Shown here: positions 1 through 64,000 of the stretch, in pieces
Position numbering within the stretch: the stretch's first letter is position 1
Layout of the letters: the number at the start of each line of letters is the position of its first letter
Source: an uncultured Candidatus Saccharibacteria bacterium
GTDB lineage: Bacteria > Patescibacteriota > Saccharimonadia > Saccharimonadales > SZUA-47
Assembly: GCA_964419675.1 (NCBI GenBank)
Contig: CAYQPN010000004.1
Span: 11,001-75,000, forward strand
DNA length: 64,000 nucleotides
Direction of reading: 5' to 3'
Position numbers and translations under genes: made by a program
Notes under the pieces: generated by a model
Told to the model about the DNA's origin: nothing
What the model saw: the letters and a program-made list of their open reading frames with translations, nothing else
The model's database searches: none

Positions 1-1
1 T

Positions 2-649
2 TTTGTTGCAGGTTTGAGAGCGCTTTTGCGCCAAGACCCAAACATTATTATGGTAGGAGAAATTCGTGACGCCGAGACAGCAGGTCTTGGTGTTCAGGCA
101 GCACTTACAGGTCACCTCGTGTTCTCGACCCTACACACCAACAATGCCGCCACTTGCCTGCCTCGTTTACTGGATATGAATATTGAACCGTTCCTGATTG
201 CCAGTGTTGTACGGGTTGTTATTGGCCAGCGTCTGGTGCGCAGACTTGTTCCTGAAGATTGTCTAGAATATGTACCCACTGATGCAGAACGCAAAGAGAT
301 TGAACGCGTATTTAACATAAAGACAAAGGCTGACTGGGATAATCTTCTTGCACTTGTAACTCAGGCTCAAGAGTCGTTTGATAAACCAAAGTCCACAAAA
401 CTAACATTTTGGCGCCCCAAACCTGATTTACCAGAAGAAAAAACTGGATATAAGGGACGGATGGGAATATACGAAGTACTCAAAAATTCAACTGATATCC
501 AAAATTTGATAGTTAGTAACGCAACCAGCGAAGAACTTCAGGCAAGAGCCGTAGCAAATGGTATGCTTACCATGCAACTTGATGGGCTAATAAAAGCCTT
601 GATGGGCATGACAACTATAGAAGAAATACTTAGGGTAACAAGAGAATAA
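2..649 (+). CDS. pilB: Type IV pilus assembly ATPase, GspE/PilB family (C-terminal part; 5' end outside window)
   Basis: The frame is open to the window edge, and the ORF-track start at 14 is an internal TTG. It carries the IIMVGEIRD and [12 protein letters not shown] motifs of GspE-type ATPases. The stop lies 1 nt before pilC. Confidence 0.9.
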
Positions 650-650
650 T

Positions 651-1862
651 ATGAGATTTGCATATACTGCACTAGATGAGGCTGGAAAGAAAAAAACTGG
701 GTTTGTTGAGGCCAACGATCAAGCCGGCGCCCGAAACGCACTTATACGGCTGAGCTTGAAACCTGTAACAATCAAAAAGGCCGGCAGCTCTGGTGGGTTC
801 ATGGAGTTTCTCTCTAAGGGTGGAAAAGTTAAGCCAAAAGACTTGGTTATATTCACTCGCCAGTTGGCTACCATGATAAACGCTGGTGTCCCACTAGTTC
901 GAAGCCTTGCAACCTTAAATGCCCAAACAGAAAATCCGGCATTTAAAAAAATACTAACTCAGGTCAGCAAAGATGTTGAAGGTGGTATGGCTTTTGCCGA
1001 TGCCTTGGAAAAACATAAGTCTTCGTTTAACTCGATTTTTATAAATATGATTAGAGCAGGAGAAGCCGGCGGTATCTTAGACGAAATCTTAAAGAAATTA
1101 GCTGTCCAGCAAGAAAAAGATGCCGCCATACGCGCCAAGTTCAAGGGAGCAATGGTCTATCCTACAGTTCTTATTGGCATCACAGTTATAGTTTTTATTG
1201 CCTTGATGACCCTTGTAGTTCCAAAAGTTGGCACTATTATTGCTGATTTATCCACAGACGGAGAACTGCCACAAATGACCAAAGTTATGTTAGGTATAAG
1301 TGATTTCTTAATTGGATTTTGGTATATACACCTTAGCGTGGTTGTAGGTGGTAGTTTTCTGTTACGCCGATACATTAAAACAGACAAAGGCCGAAATAAG
1401 AAAGATGGCTTGATGCTTAAACTACCTGCTGTTAAAGTGCTGGTTACTAAGATGGCTGTTGCTAGATTCGCACGCATATTCGCATCTCTCATGGGTGCAG
1501 GAGTAAGCGTAATAGAATCAATTGAAATAACAGCCAAAGCAATTGGCAACTCAGTTATTGAAAAAGAGCTGATGGATGCAGCCAAAGAAGTATCTAATGG
1601 AGAACAGTTCAGCACTCCACTGTCCAGAAGCAAGATATTCCCGCCCATCGTGTCTCAAATGATGGCAATCGGTGAAGAAACAGGTCAAACAGATGATGTG
1701 CTTGTTAAGGTCGCAGACTTTTATGAGGAAGAGGTGGATGCAGCAGTAGAAGGCATGAGTTCAATCTTGGAGCCAATTTTAATTGTTGTCATGGGTGGAA
1801 TGGTTGGAGTTATTGCTGCTAGTGTTATCGGGCCTATTAGCGGTCTTGCCAAGCAAATTTAA
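651..1862 (+). CDS. pilC: Type IV pilus inner-membrane platform protein PilC (GspF family)
   Basis: This 403-aa protein has the duplicated GspF-domain architecture, including FTRQLATMINAGVPL and MMAIGEETGQ motifs and TM segments. It sits between pilB and the pilin gene. Confidence 0.9.
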   Translation: MRFAYTALDEAGKKKTGFVEANDQAGARNALIRLSLKPVTIKKAGSSGGFMEFLSKGGKVKPKDLVIFTRQLATMINAGVPLVRSLATLNAQTENPAFKKILTQVSKDVEGGMAFADALEKHKSSFNSIFINMIRAGEAGGILDEILKKLAVQQEKDAAIRAKFKGAMVYPTVLIGITVIVFIALMTLVVPKVGTIIADLSTDGELPQMTKVMLGISDFLIGFWYIHLSVVVGGSFLLRRYIKTDKGRNKKDGLMLKLPAVKVLVTKMAVARFARIFASLMGAGVSVIESIEITAKAIGNSVIEKELMDAAKEVSNGEQFSTPLSRSKIFPPIVSQMMAIGEETGQTDDVLVKVADFYEEEVDAAVEGMSSILEPILIVVMGGMVGVIAASVIGPISGLAKQI

Positions 1863-1881
1863 TAAAGTTGTTTAAAATTGC

Positions 1882-1910
1882 TTGACACTGACACAATATT
1901 TATAGATACT
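1882..1910 (+). promoter_or_regulatory. Candidate sigma70-type promoter for the pilin gene
   Basis: TTGACA (1882-1887), a 17-nt spacer and GATACT (1905-1910) lie about 70 nt upstream of the pilin ATG. An AAGGAGG Shine-Dalgarno sits at about 1964-1970. Confidence 0.35.
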
Positions 1911-1979
1911 TGATAAACATAAGCCCTATGAAACCAAGTAGGCTTACCTATATAACAATTAATAAGGAGGTGGGCTCCA

Positions 1980-2450
1980 ATGCTCAAACTAAATAGAAAA
2001 CAAAGTGGTTTTACAATCATCGAACTTTTGATTGTAATTGCAATCATTGGTATCTTGGCAACGTTAGTACTAACGAACTTCCAGGGTGCACAAGCGAAAG
2101 GACGAGATACTGTTCGAAAGAGCGATATCAACAGTCTTTATCAGAAACTAGAAGAATACTACAACGAGAATGGTACATATCCAAACGTGGCAGTAACATC
2201 AGCTAATGCATCAACATTATTCCCAGGAATAGACGCAGAAGCTGTTAAGGATGCTGATGGCGACGACATAAGTACTACATTCACAAACAGTACTACAGCC
2301 CCAGTACCAAACCCAGATACAAATACAGAATACATTCTAGGTCTTTACGGAACTGGATGTGTATCAACTGGTACATGTGACAAATATGTACTATCTGGAT
2401 TCCAAGAAACAGATACAGCAAACGACTACAATAAGAATAGCTTGAACTAA
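1980..2450 (+). CDS. Type IV pilin (prepilin with N-terminal methylation/cleavage motif)
   Basis: The N-terminus MLKLNRKQSG/FTIIELLIVIAIIGILA is a class III signal with G-1, F+1 and E+5. A C-terminal Cys pair is present (GTGCVSTGTC). Confidence 0.9.
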   Translation: MLKLNRKQSGFTIIELLIVIAIIGILATLVLTNFQGAQAKGRDTVRKSDINSLYQKLEEYYNENGTYPNVAVTSANASTLFPGIDAEAVKDADGDDISTTFTNSTTAPVPNPDTNTEYILGLYGTGCVSTGTCDKYVLSGFQETDTANDYNKNSLN

Positions 2451-2474
2451 CTAAAGCTAACTAGTATTGAAATC

Positions 2475-2508
2475 AGAGCGCTCTTTAAAATAAAGAGCGC
2501 TCTTTTCA
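2475..2508 (+). terminator. Rho-independent terminator after the pilin gene
   Basis: A 13-bp perfect stem (AGAGCGCTCTTTA/TAAAGAGCGCTCT) is followed by TTTT. Confidence 0.8.
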
Positions 2509-2578
2509 AATAAAAGTATTGGATACAACCAAGCTCAAATAAGTTATACTTATATTAAAGAGCTAACGCTTAATAATT

Positions 2579-3640
2579 ATGGCTATATTCTACACAGACA
2601 AACCAGTATTTGGATTCGACATTGGACGAAGCTCCATTAAAGCTATTCAGATTGACCAAATTGGTAAAAAGGCCGTAGTCAGTGGCTACGGTACTGTTTC
2701 GTTTGACCCAAAAGCCGTCGACAAAGGAGTCATTGTTGATCATGAAGTTATTATCAAAGCCGCATACGAACTATTGACCAAACAAATTGTCGGAAGGATA
2801 ACAACTAGAGACGTCGCTGTATCGCTTCCTAATGCCCATAGTTTCAGCCGGGTAGTTACTCTACCTAAAATGGACGGCAAGGACCTAGACGAAGCTGTTA
2901 CTGCTGAAGTCGACCAGTCCATACCATTGCCTATTGACGAGCTGTATTACGACTACAGTGTTGCTAGAGAGCTTGAGGACGGAAATATTGAAGTCCAGCT
3001 TGTTGCCTCTCCTAAAACAATCATTGAGTCTTATATGAAGGTTTTTAATGCTCTTGGGCTTAACGTCGCCCTGATTGAGTCAAATATTACGGCAATGACT
3101 CGTATAGTTGTTCATGCTGAAGCTCACGATGTTAACACGCTTATTGTAGACGTTGGATCCACTTCTTGTGACATGTCAATTTACGACGGCACAGCTATCA
3201 GAGCAACTGGAACGGTTGACTGCTCAAGCGAACGAATTACCCAAAATATTGCCGATAAGCTGGGCGTCAGTTTGCAACAAGCACACAGTATCAAAACCCG
3301 TTACGGATTAGATTCTAGTAAAAAACAAGACGAGATTATCAAAGCCACAGAACCAGAGCTAAACAAACTAGTTAACGAGATACGTAAGGTTATGCGCTAT
3401 TTCACAGACAGAGATAATACCAGCGGGCCTATCGGTCAAATTATTATTTTAGGCGGTGGCGCCAACTTGCCTGGTCTTAGTGGTTATATAACAAATAGAA
3501 CCCGTGTTGCAGCCAGGTTATGCGCCCCATGGAACAATCTCGATTTCGGAAAACTTCAGCCACCTCATGAACTAGAATCTACGCTATACACTACCGCAAG
3601 CGGGCTTGGCCTAGTTACTCCGCAGGAGATAGCAAGATGA
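2579..3640 (+). CDS. pilM: Type IV pilus assembly protein PilM (actin-like ATPase fold)
   Basis: This 353-aa protein has an FGFDIGRSSIKA N-terminus and an ILGGGANLPGL motif typical of PilM/FtsA-like proteins. It is followed by pilN. Confidence 0.85.
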   Translation: MAIFYTDKPVFGFDIGRSSIKAIQIDQIGKKAVVSGYGTVSFDPKAVDKGVIVDHEVIIKAAYELLTKQIVGRITTRDVAVSLPNAHSFSRVVTLPKMDGKDLDEAVTAEVDQSIPLPIDELYYDYSVARELEDGNIEVQLVASPKTIIESYMKVFNALGLNVALIESNITAMTRIVVHAEAHDVNTLIVDVGSTSCDMSIYDGTAIRATGTVDCSSERITQNIADKLGVSLQQAHSIKTRYGLDSSKKQDEIIKATEPELNKLVNEIRKVMRYFTDRDNTSGPIGQIIILGGGANLPGLSGYITNRTRVAARLCAPWNNLDFGKLQPPHELESTLYTTASGLGLVTPQEIAR

Positions 3641-4266
3641 TTAATTTGCTCCCAACTGACGAACTCGTAGAACGAAAGTATGGTAGACGCAACAAGATTC
3701 TGGCAAGTTACGTAGCTTACTTGTTAGTAACTGCTGGACTTGTTGCGTCAATACTTGTTGGCAGTTTACGTTTTGTTGGTTCTAACGAGCCACTTCTCCG
3801 TAAACAGCTGGAAGAGAATGAAGCGCAGTCAGCTATATTGGAGTCAAAAGTAGCGGAGTTGGGCAAAGTCACGCAACGCCTAACAACCACAAACAAACTC
3901 TTCGATAGTGCTATATCTTTCTCAGAACTTATCCCAAAGATAGGAAGTTTGTTGCCTCAAGGATCTATTCTTAACGGTTTATCATTAAATGGAGGCAAGA
4001 CTGATCCTTTATCACTTGAAGTTGATTTATACAGTGCTGATCTAGCTCCAATATTGCAAAGTAATTTAATAAACTCTGACCTGTTTGAAGCAGCTGACAT
4101 CAACTCAATTACGAGCATTGCTGACGATACTAGCGTTTATAAGTTTTCAGCATCTGTTTCAGCTAGTTTTACTGGATCAGCCGATGCAAAAAAGAAAATA
4201 GCAGCAGCAGCCGCAGCAGCAGAAGCAGCGGCAAAAGCAAAAACAGATTCAGGGAGCACTAAGTAA
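3637..4266 (+). CDS. pilN: PilN-like pilus assembly protein
   Basis: It has the MINLLP N-terminus and a single TM followed by a coiled coil. The start overlaps the pilM stop. Confidence 0.7.
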   Translation: MINLLPTDELVERKYGRRNKILASYVAYLLVTAGLVASILVGSLRFVGSNEPLLRKQLEENEAQSAILESKVAELGKVTQRLTTTNKLFDSAISFSELIPKIGSLLPQGSILNGLSLNGGKTDPLSLEVDLYSADLAPILQSNLINSDLFEAADINSITSIADDTSVYKFSASVSASFTGSADAKKKIAAAAAAAEAAAKAKTDSGSTK

Positions 4267-4841
4267 TGCGCGCTAAACAATTCTTTTTCGTAATGATAGC
4301 CTTTATTGCGTTGTCTATTGCAGCAGTCGCAGGATCGTTTGTATGGGGCAAAAATCTACTTCAGACAAGAGCTGCATCTGTATCAGATCTTGAAGCCGAC
4401 AGAGACATAGCCCAGGAGAAGATATTGATGTTACAGAAAGCGCAAAACGACTCAAAAAATCTAGAAAACGTAAAACAACTCTTAGACCGCCTACTTCCAA
4501 CTGGTAAAGAACAGGACAAGCTTGTAGCAGATATTATATATACTGCAACTTCTCAAGCTGGCATACCGTTTTCTAAAGTAAAGTCATTTTCGTTTAGTGG
4601 GGGTACCGATCCGGACAGTTTGTCTGGGACAGTAATTTCAAAAGAGAACCCTGGTGTTTACGAATACCCTTTTTCTCTTCAAATTAACGATATTAGCTAT
4701 GAGACCTTGCTAAAACTATTAACCGAAATAGAAACTAATGGTAGGATAGTTCAAGTTGCTAATATACAGATTGCCCCGAGTGCAGAAGATCCAAATATAT
4801 TAGTAGTCAGCTTATCAATGAAAGCGTATTTACAACCATGA
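4266..4841 (+). CDS. pilO: PilO-like pilus assembly protein
   Basis: It has an N-terminal TM followed by a coiled coil. The call rests on its position after pilN and a start that overlaps the pilN stop. Confidence 0.55.
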   Translation: MRAKQFFFVMIAFIALSIAAVAGSFVWGKNLLQTRAASVSDLEADRDIAQEKILMLQKAQNDSKNLENVKQLLDRLLPTGKEQDKLVADIIYTATSQAGIPFSKVKSFSFSGGTDPDSLSGTVISKENPGVYEYPFSLQINDISYETLLKLLTEIETNGRIVQVANIQIAPSAEDPNILVVSLSMKAYLQP

Positions 4842-5155
4842 ACGATCAAATAAAAGAACTCACATCAAAAATTACTAAAAAAATTGGGCCCCTAAGCTCT
4901 TTTATGGCTAGACACAGATTTATATTAGTATTTTTAGTTGCTTGTGGGGTAATTCTAATAACCCTATTGCAAACCAGAATCTACACTAATCCGGAGAGAA
5001 ACGACGCTAGATTTGAAACTGGAAAGTCTGCGATAAATGTATTCACGATAGATCAAGATATTGTCGATAAACTTAGTAAAACTTCCGAAGATCAAAACAT
5101 TGAAGTTGATCAGAGCCTTGTTCCTAACCGCAATAACCCCTTCATTGAACAGTAG
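4838..5155 (+). CDS. Small membrane protein, last gene of the pilus operon (function unknown)
   Basis: This 105-aa protein has one TM. Its ATG overlaps the pilO stop (ATGA). I recognise no family. Confidence 0.5.
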   Translation: MNDQIKELTSKITKKIGPLSSFMARHRFILVFLVACGVILITLLQTRIYTNPERNDARFETGKSAINVFTIDQDIVDKLSKTSEDQNIEVDQSLVPNRNNPFIEQ

Positions 5156-5158
5156 GAG

Positions 5159-5734
5159 TTAGTCGGTAATATTGGGTTCAGGACGAAGTTCGTTGTCGTG
5201 TTGACCTAGCATTTTTTCTCGAGCTTCCAAAATTATTTTTGCATAATAGCCTGGTCTAGGACAGTTAGTAAAACTGAAGTTCACTTGCTCGCCAGCCGTT
5301 TCAACGTTTAAAGCTCCAAAGTCAAAAAGTGTTGATAATACACCGTCCTGTTTTGCCGTTACATCTTCAACGTTTGCCAGATTCAACTGAGAAACTTTTC
5401 GGCTAAAAAGTCCATACTGAAGGGTTTGTGTAATGTTTCTATCGGTTATTACAAATCTGTTTTGGCGATATATAATCGTCGCGATAATTAATATAATAAT
5501 AGCCACACCTACGACAGCAGATGCAAATATATTTGCAATCATGAATGCTGCGTCGGTATCACTCAAGACAGAAGGTATTAGAAAGTAAGATAACAACAAG
5601 CCTGCTATTAGCCCCACAGCGGTTTCTAAAAAAACTATGATAATCCCTATTGGGTGCTTTACGATTTCTGCCAGCTTAACTTCGTCTGCATCTACGCGGT
5701 TTATCGTAGATTTCATGTTGTATTGTGTTCTCAT
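5159..5734 (-). CDS. Membrane protein with bacterial PH (YdbS/YdbT-like) domain
   Basis: Two TM helices are followed by a RFVITDRNI...LNVETAG pattern typical of bPH_2 domains. Confidence 0.65.
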   Translation of the reverse strand: MRTQYNMKSTINRVDADEVKLAEIVKHPIGIIIVFLETAVGLIAGLLLSYFLIPSVLSDTDAAFMIANIFASAVVGVAIIILIIATIIYRQNRFVITDRNITQTLQYGLFSRKVSQLNLANVEDVTAKQDGVLSTLFDFGALNVETAGEQVNFSFTNCPRPGYYAKIILEAREKMLGQHDNELRPEPNITD

Positions 5735-5746
5735 ATTTAATTTAAA

Positions 5747-6787
5747 TTATAGCAGTTTTTCTTGAGAAGAGCTGTTAGATTTTGGCTTTATGTCCATGTG
5801 CTGATAGGCCCTACTTGTTACTTTTCTACCTCTCGGTGTCCGTTCTAAAAAGCCTATTTGCATCAAATACGGTTCATAGAAATCTTCAACCGTACTAATT
5901 TCATCACCCAAGACTGCAGCTAACGTGTTTAAACCCACAGGTCCACCAGCATGATTTTCAATAATCGCTCGAAGTAACATTCTGTCAGCAGGGTCTAATC
6001 CCATTTTATCTACTTCAAGTAACTCTAGTGCTTTATCCGTAACCACGTCATCAATTATTCCATCACCGTTTACGTCGGCATAATCCCGAACTCTCTTTAG
6101 TAGTCGGTTAGCAATTCTTGGCGTGAGTCGTGACCTTGTTGATAATACTTCTGCAGCATTCCCTTTTAGCTCAGAGCCAAGTATTTTGGATGACCGTTTA
6201 ATAATTGAAGCAATTTCTTCCGGTTTATAGTATTCAAGTCTGTGCAACATGCCAAAACGGTCCCGTAAAGGCGCTGCTAGCGCTCCAGTACGGGTTGTAG
6301 CCCCTATTAAAGTAAACTTAGGCACATCAAGCCGTAAACTCCGTGCACTAGGCCCTTTGCCAAGCATTATATCAATTGCGTAATCTTCCATTGCAGAATA
6401 AAGAACTTCTTCGACAGAACGGTTCAAGCGGTGAATTTCATCAATAAACAACACGTCACCTTCACCCAGGTTTGTAAGTATGCTAGCTAAGTCTGCGGCG
6501 CGATCAATTGCGGGCCCGCTCGTTACGCGTATTTGTGCGCCCATTTCGTTAGCAATAATACTGGCAAGGGTAGTTTTACCAAGTCCTGGTGGGCCGTAAA
6601 GCAAAATATGGTCTAGTGGTTCAGCGCGTTTTTTAGCAGCCTGAATCGCTAGCTGTATATTTTGTTTTATTCTCTCCTGACCAATCCAGTCGCCAAAACT
6701 TGTCGGCCTTAGAACATTCTCGATCCGTTTCTCTTCTTCGTCTGGAGCATCATCCTGCGCAGGATTAACAATTCTTTCAATCGCCAT
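5747..6787 (-). CDS. ruvB: Holliday junction branch migration ATPase RuvB
   Basis: It has Walker [10 protein letters not shown], the DEIHRL motif and overall RuvB colinearity. Confidence 0.97.
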
Positions 6788-7362
6788 TATTTTTTCACCC
6801 TCAGAGCTTCTTTCACGCGTTCGCTGGTTGAAAGTTTAGGGTCTACACCACGCAAAAGTTGGACGGCATCTTGGGCATTATGGCCTAGAGCAGTTAACGC
6901 CTCTACGGCTTCGTCAGTGACTGCAAAATCACCTAAGAAGTCTGTAGCGTTGTCACTGGCTTCTAGCCCAACCTTGTTTTTCAAATCGACGACAGCCCTC
7001 TCAGCCACCTTTTTACCGACGCCTTTGGCTGCTGATATAAACTTAGTGTCCCCGCTAGCAATAGCCGAACGAACTTGGCCCTCTGACCCGACATTCAAAA
7101 TTGCCATTGCTGCTTTTGGTCCAACCCCGTTAACACTTATCAGAAGTCCGAACAGTTGCCGGCGCGATTTTGCACTAAAACCAAATAGTTCATGTGCATC
7201 TTCTTTTATCTGCTCAGCGATATACAGATTACACTTTGTTCCAAGAGATAGCTTTTGTTGTTCATCAAAACAAACTTGCACACCGTAACCCACGCCTCCA
7301 CAATCCACAATAACCTGTGAACCCTCGTGCTCAATAACTTCTCCGGTTAATCTTGCAATCAT
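6787..7362 (-). CDS. ruvA: Holliday junction DNA helicase subunit RuvA
   Basis: It has the [10 protein letters not shown]-terminus and HhH motifs ([19 protein letters not shown]). It is adjacent to ruvB. Confidence 0.95.
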
Positions 7363-7392
7363 ACCTACAGTTTACAGTATAGTTGCGAGAGT

Positions 7393-7872
7393 TTATAGTT
7401 TAGCGCTAACCCCGTTAGCAAGATGTGTAAGTGCGCAGGCCAGAGCGTCGGCACAATCGTCTGGCTTTGGTTTAGTTTTAAGTCCTAATTGCACCCGTAC
7501 CATTTCTTGAATTTGCGCCTTTGTGGCTCGCCCGTAACCTGTCATTGCCATTTTAATTTGCAGGGGGGTGTATTCATAAATCGGTATGCCAGCCTCAGCA
7601 AGAGCCAGCAAAATTACTCCGCGGGCCTGTGATACCTTCATGGCAGTAGTCACGTTTTGAGCAAAAAACAGTTTCTCGACAGACGCTGCATCGGGTTTAA
7701 ATTCTTGAACCAGCTCTTTCATAGATTCATATAGATCAACCAAGCGACTTGCATCATCATCACCAATAATTGTCCTAATTACTCCTGCGTCGAGTAGTTT
7801 AGGATTAGATTTTTTCTCTATCAACCCAAAACCAATTATTCCTGAGCCTGGATCAATGCCTAGTATTTTCAT
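7393..7872 (-). CDS. ruvC: Crossover junction endodeoxyribonuclease RuvC
   Basis: It starts MKILGIDPG, has RNase H-like fold motifs and is the length of RuvC. Confidence 0.93.
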   Translation of the reverse strand: MKILGIDPGSGIIGFGLIEKKSNPKLLDAGVIRTIIGDDDASRLVDLYESMKELVQEFKPDAASVEKLFFAQNVTTAMKVSQARGVILLALAEAGIPIYEYTPLQIKMAMTGYGRATKAQIQEMVRVQLGLKTKPKPDDCADALACALTHLANGVSAKL

Positions 7873-8516
7873 TTGTGTAACCGTAAATCGTTCCCATTTA
7901 TAATTATCACTTGTCCGTCGTTTAGCTTTTTGTATTCCTGGTTATGGAGTTTAAAGTATGCCTCAGCTCTTTTAGCGGAATCCACGAACCAGTCCATATT
8001 ACAGTGGGGTATTACTATAAAGTCTACTAAGCCAAGCCCACTCCAGATTGTCTTTTTTATAGGATAGCTTGCGGGTACAATACTTGGCGAAGGTCGATCA
8101 CCATATTGAATACCTTTCAATGAATCTGCTACGATACAGGCTCCGGCACTCCAGCCACCATATGCTATTTTATCTTGATCCAACAATTCTTTAAGTATTT
8201 TATCTAGGCCGGAAGCATGCATCGCTCTGCGAAGTATGAATGTATTACCTCCTGCGCACCAAACTGAGCCAAATGATGCAATTTTAATTTTCAACTTGTT
8301 ACTTTTGCCAAAATAATTGCGTAAATCTATCTCTTCAAATTTAAAGCCGAAATTCTCAAACATCTGCTTTTTCGAAGCTGTACTGAAATTTCTCTCTTCT
8401 GAGGTTTTATCATCTTGAGCATTTTTTATAAATGCCGCATTATTATTTTCCCCAACTAGTTCACGTGCTAGCTTGCCATATTTTCCAAAATCTTGAGATG
8501 ACAAAAAAAGTCTCAT
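7869..8516 (-). CDS. Peptidase S51 family (dipeptidase E-like, class I glutamine amidotransferase-like fold)
   Basis: GGNTFILRRAM and GGWSAGACI motifs are typical of the S51 family. A paralogue lies at 39385-40041. Confidence 0.75.
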   Translation of the reverse strand: MRLFLSSQDFGKYGKLARELVGENNNAAFIKNAQDDKTSEERNFSTASKKQMFENFGFKFEEIDLRNYFGKSNKLKIKIASFGSVWCAGGNTFILRRAMHASGLDKILKELLDQDKIAYGGWSAGACIVADSLKGIQYGDRPSPSIVPASYPIKKTIWSGLGLVDFIVIPHCNMDWFVDSAKRAEAYFKLHNQEYKKLNDGQVIIINGNDLRLHK

Positions 8517-9217
8517 GCTAAGTTAGTATACGTATTAACTACATCGTCGAGTTCTTCGATTGCCTCCAGCAAATTCACAACTTTTTCTTGTTTTTCGACG
8601 TCAAGCTCTACGGTAGTATTTGGCTCATAAGTTAGCTCGGCGTCGAGAATTTCGAGTCCCGCCACCTTTATAGCATCTCTAACCTTCGCCAGTTCTTTTG
8701 CATCTGTAACGACTCGCATTTCTCCACCATCTTCATCTGTTGCATCTTCAGCTCCGGCGTCTAGAACTGAGAGTAGAGCATCTTCCCCGCTTGCTTTAAC
8801 TGTGATTATTCCTTTTCGGTCAAATTGAAATGCAACTGCCCCTTTTTCGGCAATCGAGCCACCTTTTTTATTGAAGGCATTCTTAACTTCTGGATAAGTA
8901 CGATTAATATTATCGGTGGCGCACTCGACAATAATTGCTACCCCACCTGGCCCGTATCCTTCATACATAACTTCATGAAGTTGCGCTGCACTTTTATCCG
9001 TAACTCTCGCTATTGAACGTTCTATATTAGCGTTAGGCATATTAGCAGCCTTGGCCTTTTCAATTGCTAAAGCTAGAGATGGATTCATAGCGGGGTCTCC
9101 TCCGCCGCGGGCAGCTAGAGCAATCATGTTACCAAGTTTAGTAAACACGGCTCCGCGCTGGGCGTCTTTAGCGCCCTTTTCGCGTTTGATTGTTGACCAC
9201 TTACTATGACCTGACAT
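8513..9217 (-). CDS. yebC: YebC/PmpR family DNA-binding regulator
   Basis: The MSGHSKWSTIKREKGAKDAQRG N-terminus is diagnostic of the family. Confidence 0.95.
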   Translation of the reverse strand: MSGHSKWSTIKREKGAKDAQRGAVFTKLGNMIALAARGGGDPAMNPSLALAIEKAKAANMPNANIERSIARVTDKSAAQLHEVMYEGYGPGGVAIIVECATDNINRTYPEVKNAFNKKGGSIAEKGAVAFQFDRKGIITVKASGEDALLSVLDAGAEDATDEDGGEMRVVTDAKELAKVRDAIKVAGLEILDAELTYEPNTTVELDVEKQEKVVNLLEAIEELDDVVNTYTNLA

Positions 9218-9323
9218 TTTCGCCTCTTTATATCTGTTATTGTATCACGAAGCCAGCAACCACTCACGCATACCTTATTTATGCTGTATACTCTGATTAT
9301 TAATTACTTTTAAGGAGATTTCT

Positions 9324-10061
9324 TTGCAAAGAATCAGTGAGTTTAAAAAGTATTTTCTATACACTATGATAGGTTGCTTAATTGCTGGGTCTTTAGTTGC
9401 TGTTACTTCTGTAATGATTGGTTCTTTCAATGAAACATCTTCTAGAATCGTCGGTACTCTAGTAATAATTGTGGCCCACGCTTTAGTGAGTTTCTTCATA
9501 CTCCCCGACAACAAAGACGACAATTTCTTAAACAGATTCAAGATGTTTTCTGACATTCTATTTTTCCTACTTATTGCTAGTTTGTTTACCGCCATTTTGG
9601 CCACCTGGCAAGCATTCAGCACTGATGTTACTGGGCAGCTCTATGGAATAATAGGAACTATAGGTGTAAGTGCGCTGCAAATTAATGCCTACAGGCTTTT
9701 GCAGATAAAAAACAAGGCTCTCAGCATGGCAACAAATGTTGGTTCGGCACTTGCTGTTCTCTTTGGCTCATTGTTAACCGTACTTATACTAGGCTACAGT
9801 TCATGGCTTGAGGGGTCTTTAGAGATATTCAATAGATTGCTTGCTTCGGTAGGCATCCTAGATAGCGCTACTTTAGTTATTGCTGCAGTACTTTATAAAC
9901 TATATCTTCAGAAACACCCGAATGAAAAGAACATCTTAAAATTTGGTGGTAATACAAGCGTATTAAGGATTATTGGAATTGCTGTTCTGGCGCTTATAGC
10001 ATTGAACGTCCTTGTCTCGCTGTTATTCTTTCTAATGTCCAGCGTGAATAACAGCTTCTAG
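9324..10061 (+). CDS. Polytopic membrane protein, unknown function
   Basis: It has about 7 hydrophobic segments. The TTG start lies 7 nt after an AAGGAG Shine-Dalgarno, and an alternative ATG is at 9366. The antisense ORF 9275-9622 is discounted. Confidence 0.6.
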   Translation: MQRISEFKKYFLYTMIGCLIAGSLVAVTSVMIGSFNETSSRIVGTLVIIVAHALVSFFILPDNKDDNFLNRFKMFSDILFFLLIASLFTAILATWQAFSTDVTGQLYGIIGTIGVSALQINAYRLLQIKNKALSMATNVGSALAVLFGSLLTVLILGYSSWLEGSLEIFNRLLASVGILDSATLVIAAVLYKLYLQKHPNEKNILKFGGNTSVLRIIGIAVLALIALNVLVSLLFFLMSSVNNSF

Positions 10062-10125
10062 AAGGAAAAACTCGAGCCTTCCTTATCTAATATATTCTTC
10101 TCAGTAGAAGCAAATCATATAAAAA

Positions 10126-10146
10126 GACTCATTCTTAAGATGAGTC
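10126..10146. terminator. Bidirectional hairpin terminator
   Basis: The stem GACTCAT/ATGAGTC is flanked by an A-run and a T-run. It can terminate the plus-strand gene 9324-10061 and the minus-strand tRNA-Lys/family A unit. Confidence 0.7.
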
Positions 10147-10154
10147 ATTTTATT

Positions 10155-10309
10155 TGGAGGGCCCGATGAGACTCGGTCACCTCTGGCGACCCCTAAACTA
10201 CATTTTTCAAAACAAGTTTTGAAGAGTAGGTTTCCTTGCGAAATGCCACCGGCATTTCTCACTCATGACACCGAATGTGTCGTGACTTGAATCTCATCTG
10301 GAGTCGACC
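10155..10309 (-). repeat. Family A element, copy 1: 5'-truncated tRNA-Lys copy with an 85-nt three-hairpin module in its T-loop
   Basis: Segment 10155-10175 equals the tRNA-Lys 3' 21 nt (21/21). Segment 10261-10272 equals the tRNA variable loop plus 5' T-stem (12/12). The module at 10176-10260 is shared with the copies at 31837, 38975 and 39228. Confidence 0.75.
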
Positions 10310-10337
10310 AAAAATAAAACCGTCCTTTTGGGACGGT
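10310..10337 (-). terminator. Rho-independent terminator directly after tRNA-Lys
   Basis: The stem ACCGTCC/GGACGGT is followed on the minus strand by TTTTATTTTT. Confidence 0.75.
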
Positions 10338-10345
10338 GCTATTTT

Positions 10346-18560: not shown

Positions 18561-18672
18561 ATTCAAAATAGTGTAGCAGTATTATTAATAGACAAAAATT
18601 GCTTGTGCTTGTGTAGCCAACCAACCCGAAAATGAGAAGCTGTCTCCAGCCTCTCTAAGCGGAAAGATGATC

Positions 18673-18822
18673 TTACTCAATAACTTGAGTTTGGGCTTCC
18701 GCAAGTTTTCGACCTATAGAATTAGGTCTTTGCACATTATTCTCTGTTACAGAATATGCAATTTCTCTCAGTAACTCTTTAATTTCTTTGAGCTCTTTAA
18801 GTAGGGCTTCGTTACCTTGCAT
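18673..18822 (-). CDS. Possible 49-aa coiled-coil peptide translationally coupled to dnaK
   Basis: Its ATG overlaps the dnaK TAA stop (TAATG). It translates to [49 protein letters not shown]. It falls below the ORF-track length cutoff and has no known family. Confidence 0.3.
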   Translation of the reverse strand: MQGNEALLKELKEIKELLREIAYSVTENNVQRPNSIGRKLAEAQTQVIE

Positions 18823-20744
18823 TATTTATCTTCCTTTTTTTCGTCGACAACTTCGCCTTCTACGGGTTCGTCTTTGTCTTTAGACTTTTTGTCGTCGCCA
18901 TCTTTACCCTTTTCGTCTGCTTCAGCTTTTGAGGCATCTTCGTACATTTTCGCACCAATCGGCATCATTTTCTCTGAGAGTTCTTTAGCCGCTGCTTCAA
19001 GTGAGTCTTTATCGGCTTTTTCATCCTTCAGCTTTTCTTTGGCTTCTTTTATAGCATCTTCAAGAGTCTTTTTGTCCTCATCGGAAAGCTTGTCTTTACT
19101 GTCACTCACAAATTTTTCAGTTTGGTAAACGCTATTTTCTAGCATGTTACGGGCTTCAATACCTTCACGCTTTTTCTTATCTTCTTCAGCGTGAGCCTCA
19201 GCATCTTTTGCCATTTTTTCAACTTCAGTTTTATCAAGATTACCGCTGTTTTGAATGGTTATTGACTGTTCTTTTCCAGAACCTTTATCTTTAGCTGAAA
19301 CATTCAAAATTCCGTTAGCATCTATATTAAACGTAACTTCAATTTGCGGAACACCACGGGGTGCTGGAGGGATACCGTCTAACACGAAACGTCCTAGCGA
19401 CTTATTGTCTGCGACCATGTCTCGCTCACCTTGAACAACATGAATCTCAACCTGTGGCTGGCTATCGGCTGCTGTAGAAAAAGTTTCACTCTTACTTGTA
19501 GGGACTGTGGTATTTCTCTCAATTAATTTAGTAGCAATTCCGCCCATAGTTTCAATACCAAGAGATAGCGGTGTTACATCAAGAAGAAGTACGTCTTTAA
19601 CATCACCTGCCAAAACTCCACCTTGAATTGCGGCACCTACGGCAACAACTTCGTCAGGGTTTACGCCTTGCATTGGGTCTTTACCGAAAATTTCTTTAAC
19701 TTTCTTAACCACCGCAGGCATTCTGGTCATACCACCAACTAAAACAATTGCATTAATATCTTTTGCGGTTAGCTTGGCGTCTTTTAGAGCCTTTTCACAT
19801 GGACCAGCTGTTTTATCAATTAAATCAGCAACCAAACTTTCAAGTTTTGAACGTGTAAGTTTGTGCTCAAAGTGTTTTGGACCGTCGGCATCTGCAGTCA
19901 AGAATGGAAGGTTTATATTCACCTCTTGTGCTGAAGATAGTTCAATCTTGGCTTTTTCTGCTTCGTCACGCAAACGTTGCATAGCAGCTTTGTCGTCTGA
20001 AATATCCATCCCGTGTTCTTTTTTGAATTCTTCAGCTAGGTAGTTAACGATTGTGCGGTCAAAATCTGCACCACCAAGGTGTGTATCACCGTTGGTAGAC
20101 TTTACTTCAAATACTCCATCGCCTAATTCCAAAATTGAAACATCAAACGTACCACCACCTAAGTCATAGACAGCAATTTTTTCGTCTTTTTTGGATTCTT
20201 TATCTAAGCCGTAAGCTAAAGCTGCGGCAGTTGGCTCGTTTATAATTCGCTTTACTTCAAGTCCAGCAATTTTACCAGCATCTTTGGTTGCCTGACGCTG
20301 AGAATCATCAAAATACGCCGGAACAGTAATTACCGCTTCAGTTACAGGTGCGCCCAAAAAGGCTTCTGCATCACTCTTGAGTTTACCAAGAACCATAGCA
20401 CTAATCTCTTCTGGGCTATATTCCTTGTCGCCCATTTTAACTTTTACGCTTGTGCCACTTTTAACCATTTCGTAGCCCATAAGTTTGATGTCTTTTTGAA
20501 CTTCTTTATCAGTCCAATTGCGACCAATAAGTCGTTTAACTTCATAAATTGTATTCTTGGAGTTCGTAACTTGTTGACGACGAGCCACCTGGCCAACCAA
20601 ACGTTCTCCGTTCTTATTAACTGCTACAACAGATGGCGTTGTACGGTTACCTTCACTATTTGCAATAATTTCTGGCTTACCAGACTGCATAACTGCCATT
20701 GCGCTGTTTGTAGTTCCTAGGTCGATTCCTATAATTTTTGACAT
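18822..20744 (-). CDS. dnaK: Molecular chaperone DnaK (Hsp70)
   Basis: It is colinear with Hsp70 over its full length ([18 protein letters not shown]). Confidence 0.98.
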
Positions 20745-20823
20745 TTAAATTTTCCCCTTCTTAAGATTTCTTGTAATTAGCACTCGTTGTGTGCTTCTGC
20801 TAATAATTGTAGCAAACCATAAA

Positions 20824-20850
20824 TTAGCAGTCAAGTACTTAGAGTGCTAG
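20824..20850. promoter_or_regulatory. CIRCE-like operator upstream of dnaK
   Basis: TTAGCAGTC-N9-GAGTGCTAG lies about 75 nt upstream of the dnaK ATG. A weaker half-conserved copy, TTAGCACTC-N9-TTCTGCTAA, is at 20777-20803. Confidence 0.7.
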
Positions 20851-21117
20851 TTCTTGATCTCTGCGTTGAAGAAATACCCTAACTCCATATTGATCAGAGC
20901 CTACTCGTGCATCTACTTCTTGTATAAACCCGTGTTCTACCGCTGAACACAGATAACCAATTGACTCAGTTATGTGATGCGCAAGTTCTCTGCCGGTTCT
21001 CTCGTCTAAACTAGTCTTTTCGGCGATGCTAGAATATACTGCTCCGCATAATCTGACATCAAACTCCGGTACTGAAAAGTGGGGATCAATAAGCGGTTCT
21101 GACTTCCGCCTTCTCAC
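20839..21117 (-). CDS. Hypothetical 92-aa ORF between grpE and dnaK
   Basis: Its GTG start overlaps the grpE TGA stop (GTGA), and it ends inside the CIRCE-like site. It has no known family and no internal Met. Confidence 0.3.
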   Translation of the reverse strand: MRRRKSEPLIDPHFSVPEFDVRLCGAVYSSIAEKTSLDERTGRELAHHITESIGYLCSAVEHGFIQEVDARVGSDQYGVRVFLQRRDQELAL

Positions 21118-21614
21118 TGTTGCTTTACTCTTACCATAGCGTGGCGGAGGACTTCTCCTTGAAGAGTGTAGCCACTTTGCAATTCTTCAGATACAATTTC
21201 GTGTTTTCCGTCACCCTCTTCCATTGTCACGGCATCGTGCAAATGCGGGTCAAAGTGCTCTCCAACAGTTTTTATGCGTTCTACTCCAAGTTTTTCAAGA
21301 GTCTGTAAGAATTGTTTGTGAACAGATTCGACGCCTTTTATCCAATCCTCTAGCTGCTTACTGTTTACTGTCGACTGTTTATTGTTAAAGGCTCGTTCAA
21401 AATTATCGATAACTGGTAACAGTTCTTTTACTATCAAAGCTTTATAAAATCCACCAAGCTTTTGCTTGTCTTCTTCTGCGCGTTTGCGAACATTTGTTGC
21501 ATCAGCCCGTTCACGCAGCAAAGCATCATTTAGTTGTGCATTTTCTTGCGCTAATTCTTCCGCTAGTTTCTGATAGTCAATGTTCTGGTTTATTTTCTTC
21601 ATATTATTCTGCAC
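21114..21614 (-). CDS. grpE: Nucleotide exchange factor GrpE
   Basis: It has the GrpE dimerisation helix and a C-terminal beta domain (HDPHLHDAV...G.VLRHAMV). The first codon is GTG. The ATG at 21602 is an equally good start. Confidence 0.93.
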   Translation of the reverse strand: MQNNMKKINQNIDYQKLAEELAQENAQLNDALLRERADATNVRKRAEEDKQKLGGFYKALIVKELLPVIDNFERAFNNKQSTVNSKQLEDWIKGVESVHKQFLQTLEKLGVERIKTVGEHFDPHLHDAVTMEEGDGKHEIVSEELQSGYTLQGEVLRHAMVRVKQQ

Positions 21615-21837
21615 CCAAACACATTAAATCTATATCTGCTTGTGCTTGTATAGCTCTCCAGGTGGCAAGTAGTGCTACAGCAGATCTTTTAGAAGCAGGT
21701 AATAATTCTAATATTTCACTTGATGCAATATTTCGAGCAGCTTGTTGGGGCGGAGTACCGTTAGATATCTCGTCTAAGACACATAAAACTGCATGACGAT
21801 TCAGCGGATCTTCTAAAAATGGATCGGCATCAGGCAT
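21604..21837 (-). CDS. Hypothetical 77-aa ORF wedged between hrcA and grpE
   Basis: Its ATG at 21837 overlaps the hrcA end by 8 nt. Its TAA stop lies 1 nt before the grpE ATG at 21602 (TAATATG). It has no known family. Confidence 0.4.
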   Translation of the reverse strand: MPDADPFLEDPLNRHAVLCVLDEISNGTPPQQAARNIASSEILELLPASKRSAVALLATWRAIQAQADIDLMCLGAE

Positions 21838-22534
21838 AAAGAGCACGCTCCAACATTTGTCCAGCGTTCTCTACTAGCCCCATAACTTCTTTGTAGCTCT
21901 GGCGTGTTGGGCCAAGAACTCCTATAAAACTCTTGTCTGAGTAGGGGCTACTAAATTTACTGATTATTAATGAACATCCGCTGTTACGGCCAATTGGGTT
22001 CTCACTTCCGATGTAGACGCTTAGGGGTTTGTTTGGAGCTGCTTCCCGTAGCCACGGCTCGAGATTATCAAGTAACCTAGCAACTTCTTGTACTTGAGCT
22101 GGATGTATGAATTCTGGTTGACCAAAAAGATTCGATAAACCGCTCATATAAAGTTGTTTGCCAATAGTAGCAAGACCAAGATTGTGCGTAAGTTCAACAA
22201 GCGTATCGACGGTATTTCTGATTGTGCGCTCTGGTACGCTACCCTCACCAATTCTCGCTGTCAGCGCTCGTTCACCTCTAGAAGAGGGCCCATTATTACC
22301 GGCCTCTGTTGTCTGATTCACGTAGTGTCTATAGCCTTGATCTGTTGGGATACGTCCAGCACTGGTGTGAGGTTGTTCAATGAAACCTAGCTTCTCCAAA
22401 ATCGCCATTTCTGAGCGGATTGTAGCACTTGAAACATTAAAAATCTTGGCGAGTAACTGCGACCCCACCGGGCTTGCCACCTCAGCGTACTCTTCCACTA
22501 TTGAGCGTAGAATTTTTTCCTGTCTATCGGTCAT
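21830..22534 (-). CDS. hrcA: Heat-inducible transcription repressor HrcA (short form)
   Basis: It has an N-terminal winged-helix region (RQEKILRSIVEEY...ATIRSEMAILEKLGFIEQPHTSAGRIPT). A CIRCE site lies upstream. At 234 aa it is shorter than typical HrcA. Confidence 0.88.
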   Translation of the reverse strand: MTDRQEKILRSIVEEYAEVASPVGSQLLAKIFNVSSATIRSEMAILEKLGFIEQPHTSAGRIPTDQGYRHYVNQTTEAGNNGPSSRGERALTARIGEGSVPERTIRNTVDTLVELTHNLGLATIGKQLYMSGLSNLFGQPEFIHPAQVQEVARLLDNLEPWLREAAPNKPLSVYIGSENPIGRNSGCSLIISKFSSPYSDKSFIGVLGPTRQSYKEVMGLVENAGQMLERALYA

Positions 22535-22554
22535 ATTGCCAATATTGTACCAAC

Positions 22555-22581
22555 TTAGCAGTCAATGCACAAGAGTGCTAA
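22555..22581. promoter_or_regulatory. CIRCE operator upstream of hrcA
   Basis: TTAGCAGTC-N9-GAGTGCTAA has one mismatch to the TTAGCACTC-N9-GAGTGCTAA consensus. It lies 21 nt upstream of the hrcA ATG. Confidence 0.85.
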
Positions 22582-22585
22582 GGAG

Positions 22586-23314
22586 TCATAGTTTTTCTAT
22601 CTCTTGTTCATATTCCGATAAGACTTCTGCTGCTTCTACTAACTGAGCAATGCTGAGGGGCTTCCCCTTAACTATCTCATCAACTGCTTCAGCTGCTTCG
22701 TGATACTCGTGGTTAATTACAACTTTTATTCTGGGGTCATTTTTAGCAAGCTTAATAACTTTCTTTGCCGTCTCTACTCGATTATTAAACTCTGTCCTTG
22801 ATATTTCTTCGCGTCTGCTGAAACGATCAAGCCAAATTTTAAACGTTGACGGAAGTATAGCAATAACAACTGCTTCAGGATTTGCTCCAAGTATATTTAG
22901 TGCCCCACCAAACTCTACTTCATTAATACCAATTTTATTTTCAGCCGCAACTTTCTCAAGCTCTCTAATGCTAGTGCCGCTAACCTGTTGGCCGTGTATT
23001 AGTTCTGCCTCTAAAAACTCTCCTCGCTCTAAATCTGATAAAAAGTCTTCTTCCTTCCTGAAGTAGTAGTTACTGCCATGGGTTTCCATTAATCCGTCTC
23101 TTAGCTTAGGGGGTCTAGTTGTATCTGACACAACCTGTATATAGCCTTTATTTTTTACTAAAAAGTTTATTATTGTGTTTCGTCCTGCGGCTGCGGGCCC
23201 AATTAGAACAACATATTTTACGTTTCTTAAGACTTTTTTGGCATGCTCAGAAATTTTGTATGATGCTAGAGTTGCTTCAAATTTTTGTTTATTTCTTAGT
23301 ATTACTTCGTTCAT
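22586..23314 (-). CDS. Guanylate kinase-like P-loop protein (divergent)
   Basis: It has P-loop GPAAAGRNT and an SDTTRPP...YYF motif resembling the Gmk S.TTR...Y.F pattern. It also has extra N- and C-terminal extensions. Confidence 0.6.
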   Translation of the reverse strand: MNEVILRNKQKFEATLASYKISEHAKKVLRNVKYVVLIGPAAAGRNTIINFLVKNKGYIQVVSDTTRPPKLRDGLMETHGSNYYFRKEEDFLSDLERGEFLEAELIHGQQVSGTSIRELEKVAAENKIGINEVEFGGALNILGANPEAVVIAILPSTFKIWLDRFSRREEISRTEFNNRVETAKKVIKLAKNDPRIKVVINHEYHEAAEAVDEIVKGKPLSIAQLVEAAEVLSEYEQEIEKL

Positions 23315-23355
23315 AGTAATATTATAAACACCTCTAACAGATATGCAAACTGATT

Positions 23356-24048
23356 CTAGACAGACTCATCACCGATACGTTCTAGGATAATGTCGGCTGT
23401 GTCTCTGGCCAGTTGGGCGCGGTGCTGATCAACCGGCTGATTATTCATAATTGCTTTTACTTCGTTCACGGCCAGTTCTAGCGTGTCATTTAATACAAAA
23501 TAATAGCTATCATCTTGAAGTGAAAGTAGTATTGACTGGCGAGCTTCATCGATGCGCGCAAGCAAATCGCGAGACCTAACACCGCTAATTCTTCGCATCC
23601 ATTCAATATAACTTGGGGGCATTAAATAAATATTTTTAACTGACCTAAACCCAAGACTTTTGAATTTAGGGATAACACCTGCAAGGATTGCCATTACGCA
23701 TAAACCTGACTCAGGATAGGCAGAAAGCCTGGTCCCGTAAAATTCGCCTGTTGGGGCCTGCAAGAATTGGACATATTCACCATTTTTAACTTCATCAATT
23801 ATTTTAAGATAGTCGTTTCTGAAATGATAAGTAATGCTACTGTGTAGCTCGTCTGGTCTCTGTTCCCTTGTAACATCGCTCATAACGTAAGGTATCCCTA
23901 GCTCAGTAATTACAGTAGATTTACCAACCCCGGTTGGCCCAACAAGAGCAACAAGGTCAATGTTTGCAAGTTGATTAAGGGTCGCTTCAGACGGTACGTA
24001 TGAGTCTTGTAGCTTCTCAACCCATTCAATAAAATCTTTTTTGTCCAC
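23356..24048 (-). CDS. Guanylate kinase-like P-loop protein (divergent paralogue)
   Basis: It has P-loop GPTGVGKST and an SDVTRE...YHF motif. It has a GTG start and sits in tandem with 22586-23314. Confidence 0.6.
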   Translation of the reverse strand: MDKKDFIEWVEKLQDSYVPSEATLNQLANIDLVALVGPTGVGKSTVITELGIPYVMSDVTREQRPDELHSSITYHFRNDYLKIIDEVKNGEYVQFLQAPTGEFYGTRLSAYPESGLCVMAILAGVIPKFKSLGFRSVKNIYLMPPSYIEWMRRISGVRSRDLLARIDEARQSILLSLQDDSYYFVLNDTLELAVNEVKAIMNNQPVDQHRAQLARDTADIILERIGDESV

Positions 24049-24080
24049 TAAACTTATTGTACCAGTAAAATATCTGTAAG

Positions 24081-24131
24081 TTAGTCACGTTTTAGTAAAA
24101 CGGTGAAGGCCTCGGCCGGTAGGTCTACTTT
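24081..24131 (-). repeat. Displaced duplicate of the lepA 3' end (last 16 codons plus stop)
   Basis: It matches 24218-24268 at 50 of 51 positions. The single difference is a synonymous Thr codon change (ACC versus ACA). Confidence 0.9.
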
Positions 24132-24217
24132 ATCAGAGTATAAGACACCCCTTCGGGGTTTCTCATCACGCAGGCCACGGAATAAATCCGATGGTCTGGC
24201 TGCTCTTCCCGAAGCAG
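24132..24217 (-). repeat. Family B element, minus orientation, between the two lepA 3'-end copies
   Basis: The minus strand reads GGGAAGAGCAGCCAGACCATCGGATTTATTCCGTGGCCTGCGTGATGAGAAACCCCGAAGGGGTGTC. Confidence 0.75.
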
Positions 24218-25999
24218 TTAGTCACGTTTTAGTAAAACTGTGAAGGCCTCGGCCGGTAGGTCTACTTTGCCGAACTTTTTAAGGCGTTCTTTACCTTTTT
24301 TCTGCTTGGCTAGAACTTTCTTTTTTCTAGATACATCACCACCGTATAACCCAGTTGTTACGTCTTTTCTGAAGGCGCTAATGTCCTCTCGTGCAATAAA
24401 TTTACCGCCCAATGCGGCCTGAACCGCCACTTGAAAGTTTTGACGCGGTATAACGTCTTTCAGCTTCTTGACAACGTCTCGTCCAACGCTGTTGGCTTCA
24501 CTTCTATGAACCATAATACTTAGAGCATCAACTCTGTCGCCCGCAACGTAAAAATCAAGCTTTACCAAATCTTCTACTCTATAGTTATCTAGCTCGTAAT
24601 TAAAACTGCCATATCCGCTTGTTAGACTTTTTAATTGGTCATAAAAATCTGTTAACAGGTTGGCAAGCGGTGCCTCAAAAGTAACAAGCGCCAATTGTGC
24701 ATCTACATAGCCTAGATTTTTTTGTAAACCTCGTTTACTAACAATCAACTGAATAATAGCCCCAACATATTCTTTGGGACAAACCACTTCACCTTTAATC
24801 CATGGTTCACGAATCTCGGTAATTTTACTTACGTCCGGCAAACTACTGGCTGATTTAACATCAATTTCTTCTCCGCTACTCAGTAAAACTTCATAGTCCG
24901 TGCTGGGATTTGTTACTACTAAATCAAGGTTATACTCTCGCTCTAAACGCTCTTTAATAATGTCCATGTGGAGCAACCCTAAGAAACCAATGCGAATCCC
25001 GAAGCCTAAAACTGGTGAATTTTCTGGCTCGTATTGCAAAGCAGAATCACTCAAACTTAATCTGTCAATCGCCTCTTTAAGGGCGATGTAATTTTCGTTA
25101 CTATCTGGGAAAAACCCGGCATACACAAAAGGCTTAACGATTTTATAGCCGGCAAGAGCTTCAACAGCAGGAGCGTTGGTTAGAGTTACGGTGTCACCAA
25201 CTCGAGCTTCGCGGGTGCTTTTCAAGTTAGTTACAATATATCCAATCTCCCCTGTTTTTAAGTCTGTATTGGCCTTCATATCTGGGCGTAATGCACCCAC
25301 TTCTAGCGCAAGTCCATTAGTGTTGGAGCTAATCATATGAATTCCGGCGCCTTTTTGGACATGACCGTCAATGATACGCACGTAGAGAATAACTCCACGG
25401 TAATCGTCATAGTAGCTATCAAAAATTAGACCTCTGGTTGGCTTGTCACTAGTACCTTTTGGCTCTGGTACAAGTGCAATTACACTGTCCAGAACTGATT
25501 CAATACCAATCCCGGTTTTTGCACTTATCAGCAATATATCTTCTTTTTTGCATCCAAGCAGGGAAATAACTTCTGAACTTACACGCTCTACGTCAGCGGC
25601 CGGCAAATCGATTTTATTTAGAACAGGAATAATCGTTAAGTCGGCTGCAATTGCTAGATAAACATTGGCTAGAGTCTGCGCCTGAATGCCTTGAGAAGCA
25701 TCAACAACTAAAATTGCGCCCTCGCAAGCCTCAAGGCTTCGCGATACTTCATAGCTGAAATCCACATGACCTGGAGTATCAATCAAGTTCAGCTCGTAGC
25801 CTTTATAGTCCATTCTTACCGGCGCTAGTTTAATGGTAATTCCCTTTTCGCGCTCCAAATCCATTTTGTCTAGCATCTGTGCTTTCATATCGCGCTTTTG
25901 CACAGTTCCGGTAATTTCCAATAGCCGGTCAGCCAAAGTAGACTTACCATGATCGATATGCGCAATAATGCAGAAATTTCTAATTTTTTCTTGACTCAT
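24218..25999 (-). CDS. lepA: Translation elongation factor 4 (LepA)
   Basis: It has the GTPase motifs IIAHIDHGKST and DTPGHVDF and the LepA-specific C-terminal domain. Confidence 0.97.
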   Translation of the reverse strand: MSQEKIRNFCIIAHIDHGKSTLADRLLEITGTVQKRDMKAQMLDKMDLEREKGITIKLAPVRMDYKGYELNLIDTPGHVDFSYEVSRSLEACEGAILVVDASQGIQAQTLANVYLAIAADLTIIPVLNKIDLPAADVERVSSEVISLLGCKKEDILLISAKTGIGIESVLDSVIALVPEPKGTSDKPTRGLIFDSYYDDYRGVILYVRIIDGHVQKGAGIHMISSNTNGLALEVGALRPDMKANTDLKTGEIGYIVTNLKSTREARVGDTVTLTNAPAVEALAGYKIVKPFVYAGFFPDSNENYIALKEAIDRLSLSDSALQYEPENSPVLGFGIRIGFLGLLHMDIIKERLEREYNLDLVVTNPSTDYEVLLSSGEEIDVKSASSLPDVSKITEIREPWIKGEVVCPKEYVGAIIQLIVSKRGLQKNLGYVDAQLALVTFEAPLANLLTDFYDQLKSLTSGYGSFNYELDNYRVEDLVKLDFYVAGDRVDALSIMVHRSEANSVGRDVVKKLKDVIPRQNFQVAVQAALGGKFIAREDISAFRKDVTTGLYGGDVSRKKKVLAKQKKGKERLKKFGKVDLPAEAFTVLLKRD

Positions 26000-26085
26000 T
26001 GACCTAATTCTAGCATAAATATCACAAATTTAACAGAGGTAGATTATTTAATTTATGATTTGTTCTAATATAATATTTTGTATTT

Positions 26086-26172
26086 GCAGATGTCCTAAGG
26101 GAAAAGAGCAGCCCAAGCGTCGGATTCATTCCGCGCGTGGCTTTGGCGAGAAAAACCGCAGGTTTGTCTCAG
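26086..26172 (+). repeat. Family B element, plus orientation, 17 nt from the murJ stop
   Basis: It reads GGGAAAAGAGCAGCCCAAGCGTCGGATTCATTCCGCGCGTGGCTTTGGCGAGAAAAACCGCAGGTTTGTC. Confidence 0.7.
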
Positions 26173-26188
26173 TTGTGTATCACAGAGG

Positions 26189-27784
26189 TCATTCTTCTAT
26201 TCGTACCGGACGATAAATAAATCTGCGAATCCGCGCCACAACCTTATAAGCTTCTTCAAACCCATAAAGGTATGAGACTCCAACATGAGTAGCCAGAGTA
26301 ACGACGCTAATAGTGCCTAGTTTTGTGCCAAGAAGGAAGAAGCCTTTATCATTAATATTTAGTGGCAATATTTTAACCATTGCGTAGGCTGCAATTATCG
26401 TAAACCCGGTAACCGAAATAAGTTTGGTAGTAGATTGCCAAAACTCTTTATCAAATAACTTGCTATCTCTAAGCATTAACACCGAGAATAGAATAACAAC
26501 TTCCGCCGCCGACACGATAGATTGAGCCATCGCTAACCCCGCCGCACCGAAACCGTGTGGGCTAGGGCGCGCCAATGTAAACACCAAAATAATGTTTAAA
26601 CCAATGGCAAATACCGAAACAATTAATGGTGTTACTGTGTCTTTGTGAGCATAGAAATATCGTGACAATAGCGTATACATAACTCTGAAAAATATCGCTA
26701 TAGCCAAGAAGCCCAATATTAAAGCAATTTCGGGCGAGCCACGTTTAAAGATTAGGCGAGCCAAGTAACCTCTGCTGAAATAAACCAGAACAGAAGCAGG
26801 TAGCGCCAACCACATCAGTAGCCGAAATACACTTAGGAAATCTTTCTTGAAAAGATCTTTCCTGCCTTGGGCTAATCTTTGCGCTAAACGCGGGAAAACG
26901 GCAGTGGATATTGATGAACCGATTAATAATATTGGCGCAGTGTGCAAAGTAAAAGCATTTTCATAAGCCGACACATACCCTTCGCCCAGGGCCCTAGCCC
27001 TGTTGGTCTCGACTATTGAGTTTACCGAGTCAATTCCCTGGTCAAGTGCTCTTGAGGGTAGTTGGCGTAATATTCGTCTAAAATCTGCATGTTTTAGGTC
27101 AATACTTGGATGGTAGTGAAAGTTCAAGCCACGAAGCCCTAGCAGAACAACAAGAAACTGCAGGATAGCTCCAATAAAAGCACCAATTCCTAGACCGATA
27201 AGACCAAACTCAGCCTTAAATAGATATATGCTTGCAATAATGCTAAGGTTGTAAACTATCGGAGAAACCGCAAAAAAGAAAAAGCGCCCGAATACTTGCT
27301 GTGTGCTAGTTATAATTCCGGACAAAGTGAACAATAGCGGGTTGAATGCAACCCAGCGCATGATTGTAGATGCGTTATGAAGCTGTTCTGGGCTTAAGTT
27401 TGGAGCAACAAGATGCATTAACGGTTGAGCGGCAACTAAAATTACCAGACCAACAATAAACATTATTATGGCCATAACGTTCATCAAGCTGTTTGACAAA
27501 GCCCACACACCTCGCCTATCACTCTTTTCCATGTGCTCACTAAGAATTGGTATGAAGGCTACTCCAAGCGCACCTGCTGCTAATACATAGAAGAAGAAGT
27601 CTGGAATTTTAAACGCCGCAAAGTAGGCATCGGTACTGCCAGGACCAACAATTGGGAAGTTGCCGTTGACCATCATGGTACGCAAAAAACCTAATAGCTG
27701 ACCTATCAAAGTTGCTGTAATCAATAAAGTTGCAGCTCCGGGCAGAGTAATCTTTTTTGGCTTAAACGTAAAAAAGCGTTTCAT
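26189..27784 (-). CDS. murJ: Lipid II flippase MurJ (MviN family)
   Basis: This 531-aa protein has about 14 TM segments and MurJ-like N-terminal motifs (GFLRTMMV...AYFAAFKIPDFF). Confidence 0.85.
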   Translation of the reverse strand: MKRFFTFKPKKITLPGAATLLITATLIGQLLGFLRTMMVNGNFPIVGPGSTDAYFAAFKIPDFFFYVLAAGALGVAFIPILSEHMEKSDRRGVWALSNSLMNVMAIIMFIVGLVILVAAQPLMHLVAPNLSPEQLHNASTIMRWVAFNPLLFTLSGIITSTQQVFGRFFFFAVSPIVYNLSIIASIYLFKAEFGLIGLGIGAFIGAILQFLVVLLGLRGLNFHYHPSIDLKHADFRRILRQLPSRALDQGIDSVNSIVETNRARALGEGYVSAYENAFTLHTAPILLIGSSISTAVFPRLAQRLAQGRKDLFKKDFLSVFRLLMWLALPASVLVYFSRGYLARLIFKRGSPEIALILGFLAIAIFFRVMYTLLSRYFYAHKDTVTPLIVSVFAIGLNIILVFTLARPSPHGFGAAGLAMAQSIVSAAEVVILFSVLMLRDSKLFDKEFWQSTTKLISVTGFTIIAAYAMVKILPLNINDKGFFLLGTKLGTISVVTLATHVGVSYLYGFEEAYKVVARIRRFIYRPVRIEE

Positions 27785-27859
27785 ACTCCCACAAGTATAA
27801 GCTTTTGAGTTCCTTATGAGAACCCAAAAACTAACAATTTTTATCAGTTTTGCTTATTT

Positions 27860-29719
27860 TTAGTACAGAGTTGCGGACTTAGGCATGTGTGTACCGGTAA
27901 GCAACTTTATTACTTCTTCGGCTTCAACGGTTTCTTTTTCAAGTAGTGCATCTTTTAATTCCGTCAGCTGTTTCTTATTTGCAACAATTACCTCTCTTGC
28001 TCGAACTGCCGCCTCGGATATTAGTGCTTCAACTTCATCGTCGATTGTTTTAGCTGTTTCGTCAGAATATTGACGCTCATGCACCAATCTATCCATCATC
28101 ATGCCGTCTTCAATGTGAAACACTTGATTGCGCAGTTTCTTACCCATACCTTGATTGATGATCATTTCTCTAGCAAGTTCAGCCGCTTTTTGAAGGTCAT
28201 TTCCTGCACCAGTTGTAACCCTGTCAGCTCCGTACATAACTTCTTCCGCAATTCGTCCGCCAAGCATTCGAGCCAGAATATCCTTGTACTCTACAATGCT
28301 GTGATAACTTTTATCTTCCGGTGGTATAAACCAGGTTACGCCGCCAGTTCCTCCGCGCGGAATTATAGTAACTTTGTGCACCATGTCGCTGTCAGGAAGT
28401 ACGTGTCCGACTACAGCGTGCCCTGCCTCATGATAAGCCGTAAGCTCTTTCTCTTTTTCGCTCATGACTTTGCTTTTTCGTTCTGGACCAATTGCAACTT
28501 TTTCAAACGCAGCAGTAACGTCATCTTGAGTAATAGTCTTTCGGCTATATTTTGCCGCAACTATTGCAGATTCATTAGCAATATTTGCAAGATCTGCTCC
28601 GGACGTTCCGGCGGTTTTTGCAGCTAGTGAATCAAGGTCTACATTTTTCTCAAGCGGTTTTTTAGCAAAATGAACTTTTAATATTGCTTCACGGTCTTTT
28701 CGGTCTGGAAGCGAAATATTAACTCTACGGTCAAAACGACCAGGTCGTAATAATGCAGGGTCTAGAACATCTGAGCGATTTGTGGCAGCCAATACAATCA
28801 CATTTACACCCTGTTCGAAACCGTCCATCTCTACCAAAATCTGGTTAAGGGTTTGCTCACGCTCATCATGACCACCACCCATACCAGAACCACGGCGACG
28901 TCCAACAGCATCTATTTCATCAACAAAAATGATACATGGTGCATTTTTCTTAGCTTTACTGAATAAATCACGTACTCTTGACGCACCAACGCCTACAAAC
29001 ATTTCAACAAATTCTGAACCAGATATGCTAAAGAATGGCACGTTTGCCTCTCCCGCAACCGCGCGGGCCAACATAGTCTTACCTGTTCCCGGCGGGCCAA
29101 CTAACAACATTCCTTTAGGTATTCGGGCGCCGACGCTCTCAAATTTCTTGGGGTGCTTTAGAAAATCTACAATTTCTTCTAGATCTTCTTTGGCTTCATT
29201 GCTTCCTGCAATATCTTTAAAGGTAATCTTTTCCTTTTCATTTCCATATAACCGCGCTTTACTTCGGCCAAAACTCATTGCTTGGTTACCTTGCCCTTGA
29301 GCACTACGCATCATCCAAAATAGCAAAAGCCCAATTAATAACACTGGCGCCAGGTTTAGAAGTAGACTTCCCCACACTTTCCCTGACTCGTCTGGTTTAC
29401 TTACATCAACCGTTACGTCACGGTTTGTGAGTCCCTGTTCGTACAGAGTTGATCCTGATTCCTTAAGAGACACTTGGCTAGCCTTTTCTTCTCCCTTTTT
29501 GGTGATTTTCAAATCATCAGTTGTAACTTCAATTTTACTGATTTCTCCGTCGTTAGCACGTCTAATGACATCTGATAGAGGTACTGAATCTAACTTTGCT
29601 GGTTCTTTATAACTAGTCGCGGCGACAAGACCAAAAAAGGCAAGCAAAATTACAAATATTAGAGTCTTATAATTACGTTTAGCACCGGCTGGCAACTTTT
29701 TCTTTGGTTTCTTATCCAT
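27860..29719 (-). CDS. ftsH: ATP-dependent zinc metalloprotease FtsH
   Basis: It has the AAA motif GPPGTGKT, the SRH region and the HEAGHA zinc site. Confidence 0.98.
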
Positions 29720-29738
29720 ATAACAAGATTATACATGG

Positions 29739-30644
29739 CTAGCTGATGCTTTTTAGAGTAACCTTAGATTTTTCTGAAATTAGTACCCACTGCCCGTTAA
29801 CGTCTGTTTGTTTACCCGGCAACATAGTTTTAATAGCCAAAGTTAATCGCTCGACCATTTTTTTATCAATATCTTTGACTCCGTTTTCAAATAGATAGCT
29901 GTAAGTAATCTGTTTTTGAACAATATAGGGCATAATCACAAATGGGTAACGGTTCAAACTTAGTCCAGTAAAATTTTGCATTAAGAAAAGTTTAGTCAGA
30001 TAATCTAGCTCTGAGTTCACTTTTACAGCTGCCCTGTGAATTGCCAACAATTTTGACCTTGAAGTTACAAGTTTGGGCATAATATTATGTCGCACGTGGT
30101 TACGTAAATATGCGTCATCGCTATTAGTACTGTCTTCTCGCCATTCAAGCTGATTGTCTTTTGCATACTTTTCAAGCTCTGGTTTTGTCTTATTAATAAG
30201 TGGCCTTAGTATGTTTGGGCGCTGAAATGGTACCAAACCCTTAATTCCCGTCCCCCGCATCAAATTTATAACCATTGTTTCAAGCAAATCGTCCTGATGG
30301 TGTGCGGTAATAATTTTTTCGGCTTTGTGTTTAATCCTTTGTCGCTCCAAAAAATCATATCTGGCGTCGCGGGCATTTGCCTCACTTACGTCTTTGCCTA
30401 ATCTTCCTGATTCCGTTTCAAATTTTAGTCCGTATTTTTTGGCAAGACTTTTGACAAGCTTTGCATCTTCAGCTGAATCTTCTCTTATACCGTGATCAAA
30501 ATGGGCAACTACGTAGATCGGCGACTTAAGATTGAGGGTTGAGGATGTTCTAGCTTCTTCAAGCCGTGAAACTAATTTGTGGAGCAAAACAACAGAATCC
30601 ACCCCTCCGCTTACAGCTACAATATATGTCTGTTCCGTTTTCAT
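29739..30644 (-). CDS. tilS: tRNA(Ile)-lysidine synthase TilS
   Basis: It has the PP-loop SGGVDS and overall TilS N-terminal domain colinearity. It sits upstream of ftsH, as in many bacteria. Confidence 0.88.
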   Translation of the reverse strand: MKTEQTYIVAVSGGVDSVVLLHKLVSRLEEARTSSTLNLKSPIYVVAHFDHGIREDSAEDAKLVKSLAKKYGLKFETESGRLGKDVSEANARDARYDFLERQRIKHKAEKIITAHHQDDLLETMVINLMRGTGIKGLVPFQRPNILRPLINKTKPELEKYAKDNQLEWREDSTNSDDAYLRNHVRHNIMPKLVTSRSKLLAIHRAAVKVNSELDYLTKLFLMQNFTGLSLNRYPFVIMPYIVQKQITYSYLFENGVKDIDKKMVERLTLAIKTMLPGKQTDVNGQWVLISEKSKVTLKSIS

Positions 30645-30659
30645 GTAATAATAATAGCA

Positions 30660-31274
30660 ATGAATGAGATAGAAAATACCTCTAAGCGATTACTAGACCT
30701 TCAGAAGTTACTATACAATTTTTCTCAGATTAAACGAATGATTTATTTTCCTGAATCGGTCGGTAAAGGTAGAAAAGAGACAGATACTGAGCATAGTTTT
30801 CATCTAGCTATTCTGGCATGGTATGCAAGCACTCACGTACCAGGTTTAGACACCAACAAGATAGTAAAGTACTCTTTAATACATGACTTAGTAGAAATTT
30901 ATGCTGGTGATGTCATGGCAATTGGGCGAACCAAGGAAGAACAAATACAAAAATCGCTGAAAGAAAAACTGGCGTTAGAAAAATTCGGCAAACAATGGAA
31001 AGACTTCCCCGAACTTATTAGTTCTATGGAGGCTTACGAAAACCAGATTGACGAAGAGTCTAAATTCGTAAAAGCCCTAGATAAACTCACACCGATGCTA
31101 CATAACATTCTGGGGGAAGGTAATTCATGGAAAAGGCTCGATTTAGAGCGCAGTACTATTCTCTCTAACAAAGACAAGTCCACAAAAATATCAAAAGATG
31201 TTGCAAAATTATGGGCAGAGTATAAAAAACTTATCTCGAATCACCCTGATTGGTTTAATAAAGGAAAAGCATGA
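30660..31274 (+). CDS. HD-domain phosphohydrolase (YfbR-like 5'-nucleotidase family)
   Basis: It has H...HD motifs (TEHSFH, IHDLVEIYAGD). The ATG at 30660 is preferred over the ORF-track start, which overlaps tilS. Confidence 0.75.
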   Translation: MNEIENTSKRLLDLQKLLYNFSQIKRMIYFPESVGKGRKETDTEHSFHLAILAWYASTHVPGLDTNKIVKYSLIHDLVEIYAGDVMAIGRTKEEQIQKSLKEKLALEKFGKQWKDFPELISSMEAYENQIDEESKFVKALDKLTPMLHNILGEGNSWKRLDLERSTILSNKDKSTKISKDVAKLWAEYKKLISNHPDWFNKGKA

Positions 31275-31825
31275 AACACTTATACTTCGTTAGGCATGGT
31301 GAGAGCGTATTTAACGTAAAGGGTGTGGCCGCGGGGACATCTAACACACCACTTACCCCCAATGGAAAGGCCCAGGCAACTGCCCTTGGTAAAAAATTAC
31401 GCGACCAAGGAATTGTTTTTGACGTCGTATTAAGTTCACCGCTTGAAAGAGCCCACCATACTGCTTTGGAAATAGCTATGCACACAAATTATCCTACCCA
31501 CTTGATAGAACTAAATAATGACTTAGTGGAACGAAATTTCGGAGACATGGAGGCTAAAAGTCTTACTGCTGACTTTGGAATAACTGGTGAAGAATACCAA
31601 ACTAACCCCTTTTCAATCGACCATATCCCAAATGTTGAGAAAATAACCGATCTTCAATACCGAGCAAATAAAGTTTTAGAATACCTGCGCTCGCGTCCAG
31701 AAGACACGATATTGGTTGTTGGGCACGGTGCGTTTGCCCGTTCTTTGCAAAGAGCAATTATAAACGCCCCACTTACTGAGCCTGTGAGGACGCTTAATAA
31801 CGCCGAACTAGTGAAGCTGATTTAG
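31271..31825 (+). CDS. Histidine phosphatase family protein (phosphoglycerate mutase-like)
   Basis: It has the RHGES motif (LYFVRHGES) and a later VVGHGA motif. Confidence 0.85.
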   Translation: MKHLYFVRHGESVFNVKGVAAGTSNTPLTPNGKAQATALGKKLRDQGIVFDVVLSSPLERAHHTALEIAMHTNYPTHLIELNNDLVERNFGDMEAKSLTADFGITGEEYQTNPFSIDHIPNVEKITDLQYRANKVLEYLRSRPEDTILVVGHGAFARSLQRAIINAPLTEPVRTLNNAELVKLI

Positions 31826-31962
31826 GGTGAGATTTGCCCACGTTCCGCGGGCCCAGAATTTTCATGCGTCGAACAAGTTCGACCCTGAAAAGTTCTCTTG
31901 CGAAATGCCACTGGCATTTCTCACTCGCGACTTTTCGGCGTTCAAATTTACTACTAGTTACC
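31825..31962 (-). repeat. Family A element, copy 2 (downstream of tRNA-Met; 3' tRNA-like end truncated at a CDS stop)
   Basis: The module is at 31837-31922. ACTCGCGAC (31923-31931) equals the tRNA 5' T-stem region at 32019-32027. GTGAGATTTG (31827-31836) equals tRNA positions 32008-32017. Confidence 0.7.
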
Positions 31963-31996
31963 AAAATAAAATCACCCTAGAAGGGTGACCTTATTT

Positions 31997-32073
31997 TGGT
32001 AGCGGGAGTGAGATTTGAACTCGCGACCTCAGGCTTATGAGTCCTGCGCTCTAACCAACTGAGCTATCCCGCC
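31997..32073 (-). tRNA. tRNA-Met (anticodon CAU, elongator-like), CCA encoded
   Basis: It forms a cloverleaf with the CTCATAA anticodon loop, and its D-arm is identical to typical elongator Met. It has a G1-U72 pair and single mismatches in the anticodon and T stems. A hairpin terminator lies at 31963-31988. Confidence 0.8.
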
Positions 32074-32207
32074 TCGTCGAAATTACTCTTACAACAGAGA
32101 AGATTGTAACAGAATTACGTATATCTTACCAGTTAGCTTAGCCATGGAATTTGTTTCTAATTCGGTTAGCTGTAAGATTAAGATTGAATAAGGAGTCACA
32201 ATAATCT

Positions 32208-32762
32208 ATGAAAAGAGCTGTTATCGTACATTGCTGGGGAGGAAGCGCAAATTACGCCTGGTATCCTTGGGCTAAGGCTGAGCTAGAAAAATTAGGATAT
32301 CAAGTGTCAGTTCCTAATATGCCCGATCCCGATCCTCCGAAATTAAAGACCTGGTTACCACACTTGCAACAAGTTATAGGTGAGCCAGATGAAGACTTGT
32401 TGTTGATTGGCCACAGTATAGGTAATGCCGCAATAATGCGATACCTGGAATCGCTGCCCGAGGGCATGCAGGTTGGCAAAGTTATCTTGGTAGCAGGCTT
32501 TACTGACCAGCTTGGTTTTGAAGAGCTTGAAAATTTCTTTGAAACGCGTCTGGATTATATAAAGATTAAACCAAAATCAAAGAATGGCTTTGTAGCTATA
32601 CAGTCTGACAACGATCCCTTCGTATCTAAACAATACGGCGAACGTCTTAAAAACGAGCTGGGTGCAAAGCTTGTCATTAAACATAATGCCCAACACATGT
32701 CTGGTGCAGTTGACGGCGAAGAATCATGCCTTGAGCTACCAGAAATTATCGAAGAACTATAA
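32208..32762 (+). CDS. Alpha/beta serine hydrolase, YdeN/RBBP9-like
   Basis: It is about 184 aa and has a GHSIG nucleophile elbow and an SDNDPFV motif. Confidence 0.75.
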   Translation: MKRAVIVHCWGGSANYAWYPWAKAELEKLGYQVSVPNMPDPDPPKLKTWLPHLQQVIGEPDEDLLLIGHSIGNAAIMRYLESLPEGMQVGKVILVAGFTDQLGFEELENFFETRLDYIKIKPKSKNGFVAIQSDNDPFVSKQYGERLKNELGAKLVIKHNAQHMSGAVDGEESCLELPEIIEEL

Positions 32763-32822
32763 GAATTTTGACTCTGGCTTGGTTAACTGTAAGATTAATC
32801 TAACTAAAGGAGTAAATAAGTA

Positions 32823-33668
32823 ATGAGTAAAGAAGCTGTGCAAAATACAGAAAAACCAGAATACGATTCTAACCCGTTTTCGCTATCATTTAGGGGGCTT
32901 GGATACTTTATTGACTATGCCAAAGGAGTGTTTATAGCTCTGCTGGTGCTTGGTTTCTTTAGCTTTGTTTTCAATTTTATTCCAAGCCCCTCAACTGAAG
33001 AAAATCGTCAAGATTCCATAAATTCTGTGAATGTGGACAATGATTCACACCCTGAAGATATTTGGAGAGTTAACGGCAGTCCGCTTCAAAGCTTGTTAGT
33101 GCTAGTAGCTATTGTAGCTGGAGTTCTGGTTGTTGCGGTGGCATTTGGTTCTCTGTTTGGAGCTCTGATAATGGGGACGATTGCAGCAGCGGCTAATTCT
33201 GCAATAAAGCAAAAAACTATTACTCTTGGTGAATCGTTTAGGGCTATGAGCAGTAAATTTAGCGTCCTATATGCCGGAATATTTTATTCATCCTGCAGAA
33301 TTATTGGTGGTTACTTTTTGCTAATTGTTCCTGGTATTAGAGCTCAACTACGATACTCAGCACTGCCGTTTATAATCATGAACGAAGATATTTCGGCCTC
33401 AGACGCAATGGAAAAAAGCAAAATGCTATACAACAATCACCTAATGGAAGTCTTTGGTATTAGTACTGTAGGCTCTATCATCCCAGTTATTGGCCAAGCC
33501 GTATCCGCAAGCGGACTGGCACTAAGCTATCAGCAAATTTCCGCCTACCATAGTGCAAAACTTGAAACCCCAAAAACACATTGGCTTAATTACATAGGTC
33601 TACTATTTATTCTGCTGATATTTTTCTTAGCAGTTACTGCCGGTGTAATTCTAGCAAACACCCTTTAA
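32823..33668 (+). CDS. Polytopic membrane protein, unknown function
   Basis: This 281-aa protein has several TM helices. I am not confident of any family assignment. Confidence 0.55.
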   Translation: MSKEAVQNTEKPEYDSNPFSLSFRGLGYFIDYAKGVFIALLVLGFFSFVFNFIPSPSTEENRQDSINSVNVDNDSHPEDIWRVNGSPLQSLLVLVAIVAGVLVVAVAFGSLFGALIMGTIAAAANSAIKQKTITLGESFRAMSSKFSVLYAGIFYSSCRIIGGYFLLIVPGIRAQLRYSALPFIIMNEDISASDAMEKSKMLYNNHLMEVFGISTVGSIIPVIGQAVSASGLALSYQQISAYHSAKLETPKTHWLNYIGLLFILLIFFLAVTAGVILANTL

Positions 33669-33677
33669 TACAATTAA

Positions 33678-33752
33678 AAAACTTCTTCGATGGTGACTGA
33701 CCCGCTTTTTTTTTAAGCGACTTTGTTCATCGAAGAAGTTTTAATTTTTTTT
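33678..33752 (+). terminator. Long inverted repeat plus T-run after 32823-33668
   Basis: A 15-bp stem AAAACTTCTTCGATG/CATCGAAGAAGTTTT encloses an inner GC hairpin and is followed by a T-run. Confidence 0.6.
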
Positions 33753-33845
33753 AGTGTTATCTAGACTTCGAAAAATCTATCAAACAACCTTACTAATCGG
33801 CTTTTTGAACGTATCTGTTCGTAGCTCATCTTTGAAACTGCTTAA

Positions 33846-33929
33846 CTGCGATCAAGACAAAACCCGAAGGTTATATCTATGATGCGCGGGACAGTGAAAT
33901 AAATTCCCTGTTCCGGCTGTTCTTTTTCC
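33846..33929 (-). repeat. Family B element, minus orientation, inside a ~700-bp AT-rich spacer
   Basis: The minus strand reads GGAAAAAGAACAGCCGGAACAGGGAATTTATTTCACTGTCCCGCGCATCATAGATATAACCTTCGGGTTTTGTC. Confidence 0.7.
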
Positions 33930-34370
33930 TTTTCAGGAATAGAACAACTCAAGCATTCTCCTTTCTTATTGTTTTTTTGTTTTTTAATTTTAGTTGTGTA
34001 CTTGACTAGTATTACACAACTTTTGATGGGTTGCGAGCAGTTTTTTGTTTTTATTTTTGTAATATTTACAATAAACTACTCGTCCCCTTCAAAACTTTTA
34101 TTTTTTTGTTGATTTTTGTTTCTTGTCCCGTAATTGAGATTTCTCATTTTTCGGGGTATCAACTGAACATTATTATAGCTTATGCTTTTTATTTTGTCAA
34201 TACTATTTTAAATTATGCTATAGCTTTTGTATTTCATTTGTGTTTTAATTAACAGTGCAAGAGTATTTAAAGAGTGAGTAGTATCATAGAACAACAAATC
34301 GAAGTTACACACCCCTTTTTTAAGCTGGTCGAATTGCCTAAAGAAATTAAAAAAGAGGAAGTCTAACAAT

Positions 34371-34628
34371 ATGGCATTTAAGCTTTTTGTAGGTGGTTTA
34401 CCATTTACTACAACTGATGACGAACTTAAGGATGCATTTTCTGAGTTCGGTACAGTCGCTAGCGCTAAAGTTATCACTGATCGAGAATCTGGCCGCAGCC
34501 GCGGTTTCGGATTTGTAGAATTCGACAGCGATGATGAAGGTAAAGCAGCAATTGCTGGTCTTGATGGCAAAGAACTTGGTGGCCGCACCATTCACGTGTC
34601 AGAAGCCCGCGAACGCGAAGCACGATAA
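34371..34628 (+). CDS. RNA-binding protein with a single RRM (RNP-1/RNP-2) domain
   Basis: It has RNP-2 LFVGGL and RNP-1 RGFGFVEF. It is 85 aa long. Confidence 0.92.
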   Translation: MAFKLFVGGLPFTTTDDELKDAFSEFGTVASAKVITDRESGRSRGFGFVEFDSDDEGKAAIAGLDGKELGGRTIHVSEAREREAR

Positions 34629-34650
34629 TTCTATCTTAGAATAATCATAA

Positions 34651-34682
34651 AAACGCCCTGAGAAATCAGGGCGTTTTTATTT
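34651..34682 (+). terminator. Rho-independent terminator after the RRM gene
   Basis: The stem AAACGCCCTG/CAGGGCGTTT is followed by TTTATTT. Confidence 0.8.
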
Positions 34683-34811
34683 GTAGCCAAACCAGCATAA
34701 AGGCGAAAAGCCTCTAGTGTTTGTGTCCACCCAAGGCGGATCGAGTATGCACCGACTGCGCATCTCAAGATTTCTCAAGAATTTCTCAGCTTCCCGACTA
34801 TAATAAGTACT

Positions 34812-35492
34812 ATGCGCATATTAGTAGTAGAAGATGACATAAAAATAGCCAACGCCCTCAAACGTGGACTGGAGCGTCAAAGCTATGCAGTTGATGTATC
34901 AAATCACGGCGATGATGGGCTAGCTATGGCAACAACTGAGCCTTATGATTTAGCCATTCTTGACCGAATGTTACCCGGAACGGACGGTATGCAAATTTTG
35001 AAGGCAATGCGAGAATCTTCAATTCATACCCCTGTTTTGCTACTTACAGCCAAGGATAAGGTGCTTGACCGTGCAGAGGGTCTCAATGCGGGCGCGGACG
35101 ACTATCTGGTCAAGCCTTTTGCCTTTGTAGAACTTATAGCACGAGTTCGGGCCCTGCTACGCCGTCCTCAAGAAACTTTAGAGACAGTTGTAAGTGTACA
35201 CGGCGTTGAGCTTGACCGCGATACGTTTACCGCCGAACGTAATAACAAAACTGTTGAACTGACAGCTAAAGAGTTCGCATTACTTGATTATCTAATGAGT
35301 CAACCCGGCAGGATAGTTACAAAAGATCAAATAATGCAACACGTCTGGGATTATGATTCAGATATTCTCCCAAACACTGTTGAGGTATACATTGGCTATT
35401 TACGCACAAAAATAGATAAACCGCATGACAAACTGCCAAAACTGATAAACACAAGACGAGGTTTTGGCTACTACTTTGGAGCCAAAAAATGA
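34812..35492 (+). CDS. OmpR-family response regulator
   Basis: It has a receiver domain (the D of ILDRMLPG) plus a winged-helix trans_reg_C domain. Confidence 0.93.
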   Translation: MRILVVEDDIKIANALKRGLERQSYAVDVSNHGDDGLAMATTEPYDLAILDRMLPGTDGMQILKAMRESSIHTPVLLLTAKDKVLDRAEGLNAGADDYLVKPFAFVELIARVRALLRRPQETLETVVSVHGVELDRDTFTAERNNKTVELTAKEFALLDYLMSQPGRIVTKDQIMQHVWDYDSDILPNTVEVYIGYLRTKIDKPHDKLPKLINTRRGFGYYFGAKK

Positions 35493-36502
35493 CAAAGAAT
35501 ATATTTCACGACGCATCAGTAAAACTTGCCGGACTCTATTTGCTAGTTATTATTTTTATCAGTATCGTGTTCAGTTTTTGGCTTTATAACGTTTCAATTA
35601 GCGAAATTCGGCAAAGCATTCTAAGGGTTCCTGGCCCCATTCAACGAGTGTTATTGGATGACAACCCAAATTTTGCTAGAGAACTTCGTTTGTCACAAGA
35701 TCAAGCAGTTGAAGATGCTCGCGACACTTTAATTTACCAACTCGTTCTGCTTAATATATTCATTGCTGTTGCCGGCGCAACAATAAGCTATTTACTGGCC
35801 AGACGAACACTCCGCCCAATTGAAGAAGCACATGATGCACAGAGTCGTTTTACGGCTGATGCCTCGCACGAACTGCGTACACCAATTACAGCCTTGCGGG
35901 CAGAGACTGAATTAACACTAACAGAACCAAAATTAACGCTTGATATAGCTAAAGAACAATTGGTCAGCAATATAGAAGAACTCGATAAATTAACTTCGTT
36001 ATCTGAAGGGCTTCTTCAGCTAGCTCGGTTAGACGATAGTGGGTTAGAGATGCAGGAACTTAATCTCAAACCCTTAGTGGAACAGGCTATTGCTAGGGTG
36101 ATACCTCTTGCAGAGAAAAATCATCAGATTATTAAACCTAAACTATCAAAGATAACTCTCAAGGCAAATGAGCAAGCCTTACTTGAAACAGTCGTGGTAC
36201 TACTTGATAATGCAGTTAAATATAGCCCTGAAAAGACCGAGATTAGTATATCTATAGTTAAGCAGAAGAACTCTGTTTTAATTCAAGTCAGCGACAAAGG
36301 TATTGGTATTAACGCAACTGACCTTGAGCATATCTTTGAAAGGTTCTACCGTTCAGACACTTCAAGAGACAAGAATAAAACGTCAGGTTTCGGCATAGGA
36401 TTATCAATAGCCAAAGCAACCATTGATGCCCACGGCGGAAAAATATCAGTAAAAAGCGCCCCTTCCAAAGGCTCCACCTTCACCATATCCTTGCCTTCGT
36501 AA
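35489..36502 (+). CDS. Sensor histidine kinase (HisKA + HATPase_c)
   Basis: It has two TM segments, the H-box FTADASHELRTP, and N and G boxes (DNAVKY, GFGIGLS). It overlaps the response regulator stop. Confidence 0.92.
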   Translation: MTKNIFHDASVKLAGLYLLVIIFISIVFSFWLYNVSISEIRQSILRVPGPIQRVLLDDNPNFARELRLSQDQAVEDARDTLIYQLVLLNIFIAVAGATISYLLARRTLRPIEEAHDAQSRFTADASHELRTPITALRAETELTLTEPKLTLDIAKEQLVSNIEELDKLTSLSEGLLQLARLDDSGLEMQELNLKPLVEQAIARVIPLAEKNHQIIKPKLSKITLKANEQALLETVVVLLDNAVKYSPEKTEISISIVKQKNSVLIQVSDKGIGINATDLEHIFERFYRSDTSRDKNKTSGFGIGLSIAKATIDAHGGKISVKSAPSKGSTFTISLPS

Positions 36503-36702
36503 TACTAAGTAAGGGTGTAGCCAAACTAGCCACCAAATCAGCTGTTTCAGCTTCTCCTCAGCGAGCTCAAAGTATCATCTAAGCAAGAACAAATATTATG
36601 TAGTTGTTCTTTAGACAATAAGGATTTAGACCAAGCCAAAAATAGCGGCGGGCAAAAATCACTTAGTTTCTAACGAGCAACAATAGTTAAATAATAGAAG
36701 GA

Positions 36703-37209
36703 ATGAGAAAAATGAATATAAGTAAAACAATATCAACAGTAGGTATAGGGGCAGGAATAATTGTAGGATCGATGCTTGCAGTTAACGCAGCAAGTGCACA
36801 CAACGCTGGCGGAACAGACGAAAAGCAAGCTGAGCGAGTTAGCGAGCTAGCTGAGCGATTCAACCTAGACGAAAATGAATTAAAAACGTACTTCGAGGAG
36901 CAAAAAGCAGAACACGAGGCAGAACACCAACAAAAGCAAGAAGAACGCTTGGCATCGTTAGTAGCCGAAGGAAAACTAACACAAGCACAAGCAGATGCGC
37001 TAAAGGCTAAAAGAGAAGAAATGAAAGCTTCTTTTGAAGCGGCGAAAGACCAAAACCTAACGCGAGAGGAACGTCGTACTCAAATGAAGCAAAATAGAGA
37101 CGACTTCAAAACATGGGCAGATTCTCAAGGAATTGACCTTGAAGTCATTCACCCAGAAGATGGACCTGGCGAAGGCAAAATGGGACCACGAGACGGAATG
37201 CTTAGATAA
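36703..37209 (+). CDS. Secreted helical, charge-rich protein, unknown function
   Basis: It has a signal peptide or anchor followed by E/K/Q-rich helices. It lies downstream of the two-component pair. Confidence 0.55.
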   Translation: MRKMNISKTISTVGIGAGIIVGSMLAVNAASAHNAGGTDEKQAERVSELAERFNLDENELKTYFEEQKAEHEAEHQQKQEERLASLVAEGKLTQAQADALKAKREEMKASFEAAKDQNLTREERRTQMKQNRDDFKTWADSQGIDLEVIHPEDGPGEGKMGPRDGMLR

Positions 37210-37232
37210 ACGCTAATAACCCAGATAAAGAC

Positions 37233-37262
37233 AAGGAGCCTGCTTTAAGTAGGCTCCTTTTA
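37233..37262 (+). terminator. Rho-independent terminator
   Basis: The stem AAGGAGCCT/AGGCTCCTT is followed by TTT. Confidence 0.7.
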
Positions 37263-37316
37263 GTTGTAAAGACAGCTGGCAGAGAGGATAATATAACAAT
37301 ACGGGAGATATAGCTG

Positions 37317-38228
37317 ATGAATAAAGAGAATAGAGAAAAGCGATCTAGAGTCTACAAAGAACTTAGCGCTGCTGGTATGACGTCTTATGGTTTTATAAAA
37401 ATGGAAACCCTCTATCTGCCCAAGATTATCCATGACAATGAACAAATCCATGGTGTTGTATATGGTAAAACAGTAAAAGATAAGATTGGTTCAGCAATGT
37501 TAGTAGCAACAAACCGCAGGATAATTTTTTTAGACTGTAAGCCTCTCTATACAACCTCTGATGAGGTTTCCTATGACGTAGTTTCCGGCGTAAAAATGAA
37601 CGTCGCCGGGCTTTTTGCTGGAGTAACCCTACATACCCGTGTACGAGATTACGGTCTAAGGTTTGTAAATATGAAGTGTGCCCGTAACTTCGTAGAATAT
37701 ATTGAACAGCACATAGAAATGGGTGGTAACGGAGAAGGGAGTAAAAAAACAACAAACGAAGTTTGGAAATCTACTATCCGAGAAGCAAAGCATGAAGAAA
37801 AAACTCAAATCATTGATAACTCCACTTCCCTTTTACGTAGCCAAGACACGGCTGTTCTGTCTACGGTAGACTCCCGCGGTAACCCACATGGTTCGATAAT
37901 TCATTACGTAGTTGGCAAAGACGACATAATATATTTTGTCACCCAGAAAGACACTAATAAATCCCAGAATATTGCATCACACGGTCAAGTCGCCCTGACA
38001 GTTCATAAACCAGGGAGCCTAAAAACTCTGCAAATTTCAGGAATCGCCACTGAAGAAGATGACAACGCCATAGCGAGTACAGTTTTTAATCAGGTAGTTT
38101 CAGTTAAAAAATATGCCGAAGGCAAAAAACTTCCACCTGTTGCAGGTATGAAAAAGGGTGAATATATAGTCATAAAAATTACGCCAACCAACATGCGATA
38201 CCAAGACTTCAACGCCACAAGTTGGTAG
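37317..38228 (+). CDS. Fusion protein: bacterial PH-like (YokE-type) domain plus pyridoxamine 5'-phosphate oxidase-like FMN-binding split barrel
   Basis: The N-terminal half has the GVVYG...LVATNRRIIFLD pattern. The C-terminal half has the AVLSTVDSRGNPHGS...YFVT pattern of the PNPOx-like/general stress 26 family. Confidence 0.6.
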   Translation: MNKENREKRSRVYKELSAAGMTSYGFIKMETLYLPKIIHDNEQIHGVVYGKTVKDKIGSAMLVATNRRIIFLDCKPLYTTSDEVSYDVVSGVKMNVAGLFAGVTLHTRVRDYGLRFVNMKCARNFVEYIEQHIEMGGNGEGSKKTTNEVWKSTIREAKHEEKTQIIDNSTSLLRSQDTAVLSTVDSRGNPHGSIIHYVVGKDDIIYFVTQKDTNKSQNIASHGQVALTVHKPGSLKTLQISGIATEEDDNAIASTVFNQVVSVKKYAEGKKLPPVAGMKKGEYIVIKITPTNMRYQDFNATSW

Positions 38229-38233
38229 TGTGG

Positions 38234-38671
38234 CTATTTATTCTTAGCTTTGATTGCAATTTTTTTAGGCTGAGGAAGTTCTTTAAACGGTACAACTACC
38301 TTCAAGACGCCGTCCTTCATGTCTGCTTCGATTTTGTCCTGGTTGGCGTGCTTTGGTAGCATGACGCTTCTGTAAAAACTTGAGCTCGATTCGCGAACTA
38401 CGTATTTTTTCTTCTTGTCCTCTTCCTTCTCGTGCTTCTCTGCCCTAATTACTAAATAGCCATTGTCAACATGCACATCTATGTCTTTTTCTTCAAAATT
38501 CGGCATGTGAGCCTCAACTACTAACTCTTTGTCGTTGTTGGTATAGACATCCGTAGTAGGCAAGCTAAGGGTGCTGGCTAGTGATCCGCCAATTAGGTCG
38601 TCTTTAAAAAGTTGTTTTTGTAGGGCTCTCATTTCTGCAAATGGATCCCATCGTGTTAACATTGAGTTCAT
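38234..38671 (-). CDS. Hsp20/alpha-crystallin small heat-shock protein
   Basis: It has an alpha-crystallin domain (DVYTNNDKELVVEAHMPNF...GVLKVVVP). Confidence 0.92.
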   Translation of the reverse strand: MNSMLTRWDPFAEMRALQKQLFKDDLIGGSLASTLSLPTTDVYTNNDKELVVEAHMPNFEEKDIDVHVDNGYLVIRAEKHEKEEDKKKKYVVRESSSSFYRSVMLPKHANQDKIEADMKDGVLKVVVPFKELPQPKKIAIKAKNK

Positions 38672-38732
38672 TTTGAAATCCTCCTATTATTTAGTTTTAC
38701 TGTGGTCATCCCACAATTTCATTGTAATATTC

Positions 38733-38757
38733 TGGCACTCACATGTCAAGAGTGCCA
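38733..38757. promoter_or_regulatory. CIRCE-like inverted repeat upstream of hsp20
   Basis: TGGCACTC-N9-GAGTGCCA lies about 60-85 nt upstream of the hsp20 ATG. It is a variant of the CIRCE half-sites (GCACTC/GAGTGC). Confidence 0.55.
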
Positions 38758-38779
38758 ATTTCATAAATACCTACCCCTG

Positions 38780-38808
38780 TTGACTACAGCGATACTGCCT
38801 GATATAAT
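38780..38808 (+). promoter_or_regulatory. Near-consensus sigma70 promoter for tRNA-fMet
   Basis: TTGACT (38780-38785), a 17-nt spacer and TATAAT (38803-38808) end 13 nt before the tRNA 5' end. Confidence 0.7.
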
Positions 38809-38821
38809 CATCAGGCTGTAT

Positions 38822-38896
38822 CGCGGGATGGAGCAGCGGCAGCTCGCTTGGCTCATAACCAAGAGGTCCCAGGTTCGAGTCCTGGTCCCGCTACCA
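38822..38896 (+). tRNA. Initiator tRNA-fMet (anticodon CAU), CCA encoded
   Basis: CGCGGGATGGAGCAGC...CTCATAA closely parallels E. coli tRNA-fMet. It has the C1-U72 mismatch characteristic of bacterial initiators. A hairpin terminator lies at 38905-38930. Confidence 0.9.
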
Positions 38897-38930
38897 AGAA
38901 TAAAGTCTCACATTTATGTGGGGCTTTTTT

Positions 38931-39083
38931 CTTGGTAATGTGCCAAGGCTAGAGCCTGGCCTAAGGTCACAGGTGAAAAGTGCCATTCGGCACTTTGCAA
39001 GAGAATCTTTCAGTATACAAACTTGTTTGTAACTTGAAAGTTCTGGGCCCGCGGCACGTGGGCGAGTCCTGGTCCCGCTACCA
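38931..39083 (+). repeat. Family A element, copy 3: 5'-truncated tRNA-fMet-like copy with an 88-nt module in its T-loop
   Basis: Segment 39063-39083 equals the tRNA 3' 21 nt (21/21). Segment 38964-38974 equals the tRNA variable loop plus 5' T-stem (10/11). The module is at 38975-39062. A pseudo-anticodon arm, AGGCT-AGAGCCT-GGCCT, is at 38946-38962, and its own terminator is at 39094-39121. Confidence 0.75.
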
Positions 39084-39206
39084 AAATAAATAACTCACCC
39101 TCGCGGTGGGTTTTTTATTTTAATATCGAGAGTCATGACTCGAACCTGACAGCCCGCTCTAGGCGGGCAGGTTCGCTAATTCCCCGTCCACCAATGGTGG
39201 ACAAAC

Positions 39207-39326
39207 TGGCGAATTACCATCTTTCCTGGCCACATTCTGCGGCCCCGAAACTTCATGACAGAAAACTAGTTTTCTTCAGAAGATTTCCTTGCAATGAGCC
39301 ACTGGCTCATTTCACCCGCTACCAAG
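39207..39326 (-). repeat. Family A module, copy 4 (inverted relative to copy 3), flanked by a third partial copy of the tRNA-fMet 3' end
   Basis: The module at 39228-39314 aligns over its full length with the other copies and has covarying stems. CCCGCTACCAAG (39315-39326) equals tRNA-fMet 38887-38898. Confidence 0.65.
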
Positions 39327-39384
39327 CATAAGAAATACAGCTTCCGAAAGGAAGTCATTTCTATTTGTTTGATATGATGAGGGT

Positions 39385-40041
39385 ATGAAATTGCTGCTTT
39401 GCTCAGAAGGTTTTCACACACCGAATACCATCCAAGCTTGTGTAGATCTGGTTGGTAAGCCAAAAGACAAGATTGCAATTGCCGTCATTAATGAAGCATT
39501 TGCTCCTGAAGAAAATGATAAGCGCTGGGTGTTGCATAATTTAAACTGTGTGGCAGATAATTTTCCTGGTCCATTCGACATTGTTGATTTACTTGCATTA
39601 CCGATTGACAAAGTCGAAACTCGCATAGAAAAGTGCGATGTGATTTTTGTGGTTGGAGGAAATACAGATTATCTAATGCATGTTTACAAGAAGACTGGTT
39701 TTGATAATTTACTGTTAAAGCTACTTGAAACAAAAGTATATGTTGGTAGTAGTGCGGGATCAGTAGTCATGGGGAAAAGACCTTCTAGTAAGAAATACTT
39801 GGAAGCCTTCGGTAAGGAAAAAGATTTCGGAATAACTAGCTACATGGAACTAGTAGATTTAGCTATTCGTCCACACATGGACTCAACGGAACAGCCAAAA
39901 AGACGAGAACATGTCCTCCGAGAATCATCACAGGGTCTAGATTTTCCTGTGTATGGTTTGCGAGATGACTCAGCAATCATCGTTAATGACGATAAACTAG
40001 ATCTTATAGGTAGCGAACCCTACATCATTAATCCTATCTAA
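39385..40041 (+). CDS. Peptidase S51 family (dipeptidase E-like), second paralogue
   Basis: It has GGNTDYLMHV and GSSAGSVVMG motifs and a GAGGG Shine-Dalgarno before the ATG. Confidence 0.75.
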   Translation: MKLLLCSEGFHTPNTIQACVDLVGKPKDKIAIAVINEAFAPEENDKRWVLHNLNCVADNFPGPFDIVDLLALPIDKVETRIEKCDVIFVVGGNTDYLMHVYKKTGFDNLLLKLLETKVYVGSSAGSVVMGKRPSSKKYLEAFGKEKDFGITSYMELVDLAIRPHMDSTEQPKRREHVLRESSQGLDFPVYGLRDDSAIIVNDDKLDLIGSEPYIINPI

Positions 40042-40218
40042 CTTCTTCCTCTACTCGTCTCCTCTAGGAAATTATTCCATGCACCCCCGCCAGTCGGGGA
40101 CTCAGACGAAGCCAAGTGGGCAGATAAGAACAGTTATAGTATAAAAAATACCTAAACCTGTTAACTTTTAATGCTTGACTACCAGGATTATAATATAAGT
40201 ATAAATAGGGAGGTTACC

Positions 40219-41325
40219 ATGAGTAATGAGAATACCAACCAAGATACTGCAGCGAGCACAGGGAGTAATAAGCCTGTAAAACAAAAATGGAGTCTAAAAA
40301 AGAAAGTTACAGTTGCTTTAGGCGTAGTTGTGGCGGTTATTGCCGGTCTAGTGCTTGTTGCCAACGCGGCAACGCGCGAACCGGTTAAAGTGAGTAACCA
40401 GCTTGTCTCTTATATACAAGCTAAAAACGCGACTGCCGCCTACGATCTACTCTCTAGGGATGCAAAAGATGTCACTGATGTACAAGATTTCTCTGCGACG
40501 GTTAATCAGATAGGGCCGATTTTGACGGGTAAGCCTAACATGCAAAGTAAAGAAGTTAGCGCCCAAACAGGCAGAGCATCTACGGCAAAAGTAGTTTACG
40601 AAATAAGTGGTAGCGATAGCTTAGTGTATGTTTTAACAGTCAATCTAGTAAAAGAAGATGACCTTTGGAAGGTGCAAAATTTTGAAAGTGTCAAAAAGTC
40701 CAATAGCGCGTCCGATTCTATTTCAGCATCACTAAATATAAACAAAGAAGTCCAGAGCAAATGTATGACCGAGGTAAGCGATGATACTTTTTGTAAGTTT
40801 GTTGGCGTCTTTGCTAATGTAGCTGAATATACCGTCGTCATGAACACTGTTAGTGGTGGCCAGACTAGCGTTGCAAATATCTCGTTTGACTCAAACGGCG
40901 ACGGATCTATGGTTATGGAACAAGACGGGACAACAATAGCAAATATCGTTTATTATAGTGGTGCAACTTATGTACAGAATCCGGAAAGTCTTGGTTGGAT
41001 AAAATATGACTCTACAAACACAGACGCTCCTTCTATACCGGACATAAGGAGCGAACTAGTTAAATCTGATTTTAAAAATGATAACGGTAAAAAAGATCAA
41101 TACTTTAATAAAGGTAGGGAGACCATAAACGGCGTGGAGTGCATAAAATACCAAGTCGTAGATGCCGATAAACCCAATGACCAGGGCTTCATGTGGTTTG
41201 ATTCTGACACCTATTTGTTGAGACAACTATCTAACAAAGACTCTTCTTCGGAGTTTACAATGACATTTAGCTACGGCAAAGTTACAATAGCCAAACCCTC
41301 ACCTGTAGAAGACGCAAGCCTGTAG
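40219..41325 (+). CDS. Membrane-anchored extracytoplasmic protein, unknown function (LolA-like/DUF4367-like C-terminal half possible)
   Basis: The ATG at 40219 is preceded by GGGAGG, so the ORF-track start at 40171 is discounted. It has one N-terminal TM. Confidence 0.55.
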   Translation: MSNENTNQDTAASTGSNKPVKQKWSLKKKVTVALGVVVAVIAGLVLVANAATREPVKVSNQLVSYIQAKNATAAYDLLSRDAKDVTDVQDFSATVNQIGPILTGKPNMQSKEVSAQTGRASTAKVVYEISGSDSLVYVLTVNLVKEDDLWKVQNFESVKKSNSASDSISASLNINKEVQSKCMTEVSDDTFCKFVGVFANVAEYTVVMNTVSGGQTSVANISFDSNGDGSMVMEQDGTTIANIVYYSGATYVQNPESLGWIKYDSTNTDAPSIPDIRSELVKSDFKNDNGKKDQYFNKGRETINGVECIKYQVVDADKPNDQGFMWFDSDTYLLRQLSNKDSSSEFTMTFSYGKVTIAKPSPVEDASL

Positions 41326-41428
41326 AATAATTGTTTATCTTCCCTATCCCCACGTCTTAGGTTCAAGCAGTACTATATATTCTTTGTCATCTTACTTGCG
41401 ATGAATGAAACTGGATGGAAATAATACG

Positions 41429-42400
41429 CTAGTTATTGTGTACTGTGTCCTTGATGTGGTCTTCTACAAATTTTTGCCACAAAGTTACCATTCTTTCTTG
41501 AGATTCACCAATGTGAATTAAGCGTGCTTTTGCGTGTGCCACCATCAGAATTGCTCTGGCTCGTAGTCCTTCTGATGCTGTGCCCATGAACCCTTCATGC
41601 TCTAGTAAGTCACTAAGCCTATAAGGTACTACCTGTAAATATGAGCCAACCTGTAGTGTGCTCGGATTACGTTTTGGTTCACGTAATGTGTGTAACACTC
41701 GTGCCAAGTCGAGTGTAGGCCTACCTGGCCCGTCATATATCCACTCCCGTACCTCCGGAAAGCGATGCAGAATATTCTCTGCTATTTGCTCAACTTTATC
41801 AGCATCTTTTGGCCTTTCGCCAGATATTGATCTTGTTAGATAGTTTAAAATCGTAGCTCCAGGGTGCGAAGTCGGTATCGGAGTTCTACCAGGGCTAGAC
41901 AACATAAATGTAGTTAGTGTCTCCGAAGTAATAGGAGTTTTGAATGGGTATAAAGCTTTATACCCTTCAACGACCTGTAGTCTCCCATCGGCTTCAGCGA
42001 GTTCAACATAGCGATCACTCACATAAACCTTAGCCGTGCTCTTCACGGGTGATTGTTGCTGAGCTTGCAAATCAGCAGTTGTTTTAAGCCCAAAGATGCT
42101 TTTTTTCAATCTATCGCCCACTGTTTGCTCACAAAGTTCTTCCACGCTGCTAATCTGATCAACGTCAGTGCTTAAGACAAGTACATCAACATCTCTAAGC
42201 GTTCCGTCCTTTCTGCGCGTTGGCAGATCACAGCTTGCTGGTGCATACACTAAGCCAGACACCATGTCTATCATAGTTCGCTCATTAATCAATGCTGCCG
42301 AGCCATTCCCGCCAATAATATGAACTCTGGGAAGAGCGGGATCATCTAGTTGTTGAATAAAGGGTTCGATTATCTCGCCACATGTCATTAAATCTGCCAT
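41429..42400 (-). CDS. Hypothetical protein with possible minimal nucleotidyltransferase-fold motifs
   Basis: GGNGSAAL followed by RDVDVLVLS resembles the GS...DxD signature of Pol-beta-type nucleotidyltransferases. The rest of the protein is unassignable. Confidence 0.4.
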   Translation of the reverse strand: MADLMTCGEIIEPFIQQLDDPALPRVHIIGGNGSAALINERTMIDMVSGLVYAPASCDLPTRRKDGTLRDVDVLVLSTDVDQISSVEELCEQTVGDRLKKSIFGLKTTADLQAQQQSPVKSTAKVYVSDRYVELAEADGRLQVVEGYKALYPFKTPITSETLTTFMLSSPGRTPIPTSHPGATILNYLTRSISGERPKDADKVEQIAENILHRFPEVREWIYDGPGRPTLDLARVLHTLREPKRNPSTLQVGSYLQVVPYRLSDLLEHEGFMGTASEGLRARAILMVAHAKARLIHIGESQERMVTLWQKFVEDHIKDTVHNN

Positions 42401-42798
42401 AAGGAAAGCCTATATTGAGGTCTGTTTTTATGCAAGCATGAGCAAAACGAATTATATATTTACTAAAAAGTAATATTAATTAGTTTGGGCCGATAGCCTT
42501 TCACAAAGCTACTCTAGATGTTCATTCTTTTGCGGATAATGGTTATACGAGGAGCTGAACAGTAACGCCCAGAGGTGTAGTACAATTAACTGGTGAAAAT
42601 AACCAGCAAAAAACATTTGAAAAACTCTAAATCACCTCATCAAGTTGCTTCTTTGCGGGCTGGTTTTGGGGCTCATCAACGAACCCGATTTAACCCTAAT
42701 GATATTAAAACCTACAAACCTTCAAAAACTAGAACCAAGAAAAAGTAAGCTCAACTTTCTGATATTATTAAGCTGAACTTAACTGAGGGGATTTAAAA

Positions 42799-43203
42799 AT
42801 GAATAAGAGTATTTTAGTAGCAGTAGTTGTTGTATTGGTTCTTGGGGGAGGGTTTTTTATTATGAATAGTAGTTCTGACGACACTAAAAGCACAAGTAGC
42901 TCTACACCTACTACAAAGGAGGCGAGCAAGCCAGCATCCGCCACTATTACTTACGGCTCAGACGGCTTTAGCCCTAGTGAGCTTACGGTGAACGTTGGTG
43001 ATGTTATAGAAATAAAAAACGAAAGCTCAAGCACTCTACAGTTTGAATCTAACCCACACCCTGCACATACAGATGATAAAGACTTAAATGTTGGCTCAGT
43101 CAGTTCTGGTAAAACAAAAACGTTTACCGTTACAAAAACCGGCACATTCGGATATCACAATCACCTTAAAACCAGCGACACCGGAACCGTTACTGTAAGA
43201 TGA
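42799..43203 (+). CDS. Secreted cupredoxin-fold protein
   Basis: It has an N-terminal anchor, an S/T-rich linker and then the ELTVNVGDVIEIKN...H.AH...GTFGYHNH pattern of cupredoxin_1-type domains. Confidence 0.7.
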   Translation: MNKSILVAVVVVLVLGGGFFIMNSSSDDTKSTSSSTPTTKEASKPASATITYGSDGFSPSELTVNVGDVIEIKNESSSTLQFESNPHPAHTDDKDLNVGSVSSGKTKTFTVTKTGTFGYHNHLKTSDTGTVTVR

Positions 43204-43273
43204 GTACTGATAATACCTAATCTATACCTAAATTAGACCTGGTAATAATGAAGTTAGTATAATAATTTCTTGC

Positions 43274-43720
43274 TTAGTTTCCGAAATAGATGTTAAACCA
43301 GGCTTCTAGATTTTGTTGGTATTGGGGCTTCGATACCGTTTCATTTTCCTCACTTGGGGCTACTTCTGGTGTGCTTAGCGCGTTCAGCGCAACCTCTTTG
43401 GGTACAATATATACTTTCTCGCCTGGAGACGCTTTACCAAACACCCTTCTTGCTGTTAATTCGGCAAATTCATTGGTCTTTAAGTATTCGTTTTGCAATT
43501 CTTTATTACGGTTTTCAAGTTCCAATATTTTATTTTCTTCTTCAATCTTGGCAACTTTTTGAGCCAATTCATAATTCTGTTGAACAATTTTTGAACCGTT
43601 CCAAAACACGCTTAATGCTACAAAACCAACCAAGCCTAAAGCCAACAGTCTAGCGTCATATAGCCCTTTGTCTGTAAGCCTTTTTCTGAGACTGTAAAAT
43701 TTTTGTTGGAAAAAATCCAT
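43274..43720 (-). CDS. Septum formation initiator family protein (FtsB/DivIC-like)
   Basis: It has a single TM followed by a coiled coil (QNYELAQKVAKIEEENKILELENRNKELQNE). Confidence 0.7.
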   Translation of the reverse strand: MDFFQQKFYSLRKRLTDKGLYDARLLALGLVGFVALSVFWNGSKIVQQNYELAQKVAKIEEENKILELENRNKELQNEYLKTNEFAELTARRVFGKASPGEKVYIVPKEVALNALSTPEVAPSEENETVSKPQYQQNLEAWFNIYFGN

Positions 43721-43768
43721 ATCTCTATAATTTTACACTAAAAAACCGACATTAGGTCGGTTCTTAAA

Positions 43769-43896
43769 TGGTGGGGGTACCTGGACTTGTCATAATTTGC
43801 TCGCTCGAGAGCGCAAGCGCATCTCGCTCAGCCAAGCACAGAAAACTCATCCGCCTTGGGCGGATTCGACCCAAGGGTTCAAATCTTCTACAACCT
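43769..43896 (-). repeat. Divergent family A-like element downstream of tRNA-Ile2, ending in a duplicate of the tRNA 3' 21 nt
   Basis: Segment 43769-43789 equals 43934-43954 (21/21, C56 to CCA). The interior has a GAGA-GCG-CTTG-CGC-TCTC hairpin and a T-arm-like CCTTGGG-TCGAATCCG-CCCAAGG. Its own terminator is at 43739-43762. Confidence 0.6.
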
Positions 43897-43933
43897 CAAA
43901 TAAAAACAAACTCCAGTGGAGCTTGTTTTTATT

Positions 43934-44628
43934 TGGTGGGGGTACCTGGACTTGAACCAGGGACCAATCGGTTATGCGTACCACTACAGCTTTTGCTGCC
44001 TCTTTCGTGTTTGTGGTCTGGACTGTCTCTTTATCCGCGTATTTGCGGATACTTGCCATACAGTCTCTACACCTTACCAGCTTTTTTATAAACTGGGCTT
44101 GGCTCGGGATTACCACTCAGCCAGTTGGCGGATAGAGGCTTCCCCGAATTTGACAAGATATACTTACTGGTTACCCATGTAAGCAGCCCTTTAACTTTTT
44201 GACTTATCTATAGTATACTTCGGTTATGAAGAACAGGTCTAACTGTGCCGTGTGTAATAAAATTCTATCCGGCAAACAAACATTGTTCTGCTCCGTGAAA
44301 TGTAAAAATACACAGCACCAATCATACCCTGCTCAAAAAAAGCGCGGATTAAATCGAAAACTCTATTTTATAAGAGAGTTAGGAGGAAAATGTTCTATCT
44401 GCGGATATGCAAAAAATATTTCTGCACTGGCATTTCACCACATACACGGTAAAGAATTTCAACTAGATGTTCGTGCACTATCAAACCGTAAAATTGAACC
44501 TATACTTGAAGAGGTCGCAAAATGTAAGTTATTGTGCAATAACTGCCACGCTGAAATTCATAACCCAAATCTAGACTTAGCCAAATTGTTAATTGAGCCG
44601 ACTGCTCTAACCACTGAGCTATACCCCC
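43934..44628 (-). tRNA. tRNA-Ile2-like (anticodon CAU) interrupted by a group I intron in the anticodon loop
   Basis: Exon 1 (44628-44596) reads GGGGGTATAGCTCAGTGGTTAGAGCAGTCGGCT. Exon 2 (43976-43934) reads CATAACCGATTGGTCCCTGGTTCAAGTCCAGGTACCCCCACCA. Joined, they form a perfect cloverleaf closely resembling E. coli tRNA-Ile2. Confidence 0.88.
43977..44595 (-). mobile_element. Group I intron (IC3-like core) in the tRNA anticodon loop
   Basis: The minus strand contains GTCAAATTCGGGGAAGCC, CCCGAGCCAAGCCC and AAGGTGTAGAGACTGTATGGCA. These match P3/P7-region strings of the Azoarcus tRNA-Ile intron as I recall it. The 5' exon ends in U and the intron ends in G. Confidence 0.8.
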
Positions 44629-44642
44629 GTGATATTTCATAG
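44226..44642 (+). CDS. HNH endonuclease (putative homing endonuclease) encoded antisense to the intron
   Basis: It has CAVC...C..C and CSICG...AFHHIHG...N...LLCNNCHAEIHN (HNH with two CxxC pairs). The last ~15 codons run antisense through tRNA exon 1. A possible leaderless promoter is TTAACT-17-TATACT at 44191-44219. Confidence 0.85.
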   Translation: MKNRSNCAVCNKILSGKQTLFCSVKCKNTQHQSYPAQKKRGLNRKLYFIRELGGKCSICGYAKNISALAFHHIHGKEFQLDVRALSNRKIEPILEEVAKCKLLCNNCHAEIHNPNLDLAKLLIEPTALTTELYPRDIS

Positions 44643-44722
44643 CTCTCAAATGAGTATGAACAGATACAGTATACCAGAATGTGCTGTTTTCAACAGAGTG
44701 AATTGCATGAGATAATTAATTC

Positions 44723-45043
44723 ATGTCCAGCAGAATTGAAGTACATCGACCTCCAGAATCGGAGAAGTCAGGTGTTGAGATACTTAAAAAACGTGATGCT
44801 AAACTTGTAAAGTATGCTATTGGTAGACTTGCGACTGATTCCGTGAAAGCGAAAGCTGTTAAAGAGGCCCTTGCCCACCAAAATGTAAAACACGGAGTTG
44901 AAATTGAAAAACAACAACTTGAAACAGTCCAAAAAGCACTGGGCAAACTAGCAACTGAAAAAGGAATTACTAAATTACCTCAAAGATTCCGCTCTCGTCG
45001 CCTTTCCAGAAAATTGAACCTCGCCAAACAAGAGCTCGGCTAA
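44723..45043 (+). CDS. Hypothetical Lys-rich helical protein
   Basis: This 106-aa ORF has an ATG start and no recognisable family. Confidence 0.45.
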   Translation: MSSRIEVHRPPESEKSGVEILKKRDAKLVKYAIGRLATDSVKAKAVKEALAHQNVKHGVEIEKQQLETVQKALGKLATEKGITKLPQRFRSRRLSRKLNLAKQELG

Positions 45044-45993
45044 TTACGAAGTATCGCGAGTGCGTCTTCTGGGGTTGAGCAGTGCATTATTTTATCGCGC
45101 AGATCTGAAGCGCCATCAAAACCATTGATGTAGACTTTGGCAAATTTCTTGAGCGGGTCGAACTTTCTTATCCCTTCAGGATATGTCTTCTGAAACAGCA
45201 CGATGTGGTTTATTAACAAGTTAACTTTCTGCTCTTTTGACATGTTCCCCCACGGGCTTACTTTAGCGAAACAGAATGGGTCGTGAAAGATACCCCGACC
45301 AATCATAATCCCGTCGACATTGTGCTTTTTAGCCAGTTCTTCGCCTTGTTGGCGATTCATAACGTCGCCGTTTAGCACAATCTTAGTTTTTGGTGATATT
45401 TTGTCGCGCATTCTTACAACTTCATCAATCGCATCCCAATGGGCTGGGACTTTGCTCATTTCTCTGGTTGTTCGAACATGAACCGTTAGCATGTCTAGAT
45501 TTTGTTCTAGAAGTAGTTTGTGCCAAGAATAGTCTATTTTATCAAAACCTAGCCTTGTTTTAACACTAACCGGAAACTTTCCGGCTCCTTTTTGCGTTGC
45601 TTTAATAATAGCTATTGCTTTATCTCTAAGTTCTGGTTGTGCAAGAGCACTGCAACATTCGTTTTTGACTACGCTTTTTTCAGGACAACCAAAATTTAGA
45701 TCAATCCCAACAAAGCCTGGAATTTCACCACTAGCTATCTCGTCTGCTATCTTTTCAAAGTTCTCCGGAGTTTTACCCCATAATTGAGCTATAACCTTGC
45801 CTTTGTCGTTCACTGTGCTAAGCCTAGGCATGAGTTTTGGCCTGCCTGGGCTAGATAGACCATCTACATTCACAAACTCCGTCATAGACAAGTCCGGTGG
45901 CGCACAATCATGAATAGCCCTGCGCATAACCGTATCAGAAACATCATCCAGAGGTGCCAAAACAAAAAAAGGTTTAGTGTAGCTCTTAGACAT
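45040..45993 (-). CDS. dus: tRNA-dihydrouridine synthase (Dus family)
   Basis: It has TIM-barrel FMN enzyme motifs (LAPLDDVSD, IDLNFGCP, VHVRT, NGDV). Confidence 0.88.
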   Translation of the reverse strand: MSKSYTKPFFVLAPLDDVSDTVMRRAIHDCAPPDLSMTEFVNVDGLSSPGRPKLMPRLSTVNDKGKVIAQLWGKTPENFEKIADEIASGEIPGFVGIDLNFGCPEKSVVKNECCSALAQPELRDKAIAIIKATQKGAGKFPVSVKTRLGFDKIDYSWHKLLLEQNLDMLTVHVRTTREMSKVPAHWDAIDEVVRMRDKISPKTKIVLNGDVMNRQQGEELAKKHNVDGIMIGRGIFHDPFCFAKVSPWGNMSKEQKVNLLINHIVLFQKTYPEGIRKFDPLKKFAKVYINGFDGASDLRDKIMHCSTPEDALAILRN

Positions 45994-46019
45994 TCGTTGA
46001 ATTATATTGAAGAAAGATA

Positions 46020-46634
46020 TTATTTCCTAGCCTGATGTCTACCCGGACCGTATTTCGCACGACTATAACCTCCCCCACTTTCTAATGTACTTCGTGCTTG
46101 ATTGACTCTGTTTGCATGCGTACGTTCATCACCATCATTTACGAAAATTACTTTGCTACCTTTTGCAAGCCAAACACCTGTGTGGCTTCTACCGCCAAAA
46201 AACCGATGCCCTCGAGTTTCGACAATGTTATCTTCTATTATCCCCGGCAAACGTTCCTCTACGGCATTCACTTGTTCCCCGACGCTTAAATCATGCTGAG
46301 TACCGACACCAAAGTCTTTTCCTGCCTTCAGTGCTTTTTCTTGAGCTGCTCTAGCTCTGGCAACAGACTCCGGAAGATCTTGTAGTATATCATCATCGCT
46401 TAACGGTTCAGGCTCAGAGACCACTACCTCTGCTACCGCAGAATGACCCATCCCCTCATCTCTTTCTCGTGCTTTGGCCGCCATTTCAAACGCCATTTGT
46501 TCCAATGTACTTAGTGGGGTTGTTGCGTGATCGGGCGAAGGTTGCTCTGTTTCTAGGACTAACGAGGCTACGTGTTCATCAAACTCGCGAATTGTTTGTA
46601 TAGGCTGTCCAGTGTATAAATTACGTACTGCCAT
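46020..46634 (-). CDS. Hypothetical protein
   Basis: This 204-aa ORF has an ATG start. It has an acidic middle, a basic C-terminus and no recognisable family. Confidence 0.5.
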   Translation of the reverse strand: MAVRNLYTGQPIQTIREFDEHVASLVLETEQPSPDHATTPLSTLEQMAFEMAAKARERDEGMGHSAVAEVVVSEPEPLSDDDILQDLPESVARARAAQEKALKAGKDFGVGTQHDLSVGEQVNAVEERLPGIIEDNIVETRGHRFFGGRSHTGVWLAKGSKVIFVNDGDERTHANRVNQARSTLESGGGYSRAKYGPGRHQARK

Positions 46635-46780
46635 GTGGAATATTATATCACACTAATGCTTAAAAGGCAATGGATTACGCTCGGCTAGTGAACGAAGATA
46701 CTTGGTTTTGGTTACTAAAGGCAAAGTGAGGTCTGCCCTGGACTAGCGAAACGGTATCATAAATCAGTAACCGAACGAAC

Positions 46781-47881
46781 CTACTCCCAGCGGAAAACTC
46801 GGAACGCAATCAAATATATAACTGCTGTCCAGCCGACAATAAGACCAACTTGAGGCATTATTTCACTCAGATGCTTACCTTCTGTTGCTATCAAGCGAAT
46901 ACCGTCAATTACTGGAGTAAGTGGCAAGTAATTTGATACATTTTGGAGCCATTCTGGCATTGCATAGCGCGGAAAGAACGTTCCAGACAAGAACATCATT
47001 GGAAAGACAATAATATTACCAAGCGGTGCCGCCTGACGCTCGTTTTTTGACCAGCCCCCAACAGCTAACCCTATACCGTAAATACAGGTAATTCCGAGCA
47101 CAATGAACATAGCGAGCTCGAACCAGTTGCCAACAACGTTCAAATCAAATAGCGTGATTGAAACGGCAAAGAAAATACTAAGCGTAATTATCCCTATAAC
47201 AGCAAGGGAAACGACGTTTGACACAAAATACTGCCAAACTTTTAAAGGAGTAGTGTGCAAACGGCGCAAAATACCCTGTTTTTTAAGTTCGGGAAAAACA
47301 TTGATTGGGCCGAAAATACCCAGACCAATAATTGCAAACCCTAGTAAACCTGAGAAGGTGTAATCAAAGCGAGATAGACTCTTTTCATTGCTCTGCTCGG
47401 TTTTGACGGTAAATGGCTCACTTGCAGGTGAAATCTGATCATTAATAGCTTTAAACTGCCCTTCAAGAACTGATATTAGCGCTCTGGCTGACTGTTCACT
47501 ATTGGCGGTATATAAAACAGTTGCTTCCCCGGCAGGATTGCCCGCTTGTTGGTCGCCAAAATTTTCGGGTAGGATGATAGTCGCGTCAATTTCACTGCGC
47601 TTCATTTTCTCTTTTGCAGCCTCTAAAGACGTAATCTTCTCGTCTACTTTTAAAAGGGCGGATTTTTTTGTATCTTCCACGAATTGGCCTGCAAACTGAC
47701 TACTGGACTGATTAATAACAGCTACTTTGAAAGACAGACTGCCACCCTTACTTAAGCTTCCAAATATAAATAGGAAAATTAGCGGGAAAATAACTGTAAA
47801 AAACAGCGCCAAACGATCTCTAAAGAAGCGTTTTGTTCCAATTTTAGCGAAAGTTAATACTGTGTAGAGCGATTTGTTCAT
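46781..47881 (-). CDS. ABC-2 type transporter permease
   Basis: It has a 6-TM ABC-2 topology with a large first extracytoplasmic loop. It is adjacent to an ATPase. Confidence 0.85.
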   Translation of the reverse strand: MNKSLYTVLTFAKIGTKRFFRDRLALFFTVIFPLIFLFIFGSLSKGGSLSFKVAVINQSSSQFAGQFVEDTKKSALLKVDEKITSLEAAKEKMKRSEIDATIILPENFGDQQAGNPAGEATVLYTANSEQSARALISVLEGQFKAINDQISPASEPFTVKTEQSNEKSLSRFDYTFSGLLGFAIIGLGIFGPINVFPELKKQGILRRLHTTPLKVWQYFVSNVVSLAVIGIITLSIFFAVSITLFDLNVVGNWFELAMFIVLGITCIYGIGLAVGGWSKNERQAAPLGNIIVFPMMFLSGTFFPRYAMPEWLQNVSNYLPLTPVIDGIRLIATEGKHLSEIMPQVGLIVGWTAVIYLIAFRVFRWE

Positions 47882-47882
47882 C

Positions 47883-48647
47883 TTAATCCCTTAGATGCTT
47901 TCCTGTTAAATCAATGAATACGTCTTCAAGATTTGCCTGTTCAACGTGTTGGGCCTTTGTAAAACCTCTTCCAAGAAGTTGTTTTACTAGGTTCTTTGGA
48001 GTATCAATATCTACTATTTTACCGTTATCCATAATTGCCACGCGATCACAGAGCATTTCAGCTTCTTCCATATAATGAGTGGTCATAACTATTGTAATAC
48101 CGCGCTTTTGTATCTGTTTTACAAGCTCCCATAAGTTACGCCGAGCTTGCGGGTCTAACCCCGTTGTTGGTTCGTCCATAAAAAAAACTTTGGGGTTGTG
48201 CACTAACGCTGCCGCAATGCTAAAACGCTGTTTTTGGCCACCTGATAATTGTTCAATAAAACTATTCGCTTTTTCTTCCAGCCCAACTTCAGCTAAGAAT
48301 TTTGAAGCGTCTACCTTTTCCCCGTACGCAGCCGCAAACAGTTCTAATAGCTCAGTTAACTTGGTTTTGTCTTGAAAGGCCGGTGACTGCGGCTGGACGC
48401 CGATTATTTGCCGTATTTTAGTTGGATTTTCTGCAACATTCAGACCATTAAGGGTAACACTACCGCCATCAATTTCGCGAATTGCTTCAATCATCTCAAG
48501 TGTTGTAGTTTTGCCAGCACCATTAGGACCCAAGATGCCAAACACCTCACCTTTTTTAACCTCAAAGCTGATGTTATCGACTACTGCTTTGTCGTCATAA
48601 CGCTTAGTTAGACCTTCAACAATAATACTAATTCCCGATTTACTCAT
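47883..48647 (-). CDS. ABC transporter ATP-binding protein (DrrA/CcmA-like)
   Basis: It has Walker A GPNGAGKTT, signature LSGGQKQR and Walker B FFMDEP. Confidence 0.95.
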   Translation of the reverse strand: MSKSGISIIVEGLTKRYDDKAVVDNISFEVKKGEVFGILGPNGAGKTTTLEMIEAIREIDGGSVTLNGLNVAENPTKIRQIIGVQPQSPAFQDKTKLTELLELFAAAYGEKVDASKFLAEVGLEEKANSFIEQLSGGQKQRFSIAAALVHNPKVFFMDEPTTGLDPQARRNLWELVKQIQKRGITIVMTTHYMEEAEMLCDRVAIMDNGKIVDIDTPKNLVKQLLGRGFTKAQHVEQANLEDVFIDLTGKHLRD

Positions 48648-48746
48648 TACCCATATTGTACAAAATTTTGCCCATCCAAGACAAATAAAAACAGCTCTGA
48701 TCTTTAGGGATTGCAGAGCTGTCTTAAATTGTCTTTTTAGATCTTT

Positions 48747-48947
48747 TTACTTCTTGCGGCTAACAGTCAAGAAACCGTTTCGTGGGTTTTCGTTGACTTG
48801 CATGCCAGCTGGAACTGCGTCGATTGTTTCTTTTCGCTCGTCCTTGCTGAAGTAGTAGATTGTTTGTAGTTTTCCACCGCGGAGTGTTACATCCTTTGAG
48901 TTTAGATAGTATGTTACACCCTTTGAGTTTGTGTGCTTATAAGCCAT
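48747..48947 (-). CDS. Small conserved-looking protein, unknown function
   Basis: This 66-aa ORF has an ATG start and a beta-rich KG.TYYL...YYFSK pattern. Confidence 0.5.
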   Translation of the reverse strand: MAYKHTNSKGVTYYLNSKDVTLRGGKLQTIYYFSKDERKETIDAVPAGMQVNENPRNGFLTVSRKK

Positions 48948-49111
48948 TGCTTACACCTTTCCCCTCTTAACGTTAGTTAGTACATTCACCATACCCCCCT
49001 GTTAGCAACCTTGTCAACACTTTTTGTAAATTTCAGTTGCGGAAGATAGCGCTTATGCATTACACTTAGCTCTGTAGAAAATACTTATTAAGGGACGAAA
49101 GGTAAGGTGGA

Positions 49112-49750
49112 ATGGATTTTTCCAACAGGGGCGAACGCCCGGTACAAACACAGCAACAGCCTGCAAGAGCATTCGAGAACTCAATGCCTCAACAAGCAGC
49201 AAAACCAGAGAAAAGCAAGAAAATGGGAGGAATGAGTTTTAGCAAGATAGGCTCAATATTTCTATTATTGGGAACTGGGGTGATCTTGCTTGCAGTAATA
49301 TTCGCACTAACTTTTGGTGGCAATAGTGGCAAGAAAGAGGCTGATCTAGTTGCAGCAGATAAGTATCAGGCAGTTTTCTTAAATAGCCAAGATGGCCAAG
49401 TATACTTTGGAAAATTGGGCGTATACAACAAAGATCTATACGTGCTAACTGACATTTACTACGTTCGCGTAGAAACCCCAATACAGCCAGAGGGCACTAA
49501 CCAAGCAGCATCTCAGCAAAAAATAAGTCTAGCTAAGCTAGGAAACGAGTTGCATGGTCCTGAGGACATAATGTATGTCTCTAGAGATAAAGTTCTTTAT
49601 TGGGAGAATCTAAAAGACGATGGTCAAGTTGTTAAGGCTATCACCGAATACAAGAAAAACGGTAGCACAACTACTACGCCAACAACGGGTAGCAGTACAC
49701 CAGCAAGCACAACAACAGACACAACAACAGACACAACAACGAATCCATAA
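49112..49750 (+). CDS. Membrane-anchored protein with Thr-rich C-terminal tail
   Basis: It has one TM after a Q/P-rich N-terminus and a (TTD)n-like tail. A terminator lies at 49772-49805. Confidence 0.55.
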   Translation: MDFSNRGERPVQTQQQPARAFENSMPQQAAKPEKSKKMGGMSFSKIGSIFLLLGTGVILLAVIFALTFGGNSGKKEADLVAADKYQAVFLNSQDGQVYFGKLGVYNKDLYVLTDIYYVRVETPIQPEGTNQAASQQKISLAKLGNELHGPEDIMYVSRDKVLYWENLKDDGQVVKAITEYKKNGSTTTTPTTGSSTPASTTTDTTTDTTTNP

Positions 49751-49810
49751 AACATCTAGGATTTTTTAGTGTAGCCCCCTAAAAATATAGGGGGCTATTT
49801 ATTTCTGACT

Positions 49811-50413
49811 CTATTTAGATAAGCGTAACATGTTACGAGTTTTTAAATAAAGAAGTAGGTCTATCAAAAATATAAGACCAAAAATTATAAGCAATACTAT
49901 GCTGAAGCCTGCAAGGTCTGGTGACCACCTTGGAGGGACAAAATCAAACTTGTACTTTGATTCTTCTATCTGTTTTGGCGTGGCTTTTGGGTGGGCATCA
50001 ATGTAGGCTTCGATACAATCCAAACGATTTCTACCAGAAAAGCCTGTGGGCTGACGAAGTTCGCAATCAGCTTGTGCTTCAGCGTAGAGTGCATCTGAGC
50101 TTGCTACTCTTGCCTCTTCTTCAGCGACTAGCCTGTCGTAGGTACCTTTAAGCTGAATTGGTGGCCGAATACCGTTATCACTCCCAATTTGGGTATTCAT
50201 GTGGTTAAAAATATATATCCGTAAATCGTCTAGGGCTACAGCCACGTCCCCACCAGCCTGATCGACAGCTATTAGTGTATCGTAGCGCTGTTTAGCACCT
50301 TGGCTATTAGCTGCAAGAGAGACGATGCTGAGCGTGCCAAAGATTGCCGTAAATAGTCCAAATATCAATACTCTTATAAGCGCCTTGGTATGATGCTGCA
50401 TTTTCAGTGCCAT
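49811..50413 (-). CDS. Bitopic membrane protein, unknown function
   Basis: This 200-aa protein has N- and C-terminal TM helices flanking a soluble domain. Confidence 0.5.
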   Translation of the reverse strand: MALKMQHHTKALIRVLIFGLFTAIFGTLSIVSLAANSQGAKQRYDTLIAVDQAGGDVAVALDDLRIYIFNHMNTQIGSDNGIRPPIQLKGTYDRLVAEEEARVASSDALYAEAQADCELRQPTGFSGRNRLDCIEAYIDAHPKATPKQIEESKYKFDFVPPRWSPDLAGFSIVLLIIFGLIFLIDLLLYLKTRNMLRLSK

Positions 50414-50421
50414 ATGCTAGA

Positions 50422-51630
50422 TTATACCTTCTTTAGTGCTGGGAATCTTTGGAATAACATTCCCAGACTTATTACCCCAACAATAATAAAGCTGTACCTT
50501 AGCACTGAGATTGGATCAAAAAAGTAACATGCCATGAAGAGGCCTAGATAATAAATTGCTTTAGCAACACCATTAATAATTTCTGTAACCGTTAAGTACA
50601 CTATCCTATAGCCGGGCTCGCTGTCTGCCTCATCGTAAAAGCCCTTTAGTAGTGGCATGTGATAGGTAAGAGTTGTAGGTTCGTTAATGGTGCTGATTGC
50701 AATTGCCCCTGTTGCAGTCGATGTGAAAGACCGCAAAATATGAATTGTTGCGTTAATATATGTACCGTACTGCAGCAACTTTAACCCCTTTCTGTTATCA
50801 ATCACCTCTCCGATCATTCTTGCTGAAACAATTGATACTGCTGTGGCAATACCTACTATGACGCCAAGTTTAGCGTATGTGTTTTCGGCAAAAATTACGA
50901 TTGCTATATATAGTGGCCACATGACTTGGCTAGCAACATTCTCTACATTATGAGCGCTTAGTGATACAAAGTCTCTTTTATGCCGGTGCCAATTAAAGCC
51001 TTTGAACTGAATGTGTTGATGCACTTTTACCGGTTCGTTAGTCAAAAACAATGGTATTAGTGAGCCAAGAAGAACCATAATTGCAAAAACAATCGTAAAT
51101 TCAGGTGAAATTAATGTAGCCATTAGGCCTCCGATTACGGGGCCGACTGCACTACCTACTCTCTCAAAGATATTCAACCACCCTAATTCTTTACCGCCGT
51201 TTTTGCTATCCTTAATCTTAGAAAAGTCAGTATGATAAGCAAGAAAGAAAAGGGTGTTAGCAATTGAAAAGAAGAACGACAACAAGTATAGAGGCCATAC
51301 AACTGTATTGAAACTTAATAGCATTAACAAAAAGGTAATTATAAGTACAGTACTTACCGCAATTGAGTGTTTTGGACCTATCCGACCAATTATGTAAGCC
51401 GATAAATAAGCAGCCGGAAGCCTAATGACAAAAAACAATAGGTAGAATAAATATATATCCTGCAATCTCACGCCGCTTTTATAAAGAAAGATGGGTACAA
51501 ATATCCCTATTACACCAAACCCAAAGCTCCGCAGACTCATACTTGTATATATTTCCGCCAGTTCGCTAAAAGTTATATCGCGCCAATAGTGACGTTTTCT
51601 AACGAATATATTTAAGAATTTATTGAACAT
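50422..51630 (-). CDS. Major facilitator superfamily transporter
   Basis: This 402-aa protein has about 12 TM segments with MFS-like spacing. Confidence 0.7.
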   Translation of the reverse strand: MFNKFLNIFVRKRHYWRDITFSELAEIYTSMSLRSFGFGVIGIFVPIFLYKSGVRLQDIYLFYLLFFVIRLPAAYLSAYIIGRIGPKHSIAVSTVLIITFLLMLLSFNTVVWPLYLLSFFFSIANTLFFLAYHTDFSKIKDSKNGGKELGWLNIFERVGSAVGPVIGGLMATLISPEFTIVFAIMVLLGSLIPLFLTNEPVKVHQHIQFKGFNWHRHKRDFVSLSAHNVENVASQVMWPLYIAIVIFAENTYAKLGVIVGIATAVSIVSARMIGEVIDNRKGLKLLQYGTYINATIHILRSFTSTATGAIAISTINEPTTLTYHMPLLKGFYDEADSEPGYRIVYLTVTEIINGVAKAIYYLGLFMACYFFDPISVLRYSFIIVGVISLGMLFQRFPALKKV

Positions 51631-51708
51631 TTTTTAGTTTTTTATCCTACGCTTAAAGTATAGATAAGAATCTGTTAAGTGTAAACTGTTTACTGTAAAC
51701 TGTTAAGT

Positions 51709-52971
51709 ATGCATATCTACTTTTCTGGAATAGGCGGTACAGGGATTGGGCCACTGTCTTTAATTGCCAAGCAAGCAGGCTTTGATGTGTCTGGTTCTGA
51801 CAAGCTAGACAGTGAATACGTTAAATATTTAAAAACAAAGGGAATCAGTGATATTACTATCGGCCAAACAACAGACAATATTGAGAACTTGCACAATCAA
51901 AAACCAATAGACTGGCTGGTGTACTCTTCTGCCGTAGAAAAAGAGAATACAAAACATCCCGAAATTGAGTTTGCCAAAGTTAGCAATATTAAATTTACAA
52001 AACGTGATGAATTTATAAAGTTTTTATTAGATGAAAAAAAGTTGAAAATGGTTGCAATTGCTGGCACTCACGGAAAAACCACAACCACAGCAATGGTTAT
52101 CTGGTTATTTAAGGAACTAGGGTTGCCTGTTAGTTATTCTGTCGGCGCAAAACTTTCATATGGTGACATGGGGCATTATGACTCTAATTCTGGGTATTTC
52201 GTTTACGAGGCCGACGAATACGACAGAAACTTTTTAAGTTTTGAGCCTGAGGTAGCAATAATTCCCGGTATCAGCTATGACCATCCTGATACATACCCAA
52301 CACGTGAATCATATAATCAAGCATTTATGGAGTTTGTTTGTCAAAGTAATGATGTTTTTGCTCATCCAGAAGATCTGGATTTAATCGGGATGGCTGGAGA
52401 ACCGGAAACAGTAGATATAAACAGTTTTACTCTTGCCGGAGAAGTAAACCGTAAAAATGCTCAATTGGTCGTTGAGGCAGTTTCCAAAATTACTGGTGTA
52501 TCCTTTGACAAGTTAATACCACTTTTGAACAAGTTTCCGGGTGTTTCAAGAAGGTTTGAGCGAATTGTAGAAAACATCTACAGTGATTATGCTCATACTC
52601 CGGAGAAGATTTTGGGGGCGCTACAGATGGCTCGCGAAGTTGCAGGTAGTAATGTTGTTGTGGTGTATGAAGGGTTGCACAATACTCGACAGCACTTCAT
52701 ACGTAGCGCGTTAAGTAATCTATTTGAAGGTACAAAATGTCTCTATGTCGTACCGAGCTACCTTGCCAGAGAAGATGAAAGTCTAGAAATACTTACTCCG
52801 GAAAAACTTTGTGAGATTATTCAAAATCCGTCAGATCGTAAACCTGTTAAGTTAGATGAGGACTTAAAAAAAATCATTGCTGAACACGCTAAGCAAGGCG
52901 ACTTAGTTCTCTGCCTCACCGCTGGAGGTGGTGGCAGTTTAGACGAATGGCTACGAGGGCAATTTAAATAA
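51709..52971 (+). CDS. Mur ligase family protein (MurC/Mpl-like)
   Basis: It has the N-terminal Rossmann motif HIYFSGIGGTGIG and the ATP site AGTHGKTTTTAM. At 420 aa it is shorter than canonical MurC. Confidence 0.8.
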   Translation: MHIYFSGIGGTGIGPLSLIAKQAGFDVSGSDKLDSEYVKYLKTKGISDITIGQTTDNIENLHNQKPIDWLVYSSAVEKENTKHPEIEFAKVSNIKFTKRDEFIKFLLDEKKLKMVAIAGTHGKTTTTAMVIWLFKELGLPVSYSVGAKLSYGDMGHYDSNSGYFVYEADEYDRNFLSFEPEVAIIPGISYDHPDTYPTRESYNQAFMEFVCQSNDVFAHPEDLDLIGMAGEPETVDINSFTLAGEVNRKNAQLVVEAVSKITGVSFDKLIPLLNKFPGVSRRFERIVENIYSDYAHTPEKILGALQMAREVAGSNVVVVYEGLHNTRQHFIRSALSNLFEGTKCLYVVPSYLAREDESLEILTPEKLCEIIQNPSDRKPVKLDEDLKKIIAEHAKQGDLVLCLTAGGGGSLDEWLRGQFK

Positions 52972-53052
52972 TAATCCTCAGTCGGCATATCACTAGAAAG
53001 TAAAGTGATACAATACTACTTATGTATACTACATCTTAAATAATGGTGGCTA

Positions 53053-53739
53053 ATGGCTATGATAGTTGCGACAAAAATCTCAAAAATATATCGACTCGGT
53101 AAAATTAAAGTGTTGGCAATTGACGAAGTCTCGGTAGATATATCTGAATCAAAAATATACTGCATTACGGGGCGTAGTGGCTCAGGAAAATCCACTCTAC
53201 TAAGACAACTCGGGCTACTGGATAAGCCAGATAGTGGGAATATTATAATAAATGATCAAAACTCGATTAATCTATCTGAGAAAGAGAGAACTCACGTAAG
53301 ATTAAGCCAATTTGGATTTGTGTTTCAGAATTATGCACTAATACCTGAGTTAACTGCTCTGGAGAACGTATTACTCCCAAAGCTACAGCTATCAGGAGGT
53401 AGTTATAAGGAACTAAAGAGTAATGCTAAGGAGCTCCTATCGATTGTTGGCCTGGGAGAAAGAATTAACCACCGCCCTTCCGAGCTTTCCGGAGGGGAAC
53501 AACAAAGAGTTGCGTTTGCCCGTGCAATGGCTAATAACCCTAAGGTTATTTTCGCTGATGAACCGACAGCTAATCTTGATACAGTAGCGACTGCAACAAT
53601 CATGTACACACTAACTAAGCTAAATCGTGAAACAGGTGTCACTATCGTGTTCGTGTCTCATGATCCTTCAGATTATCCTTATGCCCATGAGGTTATTGAA
53701 TTAAGCGATGGAAAAGTGATAAAAAGGACAGTCAAGTAA
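53053..53739 (+). CDS. ABC transporter ATP-binding protein (MacB/LolD-like)
   Basis: It has Walker A GRSGSGKST, signature LSGGEQQR and Walker B IFADEP. Confidence 0.93.
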   Translation: MAMIVATKISKIYRLGKIKVLAIDEVSVDISESKIYCITGRSGSGKSTLLRQLGLLDKPDSGNIIINDQNSINLSEKERTHVRLSQFGFVFQNYALIPELTALENVLLPKLQLSGGSYKELKSNAKELLSIVGLGERINHRPSELSGGEQQRVAFARAMANNPKVIFADEPTANLDTVATATIMYTLTKLNRETGVTIVFVSHDPSDYPYAHEVIELSDGKVIKRTVK

Positions 53740-54938
53740 TGGCTTTTCGTACTCTGAGAGTATCTTATTTCTTATCAACTCGTTTTTTTACACGTGGCAA
53801 TAAAGGCGTCATAGTTGCTCCTATCGTCATGATAGCTCTGATATATATTAATGTGTTATTCATTCCTTCTCTGATACAGGGTGCCATTTACCGGCTTGAC
53901 TCAACTGTTACACACTCTATTACAGGAGATCTAGTGATAAGCCCTCTTTCAAATAATCCACTGATAGCAAATACCGATTCGACACTAATTGAACTCCGTG
54001 GTATTAACGGCATAGAGGCGATAACCCCTATTTACAGTGTCAACGCGAGTATCGTACACAAAAACTCAAATGGCGTATGGCAGATTCTTGCAATTGACCC
54101 AGGTTCTTATAGCTCTGTTTTTGATAATCATATTACTATTGGTCAAATGCCTGAAAGCAATTCAGACATACTACTGGGACAAGGAATTGCGGGCAATGGG
54201 CTAGAGAAAGGATTTCTCTACACTGACAGTCTTAAGGGGGTAGAGTTGAAAGATACTGCAGACGTCTCTATACCGAATTTTCAGAGTAAAACGTTCCATA
54301 TCTCAGGAGTTTTTTCAAATGATCTATCACTCTCAGATGAACGCGCAATTATTACTCAGAGCGCACTTCAACAAATGAACCCTAGCCTCGCCAACAAATC
54401 TACATCAATTCACATAAAACTTTCGCCGAAGGCTAACGTAGAAAATATAATTTCTCAGATAGAGTATATTATCCCAAATATCAAAGTTAAAAAATCTACT
54501 GAATTTGCATCCACGGTCAGAGAACAAGTGCTGACGACAAGAAAAATAAGTACAATTTTGAGCTTTTTCTCTTTTATAGTAGCGTCCATAACTTTATTTA
54601 TAGTTACTTATGTAGATCTTGTTAACCGCAGAAAGCAGATCGGCATAGAGCGTGCCATCGGAATATCGAACTCATCTATCGTGATTACTTATATAATAAG
54701 AGCTTTGATATCTACAGTCATAGGAATTATTATTGGAGCACTTATATATTTATACTTGATGGTTCCTTACTACAATAGTCATCCCTTTGGTTTTCCAGTC
54801 GGCCCTGTTTCTCTACTCGTTGACTACTCAACTATGTATAGCTACGCCGCTATCTTATCCGTAATAGCAATAGCAGGTGCAGTTGCGCCTACACTTCGTG
54901 CTGTCAAACTATCAATCTTAGATGCAATTTGGTCTTAA
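53739..54938 (+). CDS. ABC transporter permease, FtsX/MacB-like
   Basis: It has an N-terminal TM, a large periplasmic-type domain and a C-terminal 3-TM FtsX domain. It overlaps the ATPase stop. Confidence 0.85.
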   Translation: MAFRTLRVSYFLSTRFFTRGNKGVIVAPIVMIALIYINVLFIPSLIQGAIYRLDSTVTHSITGDLVISPLSNNPLIANTDSTLIELRGINGIEAITPIYSVNASIVHKNSNGVWQILAIDPGSYSSVFDNHITIGQMPESNSDILLGQGIAGNGLEKGFLYTDSLKGVELKDTADVSIPNFQSKTFHISGVFSNDLSLSDERAIITQSALQQMNPSLANKSTSIHIKLSPKANVENIISQIEYIIPNIKVKKSTEFASTVREQVLTTRKISTILSFFSFIVASITLFIVTYVDLVNRRKQIGIERAIGISNSSIVITYIIRALISTVIGIIIGALIYLYLMVPYYNSHPFGFPVGPVSLLVDYSTMYSYAAILSVIAIAGAVAPTLRAVKLSILDAIWS

Positions 54939-54946
54939 CCGAATAA

Positions 54947-55213
54947 TCAAACTGCTACCGAATCGATCTCTCTTGCCATAACCAGGTCTTTGTCTGTAAT
55001 TCTATGTTCAGAGTGTGTTGTTAGCCAAATCCTGACAAAGCCCCAGCCTAGATTTATGTCGGGATGATGTTGATGTTTTTCTGCCAATTCTCCAACTTTA
55101 TTCACAAAAACAAGAGCATCAGTAAAATCCTTAAATACAAAATCCTTTCGAAGAGCCTTCTGTTTTCTTCCATCAGGAAAGTAGTCGACTTCTTCCCATT
55201 TTTTACCAACCAT
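54947..55213 (-). CDS. Pterin-4-alpha-carbinolamine dehydratase (PCD/DCoH family)
   Basis: It has the F.DF..A..F...V...AE...HHPD motif. The ORF-track start at 55240 is TTG, so the ATG at 55213 is preferred. Confidence 0.85.
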   Translation of the reverse strand: MVGKKWEEVDYFPDGRKQKALRKDFVFKDFTDALVFVNKVGELAEKHQHHPDINLGWGFVRIWLTTHSEHRITDKDLVMAREIDSVAV

Positions 55214-55667
55214 ATTCGCTGTAATATTTCCCCTCTGCAATTTTTAACAAAGCTTCTTTTTGTGGAGGAACAATATTTTTAGGTAAGTTTTTTAAATCAA
55301 GCCAGTCTAGACTTTCACTTTTTTTCTTTTCGGCATTATATGGCTCACCTTGCCATTTTTTAGCCTCAAAATACACATCTACCCACTCCATTATTTCTGA
55401 ATCATCTTCTCCATGCCTATGTGCGATATGGACAAAATCTAAATCTGCTATTTCAATATCAACACCAGCCTCCTCTTTTGCTTCTCTAGCAGCGCCCAAT
55501 GAGTATGGTTCGCCGTATTCGACTTTCCCCGCTGGCAAACCATAATAACCGTCCATCCACCCGGTATTTTTTCGACGAACCATAGCAATTTTGTCTTCTC
55601 TCCGCAAAATCACAAAACAAGCTATATAGGGACGGGCGGAATCATATTTCTCTGAATGTTTTTTCAT
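55203..55667 (-). CDS. NUDIX hydrolase
   Basis: It has a Nudix box, G.PAGKVEYGE....AAREAKEEAG. Confidence 0.9.
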   Translation of the reverse strand: MKKHSEKYDSARPYIACFVILRREDKIAMVRRKNTGWMDGYYGLPAGKVEYGEPYSLGAAREAKEEAGVDIEIADLDFVHIAHRHGEDDSEIMEWVDVYFEAKKWQGEPYNAEKKKSESLDWLDLKNLPKNIVPPQKEALLKIAEGKYYSEYGW

Positions 55668-55996
55668 CTATTGTCGCCTGCACCTTTTTGGACACCTCGC
55701 GCTTTTCGACTTGCAAGTTTTTCTACGTTTAATTTCATAACTTCATCAAACGACAAGCCCAGGCTATGAGCCATTAACGCTATATACCAGACTACGTCGC
55801 CAAGCTCTTTTTTGATTTCTGCTTTATCATCATCAGAGATAACACCATCTTTATAAGCAACGATTTTTTTCCACTTTTCTAAAACTTCACCAGCTTCACC
55901 TGAAATACCCATAGCCCAGATTGTTTTATCCATCAATGGGTCTTTATTAAATATAGCAGTGGTCAAAGCTTTTTCTTGATACTCATCAAAAGTCAT
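55664..55996 (-). CDS. MazG-like nucleotide pyrophosphohydrolase
   Basis: It has the small all-helical MazG pattern (GISGEAGEV...ELGDVVWY). Confidence 0.8.
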   Translation of the reverse strand: MTFDEYQEKALTTAIFNKDPLMDKTIWAMGISGEAGEVLEKWKKIVAYKDGVISDDDKAEIKKELGDVVWYIALMAHSLGLSFDEVMKLNVEKLASRKARGVQKGAGDNR

Positions 55997-56025
55997 TTTT
56001 TATTATTCCCTCAACTTAATAATAC

Positions 56026-56065
56026 TATACACATATTATACGCTATAGCGTATAATATGTGTATA
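56026..56065. repeat. Perfect 40-bp palindrome (copy 2 of 4), overlapping the divergent promoter region
   Basis: It reads TATACACATATTATACGCTA|TAGCGTATAATATGTGTATA. TATAAT at 56051-56056 lies 33 nt upstream of the 56090 ATG, and a mirrored TATAAT on the minus strand faces the mazG-like operon. Confidence 0.95.
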
Positions 56066-56089
56066 TGAAGAGTAGGAGCTAATTATCTT

Positions 56090-56686
56090 ATGAAAAACGT
56101 CAATAAACTAAAGCTAAGAAAAGTTAAATCTGTAACCAACCCTTTAATGAAGGGCTTACTAAAAACCGCTCTCGCAACCGGACTTATCGGCGTAGTTATA
56201 ACTGCTCCAAATTCATTGCAAGCGTTGGATTTACTAGTAAAGAAATTGGACAAAACAAAAAAGCGCGGTAAAAGATTTAACGAGTATGCCCGGCGCAGTG
56301 GCTATTTTGAAGTAGAGTCCTGCGGTAAAGACCGATACGCGATAAAGCTCAGTTCTAAAGGGCAAAAAGCCGCTCAAAACGTGTTATTTGATGATTTTAC
56401 GCTGACAAAAGCTCAAAAATGGGATGGTAGTTGGCACATTTTAATGTTCGATATTGGGGAAAAGCACAAATATTTAAGAGATATGTTAAGCAACAAAGTT
56501 ACTGATCTTGGAATGCTACCTCTACAAAACAGCGTCTACGTTTATCCTTACGCATTCGACGATTTTATTGAGAATTTGCATATTGTCTACCCTCAAGCAA
56601 TGCAGTATGTTATGTCTGCCAGGGCAACACAAATTGACGGCGAGAAACAGCTGATAGAAAAATTTAGGCTTGCCAAAGTAATCTAA
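56090..56686 (+). CDS. PaaX-like / Cas2-fold (VapD-like) domain protein with N-terminal hydrophobic segment
   Basis: WDGSWHILMFDIGEKHKYLRDMLSNKVTDLGMLPLQNSVYVYPY matches the W.G.W.h..FDI.E..R..R..L...L...G...LQ.SV.V.P motif of PaaX middle and Cas2-like domains. Confidence 0.6.
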   Translation: MKNVNKLKLRKVKSVTNPLMKGLLKTALATGLIGVVITAPNSLQALDLLVKKLDKTKKRGKRFNEYARRSGYFEVESCGKDRYAIKLSSKGQKAAQNVLFDDFTLTKAQKWDGSWHILMFDIGEKHKYLRDMLSNKVTDLGMLPLQNSVYVYPYAFDDFIENLHIVYPQAMQYVMSARATQIDGEKQLIEKFRLAKVI

Positions 56687-56710
56687 AGCTCTTTCTTAAC
56701 GATCCACTAA

Positions 56711-56746
56711 TACACATATTATACGCTATAGCGTATAATATGTGTA
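56711..56746. repeat. Perfect 36-bp palindrome (copy 3 of 4) between convergent genes
   Basis: It reads TACACATATTATACGCTA|TAGCGTATAATATGTGTA, starting 25 nt after the stop of 56090-56686. Confidence 0.95.
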
Positions 56747-56777
56747 GCATAGTAAAATCCTATAAAATTCGGTCTAT

Positions 56778-57578
56778 CTATAGCCCTAGTGCACTATCCG
56801 ACAAAGCTGCATCGCTAAAATCTGTGGTGTCATCCAATGAATTTATGGCTTCATCCATTGATTGAGACGAGCTGTCGATTTCAGATACAGTTGCAGGTTC
56901 AACTAACTTTTTCTCGGCGACTGTTGATTGTGAATTACTAGAGCTACTTTTTTCTGATGCGTTATCTTGGGCTGACAAATAAACATAAGTTGCTGCACCG
57001 GCTAATATTAAAGCGACGACTACGGTCACTACTAATGCTAGCTTCTTATTGTTTCTGTTTTCATGAGGTACAGGAGATGAATCCGAGTTGGTATTCTGAT
57101 CTGTAGCCATAGCCATATTAGGAGAACTCTGAACAGTCTGAGAAGGCTCTGCAGTCGCAGATTCTACAGAATCTGATGGCATGCTTGCCACGGTTGATTG
57201 GTCGGATGTAGCTGACTTTTCTGACTCCACAGTAGGACTATTACCACTTACTTGCTCTGTAGAATTTTCAGCAAGTTTAGCCTCTTCAGTTGGCTCAGCT
57301 ACCATGGATTTAACTTCCTCTTCCATCACACGTACTTCTTCATCTGTAGACTTTGCTGTCTCATTTACAGAGTCTTCCGTTTTTTCCGCGGCTATGATAT
57401 CTTCAGCTTTTTCAACGTCTCCTGGCTTAACTGATTCTGTATTTTCAACTGCTGGAGGGGGCATAGCGAGGTCTACTGTCGCTTGGCTTTGATCTGGAGC
57501 TGAAGTCACAGGAACCGTGCTATCGTCATCACTCTTTACTACTATGGTTTGGGGTGTTTTTTGCTCTTCTTTGTCCAT
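56778..57578 (-). CDS. Acidic S/T/E-rich membrane-anchored protein, unknown function
   Basis: This 266-aa protein has a low-complexity acidic N-terminal part and a single TM near residue 190. Confidence 0.5.
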   Translation of the reverse strand: MDKEEQKTPQTIVVKSDDDSTVPVTSAPDQSQATVDLAMPPPAVENTESVKPGDVEKAEDIIAAEKTEDSVNETAKSTDEEVRVMEEEVKSMVAEPTEEAKLAENSTEQVSGNSPTVESEKSATSDQSTVASMPSDSVESATAEPSQTVQSSPNMAMATDQNTNSDSSPVPHENRNNKKLALVVTVVVALILAGAATYVYLSAQDNASEKSSSSNSQSTVAEKKLVEPATVSEIDSSSQSMDEAINSLDDTTDFSDAALSDSALGL

Positions 57579-57580
57579 TC

Positions 57581-58228
57581 TTATTGCTCGCTTTCTGTTT
57601 GCGCTTCTTTAGCCGCTAAGTTTTCTCTGATTGTCTTTAGTATGGGTTTAAGGTTATCTGTCACATACTGTCTAAGTGACTGAGAAGCGGCAACTATTGC
57701 TTTCCTGTCATCGCGAGCTGATGACAACGCTGCTTTAAATCCGGCTGGATCAGTAGCACAATCCATAGATGAAAGGTCTGAGAGCGTTGTCTGATGGGTC
57801 TGTATCAACGCAATTACTTGAGCTGATTGAGCATCAACAGAGGCTACGGCAGCCTCTAGCTCGGCAGTATCAGCACCCGCCACTTTGAGCTTTGCGACAA
57901 GTTCTGCAAGCCTGTCTGAAATCCTTTGATAAGTAGTCTGTCTATTTTCAAGAGCCTTATCTAGCTTTGTTTGCATGTTTGTAACAACTGTCTGTGCACC
58001 CTTGCATAGTCCAGCGACTCTATTTTCTTCAGATTGAGAAATTTTTTCGGCTACTTTGTCTTTATATTCTTGAATCCTGGTCGCTTTTTTAGTTTTTTCC
58101 TCCGTATCTGCTGTTGATTGTTCGGCCGTGTCAGTTTGAACACTTTGATCCGTCTCAGCAAATACTGCTATAGGCACAACTGTCGACATAACAATAATCG
58201 TCAATAATCCCAACAACTTTTTCTTCAT
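57581..58228 (-). CDS. Secreted coiled-coil protein, unknown function
   Basis: It has the signal peptide MKKKLLGLLTIIVMSTVVPIAVFA followed by helical A/E/Q-rich repeats. Confidence 0.55.
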   Translation of the reverse strand: MKKKLLGLLTIIVMSTVVPIAVFAETDQSVQTDTAEQSTADTEEKTKKATRIQEYKDKVAEKISQSEENRVAGLCKGAQTVVTNMQTKLDKALENRQTTYQRISDRLAELVAKLKVAGADTAELEAAVASVDAQSAQVIALIQTHQTTLSDLSSMDCATDPAGFKAALSSARDDRKAIVAASQSLRQYVTDNLKPILKTIRENLAAKEAQTESEQ

Positions 58229-58300
58229 CCTACCCTCACTTCTTAATAGCGTAATTGTAACATAAGCACTTCAATCGTTTAAATCGGTAACATTAGCCAT

Positions 58301-60322
58301 CTAGAAATAGACGTTTTTAGACGCTGTAACATCCGTTATTTTGACTGGGTCTTTAACGTCTAAGTTAATAAAGTAGTCCGCTGTTTCGCTATTCTTAATA
58401 ACTCTAAAAACTATATTGTCTTCACCGTTCCAGTATTCAACGCTACTCAGCCCCGGCAGTGTCAATAACACCTCTTCCTTAAAGTCTTTTGTGCCAGAAA
58501 TTAATAGCACGCCCTTACCGTCCCGAATATCAACCCAGGCTGTCTTAGACGCACTAGGGGAGTCTACGAATTGTCGCTGGCTTGTGATATTCTGCTGGTC
58601 AACCTCAGTAGCGACGCTATCGCCCTTCTTTTCATACCACTTTTGATTTTCGGCGCTAAATTCTAAGACCGCATATTCAGTTCTAAAAATTGTCCAGACC
58701 TGTGAATTTACAACAGTTTCTTTCAAGCTACCATCAACTTTTACCGAATATAACTTTGCTTGACTTGCTGGCACTGCGTAACTAGAAACTGCATAATATA
58801 CAACGTCGCCGACTAATCTTACGCTGTTAAAGTAATTCGCTGCAGCTAAATCTTTACGCTCTCCAGTTTTATAGTTATATGCGAACAGCTTGCTTCGCTC
58901 AGGGTTGCCCGCACTCGTTCCCTCTACAACTTGCCAATACACAATGCTTTGGCCAGACCAGCCCAAGAGCTGAAGCTGTTCAGACCTAGTTACCTTTTCC
59001 GATTCTCCAGTTATAGAATCAACGATGTATAGACCGTCCAAGATGAACCCGCCAGAATTTTTATCCCCGTCTCTTGATGACACAAATGCAACTACATCCT
59101 CGTTGGGCTTTGGAAGTACGGTTGGTACTTCTCGTTCTTTGCCCGTAGCTTTCAGAAGAAGTTCTTCATTTTTACCGTCTACATCAATTTTATATAAGTC
59201 ATATTCGCCACCCCGATTACTAACAAAAACGTGTTTGCGCGCTGGAACCATTTTTAACTCAACTTCACTTGGCTGACCTTCCCCAAATACAACCGTCTCG
59301 GTTCTATAACCTTCTGCCGACACCAAAACCTCTACATCACCGCCTGTGTCGTCCCCTATGGTCAATACAATTTTGCCTTGTTCGTCAGCCGTTGCGCTAC
59401 TTTCACCACTAACAGCTTCCGCGCCCAATACTGCCTTGCCGCTTTGCCAATCTGACAAATTGAACGTAAACTGTGCACCGGTTGCAACAAGTTCTTGATC
59501 TCCAATAGGATTGCTTCCCCAACCCAACACAATTGCCCGGGAATTATCTGCGTAACCCCGTTTTATTATGTCTAACTGGCTTTTTCCCAGCTTAAGACCT
59601 TGGAAAGATACGTGTCCGTCGCTATCTGTAATACTACTCTTCCCCTGTAATTTAACGGCTATATTCTTTAATGGTAGCCTAGTTTGACTATCAATGACGT
59701 TCATACTTGAACTCACCCTTACTCCAACGAGGTTTAAAATTCCATACCTACTCGCTGGTAGCAGTAATGTGCCAATTAACAGCAGCCCCAGCCCAACAAA
59801 AGAACCATATCTAACAGGCTTGTTATCCCACCATACAGCTAACAACTCTTTTATCTTGGTTTTGAACGATTTCTTTGGTACATCTAACTTTTTTTTGTCG
59901 TCATCGTCTAGTAATTTGTCGCTTTCAGCCCGAACTATTTCGTCAACAGCAGCATCAACATCTGAATCGGGTTTAAATGCGTCACTTTTAGTTTCTTCAT
60001 CGTATTTTTCTTCAGCTTCTTCAACCGTAATGTTCAAATCCGGCTCATCTGGGATCTCCTCCGTTTTTTCTGATGTTTCTTCTTTGCCTTCTTCCGTTAC
60101 TTCATCATCAGTATCTTCGTTCAACTGGTCTAAATATTCATCCTCTTTTTCTGTAACAGTTTCATCTTTATTATCAGACAAATCGATCACTTCTTCATTT
60201 GCACTGTCATCAACTACTTCGACTTTCTTTTTTACGCTTGGCTTAGGCTCTTGAGCACTACTATCAGGCGCAATATCACCATAAGGTATCTCAGAATCGT
60301 CTCTACTTATGTCCACTTTCAT
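58301..60322 (-). CDS. Large surface protein: acidic N-terminus, TM, carboxypeptidase-regulatory-like Ig domain, TolB-like beta-propeller region
   Basis: VIDSQTRLPLKNIAVKLQG...SDGHVSF resembles a CarboxypepD_reg-like domain. Repeated F.S.R.G....LY..D..G strings resemble PD40/TolB blades. Confidence 0.6.
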   Translation of the reverse strand: MKVDISRDDSEIPYGDIAPDSSAQEPKPSVKKKVEVVDDSANEEVIDLSDNKDETVTEKEDEYLDQLNEDTDDEVTEEGKEETSEKTEEIPDEPDLNITVEEAEEKYDEETKSDAFKPDSDVDAAVDEIVRAESDKLLDDDDKKKLDVPKKSFKTKIKELLAVWWDNKPVRYGSFVGLGLLLIGTLLLPASRYGILNLVGVRVSSSMNVIDSQTRLPLKNIAVKLQGKSSITDSDGHVSFQGLKLGKSQLDIIKRGYADNSRAIVLGWGSNPIGDQELVATGAQFTFNLSDWQSGKAVLGAEAVSGESSATADEQGKIVLTIGDDTGGDVEVLVSAEGYRTETVVFGEGQPSEVELKMVPARKHVFVSNRGGEYDLYKIDVDGKNEELLLKATGKEREVPTVLPKPNEDVVAFVSSRDGDKNSGGFILDGLYIVDSITGESEKVTRSEQLQLLGWSGQSIVYWQVVEGTSAGNPERSKLFAYNYKTGERKDLAAANYFNSVRLVGDVVYYAVSSYAVPASQAKLYSVKVDGSLKETVVNSQVWTIFRTEYAVLEFSAENQKWYEKKGDSVATEVDQQNITSQRQFVDSPSASKTAWVDIRDGKGVLLISGTKDFKEEVLLTLPGLSSVEYWNGEDNIVFRVIKNSETADYFINLDVKDPVKITDVTASKNVYF

Positions 60323-60389
60323 ACTTATGCTTATTGTAGCACTGAGCCACCTCAGATTGAAATTATCCCGCCTACCCGCTGTATAACAA

Positions 60390-61703
60390 CTACGGTGTTA
60401 GACGATTGATATCACGCGGGAATAGCGTGGCTTCTTTAACATTGTTCAGACCTATGATGCGCTGAGTAAGACGCTCTAACCCAAGCCCAAAGCCTCCGTG
60501 TGGTGGTAAGCCGTGCTTGAATGCTAGTAGGTAGTTCTTGAACCCTGGATCATCTGGGTCAGCACCTATCATATCTTTCAATTGCTTTACTAGAACTTCG
60601 TATCTATGTTCACGCATCGGACAGGTCATAATTTCAATACCGCGGAAGAGAAAATCGCTTCGTTCAGCAAGCTCAGGGTTGGAATCCATTCGCTTGTGGT
60701 AAAACTTCATGTTGCTGGCCGGCCACTCTGTAACAAATATGGCTTCTGTGCCTAGATTTTTCTTGGCGTATTCGCAAATCCATTTTTCTTCAGCTGGTGT
60801 TAAATCTTTCCTGTCTTCAACTTTTTCTTTTGTGTTCTTTTCAAATAATTCATGAACTTCTGCCAATGTAATTGAAACTGCATGTTCGCTAAGTAGTGGT
60901 TTCTGAGTATTCCAACGCTTTAGTTCCGGCTCGTAGCTTTCCCAGACCCTGTCTACTACGTGTCTCAACAATTGATGCGCAAACTCTCTAAGTTCTTCAA
61001 AGGTTATAAACCCTAGTTCTGCATCAATTGTGATGTATTCACTCATGTGACGAGTAGTTGCGCTTAATTCTGCTCTGTATGTAGGGTTTGTTTCAAAAAC
61101 TCTTTCAAATACCCCGACCATCATTTGCTTATAGAACTGGGCGCTTTGGGCAAGAGTAGCTTCTTTGCCAAAATAATCTAACTTGAATACTTCCGCGCCA
61201 CCCTCTGTCGCTTCAGCTAAAAGTTTTGGGGTGTTCATCTCTGTAAAACCACTTTCTATGAAGTACTCTCTGACTGCTTCTAAAACCTTTGCTTGAATCT
61301 TGAATATTGCAGTTTCTTGTAAGTTTCTAAGTCCTATAACACGGTTATCTAGTAGTGTGTCTAAATGTTCAGATTTATGTGAAAGTGGTTTGTCGATTTC
61401 TACCGGCGATTCATCAGTTACTGGTACTAAAACGTTAATTTCTGGTTCGTGTAGTTCGGCGCCACCTGGTGCTCTTTCTTCTTCTAATACTCTTCCTGTA
61501 ATTTCTAAAACTGTGCCGGTTTGCATACCACGCAACTTTTCTACTTCTTTTTTATCTTCAATTAAAACTTGTGTAAGTCCGCTTCTATCGCGCACATTTA
61601 TAAATGTTAGACCGCCAAGAAGTCTTTTTTTGTGTAACCAACCTTTGATTGATACTTGTTTTCCAATATGTTTTTGTACATCGCTTGCTAGTGTTCGTTC
61701 CAT
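60390..61703 (-). CDS. aspS: Aspartyl-tRNA synthetase, archaeal/eukaryal type (class IIb)
   Basis: It has an OB-fold N-terminus, the LDTLLDNRVIGLRN motif, and class II motifs including GLPPHGGFGLGLERL. The ATG at 61703, with a GAGGA Shine-Dalgarno, is preferred over the TTG at 61781. Confidence 0.9.
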   Translation of the reverse strand: MERTLASDVQKHIGKQVSIKGWLHKKRLLGGLTFINVRDRSGLTQVLIEDKKEVEKLRGMQTGTVLEITGRVLEEERAPGGAELHEPEINVLVPVTDESPVEIDKPLSHKSEHLDTLLDNRVIGLRNLQETAIFKIQAKVLEAVREYFIESGFTEMNTPKLLAEATEGGAEVFKLDYFGKEATLAQSAQFYKQMMVGVFERVFETNPTYRAELSATTRHMSEYITIDAELGFITFEELREFAHQLLRHVVDRVWESYEPELKRWNTQKPLLSEHAVSITLAEVHELFEKNTKEKVEDRKDLTPAEEKWICEYAKKNLGTEAIFVTEWPASNMKFYHKRMDSNPELAERSDFLFRGIEIMTCPMREHRYEVLVKQLKDMIGADPDDPGFKNYLLAFKHGLPPHGGFGLGLERLTQRIIGLNNVKEATLFPRDINRLTP

Positions 61704-61902
61704 GATTCTATCCTCAAATTTAGTTTGTAATTGTTCGGCTTTTTCGACGGGTCTTTTGCCAAGTAAGAAGTAGCTCGCCAAAAACTACCGGCGGACCCGA
61801 CTATTCATATTATTTTGCACGACAATTGTTTTCACTCCTGTTATTGTACCATCAACCGGATATAACTAGTGCAAATTTCAGCATTCTAGCATAAGAACTA
61901 CC

Positions 61903-61938
61903 TACACATATTATACGCTATAGCGTATAATATGTGTA
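61903..61938. repeat. Perfect 36-bp palindrome (copy 4 of 4) between the CNNM-family gene stop and aspS
   Basis: It reads TACACATATTATACGCTA|TAGCGTATAATATGTGTA. Confidence 0.95.
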
Positions 61939-61946
61939 TTAAAGAA

Positions 61947-62984
61947 TTAATTGCTGGTTTTTAACTGTCTGTCCTTAGAGTCCGCTTCAGCTAAACTTTT
62001 TGCTACAGCTCGCAAATCTCTGTGTTGATCAAACTCATCAACAATTTGCTTGCCTAAAATTTCTTCAACTACATCCTCTAGGCTGACCACGCCAACGAAT
62101 TCTTCAAATGTATTTACGACGATTAGTAAATGGTGATTGGTGCGCAAGAAAACCCGCAACGCGAAATCAAGGGGCTTTTCTTCATGTACAAAATAGACAT
62201 CTTTCCGCATAAAGTCCCTCACACTACCCCTGATATCAGTTCCCACTAAATCATGGATGTACAATGTCCCCACAAACTCCTGTCCATTTTTGTTTGCCAG
62301 CACCGGGAAACGAGAATACCCTGATTTGTGTAACTCATCAAGTAAAATTGGCCCTATCAAATCGTCTACAAGCACAGACTTTACTACTCTTCGAGGAGTC
62401 ATAATTTCTCGGACTAGTTTGTCACCAAAACTTAGTGCGTGCCGGATAATATTTACCTCTTGAGTACTTATATCGCTTTCTTTTGAAAGCTCACGACCTT
62501 CAAAAATTTTATAAAGTTCTTCTTTGCTATATATTGTTGGGTGTTCACGGCCAAGCCATTTGTCCAGAGTTCGTCCCATAGGTTTAGCTATTGGCGACAA
62601 CAACAATATAAGTTTCTTCAATACTGGTGCTATCCTAGCTGTTACCTCTAAGCTGTGTTTACCAAGGTAAGCCATTGGTAGAATTTCGCCAAAAATTACT
62701 ACTATTACTGTGGTAATAATGACTGCTAATAACCCGTTAGTTCGAGTGTCCAGGATTGCGGTAATGCCGGCATTTACAGTAACGTTGCCAATTAGCAGCG
62801 TAACCATTAACTGGTTTCCTAGTGATCGTATCGGGTAAACAACTTTAGCAGACTTGCTACCTAGCTGAGCCTTACGTTTAAGCTCATAATGGTTAAGCGA
62901 CAATATGCCGATAGTAAGACCCGAAAACAGGGCTGAACAGAGCAAAAGAAACACGATTGCTAAGAAGAAAATAATGTCACCCAT
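61947..62984 (-). CDS. CNNM/DUF21 transmembrane domain plus CBS-pair protein (hemolysin C/CorB-like)
   Basis: It has an N-terminal 4-TM DUF21 domain followed by two CBS motifs (REIMTPR...). Confidence 0.85.
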   Translation of the reverse strand: MGDIIFFLAIVFLLLCSALFSGLTIGILSLNHYELKRKAQLGSKSAKVVYPIRSLGNQLMVTLLIGNVTVNAGITAILDTRTNGLLAVIITTVIVVIFGEILPMAYLGKHSLEVTARIAPVLKKLILLLSPIAKPMGRTLDKWLGREHPTIYSKEELYKIFEGRELSKESDISTQEVNIIRHALSFGDKLVREIMTPRRVVKSVLVDDLIGPILLDELHKSGYSRFPVLANKNGQEFVGTLYIHDLVGTDIRGSVRDFMRKDVYFVHEEKPLDFALRVFLRTNHHLLIVVNTFEEFVGVVSLEDVVEEILGKQIVDEFDQHRDLRAVAKSLAEADSKDRQLKTSN

Positions 62985-63069
62985 CAGATATGCATATTGT
63001 AGCAGACAATTGATGCTGAAGTGCCCCCTAAGTGCGCTAGAATGTATATAGAAATCAATTGGAGGTTAC

Positions 63070-63732
63070 ATGAAACAAGCAATAATAGGAATTTTAGTTG
63101 TAGTTGGAATAATTGCTGGCGCAACTATGCTCAGTAACAAAAACGAACCAGCGACAACGGCTTCTCAGTCAAATAACATATCTGGTAAAGTAGACGCAAA
63201 AGTAACCCTAACAGAATATGGGGATTTTCAGTGCCCAGCTTGTGGGGCATTTGAACCAATTGTAGCTCAGGTTAAAGAAGAGTTTAAGGACCAGTTAAAG
63301 TTTGAATTCAAACATTTTCCTTTGGTACAAATTCACCCAAACGCAACTGCAGCACATAGAGCAGCACAAGCTGCCGCCAATCAAGGAAAATTCTGGGAAA
63401 TGCACGACGCCATTTATGCAAACCAACAAAGTTGGTCAAACGCCTCCGGAGTACAGAGTATTTTTGAGCAGTATGCTCGAAGTCTAGAACTTGATATGGA
63501 TAAATACTTAAGTGACGCAAACTCAAGTGAAACATTAGCTGTTATTAATGCTGACGTTACCGGTGGCAAAGCGCTAGGGATTAGCTCAACACCAACATTT
63601 CTAATTAACGGTAAAATAATCGAGGACCCTACTTCAATCAACACGATAGAAGGTTTTAGATCTGTAATTCAACAAGCAGTCGATTCTAATAATCCAGCAT
63701 CTAACGATACAAAAGACCCAGCCCTAGAATAG
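63070..63732 (+). CDS. DsbA-family thiol:disulfide oxidoreductase (membrane-anchored)
   Basis: It has an N-terminal TM and a thioredoxin fold with a CPAC active site (YGDFQCPAC). Confidence 0.88.
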   Translation: MKQAIIGILVVVGIIAGATMLSNKNEPATTASQSNNISGKVDAKVTLTEYGDFQCPACGAFEPIVAQVKEEFKDQLKFEFKHFPLVQIHPNATAAHRAAQAAANQGKFWEMHDAIYANQQSWSNASGVQSIFEQYARSLELDMDKYLSDANSSETLAVINADVTGGKALGISSTPTFLINGKIIEDPTSINTIEGFRSVIQQAVDSNNPASNDTKDPALE

Positions 63733-63831
63733 TTAGTAGAACTAAAAAAAGAGCTCTCGCAAGGGCTCTCTTTCCCTATTCCCAGTGTATTGCCTGGGAA
63801 GAGTAGCCGGAACTAAAGTCTTGTACCGCCT

Positions 63832-63910
63832 GCAGCCAAGGAAAAAGAGCAGTCCGAGCGACGGATTTATTCCGCACCCGGCACGCCTTGAGGAAAACCG
63901 TCGGTTGTCC
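63832..63910 (+). repeat. Family B element, plus orientation, near window end
   Basis: It reads GGAAAAAGAGCAGTCCGAGCGACGGATTTATTCCGCACCCGGCACGCCTTGAGGAAAACCGTCGGTTGTCC. A partial 5' motif, GGGAAGAGTAGCC, lies at 63796-63808. Confidence 0.7.
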
Positions 63911-64000
63911 TAAAAAGCGTAGTACTTAGTACGTTATAAACGTTTGCCACTTAGGGCGCCTTACAGTAACGGCCACCTTTTGGGACCTTCCACGAGCAAC

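Follow-up and report, generated by a model that had tools for sequence, protein, structure and literature searches.

We have found, beside an intact tRNA-Ile2 gene, a non-coding cassette that ends in an exact copy of that gene's own 3' end, and we favour, with moderate confidence, its reading as one of a class of miniature, non-autonomous, tRNA-specific mobile elements of Saccharibacteria. The class would constitute an apparently undescribed family of small, structured, tRNA-targeted mobile elements that spare the host gene. Large integrating elements classically land in tRNA genes; here, gene-less elements of ~80–90 nt seem to use the same trick at many isotypes, the gene being kept whole by duplication of its tail or its head. 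We document the anatomy of the cassettes, the rule that places their junction, their generality among tRNA genes, their presence/absence polymorphism and the movement of one element family, family A, between tRNA isotypes.

The tRNA-Ile2 cassette

The window, the whole 64-kb stretch of DNA analysed here, comes from a Saccharibacteria (CPR) bacterium and contains the 21-mer TGGTGGGGGTACCTGGACTTG at both 43934–43954 and 43769–43789. A repeat search of the window gave 21/21 identity, in agreement with the initial annotation, which had reported an exact downstream duplicate at these positions, and at 90% identity the match lengthens to 30 nt. Read on the minus strand, the repeat is CAAGTCCAGGTACCCCCACCA, which is C56 to A76 of a 76-nt tRNA(CAU). 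The arrangement recurs in L001, a 99.98% identical assembly obtained independently from a different sample, so it is not an assembly artefact; L001 and L002 are contigs of the same strain and uninformative on polymorphism. Since 21-mers recur within 400 nt at only four places in the window, three of them tRNA 3' ends (Lys, fMet and Ile2), a chance origin of the Ile2 repeat is excluded. The window also contains a duplicated lepA tail at 24079–24268. An element-free account of the Ile2 locus, by a coincidental repeat or by local replication slippage, is extremely improbable: all that speaks for it is that a short tandem-like duplication exists, and besides the scarcity of such 21-mers it is opposed by the recurrence of the C56 junction in 32 of 51 repeats elsewhere and by an interior that has homologues in another genome.

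The gene itself is split. Its 5' exon (positions 1–33, GGGGGTATAGCTCAGTGGTTAGAGCAGTCGGCT; 44596–44628, minus strand) and its 3' exon (positions 34–76; 43934–43976, minus strand), the last 21 nt of which are the first repeat copy, together rebuild an intact 76-nt tRNA(CAU), named Ile2 by elimination because the window also has an initiator and an elongator tRNA-Met. Between U33 and C34 sits a group I intron (43977–44595, minus strand; Rfam RF00028, 76.4 bits), its catalytic core matched at 44004–44211 on the same strand; U ends the 5' exon, G ends the intron, and an ORF runs antisense to the intron at 44226–44642 on the plus strand. Orthologues of the intron are present in L021 and L006, and the intron-less 76-nt Ile2 orthologues in L003–L030 have the anticodon at position 34.

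Downstream of the gene the module consists, part by part, of a terminator, a linker, a pseudo T-stem 5' strand, a core abutting position 55/56, the tail and a second terminator. The first terminator-like hairpin (43897–43933, minus strand), with A-tract and T-tract arms, is the left end of the cassette; by folding it has a perfect 16-bp stem at 43899–43933, which by inspection can lengthen through pairing of the CA of CCA with TG, and it would probably terminate the functional tRNA-Ile2 transcript. In the Lys, Met, fMet and metagenomic modules, too, a long hairpin of the CCA...TGG type comes after the intact tRNA. The second terminator-like hairpin (43740–43762, minus strand; AACCGAC-CTAAT-GTCGGTT plus T6) lies upstream of a DivIC-like gene at 43274–43720 (Pfam), so that each repeat copy is followed by a candidate terminator, as had been proposed. 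A simple terminator scan flagged neither Ile2 hairpin; it missed the first because the T run falls within the stem and the second because just four T are left beyond the longest stem.

Between the first hairpin and the tail, the linker or 'left arm' (43873–43896, minus strand) comprises AGGTTGTAGAAGATTTGAACCC followed by TT, an inverted T-arm-like stretch that we equate with the linkers of family A by analogy only. The next four bases, GGGT (43869–43872, minus strand), probably represent the 5' strand of a pseudo T-stem plus T54 and the left junction of the element, judging from alignment with module a of L030 and with family A modules; the Ile2 strand, CCCTTGGGT, matches positions 47–54 of tRNA-Ile2 (CCCTGGT) only loosely. 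A structured element of 79 nt, here called family B, occupies 43790–43868 (minus strand) and abuts C56, its extent following from the L030 homologues and a consensus fold. The second repeat copy (43769–43789, minus strand; 21/21) is the C56-to-CCA tail of a partial, non-functional tRNA-Ile2 copy. The whole module folds with a z of −5.0 and aligns with module a of L030, and the spacer between the working tRNA-Ile2 and the tail copy is a non-coding cassette of ~145–165 bp. The sole listed ORF of at least 90 aa that overlaps the interior (43768–44091, plus strand) spans the tRNA 3' exon and the intron, and the neighbouring genes are DivIC-like, cupredoxin-like and Dus.

Family B is known from three copies of ~80 nt each, the Ile2 element and two in L030, another Saccharibacteria genome, where both homologues abut C56 of tRNA-fMet and align with the Ile2 element over their full length. 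Its first part is an H1-like hairpin (GAATCCGCC-CAA-GGCGGAT) followed by GAG and a 9-nt spacer (TTTTCTGTG), and its second part comprises CTTGGCTGAGCGAG, a hairpin (ATGCGC-TTG-GCGC) and TCTCGAGCGAGCAAATTATGA. Both hairpins described earlier, the one with the CTTG loop and CCTTGGG/CCCAAGG, are present; the latter had been called T-arm-like and is better read as the pseudo T-stem 5' strand (GGGT) plus the first hairpin of the inserted element. The interior had been held not to align with family A, and the family A covariance model (R1) indeed gives it 7.5 bits (E = 1), but the two share their cassette layout and an H1-like hairpin followed by GAG, and these features solely. The interior is not an unrelated cargo, and it turns out to have homologues of its own, in L030. 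The string CCCAAGGCGGAT does recur at 34727, but at chance level (two shared 12-mers versus 0.6 in shuffles, P ~0.14). Analogy with family A and the association with two different tRNAs suggest that family B may itself be mobile.

Modules at other tRNA genes

All four tRNA genes of the window (Lys, elongator Met, fMet and Ile2) carry a module, and the cassette order is the same at each: terminator, inverted T-arm-like stretch, GGGT-type strand, element and C56-CCA. The tRNA-Lys module (10155–10345, minus strand) contains a terminator, a linker, GGTGTCATGAGT (positions 44–54), a family A element and a 21-nt C56-CCA copy (10155–10175, minus strand). A family A element also occupies the elongator tRNA-Met module (31815–31996, minus strand), where the 3'-end copy is decayed, and the tRNA-fMet module (38897–39083, plus strand), where the copy is again 21 nt (39063–39083); the C56 boundary is thus common to the Lys and fMet loci, as had been noticed. 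The three forward family A copies of the window are 59–78% identical to one another, yet all fold. A second module follows tRNA-fMet (39084–39330, plus strand), with a family C element, which also occurs in L008 and L009, and then a third partial fMet 3' end (CCTGG...CCCGCTACCA), itself interrupted by a reverse-oriented family A element (39207–39325, minus strand).

The proposal that duplication of C56-CCA ends is general to tRNA genes here, with variable cargo, is borne out beyond the window: an anchored 3'-end duplicate lies within 700 nt downstream of 46 of 170 tRNA genes in related contigs. The phenomenon is general but not universal. The Ile2 site is empty in the closest relatives with the same 3' end (L003, L005, L030, L023 and the intron-containing L021 and L006), and in L005, L030, L021 and L006 an identical Ile2 3' end stands without a module. 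Elsewhere, Ile2 of L029 has a different cargo of 97 nt with a 21/21 repeat, and Ile2 of L013 has two modules. The repeat is usually 21 nt long (20 of the 51 exact repeats), but not always, with 22 nt in 12 cases and lengths of 16–19 and 23–25 nt also found. Tandem modules repeat at a spacing of ~180 nt, and cargo sizes bunch at ~150–185 nt across dozens of loci.

Family A and the origin of the cassettes

Family A elements are ~88 nt long and form three hairpins; at least 133 copies occur in 100 loci, and a pattern search of metagenomes matched at least 120 stretches. In the family structure 97.1% of pair cells are paired, versus 27–58% with the partners slid, both sides change in 25 of 31 pairs, and one G.U pair is nearly invariant. 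Rfam, at gathering and lenient thresholds (E up to 10), gave no match within the modules, its only intron match being the separate group I intron. The elements are found at at least 13 isotypes, nearly always in the orientation of the tRNA, and lie either in T loops, between T54 and position 55, or in D arms, several of the latter in the D stem and not at the elbow. T-loop sites share GGT^, whereas D-arm sites differ. The element ends (GTGAGA... and ...GGTGAC) do not form inverted repeats, and insertion between T54 and 55 duplicates no bases, while the longer flanking repeats (21–56 nt) vary in length.

The host sequence of family A is almost always a partial pseudo-copy that adjoins an intact gene: on the same strand, an intact tRNA ends 70–90 nt upstream of the element in 51 cases and starts ~40–70 nt downstream of it in 43. 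Removal of the element in silico yields a complete tRNA in one of 133 clear cases, the tRNA-Ser(CGA) of L083, with a doubtful second in L043. Being incomplete, 132 of the 133 interrupted copies cannot yield a tRNA; we therefore reject the modules as tRNA introns, the Ile2 pseudo-copy moreover comprising positions 56–76 alone. Family A moves, because copies that are 95–98% identical sit in different isotypes and positions (Leu D arm versus Val T loop, Ser versus Glu), with similarity stopping sharply at the element ends. Additionally, copies from the same isotype do not group together, a pattern that speaks against ancient vertical inheritance locus by locus.

The family A linker is complementary to cognate tRNA positions ~41–60, the cognate ranking in the top 5% for 30 of 43. 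We rejected the idea that fold-back synthesis at the terminator had produced the linker as a full inverted tRNA tail (TGG plus acceptor), as acceptor complementarity was found in 3 of 43. A strong helix between the linker and both element flanks was also considered, and complementarity there is modest (z ~ −1).

Under the mobile-element reading that we favour, the moving part would be the structured element, entering the T loop between T54 and position 55, or the D arm; family B would likewise be joined exactly where the T loop runs from T54 into position 55/56. A hit on a single-copy essential tRNA would be lethal, and an element would survive only in a redundant partial copy beside the intact gene. 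The tandem layout of intact gene, terminator and interrupted partial copy may reflect a single homologous, Campbell-type crossover in the 21–56-nt stretch to the right of the element, between the gene on the chromosome and a small piece of DNA, excised or imported, that copies a tRNA tail invaded beforehand. Were the crossover to fall on the 5' side, the mirror layout would result, the interrupted copy then lying upstream. Natural competence is a trait of Saccharibacteria (PMC10633639) and could be the source of imported DNA. The putative DNA circle, at 165–190 bp, is small for a Campbell-type substrate.

Could the Ile2 cassette instead be the relic of a conventional integrative element, a tyrosine-integrase phage, plasmid or island that entered the T loop and shrank to 145 bp, leaving attL and attR? 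Integrases are known to cross over in the T loop with duplication of the tRNA 3' end, a sublocation exemplified by the attP core of mycobacteriophage Ms6 (PMC1762012) and covered by the classes of Williams 2002, as cited in PMC9897764; partial copies of tRNAs are what integration generally leaves behind (PMC9897764). As in such elements, the repeat at Ile2 begins in the T loop and spans to the 3' end, the gene is intact at one end with a partial copy at the other, and arrays are built by successive insertions. Nevertheless, we hold a relic to be quite unlikely. The cargo is non-coding and only 100–185 bp, tightly clustered at ~150–185 nt over dozens of loci, and a scan of 30 window ORFs, with ORF 43768–44091 (plus strand) not among them, found no integrase or other element gene in the cargo or neighbourhood and no recombinase, transposase or reverse transcriptase near the tRNA loci of the window. 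The cargos are conserved, structured, non-coding families, and the rule of one family to one target is broken by family A, with its many isotypes, and by family B, at both Ile2 and fMet. The same core occurs in D arms and in the mirror layout, within pseudo-copies upstream of the gene, and neither the Ile2 21-mer nor the family A pattern was found in the viral contigs of IMG/VR.

An RNA useful to the host would also be compatible with the strong long-term conservation of structure, including the strand-specific G.U pair, and with the constant sense orientation. Each module would then be a small RNA gene, with a structured core, a cognate C56-CCA tail and its own terminator, kept beside the tRNA by selection for a role such as tRNA processing, quality control or as a decoy for tRNA-binding factors, while concerted evolution keeps the repeat identical. 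The very strong covariation together with the conserved G.U pair points to selection on one strand, and the window's forward family A copies fold despite their divergence. We regard this explanation as rather unlikely, since distribution is patchy, with empty sites in close relatives, the same tRNA carries unrelated cargos in different genomes, near-identical copies sit at differing isotypes and positions, 3' tails have decayed at several loci, and nested and reverse-oriented copies exist.

Movement might also proceed at the RNA level. The family A and B cores, possibly ribozymes, would then enter tRNA or pre-tRNA in its folded state, at the exposed elbow of D loop and T loop, in an intron-like or retro-homing manner, and be rewritten as partial gene-side copies and fixed in the genome; partial reverse transcripts from the 3' end, stopping in the anticodon or variable region, would give copies of positions ~41–76. 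The T54/55 site and the D loop or arm, though distant in the sequence, are neighbours in the folded tRNA, downstream pseudo-copies consistently have their 5' limit around position 41–44, and the sharp element ends with no target duplication of their own, the near-constant sense orientation, the strand-specific G.U pair and the one perfect tRNA-Ser(CGA) with a simple insertion are all in keeping with such a route. It nonetheless appears improbable to us: the window scan found no reverse transcriptase, the cores match no ribozyme family, several D-arm insertions miss the elbow, and in the young modules of L033 and L129 the duplicated unit takes in the terminator, which better fits DNA recombination, or a primary-transcript template, than mature tRNA. 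If this is true, the cores would form a new class of RNA-level mobile element, in effect a bacterial form of intron retro-homing directed specifically at tRNA tertiary structure.

Known systems and wider meaning

MITEs, REPINs and BOX/RUP/Correia-type repeats are short, non-coding, multi-copy, hairpin-rich intergenic sequences, often beside terminators and with modular variants. The elements described here are similarly short, non-coding and multi-copy (at least 133 copies of family A and three of family B); they differ from MITE-type repeats in having no terminal inverted repeats or short target duplication, in their strictly tRNA-derived sequence and precise T54/55 junction, and in being tied to a partial gene duplication that spares the target gene.

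Intervening sequences in the loops of stable RNAs include the archaeal bulge-helix-bulge tRNA introns (D and T loops), the RNase III-excised inserts of bacterial 23S rRNA and the rRNA insertions of CPR bacteria. In these, as here, a structured insert with sharp ends splits or replaces a stable-RNA loop in sense orientation. Unlike them, the elements studied here occupy incomplete tRNA copies with an intact copy almost always adjacent, and no splicing signal or known ribozyme model was matched.

The Mauriceville and Varkud retroplasmids of Neurospora are several kb in size, encode a reverse transcriptase and integrate at mitochondrial tRNA genes via tRNA-containing hybrid cDNAs. The likeness lies in CCA-ending tRNA 3' parts copied into a small mobile replicon, with homologous recombination giving flanking tRNA repeats, and the difference in elements of <200 bp here, with no reverse transcriptase or plasmid seen in the window.

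Miniature derivatives of IS200/IS605-type elements and omega-RNAs combine strand-specific hairpins, insertion without target duplication and a scaffold with ~20 nt of flanking sequence, all of which find parallels here. In contrast, the end hairpins of our elements are dissimilar, the left flank at D-arm sites is not one fixed tetra- or pentanucleotide, and neither tnpA nor tnpB was found among the 30 window ORFs scanned. We rejected, on logic, the core plus 21-mer as a TnpB-type guide RNA, because such a guide would direct cleavage of the adjacent intact, essential tRNA gene.

For CPR bacteria, the short list of known non-coding elements gains a widespread, strongly covarying structured motif, and its presence explains why tRNA finders and annotators meet many tRNA fragments in these genomes. 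The cassettes offer a testable system for the tolerance of selfish DNA by tiny genomes and for tRNA structure as a target of mobility. They also appear to provide tRNA genes with terminators, and would therefore now be part of gene expression signals.

The tRNA-Ile2 module

The tRNA-Ile2(CAU) gene lies on the minus strand, its 5' exon (GGGGGTATAGCTCAGTGGTTAGAGCAGTCGGCT, 44596-44628) and its 3' exon (43934-43976, read from the sequence and ending in CCA) separated by a group I intron (43977-44595) whose catalytic core scores 76 bits against Rfam RF00028. Together the exons measure 76 nt and agree with intron-less orthologues of related genomes; ARAGORN did not call the gene in the window because the intron splits it. 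As the initial annotation had claimed, the 3'-terminal 21 nt (CAAGTCCAGGTACCCCCACCA, C56 to A76) recur exactly 165 nt downstream, at 43769-43789. In the whole window, 21-mers are repeated within 400 nt at four places, three of which are tRNA tails, and the locus is 99.98% identical to an independent assembly from another sample. Given the rarity of such close repeats and the independent assembly, we conclude that the repeat is genuine and that chance is excluded. The terminators proposed after both repeat copies were also found, as terminator-like hairpins, neither of which was flagged by a simple consensus scan, for formal reasons.

Antisense to the intron runs a 138-aa plus-strand ORF (44226-44642) that overlaps the tRNA 5' exon. 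Inspection by eye shows CxxC...HH...N...CxxCH motifs in it, as typical for HNH homing endonucleases; searches of Pfam and NCBIfam gave no significant match. The long intron form is also present at the related locus L021, probably with the same ORF, and the intron of L006 is short and lacks it.

On the minus strand, the sequence following the gene can be parsed into the part order of modules built on family A, an ~88-nt three-hairpin element: a terminator hairpin (43897-43933), a linker (AGGTTGTAGAAGATTTGAACCC-TT, 43873-43896), GGGT (43869-43872), a 79-nt element (43790-43868), the 21-nt tail (43769-43789) and a second terminator (43740-43762). The earlier view that this interior is unlike family A holds for the core (CTTGGCTGAGCGAG-hairpin-GAGCGAGCAAATTATGA) and for the family A covariance model, which scores only 7.5 bits, but not for the part order, the first hairpin (GAATCCGCC-CAA-GGCGGAT) and the GAG after it, all of which are shared. 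Likewise, the hairpin originally called T-arm-like is present, but we re-read it as the place where GGGT meets the first hairpin of the 79-nt element. We name this core type family B (known copies, n=3). Its two homologues in L030, a Saccharibacteria MAG with a Dus protein 58% identical to that of the window, both adjoin C56 of tRNA-fMet tails, and one aligns over its full length; the central hairpin shows compensatory changes (CATGCG/CGCATG, CGTGCG/CGCACG, ATGCGC/GCGC). In L030 (16293-16340, minus), a partial tRNA-fMet tail just after a family B core is interrupted by a perfect palindrome of 16 nt, TCCGCCAGCTGGCGGA, which separates the T-stem 3' strand from the acceptor strand.

No downstream copy accompanies the tRNA-Ile2 orthologues whose 3' end is identical or almost so, namely those of L003, L005, L023 and L030 and the intron-containing genes of L021 and L006, where CCA runs directly into the spacer before a DivIC-like gene. 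At L029, a 21/21 repeat flanks an unrelated 97-nt cargo, and L013 carries a pair of modules, of which the distal belongs to family A. Empty, differently filled and double sites thus show that gain or loss of the cassette takes place over genus-level time.

Partial tRNA copies and their structured cores

Downstream modules are present at each of the window's tRNA-Lys, elongator tRNA-Met and tRNA-fMet genes. Each comprises a long hairpin in which CCA pairs with a downstream TGG, a linker, a copy of the cognate variable loop and T-stem 5' strand (GGTGTCATGAGT in Lys, for example), family A, the cognate C56-CCA tail and a second terminator. The tail is decayed in Met and matches 21/21 in Lys and fMet, in keeping with the C56 boundary initially reported for those two loci. 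By this order of parts, the downstream repeat closes a partial tRNA copy (positions ~41-76), and the element splits the T loop of that copy.

Family A is a bona fide structured element. Compensatory changes affect 16 of 31 pairs in the four window copies alone, and changes on both sides affect 25 of 31 among 133 aligned copies, in which standard pairs fill 97.1% of pair cells, against 27-58% with slid partners. One G.U pair is nearly invariant (120/127), and the constraint therefore works on one strand. The covariance model finds just these four copies in the window, every one at a tRNA locus, and matches six Saccharibacteria MAG loci; a validated sequence pattern retrieves at least 120 metagenomic stretches. 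Rfam 15 has no match to family A. In the part of the literature that was covered, on tRNAs and structured RNAs of Saccharibacteria or Patescibacteria and on insertions in bacterial tRNA genes, we found no description of it, an absence that is not proof.

Variants at L047 (3866-4499, minus), L043 (380-1300, minus), L038 (872-1130) and L102 (6126-6330) keep the first hairpin and GCAAGG and have the other two hairpins swapped for a larger domain (GCCGGAG...TTTTCAGCAGAAA...), so the cores are modular. L043 also has three stacked tRNA-Gln pseudo-copies upstream of the intact gene.

A second module 3' of tRNA-fMet (39084-39330) is built on another core, family C (GTTCGCTAATTCCCCGTC-hairpin-...GGCGAATTACCATxTTT), found also at L008 (17150-17400) and L009 (9250-9500). 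It joins the fMet tail at position 60/61, not 55/56. This second module includes a family A element inserted, in reverse orientation, into a further partial fMet tail; both in the window and in L009, family C is coupled with such a reverse element adjoining TTGGTAGCGGG.

Placement, movement and frequency

Family A inserts exactly between T54 and position 55, which is U in 37 copies and C in 84 and which, together with C56, pairs to two G residues at the third hairpin's base. It occurs in two layouts. In 51 cases, as in the window, the end of an intact tRNA on the same strand lies 70-90 nt upstream. In the mirror layout (43 cases), an intact same-strand tRNA begins ~40-70 nt downstream; the order is positions 1-54, element, positions 55 to ~63 and then a short promoter-like spacer ahead of the intact gene, and the pseudo-copy is predicted to be driven by the original promoter. 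D loops and D arms of pseudo-copies also carry the element, and one tRNA-Leu(CAG) pseudo-copy has an element in each arm.

In silico removal of family A rebuilds a complete tRNA in one clear case of 133. This sole simple insertion, at L083 (1522-1641, minus), is a perfect tRNA-Ser(CGA) whose T loop holds a family A-type element, on a 2.8-kb contig with no intact tRNA-Ser(CGA) copy; either the isoacceptor is dispensable and was hit recently, or the case hints that RNA can be freed of the element. The rarity of restorable tRNAs, together with the adjoining intact genes, suggests that family A is normally tolerated only within a redundant partial copy.

Clustering by isotype is not seen among the copies, whose mean identity is 0.65 at the same tRNA and 0.64 at different tRNAs; for 93 of 105, the nearest neighbour belongs to another tRNA. 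Pairs 95-98% identical occupy differing contexts (Lys-type tail and Val T loop; Ser and Glu; Leu D arm and Val T loop), their similarity starting at GTGAGA and ending at GGTGAC or a few bases into the conserved T-loop 3' half. One contig holds three copies 94-100% identical, with terminator and linker also duplicated. Family A thus moves between tRNA contexts.

The initial annotation had proposed that downstream tRNA-end duplicates are general, and this is supported. ARAGORN called 170 tRNA genes that are followed by 250 nt or more of sequence; within 700 nt downstream, an anchored 3'-end copy (at least 10 nt) accompanies 46 of them, a rate (27%) biased upwards because most loci were chosen as family A carriers. 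In the subset unselected for family A (loci picked by Dus similarity, and the window), the rate is 6/32 in addition to the Ile2 gene itself. The junction rule is unaffected by the bias. A constant repeat length of 21 nt does not hold: 21 nt is commonest (n=20), yet exact repeats also measure 22 nt (n=12), 17-19 nt (n=9), 10-13 nt (n=8) and 23 or 25 nt (n=2). Copies mostly end 170-205 nt past the gene, and second copies at ~345-375 nt.

A candidate mechanism and related systems

The data show a precise T-loop junction, an always adjoining intact gene, a 5'-side mirror layout, tandem arrays and movement of the core with sharp ends. The direct repeat begins at the element's right end and extends 21 nt to CCA or, in young modules such as that of L033, ~56 nt through the terminator. 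We infer that a core would first insert into a T loop, rarely a D arm, after which a single homologous crossover would join the chromosomal gene to a small excised or imported copy of the invaded tRNA segment. A crossover right of the core would leave intact gene, terminator and interrupted tail, and one left of it interrupted head, promoter and intact gene. Saccharibacteria are naturally competent (PMC10633639), and competence could supply the incoming DNA. This is the simplest scheme that would give both layouts and the variable repeat length.

A route at the RNA level is a less probable alternative, in whose favour element orientation is constantly sense and both target sites adjoin solely in the folded tRNA. 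A phage attP origin is argued against by a search of IMG/VR, which returned no match for family A or the Ile2 21-mer. The linker 5' of the interrupted tail is complementary to cognate positions ~41-60 (30 of 43 in the top 5% of 180 tRNAs), and to the cognate acceptor part in 3 of 43 only; its cognate-specific complementarity means that the cassette includes either an inverted duplication of local origin or a helix under selection. Linker-flank pairing energy is only modestly better than that of shuffles.

In layout, the cassettes behave like the attL/attR of T-loop-targeting integrases (PMC1762012, PMC9897764), but they have neither an integrase-bearing element nor a single tRNA target. No integrase, transposase or reverse transcriptase family was found among 30 window ORFs scanned, tRNA neighbours included. 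The window's housekeeping genes encode DnaK, LepA, FtsH, MurJ, Pif1, a class II aminoacyl-tRNA synthetase (Pfam tRNA-synt_2) and Dus, whose relatives at 50-72% identity are only in Saccharibacteria or Patescibacteria MAGs. Size and copy number resemble those of MITEs and other small structured repeats, although inverted ends and short target duplications are lacking; position and orientation resemble those of loop introns and intervening sequences, although the interrupted copies are unable to yield tRNAs. Since each fit is partial, we class the cassettes apart, as putative miniature, non-coding, tRNA-specific elements whose target is preserved through partial duplication.

A similar arrangement occurs at lepA (minus), whose last 53 nt, with the stop codon, have a 98% identical counterpart 137 nt downstream (copies 24079-24131 and 24216-24268). 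The 84-nt insert (24132-24215) is hairpin-rich (-29.7 kcal/mol) and has no copy among the other loci. The pattern seen at the tRNAs, a duplicated gene tail on either side of a short structured insert, thus recurs at a protein-coding gene. A perfect palindrome of 37 nt, ATACACATATTATACGCTATAGCGTATAATATGTGTA, which has no relation to the tRNA cassettes, occupies four intergenic sites (11215-11251, 56027-56063, 56710-56746 and 61902-61938).

Follow-up and report, generated by a model that had tools for sequence, protein, structure and literature searches.

Results

The window, by which I mean the whole stretch of 64 kb of Saccharibacteria DNA analysed here, holds on its minus strand a tRNA(CAU) gene that is split over 44628..43934 (Table 1). 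With introns allowed, ARAGORN reports it as tRNA(cat), i(34,619), and the two exons of 33 and 43 nt, which the sequence-only reading of this DNA had joined into a cloverleaf, indeed give a clean one; the spliced sequence submitted on its own is recognised as 76 nt with a canonical tRNA fold and anticodon CAU. Compared with the tRNA genes of E. coli, the body is Ile2-like, as had been proposed, and unlike that of initiator or elongator tRNA-Met, and its best matches are genes annotated as tRNA-Ile (91% over positions 8-64). Two further tRNA(CAU) genes are present in the window, one initiator-like (with a C1 mismatch) and one elongator-like, and the interrupted gene is the sole gene for an AUA-decoding isoleucine tRNA within these 64 kb, in which AUA makes up 102 of the 370 isoleucine codons counted in 13 genes. 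The tilS gene, said earlier to lie 14 kb from the split tRNA, is found at that distance and is identified by a clear match to TIGR02432.

The split gene occupies a syntenic site in the order Dus-tRNA-DivIC, at which the fetched loci of relatives keep a tRNA-Ile2, and its exons are identical to the functional-looking intron-less genes of L024, L106 and L247. Judging by its sequence and position, the motif TGgTATACT is probably the extended -10 element of the tRNA gene; a CTATACT motif likewise precedes the tRNA in L001 and L003. Downstream of the tRNA lies an insert of 144 nt (AGATTTGAACCCTTGGGTCGAA), for which all fetched loci and three more syntenic loci yielded a relative only in L248, and an Rfam search at E <= 1 over the insert gave no match.

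Table 1. Positions of the features in the window (position 1 is its first nucleotide).
Feature	Position	Strand	Remarks
tilS (tRNA-Ile lysidine synthetase)	29739..30644	minus	TIGR02432, 177 bits (cutoff 93.6); PF01171; adjoins ftsH
tRNA-Ile2(CAU) exon 1	44628..44596, 33 nt	minus	ARAGORN with introns allowed; positions 1-33, last base U33
tRNA-Ile2(CAU) exon 2	43976..43934, 43 nt including CCA	minus	C34 to CCA end
Probable extended -10 for the tRNA gene, TGgTATACT	44668..44676	minus	some 40 nt before the 5' end of the tRNA
Group I intron, IC3-like	44595..43977, 619 nt	minus	between U33 and C34; terminal G at 43977
Ribozyme core under the Rfam model	44211..44004	minus	RF00028 match
P1-extension hairpin, 5' arm	44572..44600	minus	end of exon 1 and intron nt 1-24
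P1-extension hairpin, 3' arm	44184..44210	minus	P1c UAGAU, P1b AGUCAAA, P1a GUUAA, then guide
Internal guide sequence GGCUG	44188..44184	minus	pairs with exon C29-U33; directly 5' of P2
P2	44183..44163	minus	
P3	44157..44152 with 44057..44052	minus	
P4	44148..44142 with 44109..44103	minus	
P6	44102..44072	minus	
P7	44065..44061 with 44025..44021	minus	
P8	44051..44032	minus	
P9.0/P9	44017..43980	minus	in part outside the Rfam model match
Endonuclease cassette, P1-extension terminal loop	44211..44571, 361 nt	plus	absent from the L062 intron
Promoter-like TTAACT-17-TATACT	44191..44219	plus	ends 6 nt before the ATG; no Shine-Dalgarno
HNH homing endonuclease gene (predicted)	44226..44642, 138 aa	plus	antisense to the tRNA; Cys4 zinc ribbon at the N-terminus and an HNH core that contains two CxxC pairs

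The intervening sequence follows a U and ends in a G, as had been noted, and these are U33 and G43977. A group I intron had been suggested from three core strings, all of which are present on the minus strand, and the covariance model agrees with this: the Rfam group I model RF00028 is matched over its full length with 76.4 bits (gathering score 50, E = 1e-17), and the P3-P9 pairings are present. In an alignment of 25 related introns at position 33/34 of tRNA(CAU) genes, 91.5% of the cells are paired, whereas shuffling gives 78.8% and sliding the partners gives 32-46%; this paired fraction was reached by none of 500 shuffles, and both sides change in 40 of the 61 pairs. P3 is paired throughout (100%), with two-sided changes at each of its 6 pairs, four types are seen at the fifth pair of P7, and P8, P9.0 and P9 co-vary, while the G-C pair of P7 is invariant, as are the terminal G and the CAUAA that follows it (25/25). 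At the level of sequence comparison, the full P1-P9 structure is backed by covariation across the 25 related introns. P10 is weak in the intron of the window (AAG against CAU). The architecture, with a single P2, a short P5 and a P9 of two hairpins, fits subgroup IC3, and in its core the intron is almost the same as those that Nakagawa et al. (2026, mSystems, PMC13011429, Table S5) label IC3. The structure is that of a group I intron, and I expect it to be self-splicing. The insertion after U33 had been called unusual, which does not hold, as 33/34 is a usual site for tRNA(CAU) introns: it is common in tRNA-fMet, and the Ile2(CAU) introns of Table S5 are located there as well (PMC13011429).

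At the 5' splice site, U33 pairs with G44188 of the guide, and this U-G wobble, which marks the site, is observed in 25/25 sequences; the guide co-varies with exon position 31, the pair being G-C in 20 sequences and A-U in 4. In Patescibacteria-type introns AGGGCUGC is invariant. A 4-bp P1 between GGCU in the exon and GGCU in the intron had been proposed, and was itself called weak. That tetramer exists, at intron nt 14-17, but it is not the guide: in relatives it becomes AGCU, AACU or AUCU, by which the U-G pair would be lost, and its partner is AGUCAAA / GCCAAA, with which it forms stem P1b. P1 is extended by a hairpin, of which the 5' arm runs through P1, P1a (UUAAC), P1b (UUUGGCU) and P1c (GUCUA), and of which the opposite strand encodes ...LDLAKLLIEP of the open reading frame described below. 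In 14 loci, which belong to four lineages and differ in sequence, RNAfold predicts a hairpin with these same three steps, and z-scores in six of the 14 range from -2.3 to -6.2.

The terminal loop of this hairpin is the site of the endonuclease cassette. The 138-aa HNH reading frame with CxxC pairs and an HH/N/H pattern, placed by the sequence-only reading on the strand opposite to the tRNA, is recovered with the same coordinates and motifs (C56xxC59, C104xxC107, FHH at 70-72 and CHAEIHN at 107-113), and C56, C59, F70, H71, H72, N87, C104, C107, H108 and H112 are invariant in 27 aligned homologues. The protein matches the PHROG families named 'HNH endonuclease' (phrog_2255, E = 2e-20; phrog_3106, E = 1e-18) and is 34-48% identical to the products of phage genes with this annotation. 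At E <= 0.001 there are 225 homologues; among the 120 matches listed, identity is 66-100%, and the few source names available among these are Saccharibacteria. The values of pN (0.14-0.18) and pS (0.75-0.93), with pN/pS of about 0.2 and synonymous sites saturated, indicate that the reading frame is under purifying selection. In Pfam, PF01844 does not match the window protein (its relatives reach 18-19.5 bits at a cutoff of 21.4), and a Pfam scan of the 27 homologues gave sub-threshold zinc-finger families only; the NCBIfam search and the HMM search of PDB sequences with the protein gave nothing. An AlphaFold2 model from the shallow alignment of 27 sequences has a pLDDT of 58, and a Foldseek search of the PDB with this model returned nothing with E < 1. 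The gene itself is plainly there, and its product is a putative homing endonuclease. In a BLAST comparison of the window with L062, an endonuclease-less intron between tRNA exons identical to those of the window, the only aligned segments are 43934-44209 and 44574-44629, and L062 keeps the other structure, with every core pairing. The cassette occupies a peripheral loop without disturbing the ribozyme core.

The conserved body of the protein comprises residues 1-121, while the tail (residues 122-138, pLDDT < 50) is read from the strand opposite to the splice site, to exon 1 and to 14 nt of upstream flank, with codons 124-135 antisense to exon 1. It had been stated that the end of the reading frame is antisense to exon 1 and that its stop lies 14 nt beyond the tRNA 5' end, which is correct, and this had been listed among the unusual features. 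About a tenth of the close homologues stop at a TGA spanning the splice junction and are otherwise equally conserved. As some homologues end at this TGA, the read-through of exon 1 is incidental and results from an absent stop codon; I take the tail to be unselected and the overlap to be without function.

A promoter scan finds the TTAACT-17-TATACT site upstream of the endonuclease gene, but such sites in the region do not exceed the number expected by chance. The 3' arm of the P1 extension contains the -35 and the spacer, the -10 box is inside the cassette, and by eye I could read a -10-like box at 6-8 nt before the ATG in L001, L003, L004, L082 and L112. The promoter-like box and the missing Shine-Dalgarno had led to the suggestion of a leaderless mRNA, and this is plausible from the sequence, as it matches both these other loci and 27 of the 60 long reading frames of the window, which have the same layout from promoter to start.

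To describe the distribution, I counted the loci that match the same 26-nt exon-1 pattern. The intron is present in 8 of the 121 matches and missing from 113, and intron-less alleles, for which the sequence-only reading had suggested a comparison with related genomes, are also found in the three nearest relatives by Dus, where they stand at the syntenic site. No relative is close enough for dating gain or loss of the intron, as the nearest flanks share 65-70% at the DNA level and Dus 72-76% at the amino acid level. The endonuclease gene is truncated in L094 and L233 and disrupted in L004, L033 and L213. Other tRNAs of the Patescibacteria type also have this antisense HNH gene in the same loop, decayed in L033 and intact in L127, and so do Acidobacteriota-like Ile2 genes (L145; with L033/L127, 48-59% amino acid identity). 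ARAGORN labels L127 and L213 as 'tRNA-Leu(taa)', which is an artefact of introns that begin with UAAG; these are Ile2 genes with the intron at 33/34. The sporadic occurrence of the intron, together with lost or decayed copies of the endonuclease, is what one would expect if the element spreads by homing.

Discussion

In this study I describe what is, very probably, a mobile self-splicing group I intron of type IC3 in a tRNA-Ile2(CAU) gene of the Saccharibacteria, with an HNH homing endonuclease gene in antisense. A precursor of some 700 nt would be transcribed from the tRNA gene, in which exon C29-U33 would pair with the guide GGCUG as P1, the U33-G wobble marking the splice site. Guanosine would be bound in P7 of the P3-P9 core, and two transesterifications would ligate U33 to C34. 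TilS could then turn C34 of the spliced tRNA into lysidine, which would supply the cell with its AUA decoder. P1 is lengthened by three more stems, of which the terminal loop carries the 361-nt cassette. Because the gene is antisense, the endonuclease cannot be made from the intron RNA, and it would be expressed from its own -10 box as a leaderless mRNA. The enzyme may cut or nick an intron-less tRNA-Ile2 gene near the anticodon loop, after which repair would copy the intron in, i.e. homing.

Alternatively, the intron may have been inherited vertically and lost repeatedly, with the HNH protein no longer acting in homing but kept for a role in the host or the intron, such as a splicing aid or a defence or repair nuclease. 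I think this improbable, although vertical descent and repeated loss could likewise leave a sporadic distribution, purifying selection at saturated synonymous sites indicates that the gene has long been kept, and Patescibacteria offer few chances for recombination between alleles. Moreover, the hosts all have a near-identical target and most are without the intron, which could mean that homing is rare. However, decay or deletion of the endonuclease is common (L004, L033, L094, L213, L233 and L062), which fits a homing cycle and not a gene needed by the host; the intron of L062 retains all core pairings, from which it follows that the ribozyme is independent of a protein encoded in cis; and the Ile2 genes in which homologous pairs of endonuclease and intron are located differ greatly in their acceptor stems. 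Still less probable is that the intron-bearing gene is a dead copy with a non-splicing intron, while a second, intron-less tRNA-Ile2 gene works elsewhere. I consider this very unlikely: the view is limited to 64 kb of the genome, P10 is weak, and the antisense reading frame and its promoter constrain P1 further, but all conserved pairings and catalytic landmarks are intact in the window copy, the exons equal those of functional-looking intron-less genes (L024, L106 and L247), the gene stands at the syntenic site between Dus and DivIC where relatives' fetched loci keep their tRNA-Ile2, the AUA codon is common, and L001 and L003 share the probable extended -10 motif.

The cassette may also be a selfish element of its own, which entered an intron that already existed without an endonuclease and which spreads independently by targeting the P1 loop of endonuclease-less introns and not the intron-less tRNA gene. 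This would agree with a gene that is antisense and has its -10 box within the cassette, with relatives that include free-standing phage genes and, in L144, a free-standing homologue beside an intron-bearing tRNA-Thr, and with the same loop holding an unrelated PD-(D/E)XK endonuclease on the sense strand (PF11645, 167 bits) in tRNA-fMet introns. Nonetheless I would give it only a small chance, as the antisense HNH gene and the Ile2 33/34 intron occur together in at least three divergent lineages, which fits long co-transmission of the two as a unit, and I did not see the cassette alone at another site; it would explain an origin, and as such it is compatible with present-day homing of the intron.

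Within the reading preferred here, a mobile intron with its own endonuclease, the antisense layout could itself be functional, with head-on transcription or pairing between the RNAs coupling the expression of tRNA and endonuclease. Over the ~400 nt at its 5' end, which take in exon 1 together with the 5' splice site and the entire 5' arm of P1, the pre-tRNA is fully complementary to the endonuclease mRNA, and the promoter of the endonuclease is embedded in the 3' arm of the P1 extension. If such a coupling existed, heavy transcription of the tRNA would silence the endonuclease, and transcription of the endonuclease would block P1 and throttle the supply of the AUA decoder. I regard this as rather doubtful; in a weaker form, the C-terminal tail encoded by the exon may aid recognition of the target in the tRNA gene.

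The element is of a known kind of selfish DNA, and for bacterial tRNA introns I found no description of an antisense layout of the endonuclease; antisense endonuclease genes were found in the literature only for nuclear rDNA introns, and a publication on bacteria may have escaped this search. The observations extend the survey of complete genomes (PMC13011429), as an endonuclease-bearing, IC3-like intron is present in tRNA-Ile2 in draft genomes and metagenomes, and the combination recurs in other lineages. The gene is missed by standard tRNA finders, by which genomes that carry the intron appear to be without an AUA decoder. The locus could also serve as a compact test system, as it offers a bacterial endonuclease gene that is necessarily expressed antisense to an essential tRNA precursor.

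Comparison with known systems

Like the IC3 intron of Azoarcus, the one in the window has a compact, IC3-like architecture and lies in the anticodon loop of tRNA-Ile(CAU), with GNRA-type loops capping P2 and P9, but the Azoarcus intron measures 205 nt and has neither a reading frame nor a P1 extension, whereas the intron of the window has both in its 619 nt. The 5' exon of the Azoarcus intron ends in CAU, which places it at 36/37.

More similar in placement are the Ile2(CAU) 33/34 IC3 introns of the Acidobacteriota (GCA_016700075.1 and GCA_016700175.1; PMC13011429, Table S5), which share the tRNA, the insertion site and probably the subgroup with the window intron. Their core strings are nearly identical to those found here (AAAUUCGGGGAAGCC, CCCGAGCCAAG, AAGGUGUAGAGACU and AGUCCAGACCACAAAC), and the guide is placed as in the window and co-varies with exon position 31. 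They differ in their length of 243-244 nt and in having no endonuclease gene, as against 619 nt, a host from the Saccharibacteria and an antisense HNH gene in the window. In the same survey, all 12 tRNA introns larger than 500 bp encode endonucleases and none of these is in Ile2, and no tRNA intron of type IC was observed in the complete genomes of Patescibacteria (PMC13011429).

The HNH protein has a counterpart in the same phylum, in the tRNA-Asn(GUU) introns of Patescibacteria (PMC13011429), where the HNH protein from Paceibacteria is homologous to that of the window, with 48% identity over a core of 63 residues (L172, 42%). These introns differ in the tRNA, in the site (35/36), in the subgroup (IA) and in having the endonuclease on the sense strand. 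According to Xu and Gupta (2012, PMC3592412), phage zinc-ribbon HNH nicking endonucleases have the same plan, an additional zinc ribbon and an HNH domain with [CxxC]2; those are free-standing genes beside terminase genes and act in DNA packaging, whereas the gene in the window is borne by an intron and its activity is predicted. Nuclear rDNA group I introns (for example those at position L2066, PMC9548176) also carry an endonuclease gene on the strand opposite to the ribozyme, which needs expression signals of its own as in the window, but these are introns of eukaryotic rRNA genes with endonucleases of the His-Cys box family and with pol II and spliceosomal features, so that the resemblance is one of working and not of membership.

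The intron of cyanobacterial tRNA-fMet genes (I-Ssp6803I family, PF11645) has in common with the window intron the 33/34 site, the intron clade and an endonuclease in the P1 loop. Two such introns with a PD-(D/E)XK enzyme are reported from tRNA-fMet genes in Cyanobacteriota (PMC13011429), and I find this type of gene in the P1 loop of fMet introns in L134 and L171, and in decayed form in L124, L187 and L234. While the fMet enzyme is a PD-(D/E)XK protein encoded on the sense strand, with its C-terminus running through the guide and P2, that of the window is an HNH protein encoded in antisense, with its C-terminus extending across both the 5' splice site and exon 1. One P1 loop has been entered twice, by unrelated endonuclease families in opposite orientations, and this double colonisation bears on the way in which a ribozyme and a free-standing nuclease gene come together as a mobile intron.

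Interrupted tRNA-Ile2 gene

In the window, a sequence-only reading had placed a group I intron in an Ile2-like tRNA(CAU) gene, with an HNH endonuclease gene antisense to it, and the analysis finds these features exactly where it had placed them (see table). Joined, the exons indeed give a 76-nt cloverleaf whose anticodon loop is CU-CAU-AA, the intron follows a U and ends in G, the three core strings it had quoted are all present, and the antisense ORF, with its stop beyond the tRNA 5' end, and tilS are borne out as well. With introns allowed, ARAGORN calls a tRNA(cat) whose intron, 619 nt long, is at position 34; on default settings it did not detect the interrupted gene.

Coordinates of the features in the window
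Feature	Position	Strand	Remarks
tRNA exon 1	44628..44596	minus	33 nt; ARAGORN, introns allowed
tRNA exon 2	43976..43934	minus	43 nt, CCA at end; ARAGORN, introns allowed
Intron	44595..43977	minus	619 nt, after U33, last base G
RF00028 (Rfam group I) match	44211..44004	minus	full model length, 76.4 bits, gathering score 50, E = 1e-17
Guide sequence GGCUG	44188..44184	minus	directly 5' of P2
Endonuclease ORF	44226..44642	plus	138 aa; stop ends 14 nt past tRNA 5' end
Promoter-like TTAACT-17-TATACT	44191..44219		ends 6 nt before ATG; no Shine-Dalgarno
Other tRNA(CAU), initiator-like	38822..38896		first pair mismatched
Other tRNA(CAU), elongator-like	32073..31997		
TilS ORF	29739..30644	minus	TIGR02432 177 bits, cutoff 93.6; ftsH adjoins

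tRNA-Ile2 is the best reading of the interrupted gene, the 64-kb window being the whole of the genome view from which Ile2 gene content was read. Over positions 8-64 the predicted spliced tRNA is 91% identical to E. coli genes annotated tRNA-Ile, and since AUA makes up 102 of the 370 Ile codons in 13 genes of the window, a decoder of this codon is needed. In one of the loci fetched from other genomes and metagenomes (L-numbers), L049 (3460-3700), the complete tRNA-Ile2 gene is preceded, at a distance of 139 nt, by a partial copy of its 5' half that extends through CATAAT and is followed by GC-rich sequence unrelated to the tRNA.

Ribozyme core and guide sequence

The Rfam search, which the earlier reading had proposed, gives a match above the gathering score. 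Related introns were collected by searching genomes for a 26-nt exon-1 pattern and metagenomes for a core pattern; two Acidobacteriota introns were taken from Table S5 of Nakagawa et al. 2026 (PMC13011429). Pairing was counted on an alignment of 25 tRNA(CAU) introns at 33/34, P1 loop trimmed, with a hand-drawn P1-P9 structure. In this alignment 91.5% of cells are paired, compared to 78.8% in shuffles and 32-46% with partners slid, and both sides change in 40 of the 61 pairs, which none of 500 shuffles reached. P3 is fully paired (100%) with covariation in 6/6 pairs, G-C, U-A, A-U and C-G are all seen at the fifth pair of P7, and P8, P9.0 and both P9 hairpins covary too; the terminal G of the intron and the P7 G-C pair are invariant.

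The U33-G pair is present in 25/25 introns, and the guide covaries with exon position 31 (G-C in 20 sequences, A-U in four Acidobacteriota-type sequences). The P1 suggested earlier, with a GGCU 13 nt downstream as guide, did not hold, the real guide being the GGCUG next to P2; the downstream motif reads AGCU, AACU or AUCU in relatives. In the window its partner is AGUCAAA, with which it forms one of the stems (P1a, P1b, P1c) of a long P1 extension, and the same fold is predicted, in differing sequences, for 14 loci from four lineages (z-scores against shuffles of -2.3 to -6.2 in the six loci tested).

Endonuclease cassette and read-through

A Saccharibacteria contig, L062, has tRNA exons identical to those of the window and an intron of 255 nt that aligns only to window 43934-44209 and 44574-44629, which delimits the endonuclease cassette to ~44211..44571. 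The cassette makes up the terminal loop of this extension of P1, which GUCUA/UAGAU closes in the window, and it contains the -10 box and endonuclease codons 1-116. The 3' arm of the extension holds the -35-like hexamer and the spacer, and the final 22 codons run through the 5' arm and the splice site into exon 1 and the upstream flank.

Most homologues run on through IEPTALTTEL, the antisense of exon 1, and past it diverge fully in sequence and length. About a tenth of them (e.g. L112 and the listed protein P0084, from L003) carry a single additional base close to the start of the intron and end at a TGA across the splice junction, with equal conservation elsewhere; homologues in other lineages stop at the junction or already within the intron. 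Since homologues can end there, the overlap with exon 1 is most probably an unselected by-product of a missing stop codon.

The evidence for membership of the HNH family is mixed. The ORF carries an N-terminal CxxC...CxxxC, two more CxxC pairs, FHH and CHAEIHN, and matches 'HNH endonuclease' families in PHROGs (phrog_2255, E = 2e-20). Pfam and NCBIfam searches of the ORF stayed below threshold, its relatives score 18-19.5 bits on PF01844 (cutoff 21.4), and a fold search with a poor structure model (pLDDT 58, tail below 50) gave no match. Its HNH core shares 48% identity with the sense-strand HNH encoded in a Paceibacteria tRNA-Asn intron, and free-standing phage genes annotated HNH endonuclease show 34-48% identity to the ORF. 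There are 225 homologues at E <= 0.001, the best 120 of the 225 being 66-100% identical; the source names that a few of the 120 bear are Candidatus Saccharibacteria. The wider family comprises 2,072 cluster representatives at E <= 1e-10, and the best-scoring (P0121-P0126) are 250-360 aa long with 2-4 tandem copies of the same zinc-ribbon HNH module. Pairwise, five intact copies differ by 0.14-0.18 non-synonymous and 0.75-0.93 (saturated) synonymous changes per site, and the gene has long been kept by selection.

At L144, a 113-aa free-standing HNH homologue and a tRNA-Thr(UGU) gene with a 246-nt group I intron (393-734 and 819-1137 in the extracted stretch) are neighbours on opposite strands, the homologue being ~85 nt upstream of the tRNA gene. 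This arrangement may represent a stage preceding entry of the endonuclease gene into an intron.

Expression signals

Of the leaderless promoter proposed earlier, the site and the missing Shine-Dalgarno were found, but promoter-like sites in the region are no more frequent than in shuffles. Two findings strengthen the proposal. In each of the endonuclease-bearing Saccharibacteria loci read (L001, L003, L004, L082, L112), the ATG is preceded at 6-8 nt by a -10-like box. In the window, TAnnnT (often TATAAT) without a Shine-Dalgarno lies 5-9 nt before the first ATG in 27 of 60 long ORFs, among them ftsH, tilS and dus (e.g. 29720-29739 before ftsH, 45994-46013 before dus, 44716-44723); another 17 have a Shine-Dalgarno. 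Leaderless starts seem usual for many genes of this organism, and the endonuclease gene is predicted to use the same type of signal. As it is antisense, it cannot be translated from the intron RNA, and any transcript of it would be complementary to the pre-tRNA over its 5' portion.

An ORF of 106 aa (44723-45043) on the endonuclease strand separates the tRNA gene from dus. It found no family match, and its ATG stands 6 nt after the end of a TG-extended -10 of its own; L001 has a small ORF (79 aa) at the corresponding place. The endonuclease transcript may run into the 106-aa ORF.

Distribution, loss and decay

The scan frequencies, genomic and metagenomic, are rough and count only the matches listed; among these, the exon-1 pattern has 121 matches in 120 loci, of which 113 continue as intron-less CAUAA, so that the intron-less alleles for which the earlier reading had proposed to look do exist. 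Seven of the other eight carry the window-type intron, one of them without the endonuclease gene and another partly deleted; a contig end cuts the eighth. In all three closest relatives by Dus protein (72-76% aa), the tRNA-Ile2 gene between dus and divIC is intron-less, and the tRNA of L247 differs from the spliced tRNA of the window by one base. Decay of the endonuclease is common, with frameshifts or stops (L004, L033, L213), internal deletions (L094, L233) and loss of the whole gene (L062).

The antisense HNH gene is also found in this same loop in Ile2 genes with other acceptor stems (L033, L213, L127), in an unclassified tRNA-like context (L159) and in an Acidobacteriota-like Ile2 gene (L145, with the endonuclease-less counterpart L143), the proteins being 48-59% identical to that of the window. 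ARAGORN labelled L127 and L213 tRNA-Leu(taa), with odd exon boundaries; their intron begins UAAG, and they were re-read as tRNA-Ile2(CAU) with the intron at 33/34. This label is an annotation trap for the intron family.

The distribution is that expected of a homing element cycling through invasion, decay and loss. By itself, this pattern could fit both horizontal spread and old vertical descent with loss.

Downstream of the tRNA, the 21-nt 3' end of tRNA-Ile2 is present in two identical copies, CAAGTCCAGGTACCCCCACCA (minus strand, 43934-43954 and 43769-43789), which flank a 144-nt insert (43790-43933); behind each copy comes a separate terminator-like hairpin. The relative L248, whose tRNA is intron-less, has a homologous insert (~3072-3208) that ends in a copy of its own, different tRNA 3' end; the common core is AGATTTGAACCCTTGGGTCGAA ... 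GAGTTTTC..TGCTTGGC ... CGAGATGC..CTCTCGAG. The insert is not present in L062, L246, L247 or L249, and an Rfam search at this place gave no match. The insert may be a small structured RNA or a scar left by an integrated element.

Comparison with known introns

The insertion site had been called unusual. In their survey of complete genomes, Nakagawa et al. (PMC13011429) list 33/34 among the common sites for tRNA-fMet, and the Ile2(CAU) introns seen in Table S5 are likewise at 33/34, so that this claim fails. According to the same survey, Acidobacteriota Ile2 33/34 IC3 introns are 243-244 nt long without an endonuclease gene, endonucleases are encoded by 12/12 tRNA introns >500 bp, Ile2 not being among their hosts, and no Patescibacteria tRNA intron is assigned to type IC; its accessible part makes no mention of antisense endonuclease genes, which are documented in nuclear rDNA introns (PMC9548176).

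In fMet introns belonging to the same IC3 clade, this P1 loop holds the gene of a PD-(D/E)XK endonuclease on the sense strand (PF11645, 167 bits), whose C-terminus reads through the guide sequence and P2. Copies in L134 and L171 are intact, those in L124, L187 and L234 decayed, and several are truncated remnants. Thus two unrelated families have colonised one loop in opposite orientations. The parts of the locus are all familiar. In the open-access literature, I found no bacterial tRNA intron described that combines type IC3, a Patescibacteria tRNA-Ile2 and an antisense, probably leaderless HNH gene located in a P1 extension, with an ORF that runs out through the exon.

Follow-up and report, generated by a model that had tools for sequence, protein, structure and literature searches.

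The question raised by this locus is why a small gene, here termed mini-PaaX, should be set between two long palindromes that each carry TATAAT in both arms. In the window (the whole analysed stretch of DNA, 64 kb), gaps of 24 nt separate the upstream palindrome from the ATG at 56090 and the stop codon (last base 56686) from the downstream palindrome, and the original prediction of two perfect palindromes of 40 and 36 bp bracketing this ORF agreed with both the sequence and a complementarity check (Table 1). The dyad of the upstream element lies between 56045 and 56046, and the downstream element is placed between the mini-PaaX stop codon and that of a convergent gene (56778-57578, minus strand). 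The outer inverted repeat of the window elements reads ATACAC-N26-GTGTAT, and both flanking elements are predicted to form DNA hairpins (upstream, -16.1 kcal/mol, z = -7.9; downstream, -14.9 kcal/mol). The two sites named in the original prediction were found not to be the sole copies, as two solo copies bring the total in the window to four; by chance, 0 matches to the 34-bp core were expected from dinucleotide-preserving shuffles of the window. Both solo copies occupy intergenic gaps with tandem minus-strand genes on either side. The copy at 11218-11249 lies just past the stop of a DUF192 gene (11275-11766), with its dyad 84 nt upstream of a membrane-protein gene (10670-11149), and the copy at 61903-61938 lies 9 nt after the stop of a CNNM/CBS transporter gene (61947-62984) and upstream of a class II Asp/Asn/Lys-type tRNA synthetase gene (60390-61781). 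These two copies are candidate regulon sites. Since the 11-nt half-site TAGCGTATAAT is essentially confined to the four palindromes, a general promoter motif was ruled out.

Table 1. Features of the mini-PaaX locus and solo palindromes in the window
Feature	Position	Strand	Description
Solo copy	11218-11249	.	32 bp perfect; 34-bp core at 11217-11250 with 1 mismatch
Divergent operon	54947-55996	-	MazG (55664-55996), NUDIX (55203-55667), pterin-4a-carbinolamine dehydratase, PCD (54947-55240); Pfam
Upstream element	56026-56065	.	Perfect 40-bp palindrome, TATACACATATTATACGCTA followed by TAGCGTATAATATGTGTATA; 100% complementary
Upstream ORF	56065-56082	+	5 codons, ATG AAG AGT AGG AGC TAA; within 27-nt leader
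mini-PaaX gene	56090-56686	+	198 aa; Pfam PaaX_M, AlphaFold2, Foldseek
Downstream element	56711-56746	.	Perfect 36-bp palindrome, TACACATATTATACGCTA followed by TAGCGTATAATATGTGTA; 100% complementary
Solo copy	61903-61938	.	36 bp perfect; 34-bp core at 61904-61937

The protein had been described as PaaX-type and Cas2-like, and this was supported by Pfam PaaX_M (PF20803) at residues 109-185 (E = 3e-15, 56.4 bits against a 24-bit cut-off) and by the nearest solved structure. In the AlphaFold2 model (mean pLDDT 86), a basic N-terminal tail is followed by a predicted winged helix of topology H-S-H-H-S-S at residues 18-87 (helices 18-29 and 42-53, strand 35-38, recognition helix 57-70, wing 73-87), a linker helix (89-101) and a Cas2-like ferredoxin-fold domain (115-194). 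The best PDB match of the model in Foldseek was E. coli PaaX (8a39, E = 2e-5), aligned over 192 columns and both domains, followed by Cas2 proteins and MarR-type winged helices; the C-terminal domain matched several Cas2 structures with probabilities of 0.85-0.99. A profile search against PDB likewise gave PaaX (E = 0.003), and MarR-type winged helices at positions 43-96. The protein scored below both TIGR cut-offs, with 22 bits against 264.55 for PaaX (TIGR02277) and 13.8 bits against 24.5 for Cas2 (TIGR01573). The original description of a hydrophobic N-terminus in place of a winged helix was not upheld: in the model that stretch forms the first helix and first strand of a PaaX-like winged helix, and it can be aligned to the N-terminus of PaaX; an N-terminal membrane anchor was ruled out on the same grounds. 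Mini-PaaX is thus predicted, from the model, to be a truncated PaaX-type repressor with a winged helix and a Cas2-fold dimerisation domain and without the effector domain, as no PaaX_C match was found by Pfam and the protein ends at residue 198.

In E. coli and Pseudomonas, PaaX itself (PDB 8a39, 3l09) represses the paa genes and responds to phenylacetyl-CoA. Mini-PaaX resembles it in the predicted order of a winged helix and a Cas2-like PaaX_M dimerisation domain, but has 198 aa against 316 aa in E. coli PaaX (8a39), lacks the C-terminal effector-binding domain and keeps a Cas2-type Asp and Arg. In the Cas2-like domain, D121, R130 and S148 are invariant columns of the family; the Asp of FDIPE and Arg130 are replaced in E. 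coli PaaX (SEGLD in the alignment), which leaves room for an enzymatic activity of mini-PaaX. No paa genes were found near the window locus (MazG, NUDIX, PCD) or among the 25 most frequent of 129 neighbour Pfam families. PaaX is a dimeric autorepressor whose E. coli operator, TGATTC-N27-GAATCA, overlaps the promoter, so that its own gene is repressed by steric hindrance (PMC9493321). The mini-PaaX element is similarly a long palindrome with inverted hexamers about 26-27 bp apart that overlaps a predicted promoter, and would be bound in a comparable manner; it differs from the PaaX operator in its conserved central hexamer, its embedded -10 box and its presence on both sides of the gene. The likeness to Cas2/VapD would lie in the predicted Cas2-like ferredoxin fold and the Cas2-like signature (FDI..E...R...L..LG...Q.SV) of the C-terminal domain and in the associated palindromic repeats, whereas mini-PaaX differs from Cas2 in the fusion of this domain to a winged helix and in its score below the TIGR01573 cut-off. 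No CRISPR repeat-spacer array was found in the window, and Cas1 was absent both from the window and from the most frequent families of 124 neighbouring genes.

The same gene-plus-palindrome arrangement, which the original prediction had proposed to look for in other candidate-phyla-radiation (CPR) genomes, recurs in other Patescibacteria. Homologues in metagenomes were searched for with patterns derived from an 11-sequence alignment, and the family comprises 1522 clusters at 50% identity with E ≤ 1e-10. The element was present at one or more gene ends in 81/88 homologous loci and at both ends in 57/88, compared with 18/942 gene ends and 1/471 genes (both ends) in controls; all close homologues were bracketed by palindromes, and long palindromes were 40-fold enriched at mini-PaaX gene ends. 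A repeat common to the upstream and downstream flanks was likewise found in 61/77 loci against 13/471 controls. Because the 124 neighbouring genes fall into 129 Pfam families and element placement is independent of neighbour orientation, the element goes with the mini-PaaX gene and not with its neighbours, among which no functional partner conserved across lineages was found. The sequence of the element varies by lineage while the two copies at one gene agree with each other, and the outer block shifts with the protein lineage (for example, TGTCAG-N26-CTGACA in locus L023) whereas the inner core can remain unchanged. The central hexamer is CTATAG, CGATCG or CGGTCG, and symmetry is strongest at offsets 2-4 and 12-18 from the dyad, giving a 6-N26-6 layout. 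With 56 sequences, a mutual-information comparison of protein columns with operator bases gave too noisy a signal.

Related loci totalling 394 kb contained 6 solo copies (about 1 per 65 kb), and the exact core occurred one to three times per MAG. A solo copy in locus L008 adjoins an XerC/D-like fragment, recognised by eye from its translation. Since solo copies are rare and most copies lie at a mini-PaaX gene, the alternative of a REP-like genome-wide repeat, raised together with the operator idea, was rejected; REPs number tens to hundreds per genome. The module is nevertheless reminiscent of REP/RAYT systems (REPtrons) in having a gene between palindromic repeat copies, solo intergenic copies and co-variation of repeat and protein across lineages, but mini-PaaX is not an HUH/Y1 enzyme (PaaX_M is the sole Pfam match and the HUH motif is absent from the conserved columns), solo copies are scarce, and the element carries the gene's own predicted promoter. 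A phage-borne element was ruled out as well, no family members being found in 2.9 million viral contigs.

That the upstream copy could supply the -10 box for the gene and, mirrored, for the divergent operon was corroborated by the promoter scan, in which TACACA-17-TATAAT matched 10/12 in both directions. Rightward, a -35-like TACACA (56028-56033) and the -10 TATAAT (56051-56056, plus strand) give a predicted +1 at A56063, inside the element; leftward, facing mazG, the mirror -35 lies at 56063-56058 and the -10 at 56040-56035. The family consensus shared this layout: the -10 box occupies offsets 6-11 from the dyad, and the predicted start site lies at offset 18, where the consensus has an A. 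The start codon falls on the predicted +1 in no fewer than 12 loci, among them the orthologues L012 and L013, and would be leaderless there. In the window, the 5-codon upstream ORF sits where these two orthologues have their leaderless start codon (ATG at element offset 18-20), and a GGAG Shine-Dalgarno sequence (56076-56079) lies inside this ORF. A perfect TATAAT was present in 31% of the upstream arms facing the gene, against 7-12% of the other arms. Taken together, the upstream element can be inferred to be an operator combined with a compact bidirectional promoter, and the divergent mazG-nudix-PCD operon is probably driven and co-repressed through its leftward half. In downstream copies the -10 box is degenerate, while the centre and the outer repeat persist; 24 of these copies precede a co-directional gene and 20 a convergent gene (n = 44), so that a role as the promoter of the next gene was ruled out as a general explanation. 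The earlier suggestion that the downstream copy is more likely a binding site than a promoter was strengthened accordingly.

On these grounds we favour, with a probability of roughly 0.6, a self-contained, autorepressed mini-PaaX cassette insulated by operators at both ends. Binding by the protein, repression and the function of the downstream copy are inferred from the established anatomy, family-wide association, co-variation, fold and promoter-like layout. A mini-PaaX dimer would bind the palindrome of about 40 bp with one winged helix per outer inverted repeat, about 15 bp on each side of the dyad, and with the dimer body or the basic tails contacting the central hexamer. The upstream element would double as the promoter of the gene, its -35-like hexamer being supplied by the opposite arm; since the operator overlaps the -10 box and the start site, occupancy would block RNA polymerase and result in negative autoregulation and, in this window, in repression of the divergent operon as well. 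The downstream copy would be bound by the same protein as a second operator closing off the cassette. It might serve as a roadblock or insulator that keeps transcription from entering or leaving, or it might anchor a repression loop. The few solo copies, including the two in the window, would define a small regulon. The operator idea of the original prediction thus gained weight from the bracketing throughout the family, the embedded -10 and start site and the PaaX-like geometry. A contrary point is that the downstream site is nearly universal, though a plain repressor has no obvious need of one. In phage lambda, the cI repressor gene lies between OL and OR, which are bound by its own product and allow looping and insulation. 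The mini-PaaX gene would be similarly set between two operator-promoter regions, but with a single 40-bp palindrome per side in place of a tripartite operator, with a spacing of about 650 bp and in a chromosomal context, not in a prophage.

The symmetry of the element goes beyond what this model accounts for. There are 34 columns in which the upstream copy at a locus disagrees with its downstream counterpart and yet each remains self-complementary, and offsets 4-19 are variable but 88-100% complementary, against 32-58% expected. Positions that vary freely and yet remain symmetric are not sufficiently explained by a homodimer footprint alone; such symmetry would need either frequent arm-to-arm conversion, for which template switching or recombination between copies are both possible routes, or a function of the hairpin or cruciform. 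We therefore considered whether the palindromes act as nucleic-acid structures, namely as bidirectional hairpin terminators or insulators or as cruciform-dependent promoters, with a protein that does not read their sequence and only an indirect link to the gene. This covariation, the stable predicted hairpins (-13 to -16 kcal/mol, z of -6 to -8) and the position of many copies at gene 3' ends, convergent pairs included, are in its favour, and one copy scored as terminator-like: a terminator scan of 55600-57000 passed the upstream copy alone, in its minus-strand reading. However, the stems are AT-rich and a T-run after the stem is absent from 3/4 window copies (the downstream copy and the two solo copies), and asymmetric variants break the inner stem while keeping the centre and outer repeat, which fits protein contacts better. 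G:T wobbles showed no consistent excess, with 11 GT against 4 AC mismatches in one class but 9 GT against 18 AC in the other, which argues against a strand-specific RNA stem, and an RNA hairpin of this kind was ruled out. A known RNA family was likewise rejected, Rfam giving only sub-threshold hairpin-like miRNA matches. Generic terminators would also not be expected to be 40-fold enriched at, or to co-vary with, one gene family, and we regard this explanation as very unlikely.

In a different explanation, the cassette is recombinogenic or mobile and the palindromes are recombination or processing sites. Here mini-PaaX would guide or itself carry out cleavage, inversion, excision or insertion, perhaps using its Cas2-like domain, in an architecture like that of a REPtron or dif module, and solo copies would be empty sites or scars. 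Several observations point in this direction. The cassette is inverted between orthologous flanks in L012 and L013 (MS channel 65% and MazG 61% identical). Within the CCTATAGG subfamily, whose proteins are 74-91% identical, flanking similarity is absent from 19 locus pairs, and homology is bounded exactly by the outer edges of both elements. Many loci carry asymmetric elements that flank the gene as direct repeats, and where the central dinucleotide is an asymmetric GT/AC its orientation is flipped between both copies in 5/12 loci, so that the symmetric or flippable central hexamer resembles a crossover core. Concerted evolution is seen across all four arms, neither the Asp nor the Arg of Cas2 type varies, and neighbour genes are unrelated between lineages. 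Xer/dif modules offer a parallel in their inverted arms around a 6-bp symmetric or asymmetric centre, in gene modules bounded by two sites and in the inversion observed; they differ in that the cargo here is always the mini-PaaX gene, the symmetric arms measure 18-20 bp and no recombinase is linked, the one related observation being the XerC/D-like fragment beside the L008 solo copy. On the other side, no transposase or recombinase domain accompanies PaaX_M in the Pfam matches of mini-PaaX, the nearest solved structure is a repressor, and the invariant Asp-x-x-Glu could be a mere helix-capping box. Inspection by eye revealed no target-site duplication at the cassette edges. Few copies are present, and a locus generally holds a single gene; the surroundings of the cassette are stable within Saccharimonadia, and a second subfamily of equal identity level likewise keeps its synteny; and the absence of the family from viral contigs applies here too. 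Ordinary homologous recombination together with template switching at identical palindromes of 36-48 bp can, moreover, yield both inversion and concerted evolution. A mobile cassette is accordingly considered unlikely, and its enzymatic form, in which the Cas2-fold protein would nick or resolve hairpins or cruciforms extruded from the flanking palindromes and thereby drive inversion, excision and relocation and keep the four arms identical, is considered distinctly improbable.

A chromosome-organising system akin to ParB-parS or MatP-matS, with dispersed palindromes marked for segregation or nucleoid structure, would also use low-copy dispersed sites, some of them at the gene of the presumed binder, and would be compatible with the placement of sites independently of neighbour orientation, the absence of an effector domain and the wide occurrence of the family in reduced genomes. 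The element overlaps the -10 box and start site of the gene itself, however, and promoter features are kept selectively in the gene-facing arm, which points to transcription control. As the neighbours include no ParA-like or SMC partner and the nearest relatives are repressors, this possibility is also regarded as very unlikely.

Gene regulation in the CPR is almost unexplored and very few transcription factors are encoded there; full-text literature searches found no paper linking PaaX-like proteins to CPR bacteria or describing bracketing palindromes. If mini-PaaX is an autorepressor, each family member comes with a readable cognate site, which would allow operators and small regulons to be predicted for individual genomes and promoter architecture, leaderless starts included, to be deduced for uncultured lineages. 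The family would also offer hundreds of natural protein-operator pairs for the study of protein-DNA specificity, and a compact, portable, self-repressing bidirectional promoter cassette is a potential genetic tool. Mobility of the cassette, if true, would give the Cas2 fold a new DNA-rearranging role, and enzymatic action of the protein would make it a module analogous to REP/RAYT or dif on a Cas2/PaaX scaffold that might connect Cas2 in evolution with palindromic repeats and DNA rearrangement.

Regarding the genes next to the cassette, the MazG/NUDIX adjacency is limited to Saccharimonadia, where L012, L013 and L014 also have these genes beside the cassette. A NUDIX gene recurs near the cassette in L007 and L010.

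The two perfect palindromes that the original prediction had placed around the gene for mini-PaaX (198 aa) were confirmed at 40 bp and 36 bp, 24 nt 5′ of the ATG and 24 nt 3′ of the stop codon, and zero matches to their 34-bp core were obtained in shuffled sequence. The window contained one member of the mini-PaaX family and two solo copies of the core, both within short intergenic gaps with tandem minus-strand genes on each side. The 11-nt half-site TAGCGTATAAT was essentially restricted to these four palindromes, and a general promoter motif was therefore ruled out. By consensus scan, each flanking copy carried TACACA-17-TATAAT (10/12 match) in both directions. No Rfam family matched the elements.

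Features in the window and related contigs (L-numbered loci)
Feature	Contig	Position (strand)	Remark
Mini-PaaX gene	window	56090-56686 (+)	
Upstream element	window	56026-56065	perfect 40-bp palindrome, TATACACATATTATACGCTA/TAGCGTATAATATGTGTATA
Downstream element	window	56711-56746	repeats inner 36 bp of upstream palindrome
Solo 34-bp core	window	11217-11250	one mismatch; between DUF192 and membrane protein genes
Solo 34-bp core	window	61904-61937	between CNNM/CBS transporter and class II tRNA synthetase genes
NUDIX hydrolase gene	window	55203-55667 (-)	directly beside cassette
NUDIX hydrolase gene	L007	5384-5872 (-)	directly beside cassette
NUDIX hydrolase gene	L010	1178-1690 (+)	directly beside cassette
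Three consecutive elements	L043	1000-1043, 1410-1453, 2048-2093	mini-PaaX gene between second and third
tRNA-Leu gene	L043	1177-1259 (-)	between first and second elements
Second family member	L045	14227-14859	6 kb from first
Solo window-type palindrome	L008	346-367	66 nt upstream of gene fragment, 121 nt upstream of ndk
Gene fragment	L008	3-290 (-)	
Group I catalytic intron	window	44004-44211 (-)	RF00028, 76 bits, E=1e-17
30-nt repeat	window	43760-43789, 43925-43954	beside intron
GTTTCCTTGCGAAATGCCACCGGCATTTCTCAC... repeat	window	10230-10269, 31892-31931, 39283-39322	~40 nt
tRNA-Lys, tRNA-Met, tRNA-Met	window	10346-10422, 31997-32073, 38822-38896	near the respective GTTTCCTTGCGAAATGCCACCGGCATTTCTCAC copies
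AGTTAGTCACGTTTTAGTAAAAC... repeat	window	24079-24131, 24216-24268	53 nt, 98% identical, 137 nt apart
Other palindromes, first group	L037, L070, L074, L087	4382-4411, 459-494, 475-504, 8671-8700	
Other palindromes, second group	L054, L076	14491-14532; 9516-9551, 9882-9919	

Mini-PaaX matched PaaX_M, the Cas2-like central domain of PaaX, alone in Pfam (E=3e-15), and the PaaX and Cas2 models of NCBIfam weakly, below threshold. An AlphaFold2 model built with 60 homologues (mean pLDDT 86) comprised a helix (18-29), a strand (35-38), two helices (42-53 and 57-70) and a beta-hairpin wing (73-87), followed by a linker helix and a ferredoxin fold (115-194); residues 18-87 are thereby modeled as a canonical winged helix. 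The top solved structure in Foldseek was E. coli PaaX (8a39; 192 columns, E=2e-5), the C-terminal half resembling Cas2 proteins and the N-terminal half MarR-type regulators, and PaaX was matched again by sequence-profile search (E=0.003). The hydrophobic N-terminus, first described as lacking an obvious winged helix, is therefore predicted to be helix 1 and strand 1 of a PaaX-like one. The effector domain of PaaX is absent. The family comprised 1522 clusters (50% identity, E<=1e-10), nearly all of ~190 aa, and its invariant or near-invariant residues (P40, W111, D112, W115, F120, D121, R130, G141, Q146, S148, P153) are essentially the Cas2 signature.

We favor, with a probability of roughly 0.6, a truncated PaaX-type autorepressor: we infer that mini-PaaX would bind and repress its own gene at the upstream element, which would be both operator and promoter, that a second, downstream operator would close the cassette (gene plus flanking palindromes), and that a handful of additional copies would form a small regulon.

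The arrangement was also found in other CPR genomes. A scan for a 22-bp core in one genome per species gave 12 copies at 11 loci in 8 Patescibacteria MAGs (Saccharimonadales, Paceibacterota, Sungiibacteriota and Parcubacteria); a homologue (30-35% identical) adjoined the palindrome in 4 of the 11 and sat between two copies in L005. Every close homologue (57-65% identity; L012, L013, L014-16) was bracketed by two copies. Together with distant homologues (26-41% identity; 80 metagenome loci), a detector keyed to the central hexamer found the element at one or more ends of the gene in 81/88 loci and at both in 57/88, against 18/942 ends and 1/471 genes among other genes of the same loci. A repeat common to both flanks was present in 61/77 loci versus 13/471 controls. 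Element sequence diverged widely between lineages, yet both copies at one gene were alike. Long palindromes numbered 1.58/kb up to 150 nt from either end of the gene versus 0.039/kb elsewhere. Solo copies were rare (6 in 394 kb). No family member occurred among 2.9 million viral contigs. A distinct, imperfect repeat of its own (TATGTAATT.TTA.GCCTACGCCT.A..ATTTGCATAT) lay on both sides of the second family member of L045, and each paralogue therefore carries its own element type. About 150 nt rightward of the first and third elements of L043 was likewise duplicated. In L008, the fragment beside the solo palindrome resembled an XerC/D-type integrase N-terminus, judged from translation of this single case.

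Outward from the dyad (CTATAG, CGATCG or CGGTCG/CGACCG at the centre), the consensus half-site reads T-A/C-G-C-G, T-A-t-a-a-T (offsets 6-11, in nt), n-n-G-T-G-T-A-T-G. TAnnnT at offsets 6-11 is probably a -10 box; the upstream arm facing the gene had the best match (mean 4.63/6, perfect TATAAT in 31%), the remaining three arms averaging 4.04-4.12 (7-12%). At offset 18, the expected start-site position, an A follows a pyrimidine, and at least 12 loci (the orthologues L012 and L013 among them) have their start codon exactly there, which would imply leaderless mRNAs; unlike these two, the window gene has a 27-nt leader containing GGAG. The deposited call P0008 (231 aa) of L013 begins 33 codons early and reads through the upstream palindrome (10001-10099), its start being placed at 10100 by family alignment and element position; ORF calls in L043 likewise start too early. 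Symmetry peaked at offsets 2-4 and 12-18 and was weaker over the -10 region, and asymmetric variants had diverged inner arms and kept the centre and outer inverted repeat; the conserved skeleton is thus a central hexamer and two outer hexamers ~26 bp apart (ATACAC-N26-GTGTAT in the window, TGTCAG-N26-CTGACA in L023). E. coli PaaX represses its own promoter through steric hindrance, at the operator TGATTC(N27)GAATCA (PMC9493321).

Proteins of L020 and L024 were 89% identical with different inner cores and identical outer GTGTATG, and the inner core TAGCGTATAAT was identical in the window, L005, L006 and L007, yet their outer blocks differed and the proteins shared only ~30% identity. These patterns suggest that the variable winged helix reads the outer block and that features conserved across the family read the centre; a mutual-information test of protein columns against element bases was too noisy and added no signal.

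Next genes after downstream copies were co-directional (24) or convergent (20), and those preceding upstream copies co-directional (20) or divergent (16), so that element placement ignores neighbors. In the CCTATAGG subfamily, TATAAT was almost invariant upstream and degenerate downstream, the centre and outer repeat being conserved in both; what is conserved downstream is thus the site and not its promoter function. Among 124 neighboring genes (129 Pfam families) there was no recurrent partner. In Saccharimonadia the cassette is flanked by MazG-NUDIX-PCD and an MS channel, and in two Parcubacteria loci a NUDIX gene follows it; no other neighbor family recurred across lineages.

Offsets 4-19 were variable (1.1-1.75 bits) but complementary in 88-100% of copies versus 32-58% expected. 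Within single loci, 34 columns differed between upstream and downstream copies with each still self-complementary, and a further 48 were asymmetric, a pattern that a dimer footprint alone does not explain. Frequent arm-to-arm conversion, whether by template switching at quasi-palindromes, as established in E. coli, or by recombination between copies, would explain it, as would a hairpin or cruciform function. Purely structural roles, with which the predicted single-strand folds (-13 to -16 kcal/mol, z = -6 to -8) agree, and a chromosome-organizing role are less likely. Lack of a consistent G:T excess among mismatches argues against a strand-specific RNA stem.

Judged by contig comparison, recombination has certainly occurred at the cassette. 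Its orientation in the window and L012 is opposite to that in L013 and L014 between orthologous flanks (MS channel 65%, MazG 61% identical). Among loci of the CCTATAGG subfamily, whose proteins are 74-91% identical, 19 pairs lacked any similarity in 2.5 kb on either side, the outer edges of both elements being sharp limits of homology with no visible target duplication; a second subfamily at the same identity level kept synteny. The main rival to autorepression, in which the palindromes would additionally serve for recombination or processing and the protein would take part, possibly through a putative catalysis by its Cas2-like domain, is rather unlikely. Neither PaaX-type repressors nor long palindromic operators are new; a compact effector-less family that is common across Patescibacteria, the putative operator-promoter palindromes that co-evolve with it and bracket nearly all its members, and evidence for cassette inversion and relocation appear undescribed, full-text literature yielding no paper that ties PaaX-like proteins to Patescibacteria or reports such elements.

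No tRNA or rRNA gene was called around the group I intron of the window. A tRNA gene lies no more than a few hundred bases from each copy of the conserved, hairpin-containing GTTTCCTTGCGAAATGCCACCGGCATTTCTCAC repeat, which could act as a promoter or terminator motif associated with tRNAs. Two further long perfect-palindrome families (TCCGCC..AGGCGGATCCGCCT..GGCGGA and ...CCATTCGTACGAATGG...) were recurrent on CPR contigs without adjoining the mini-PaaX gene and may be sites for other factors.
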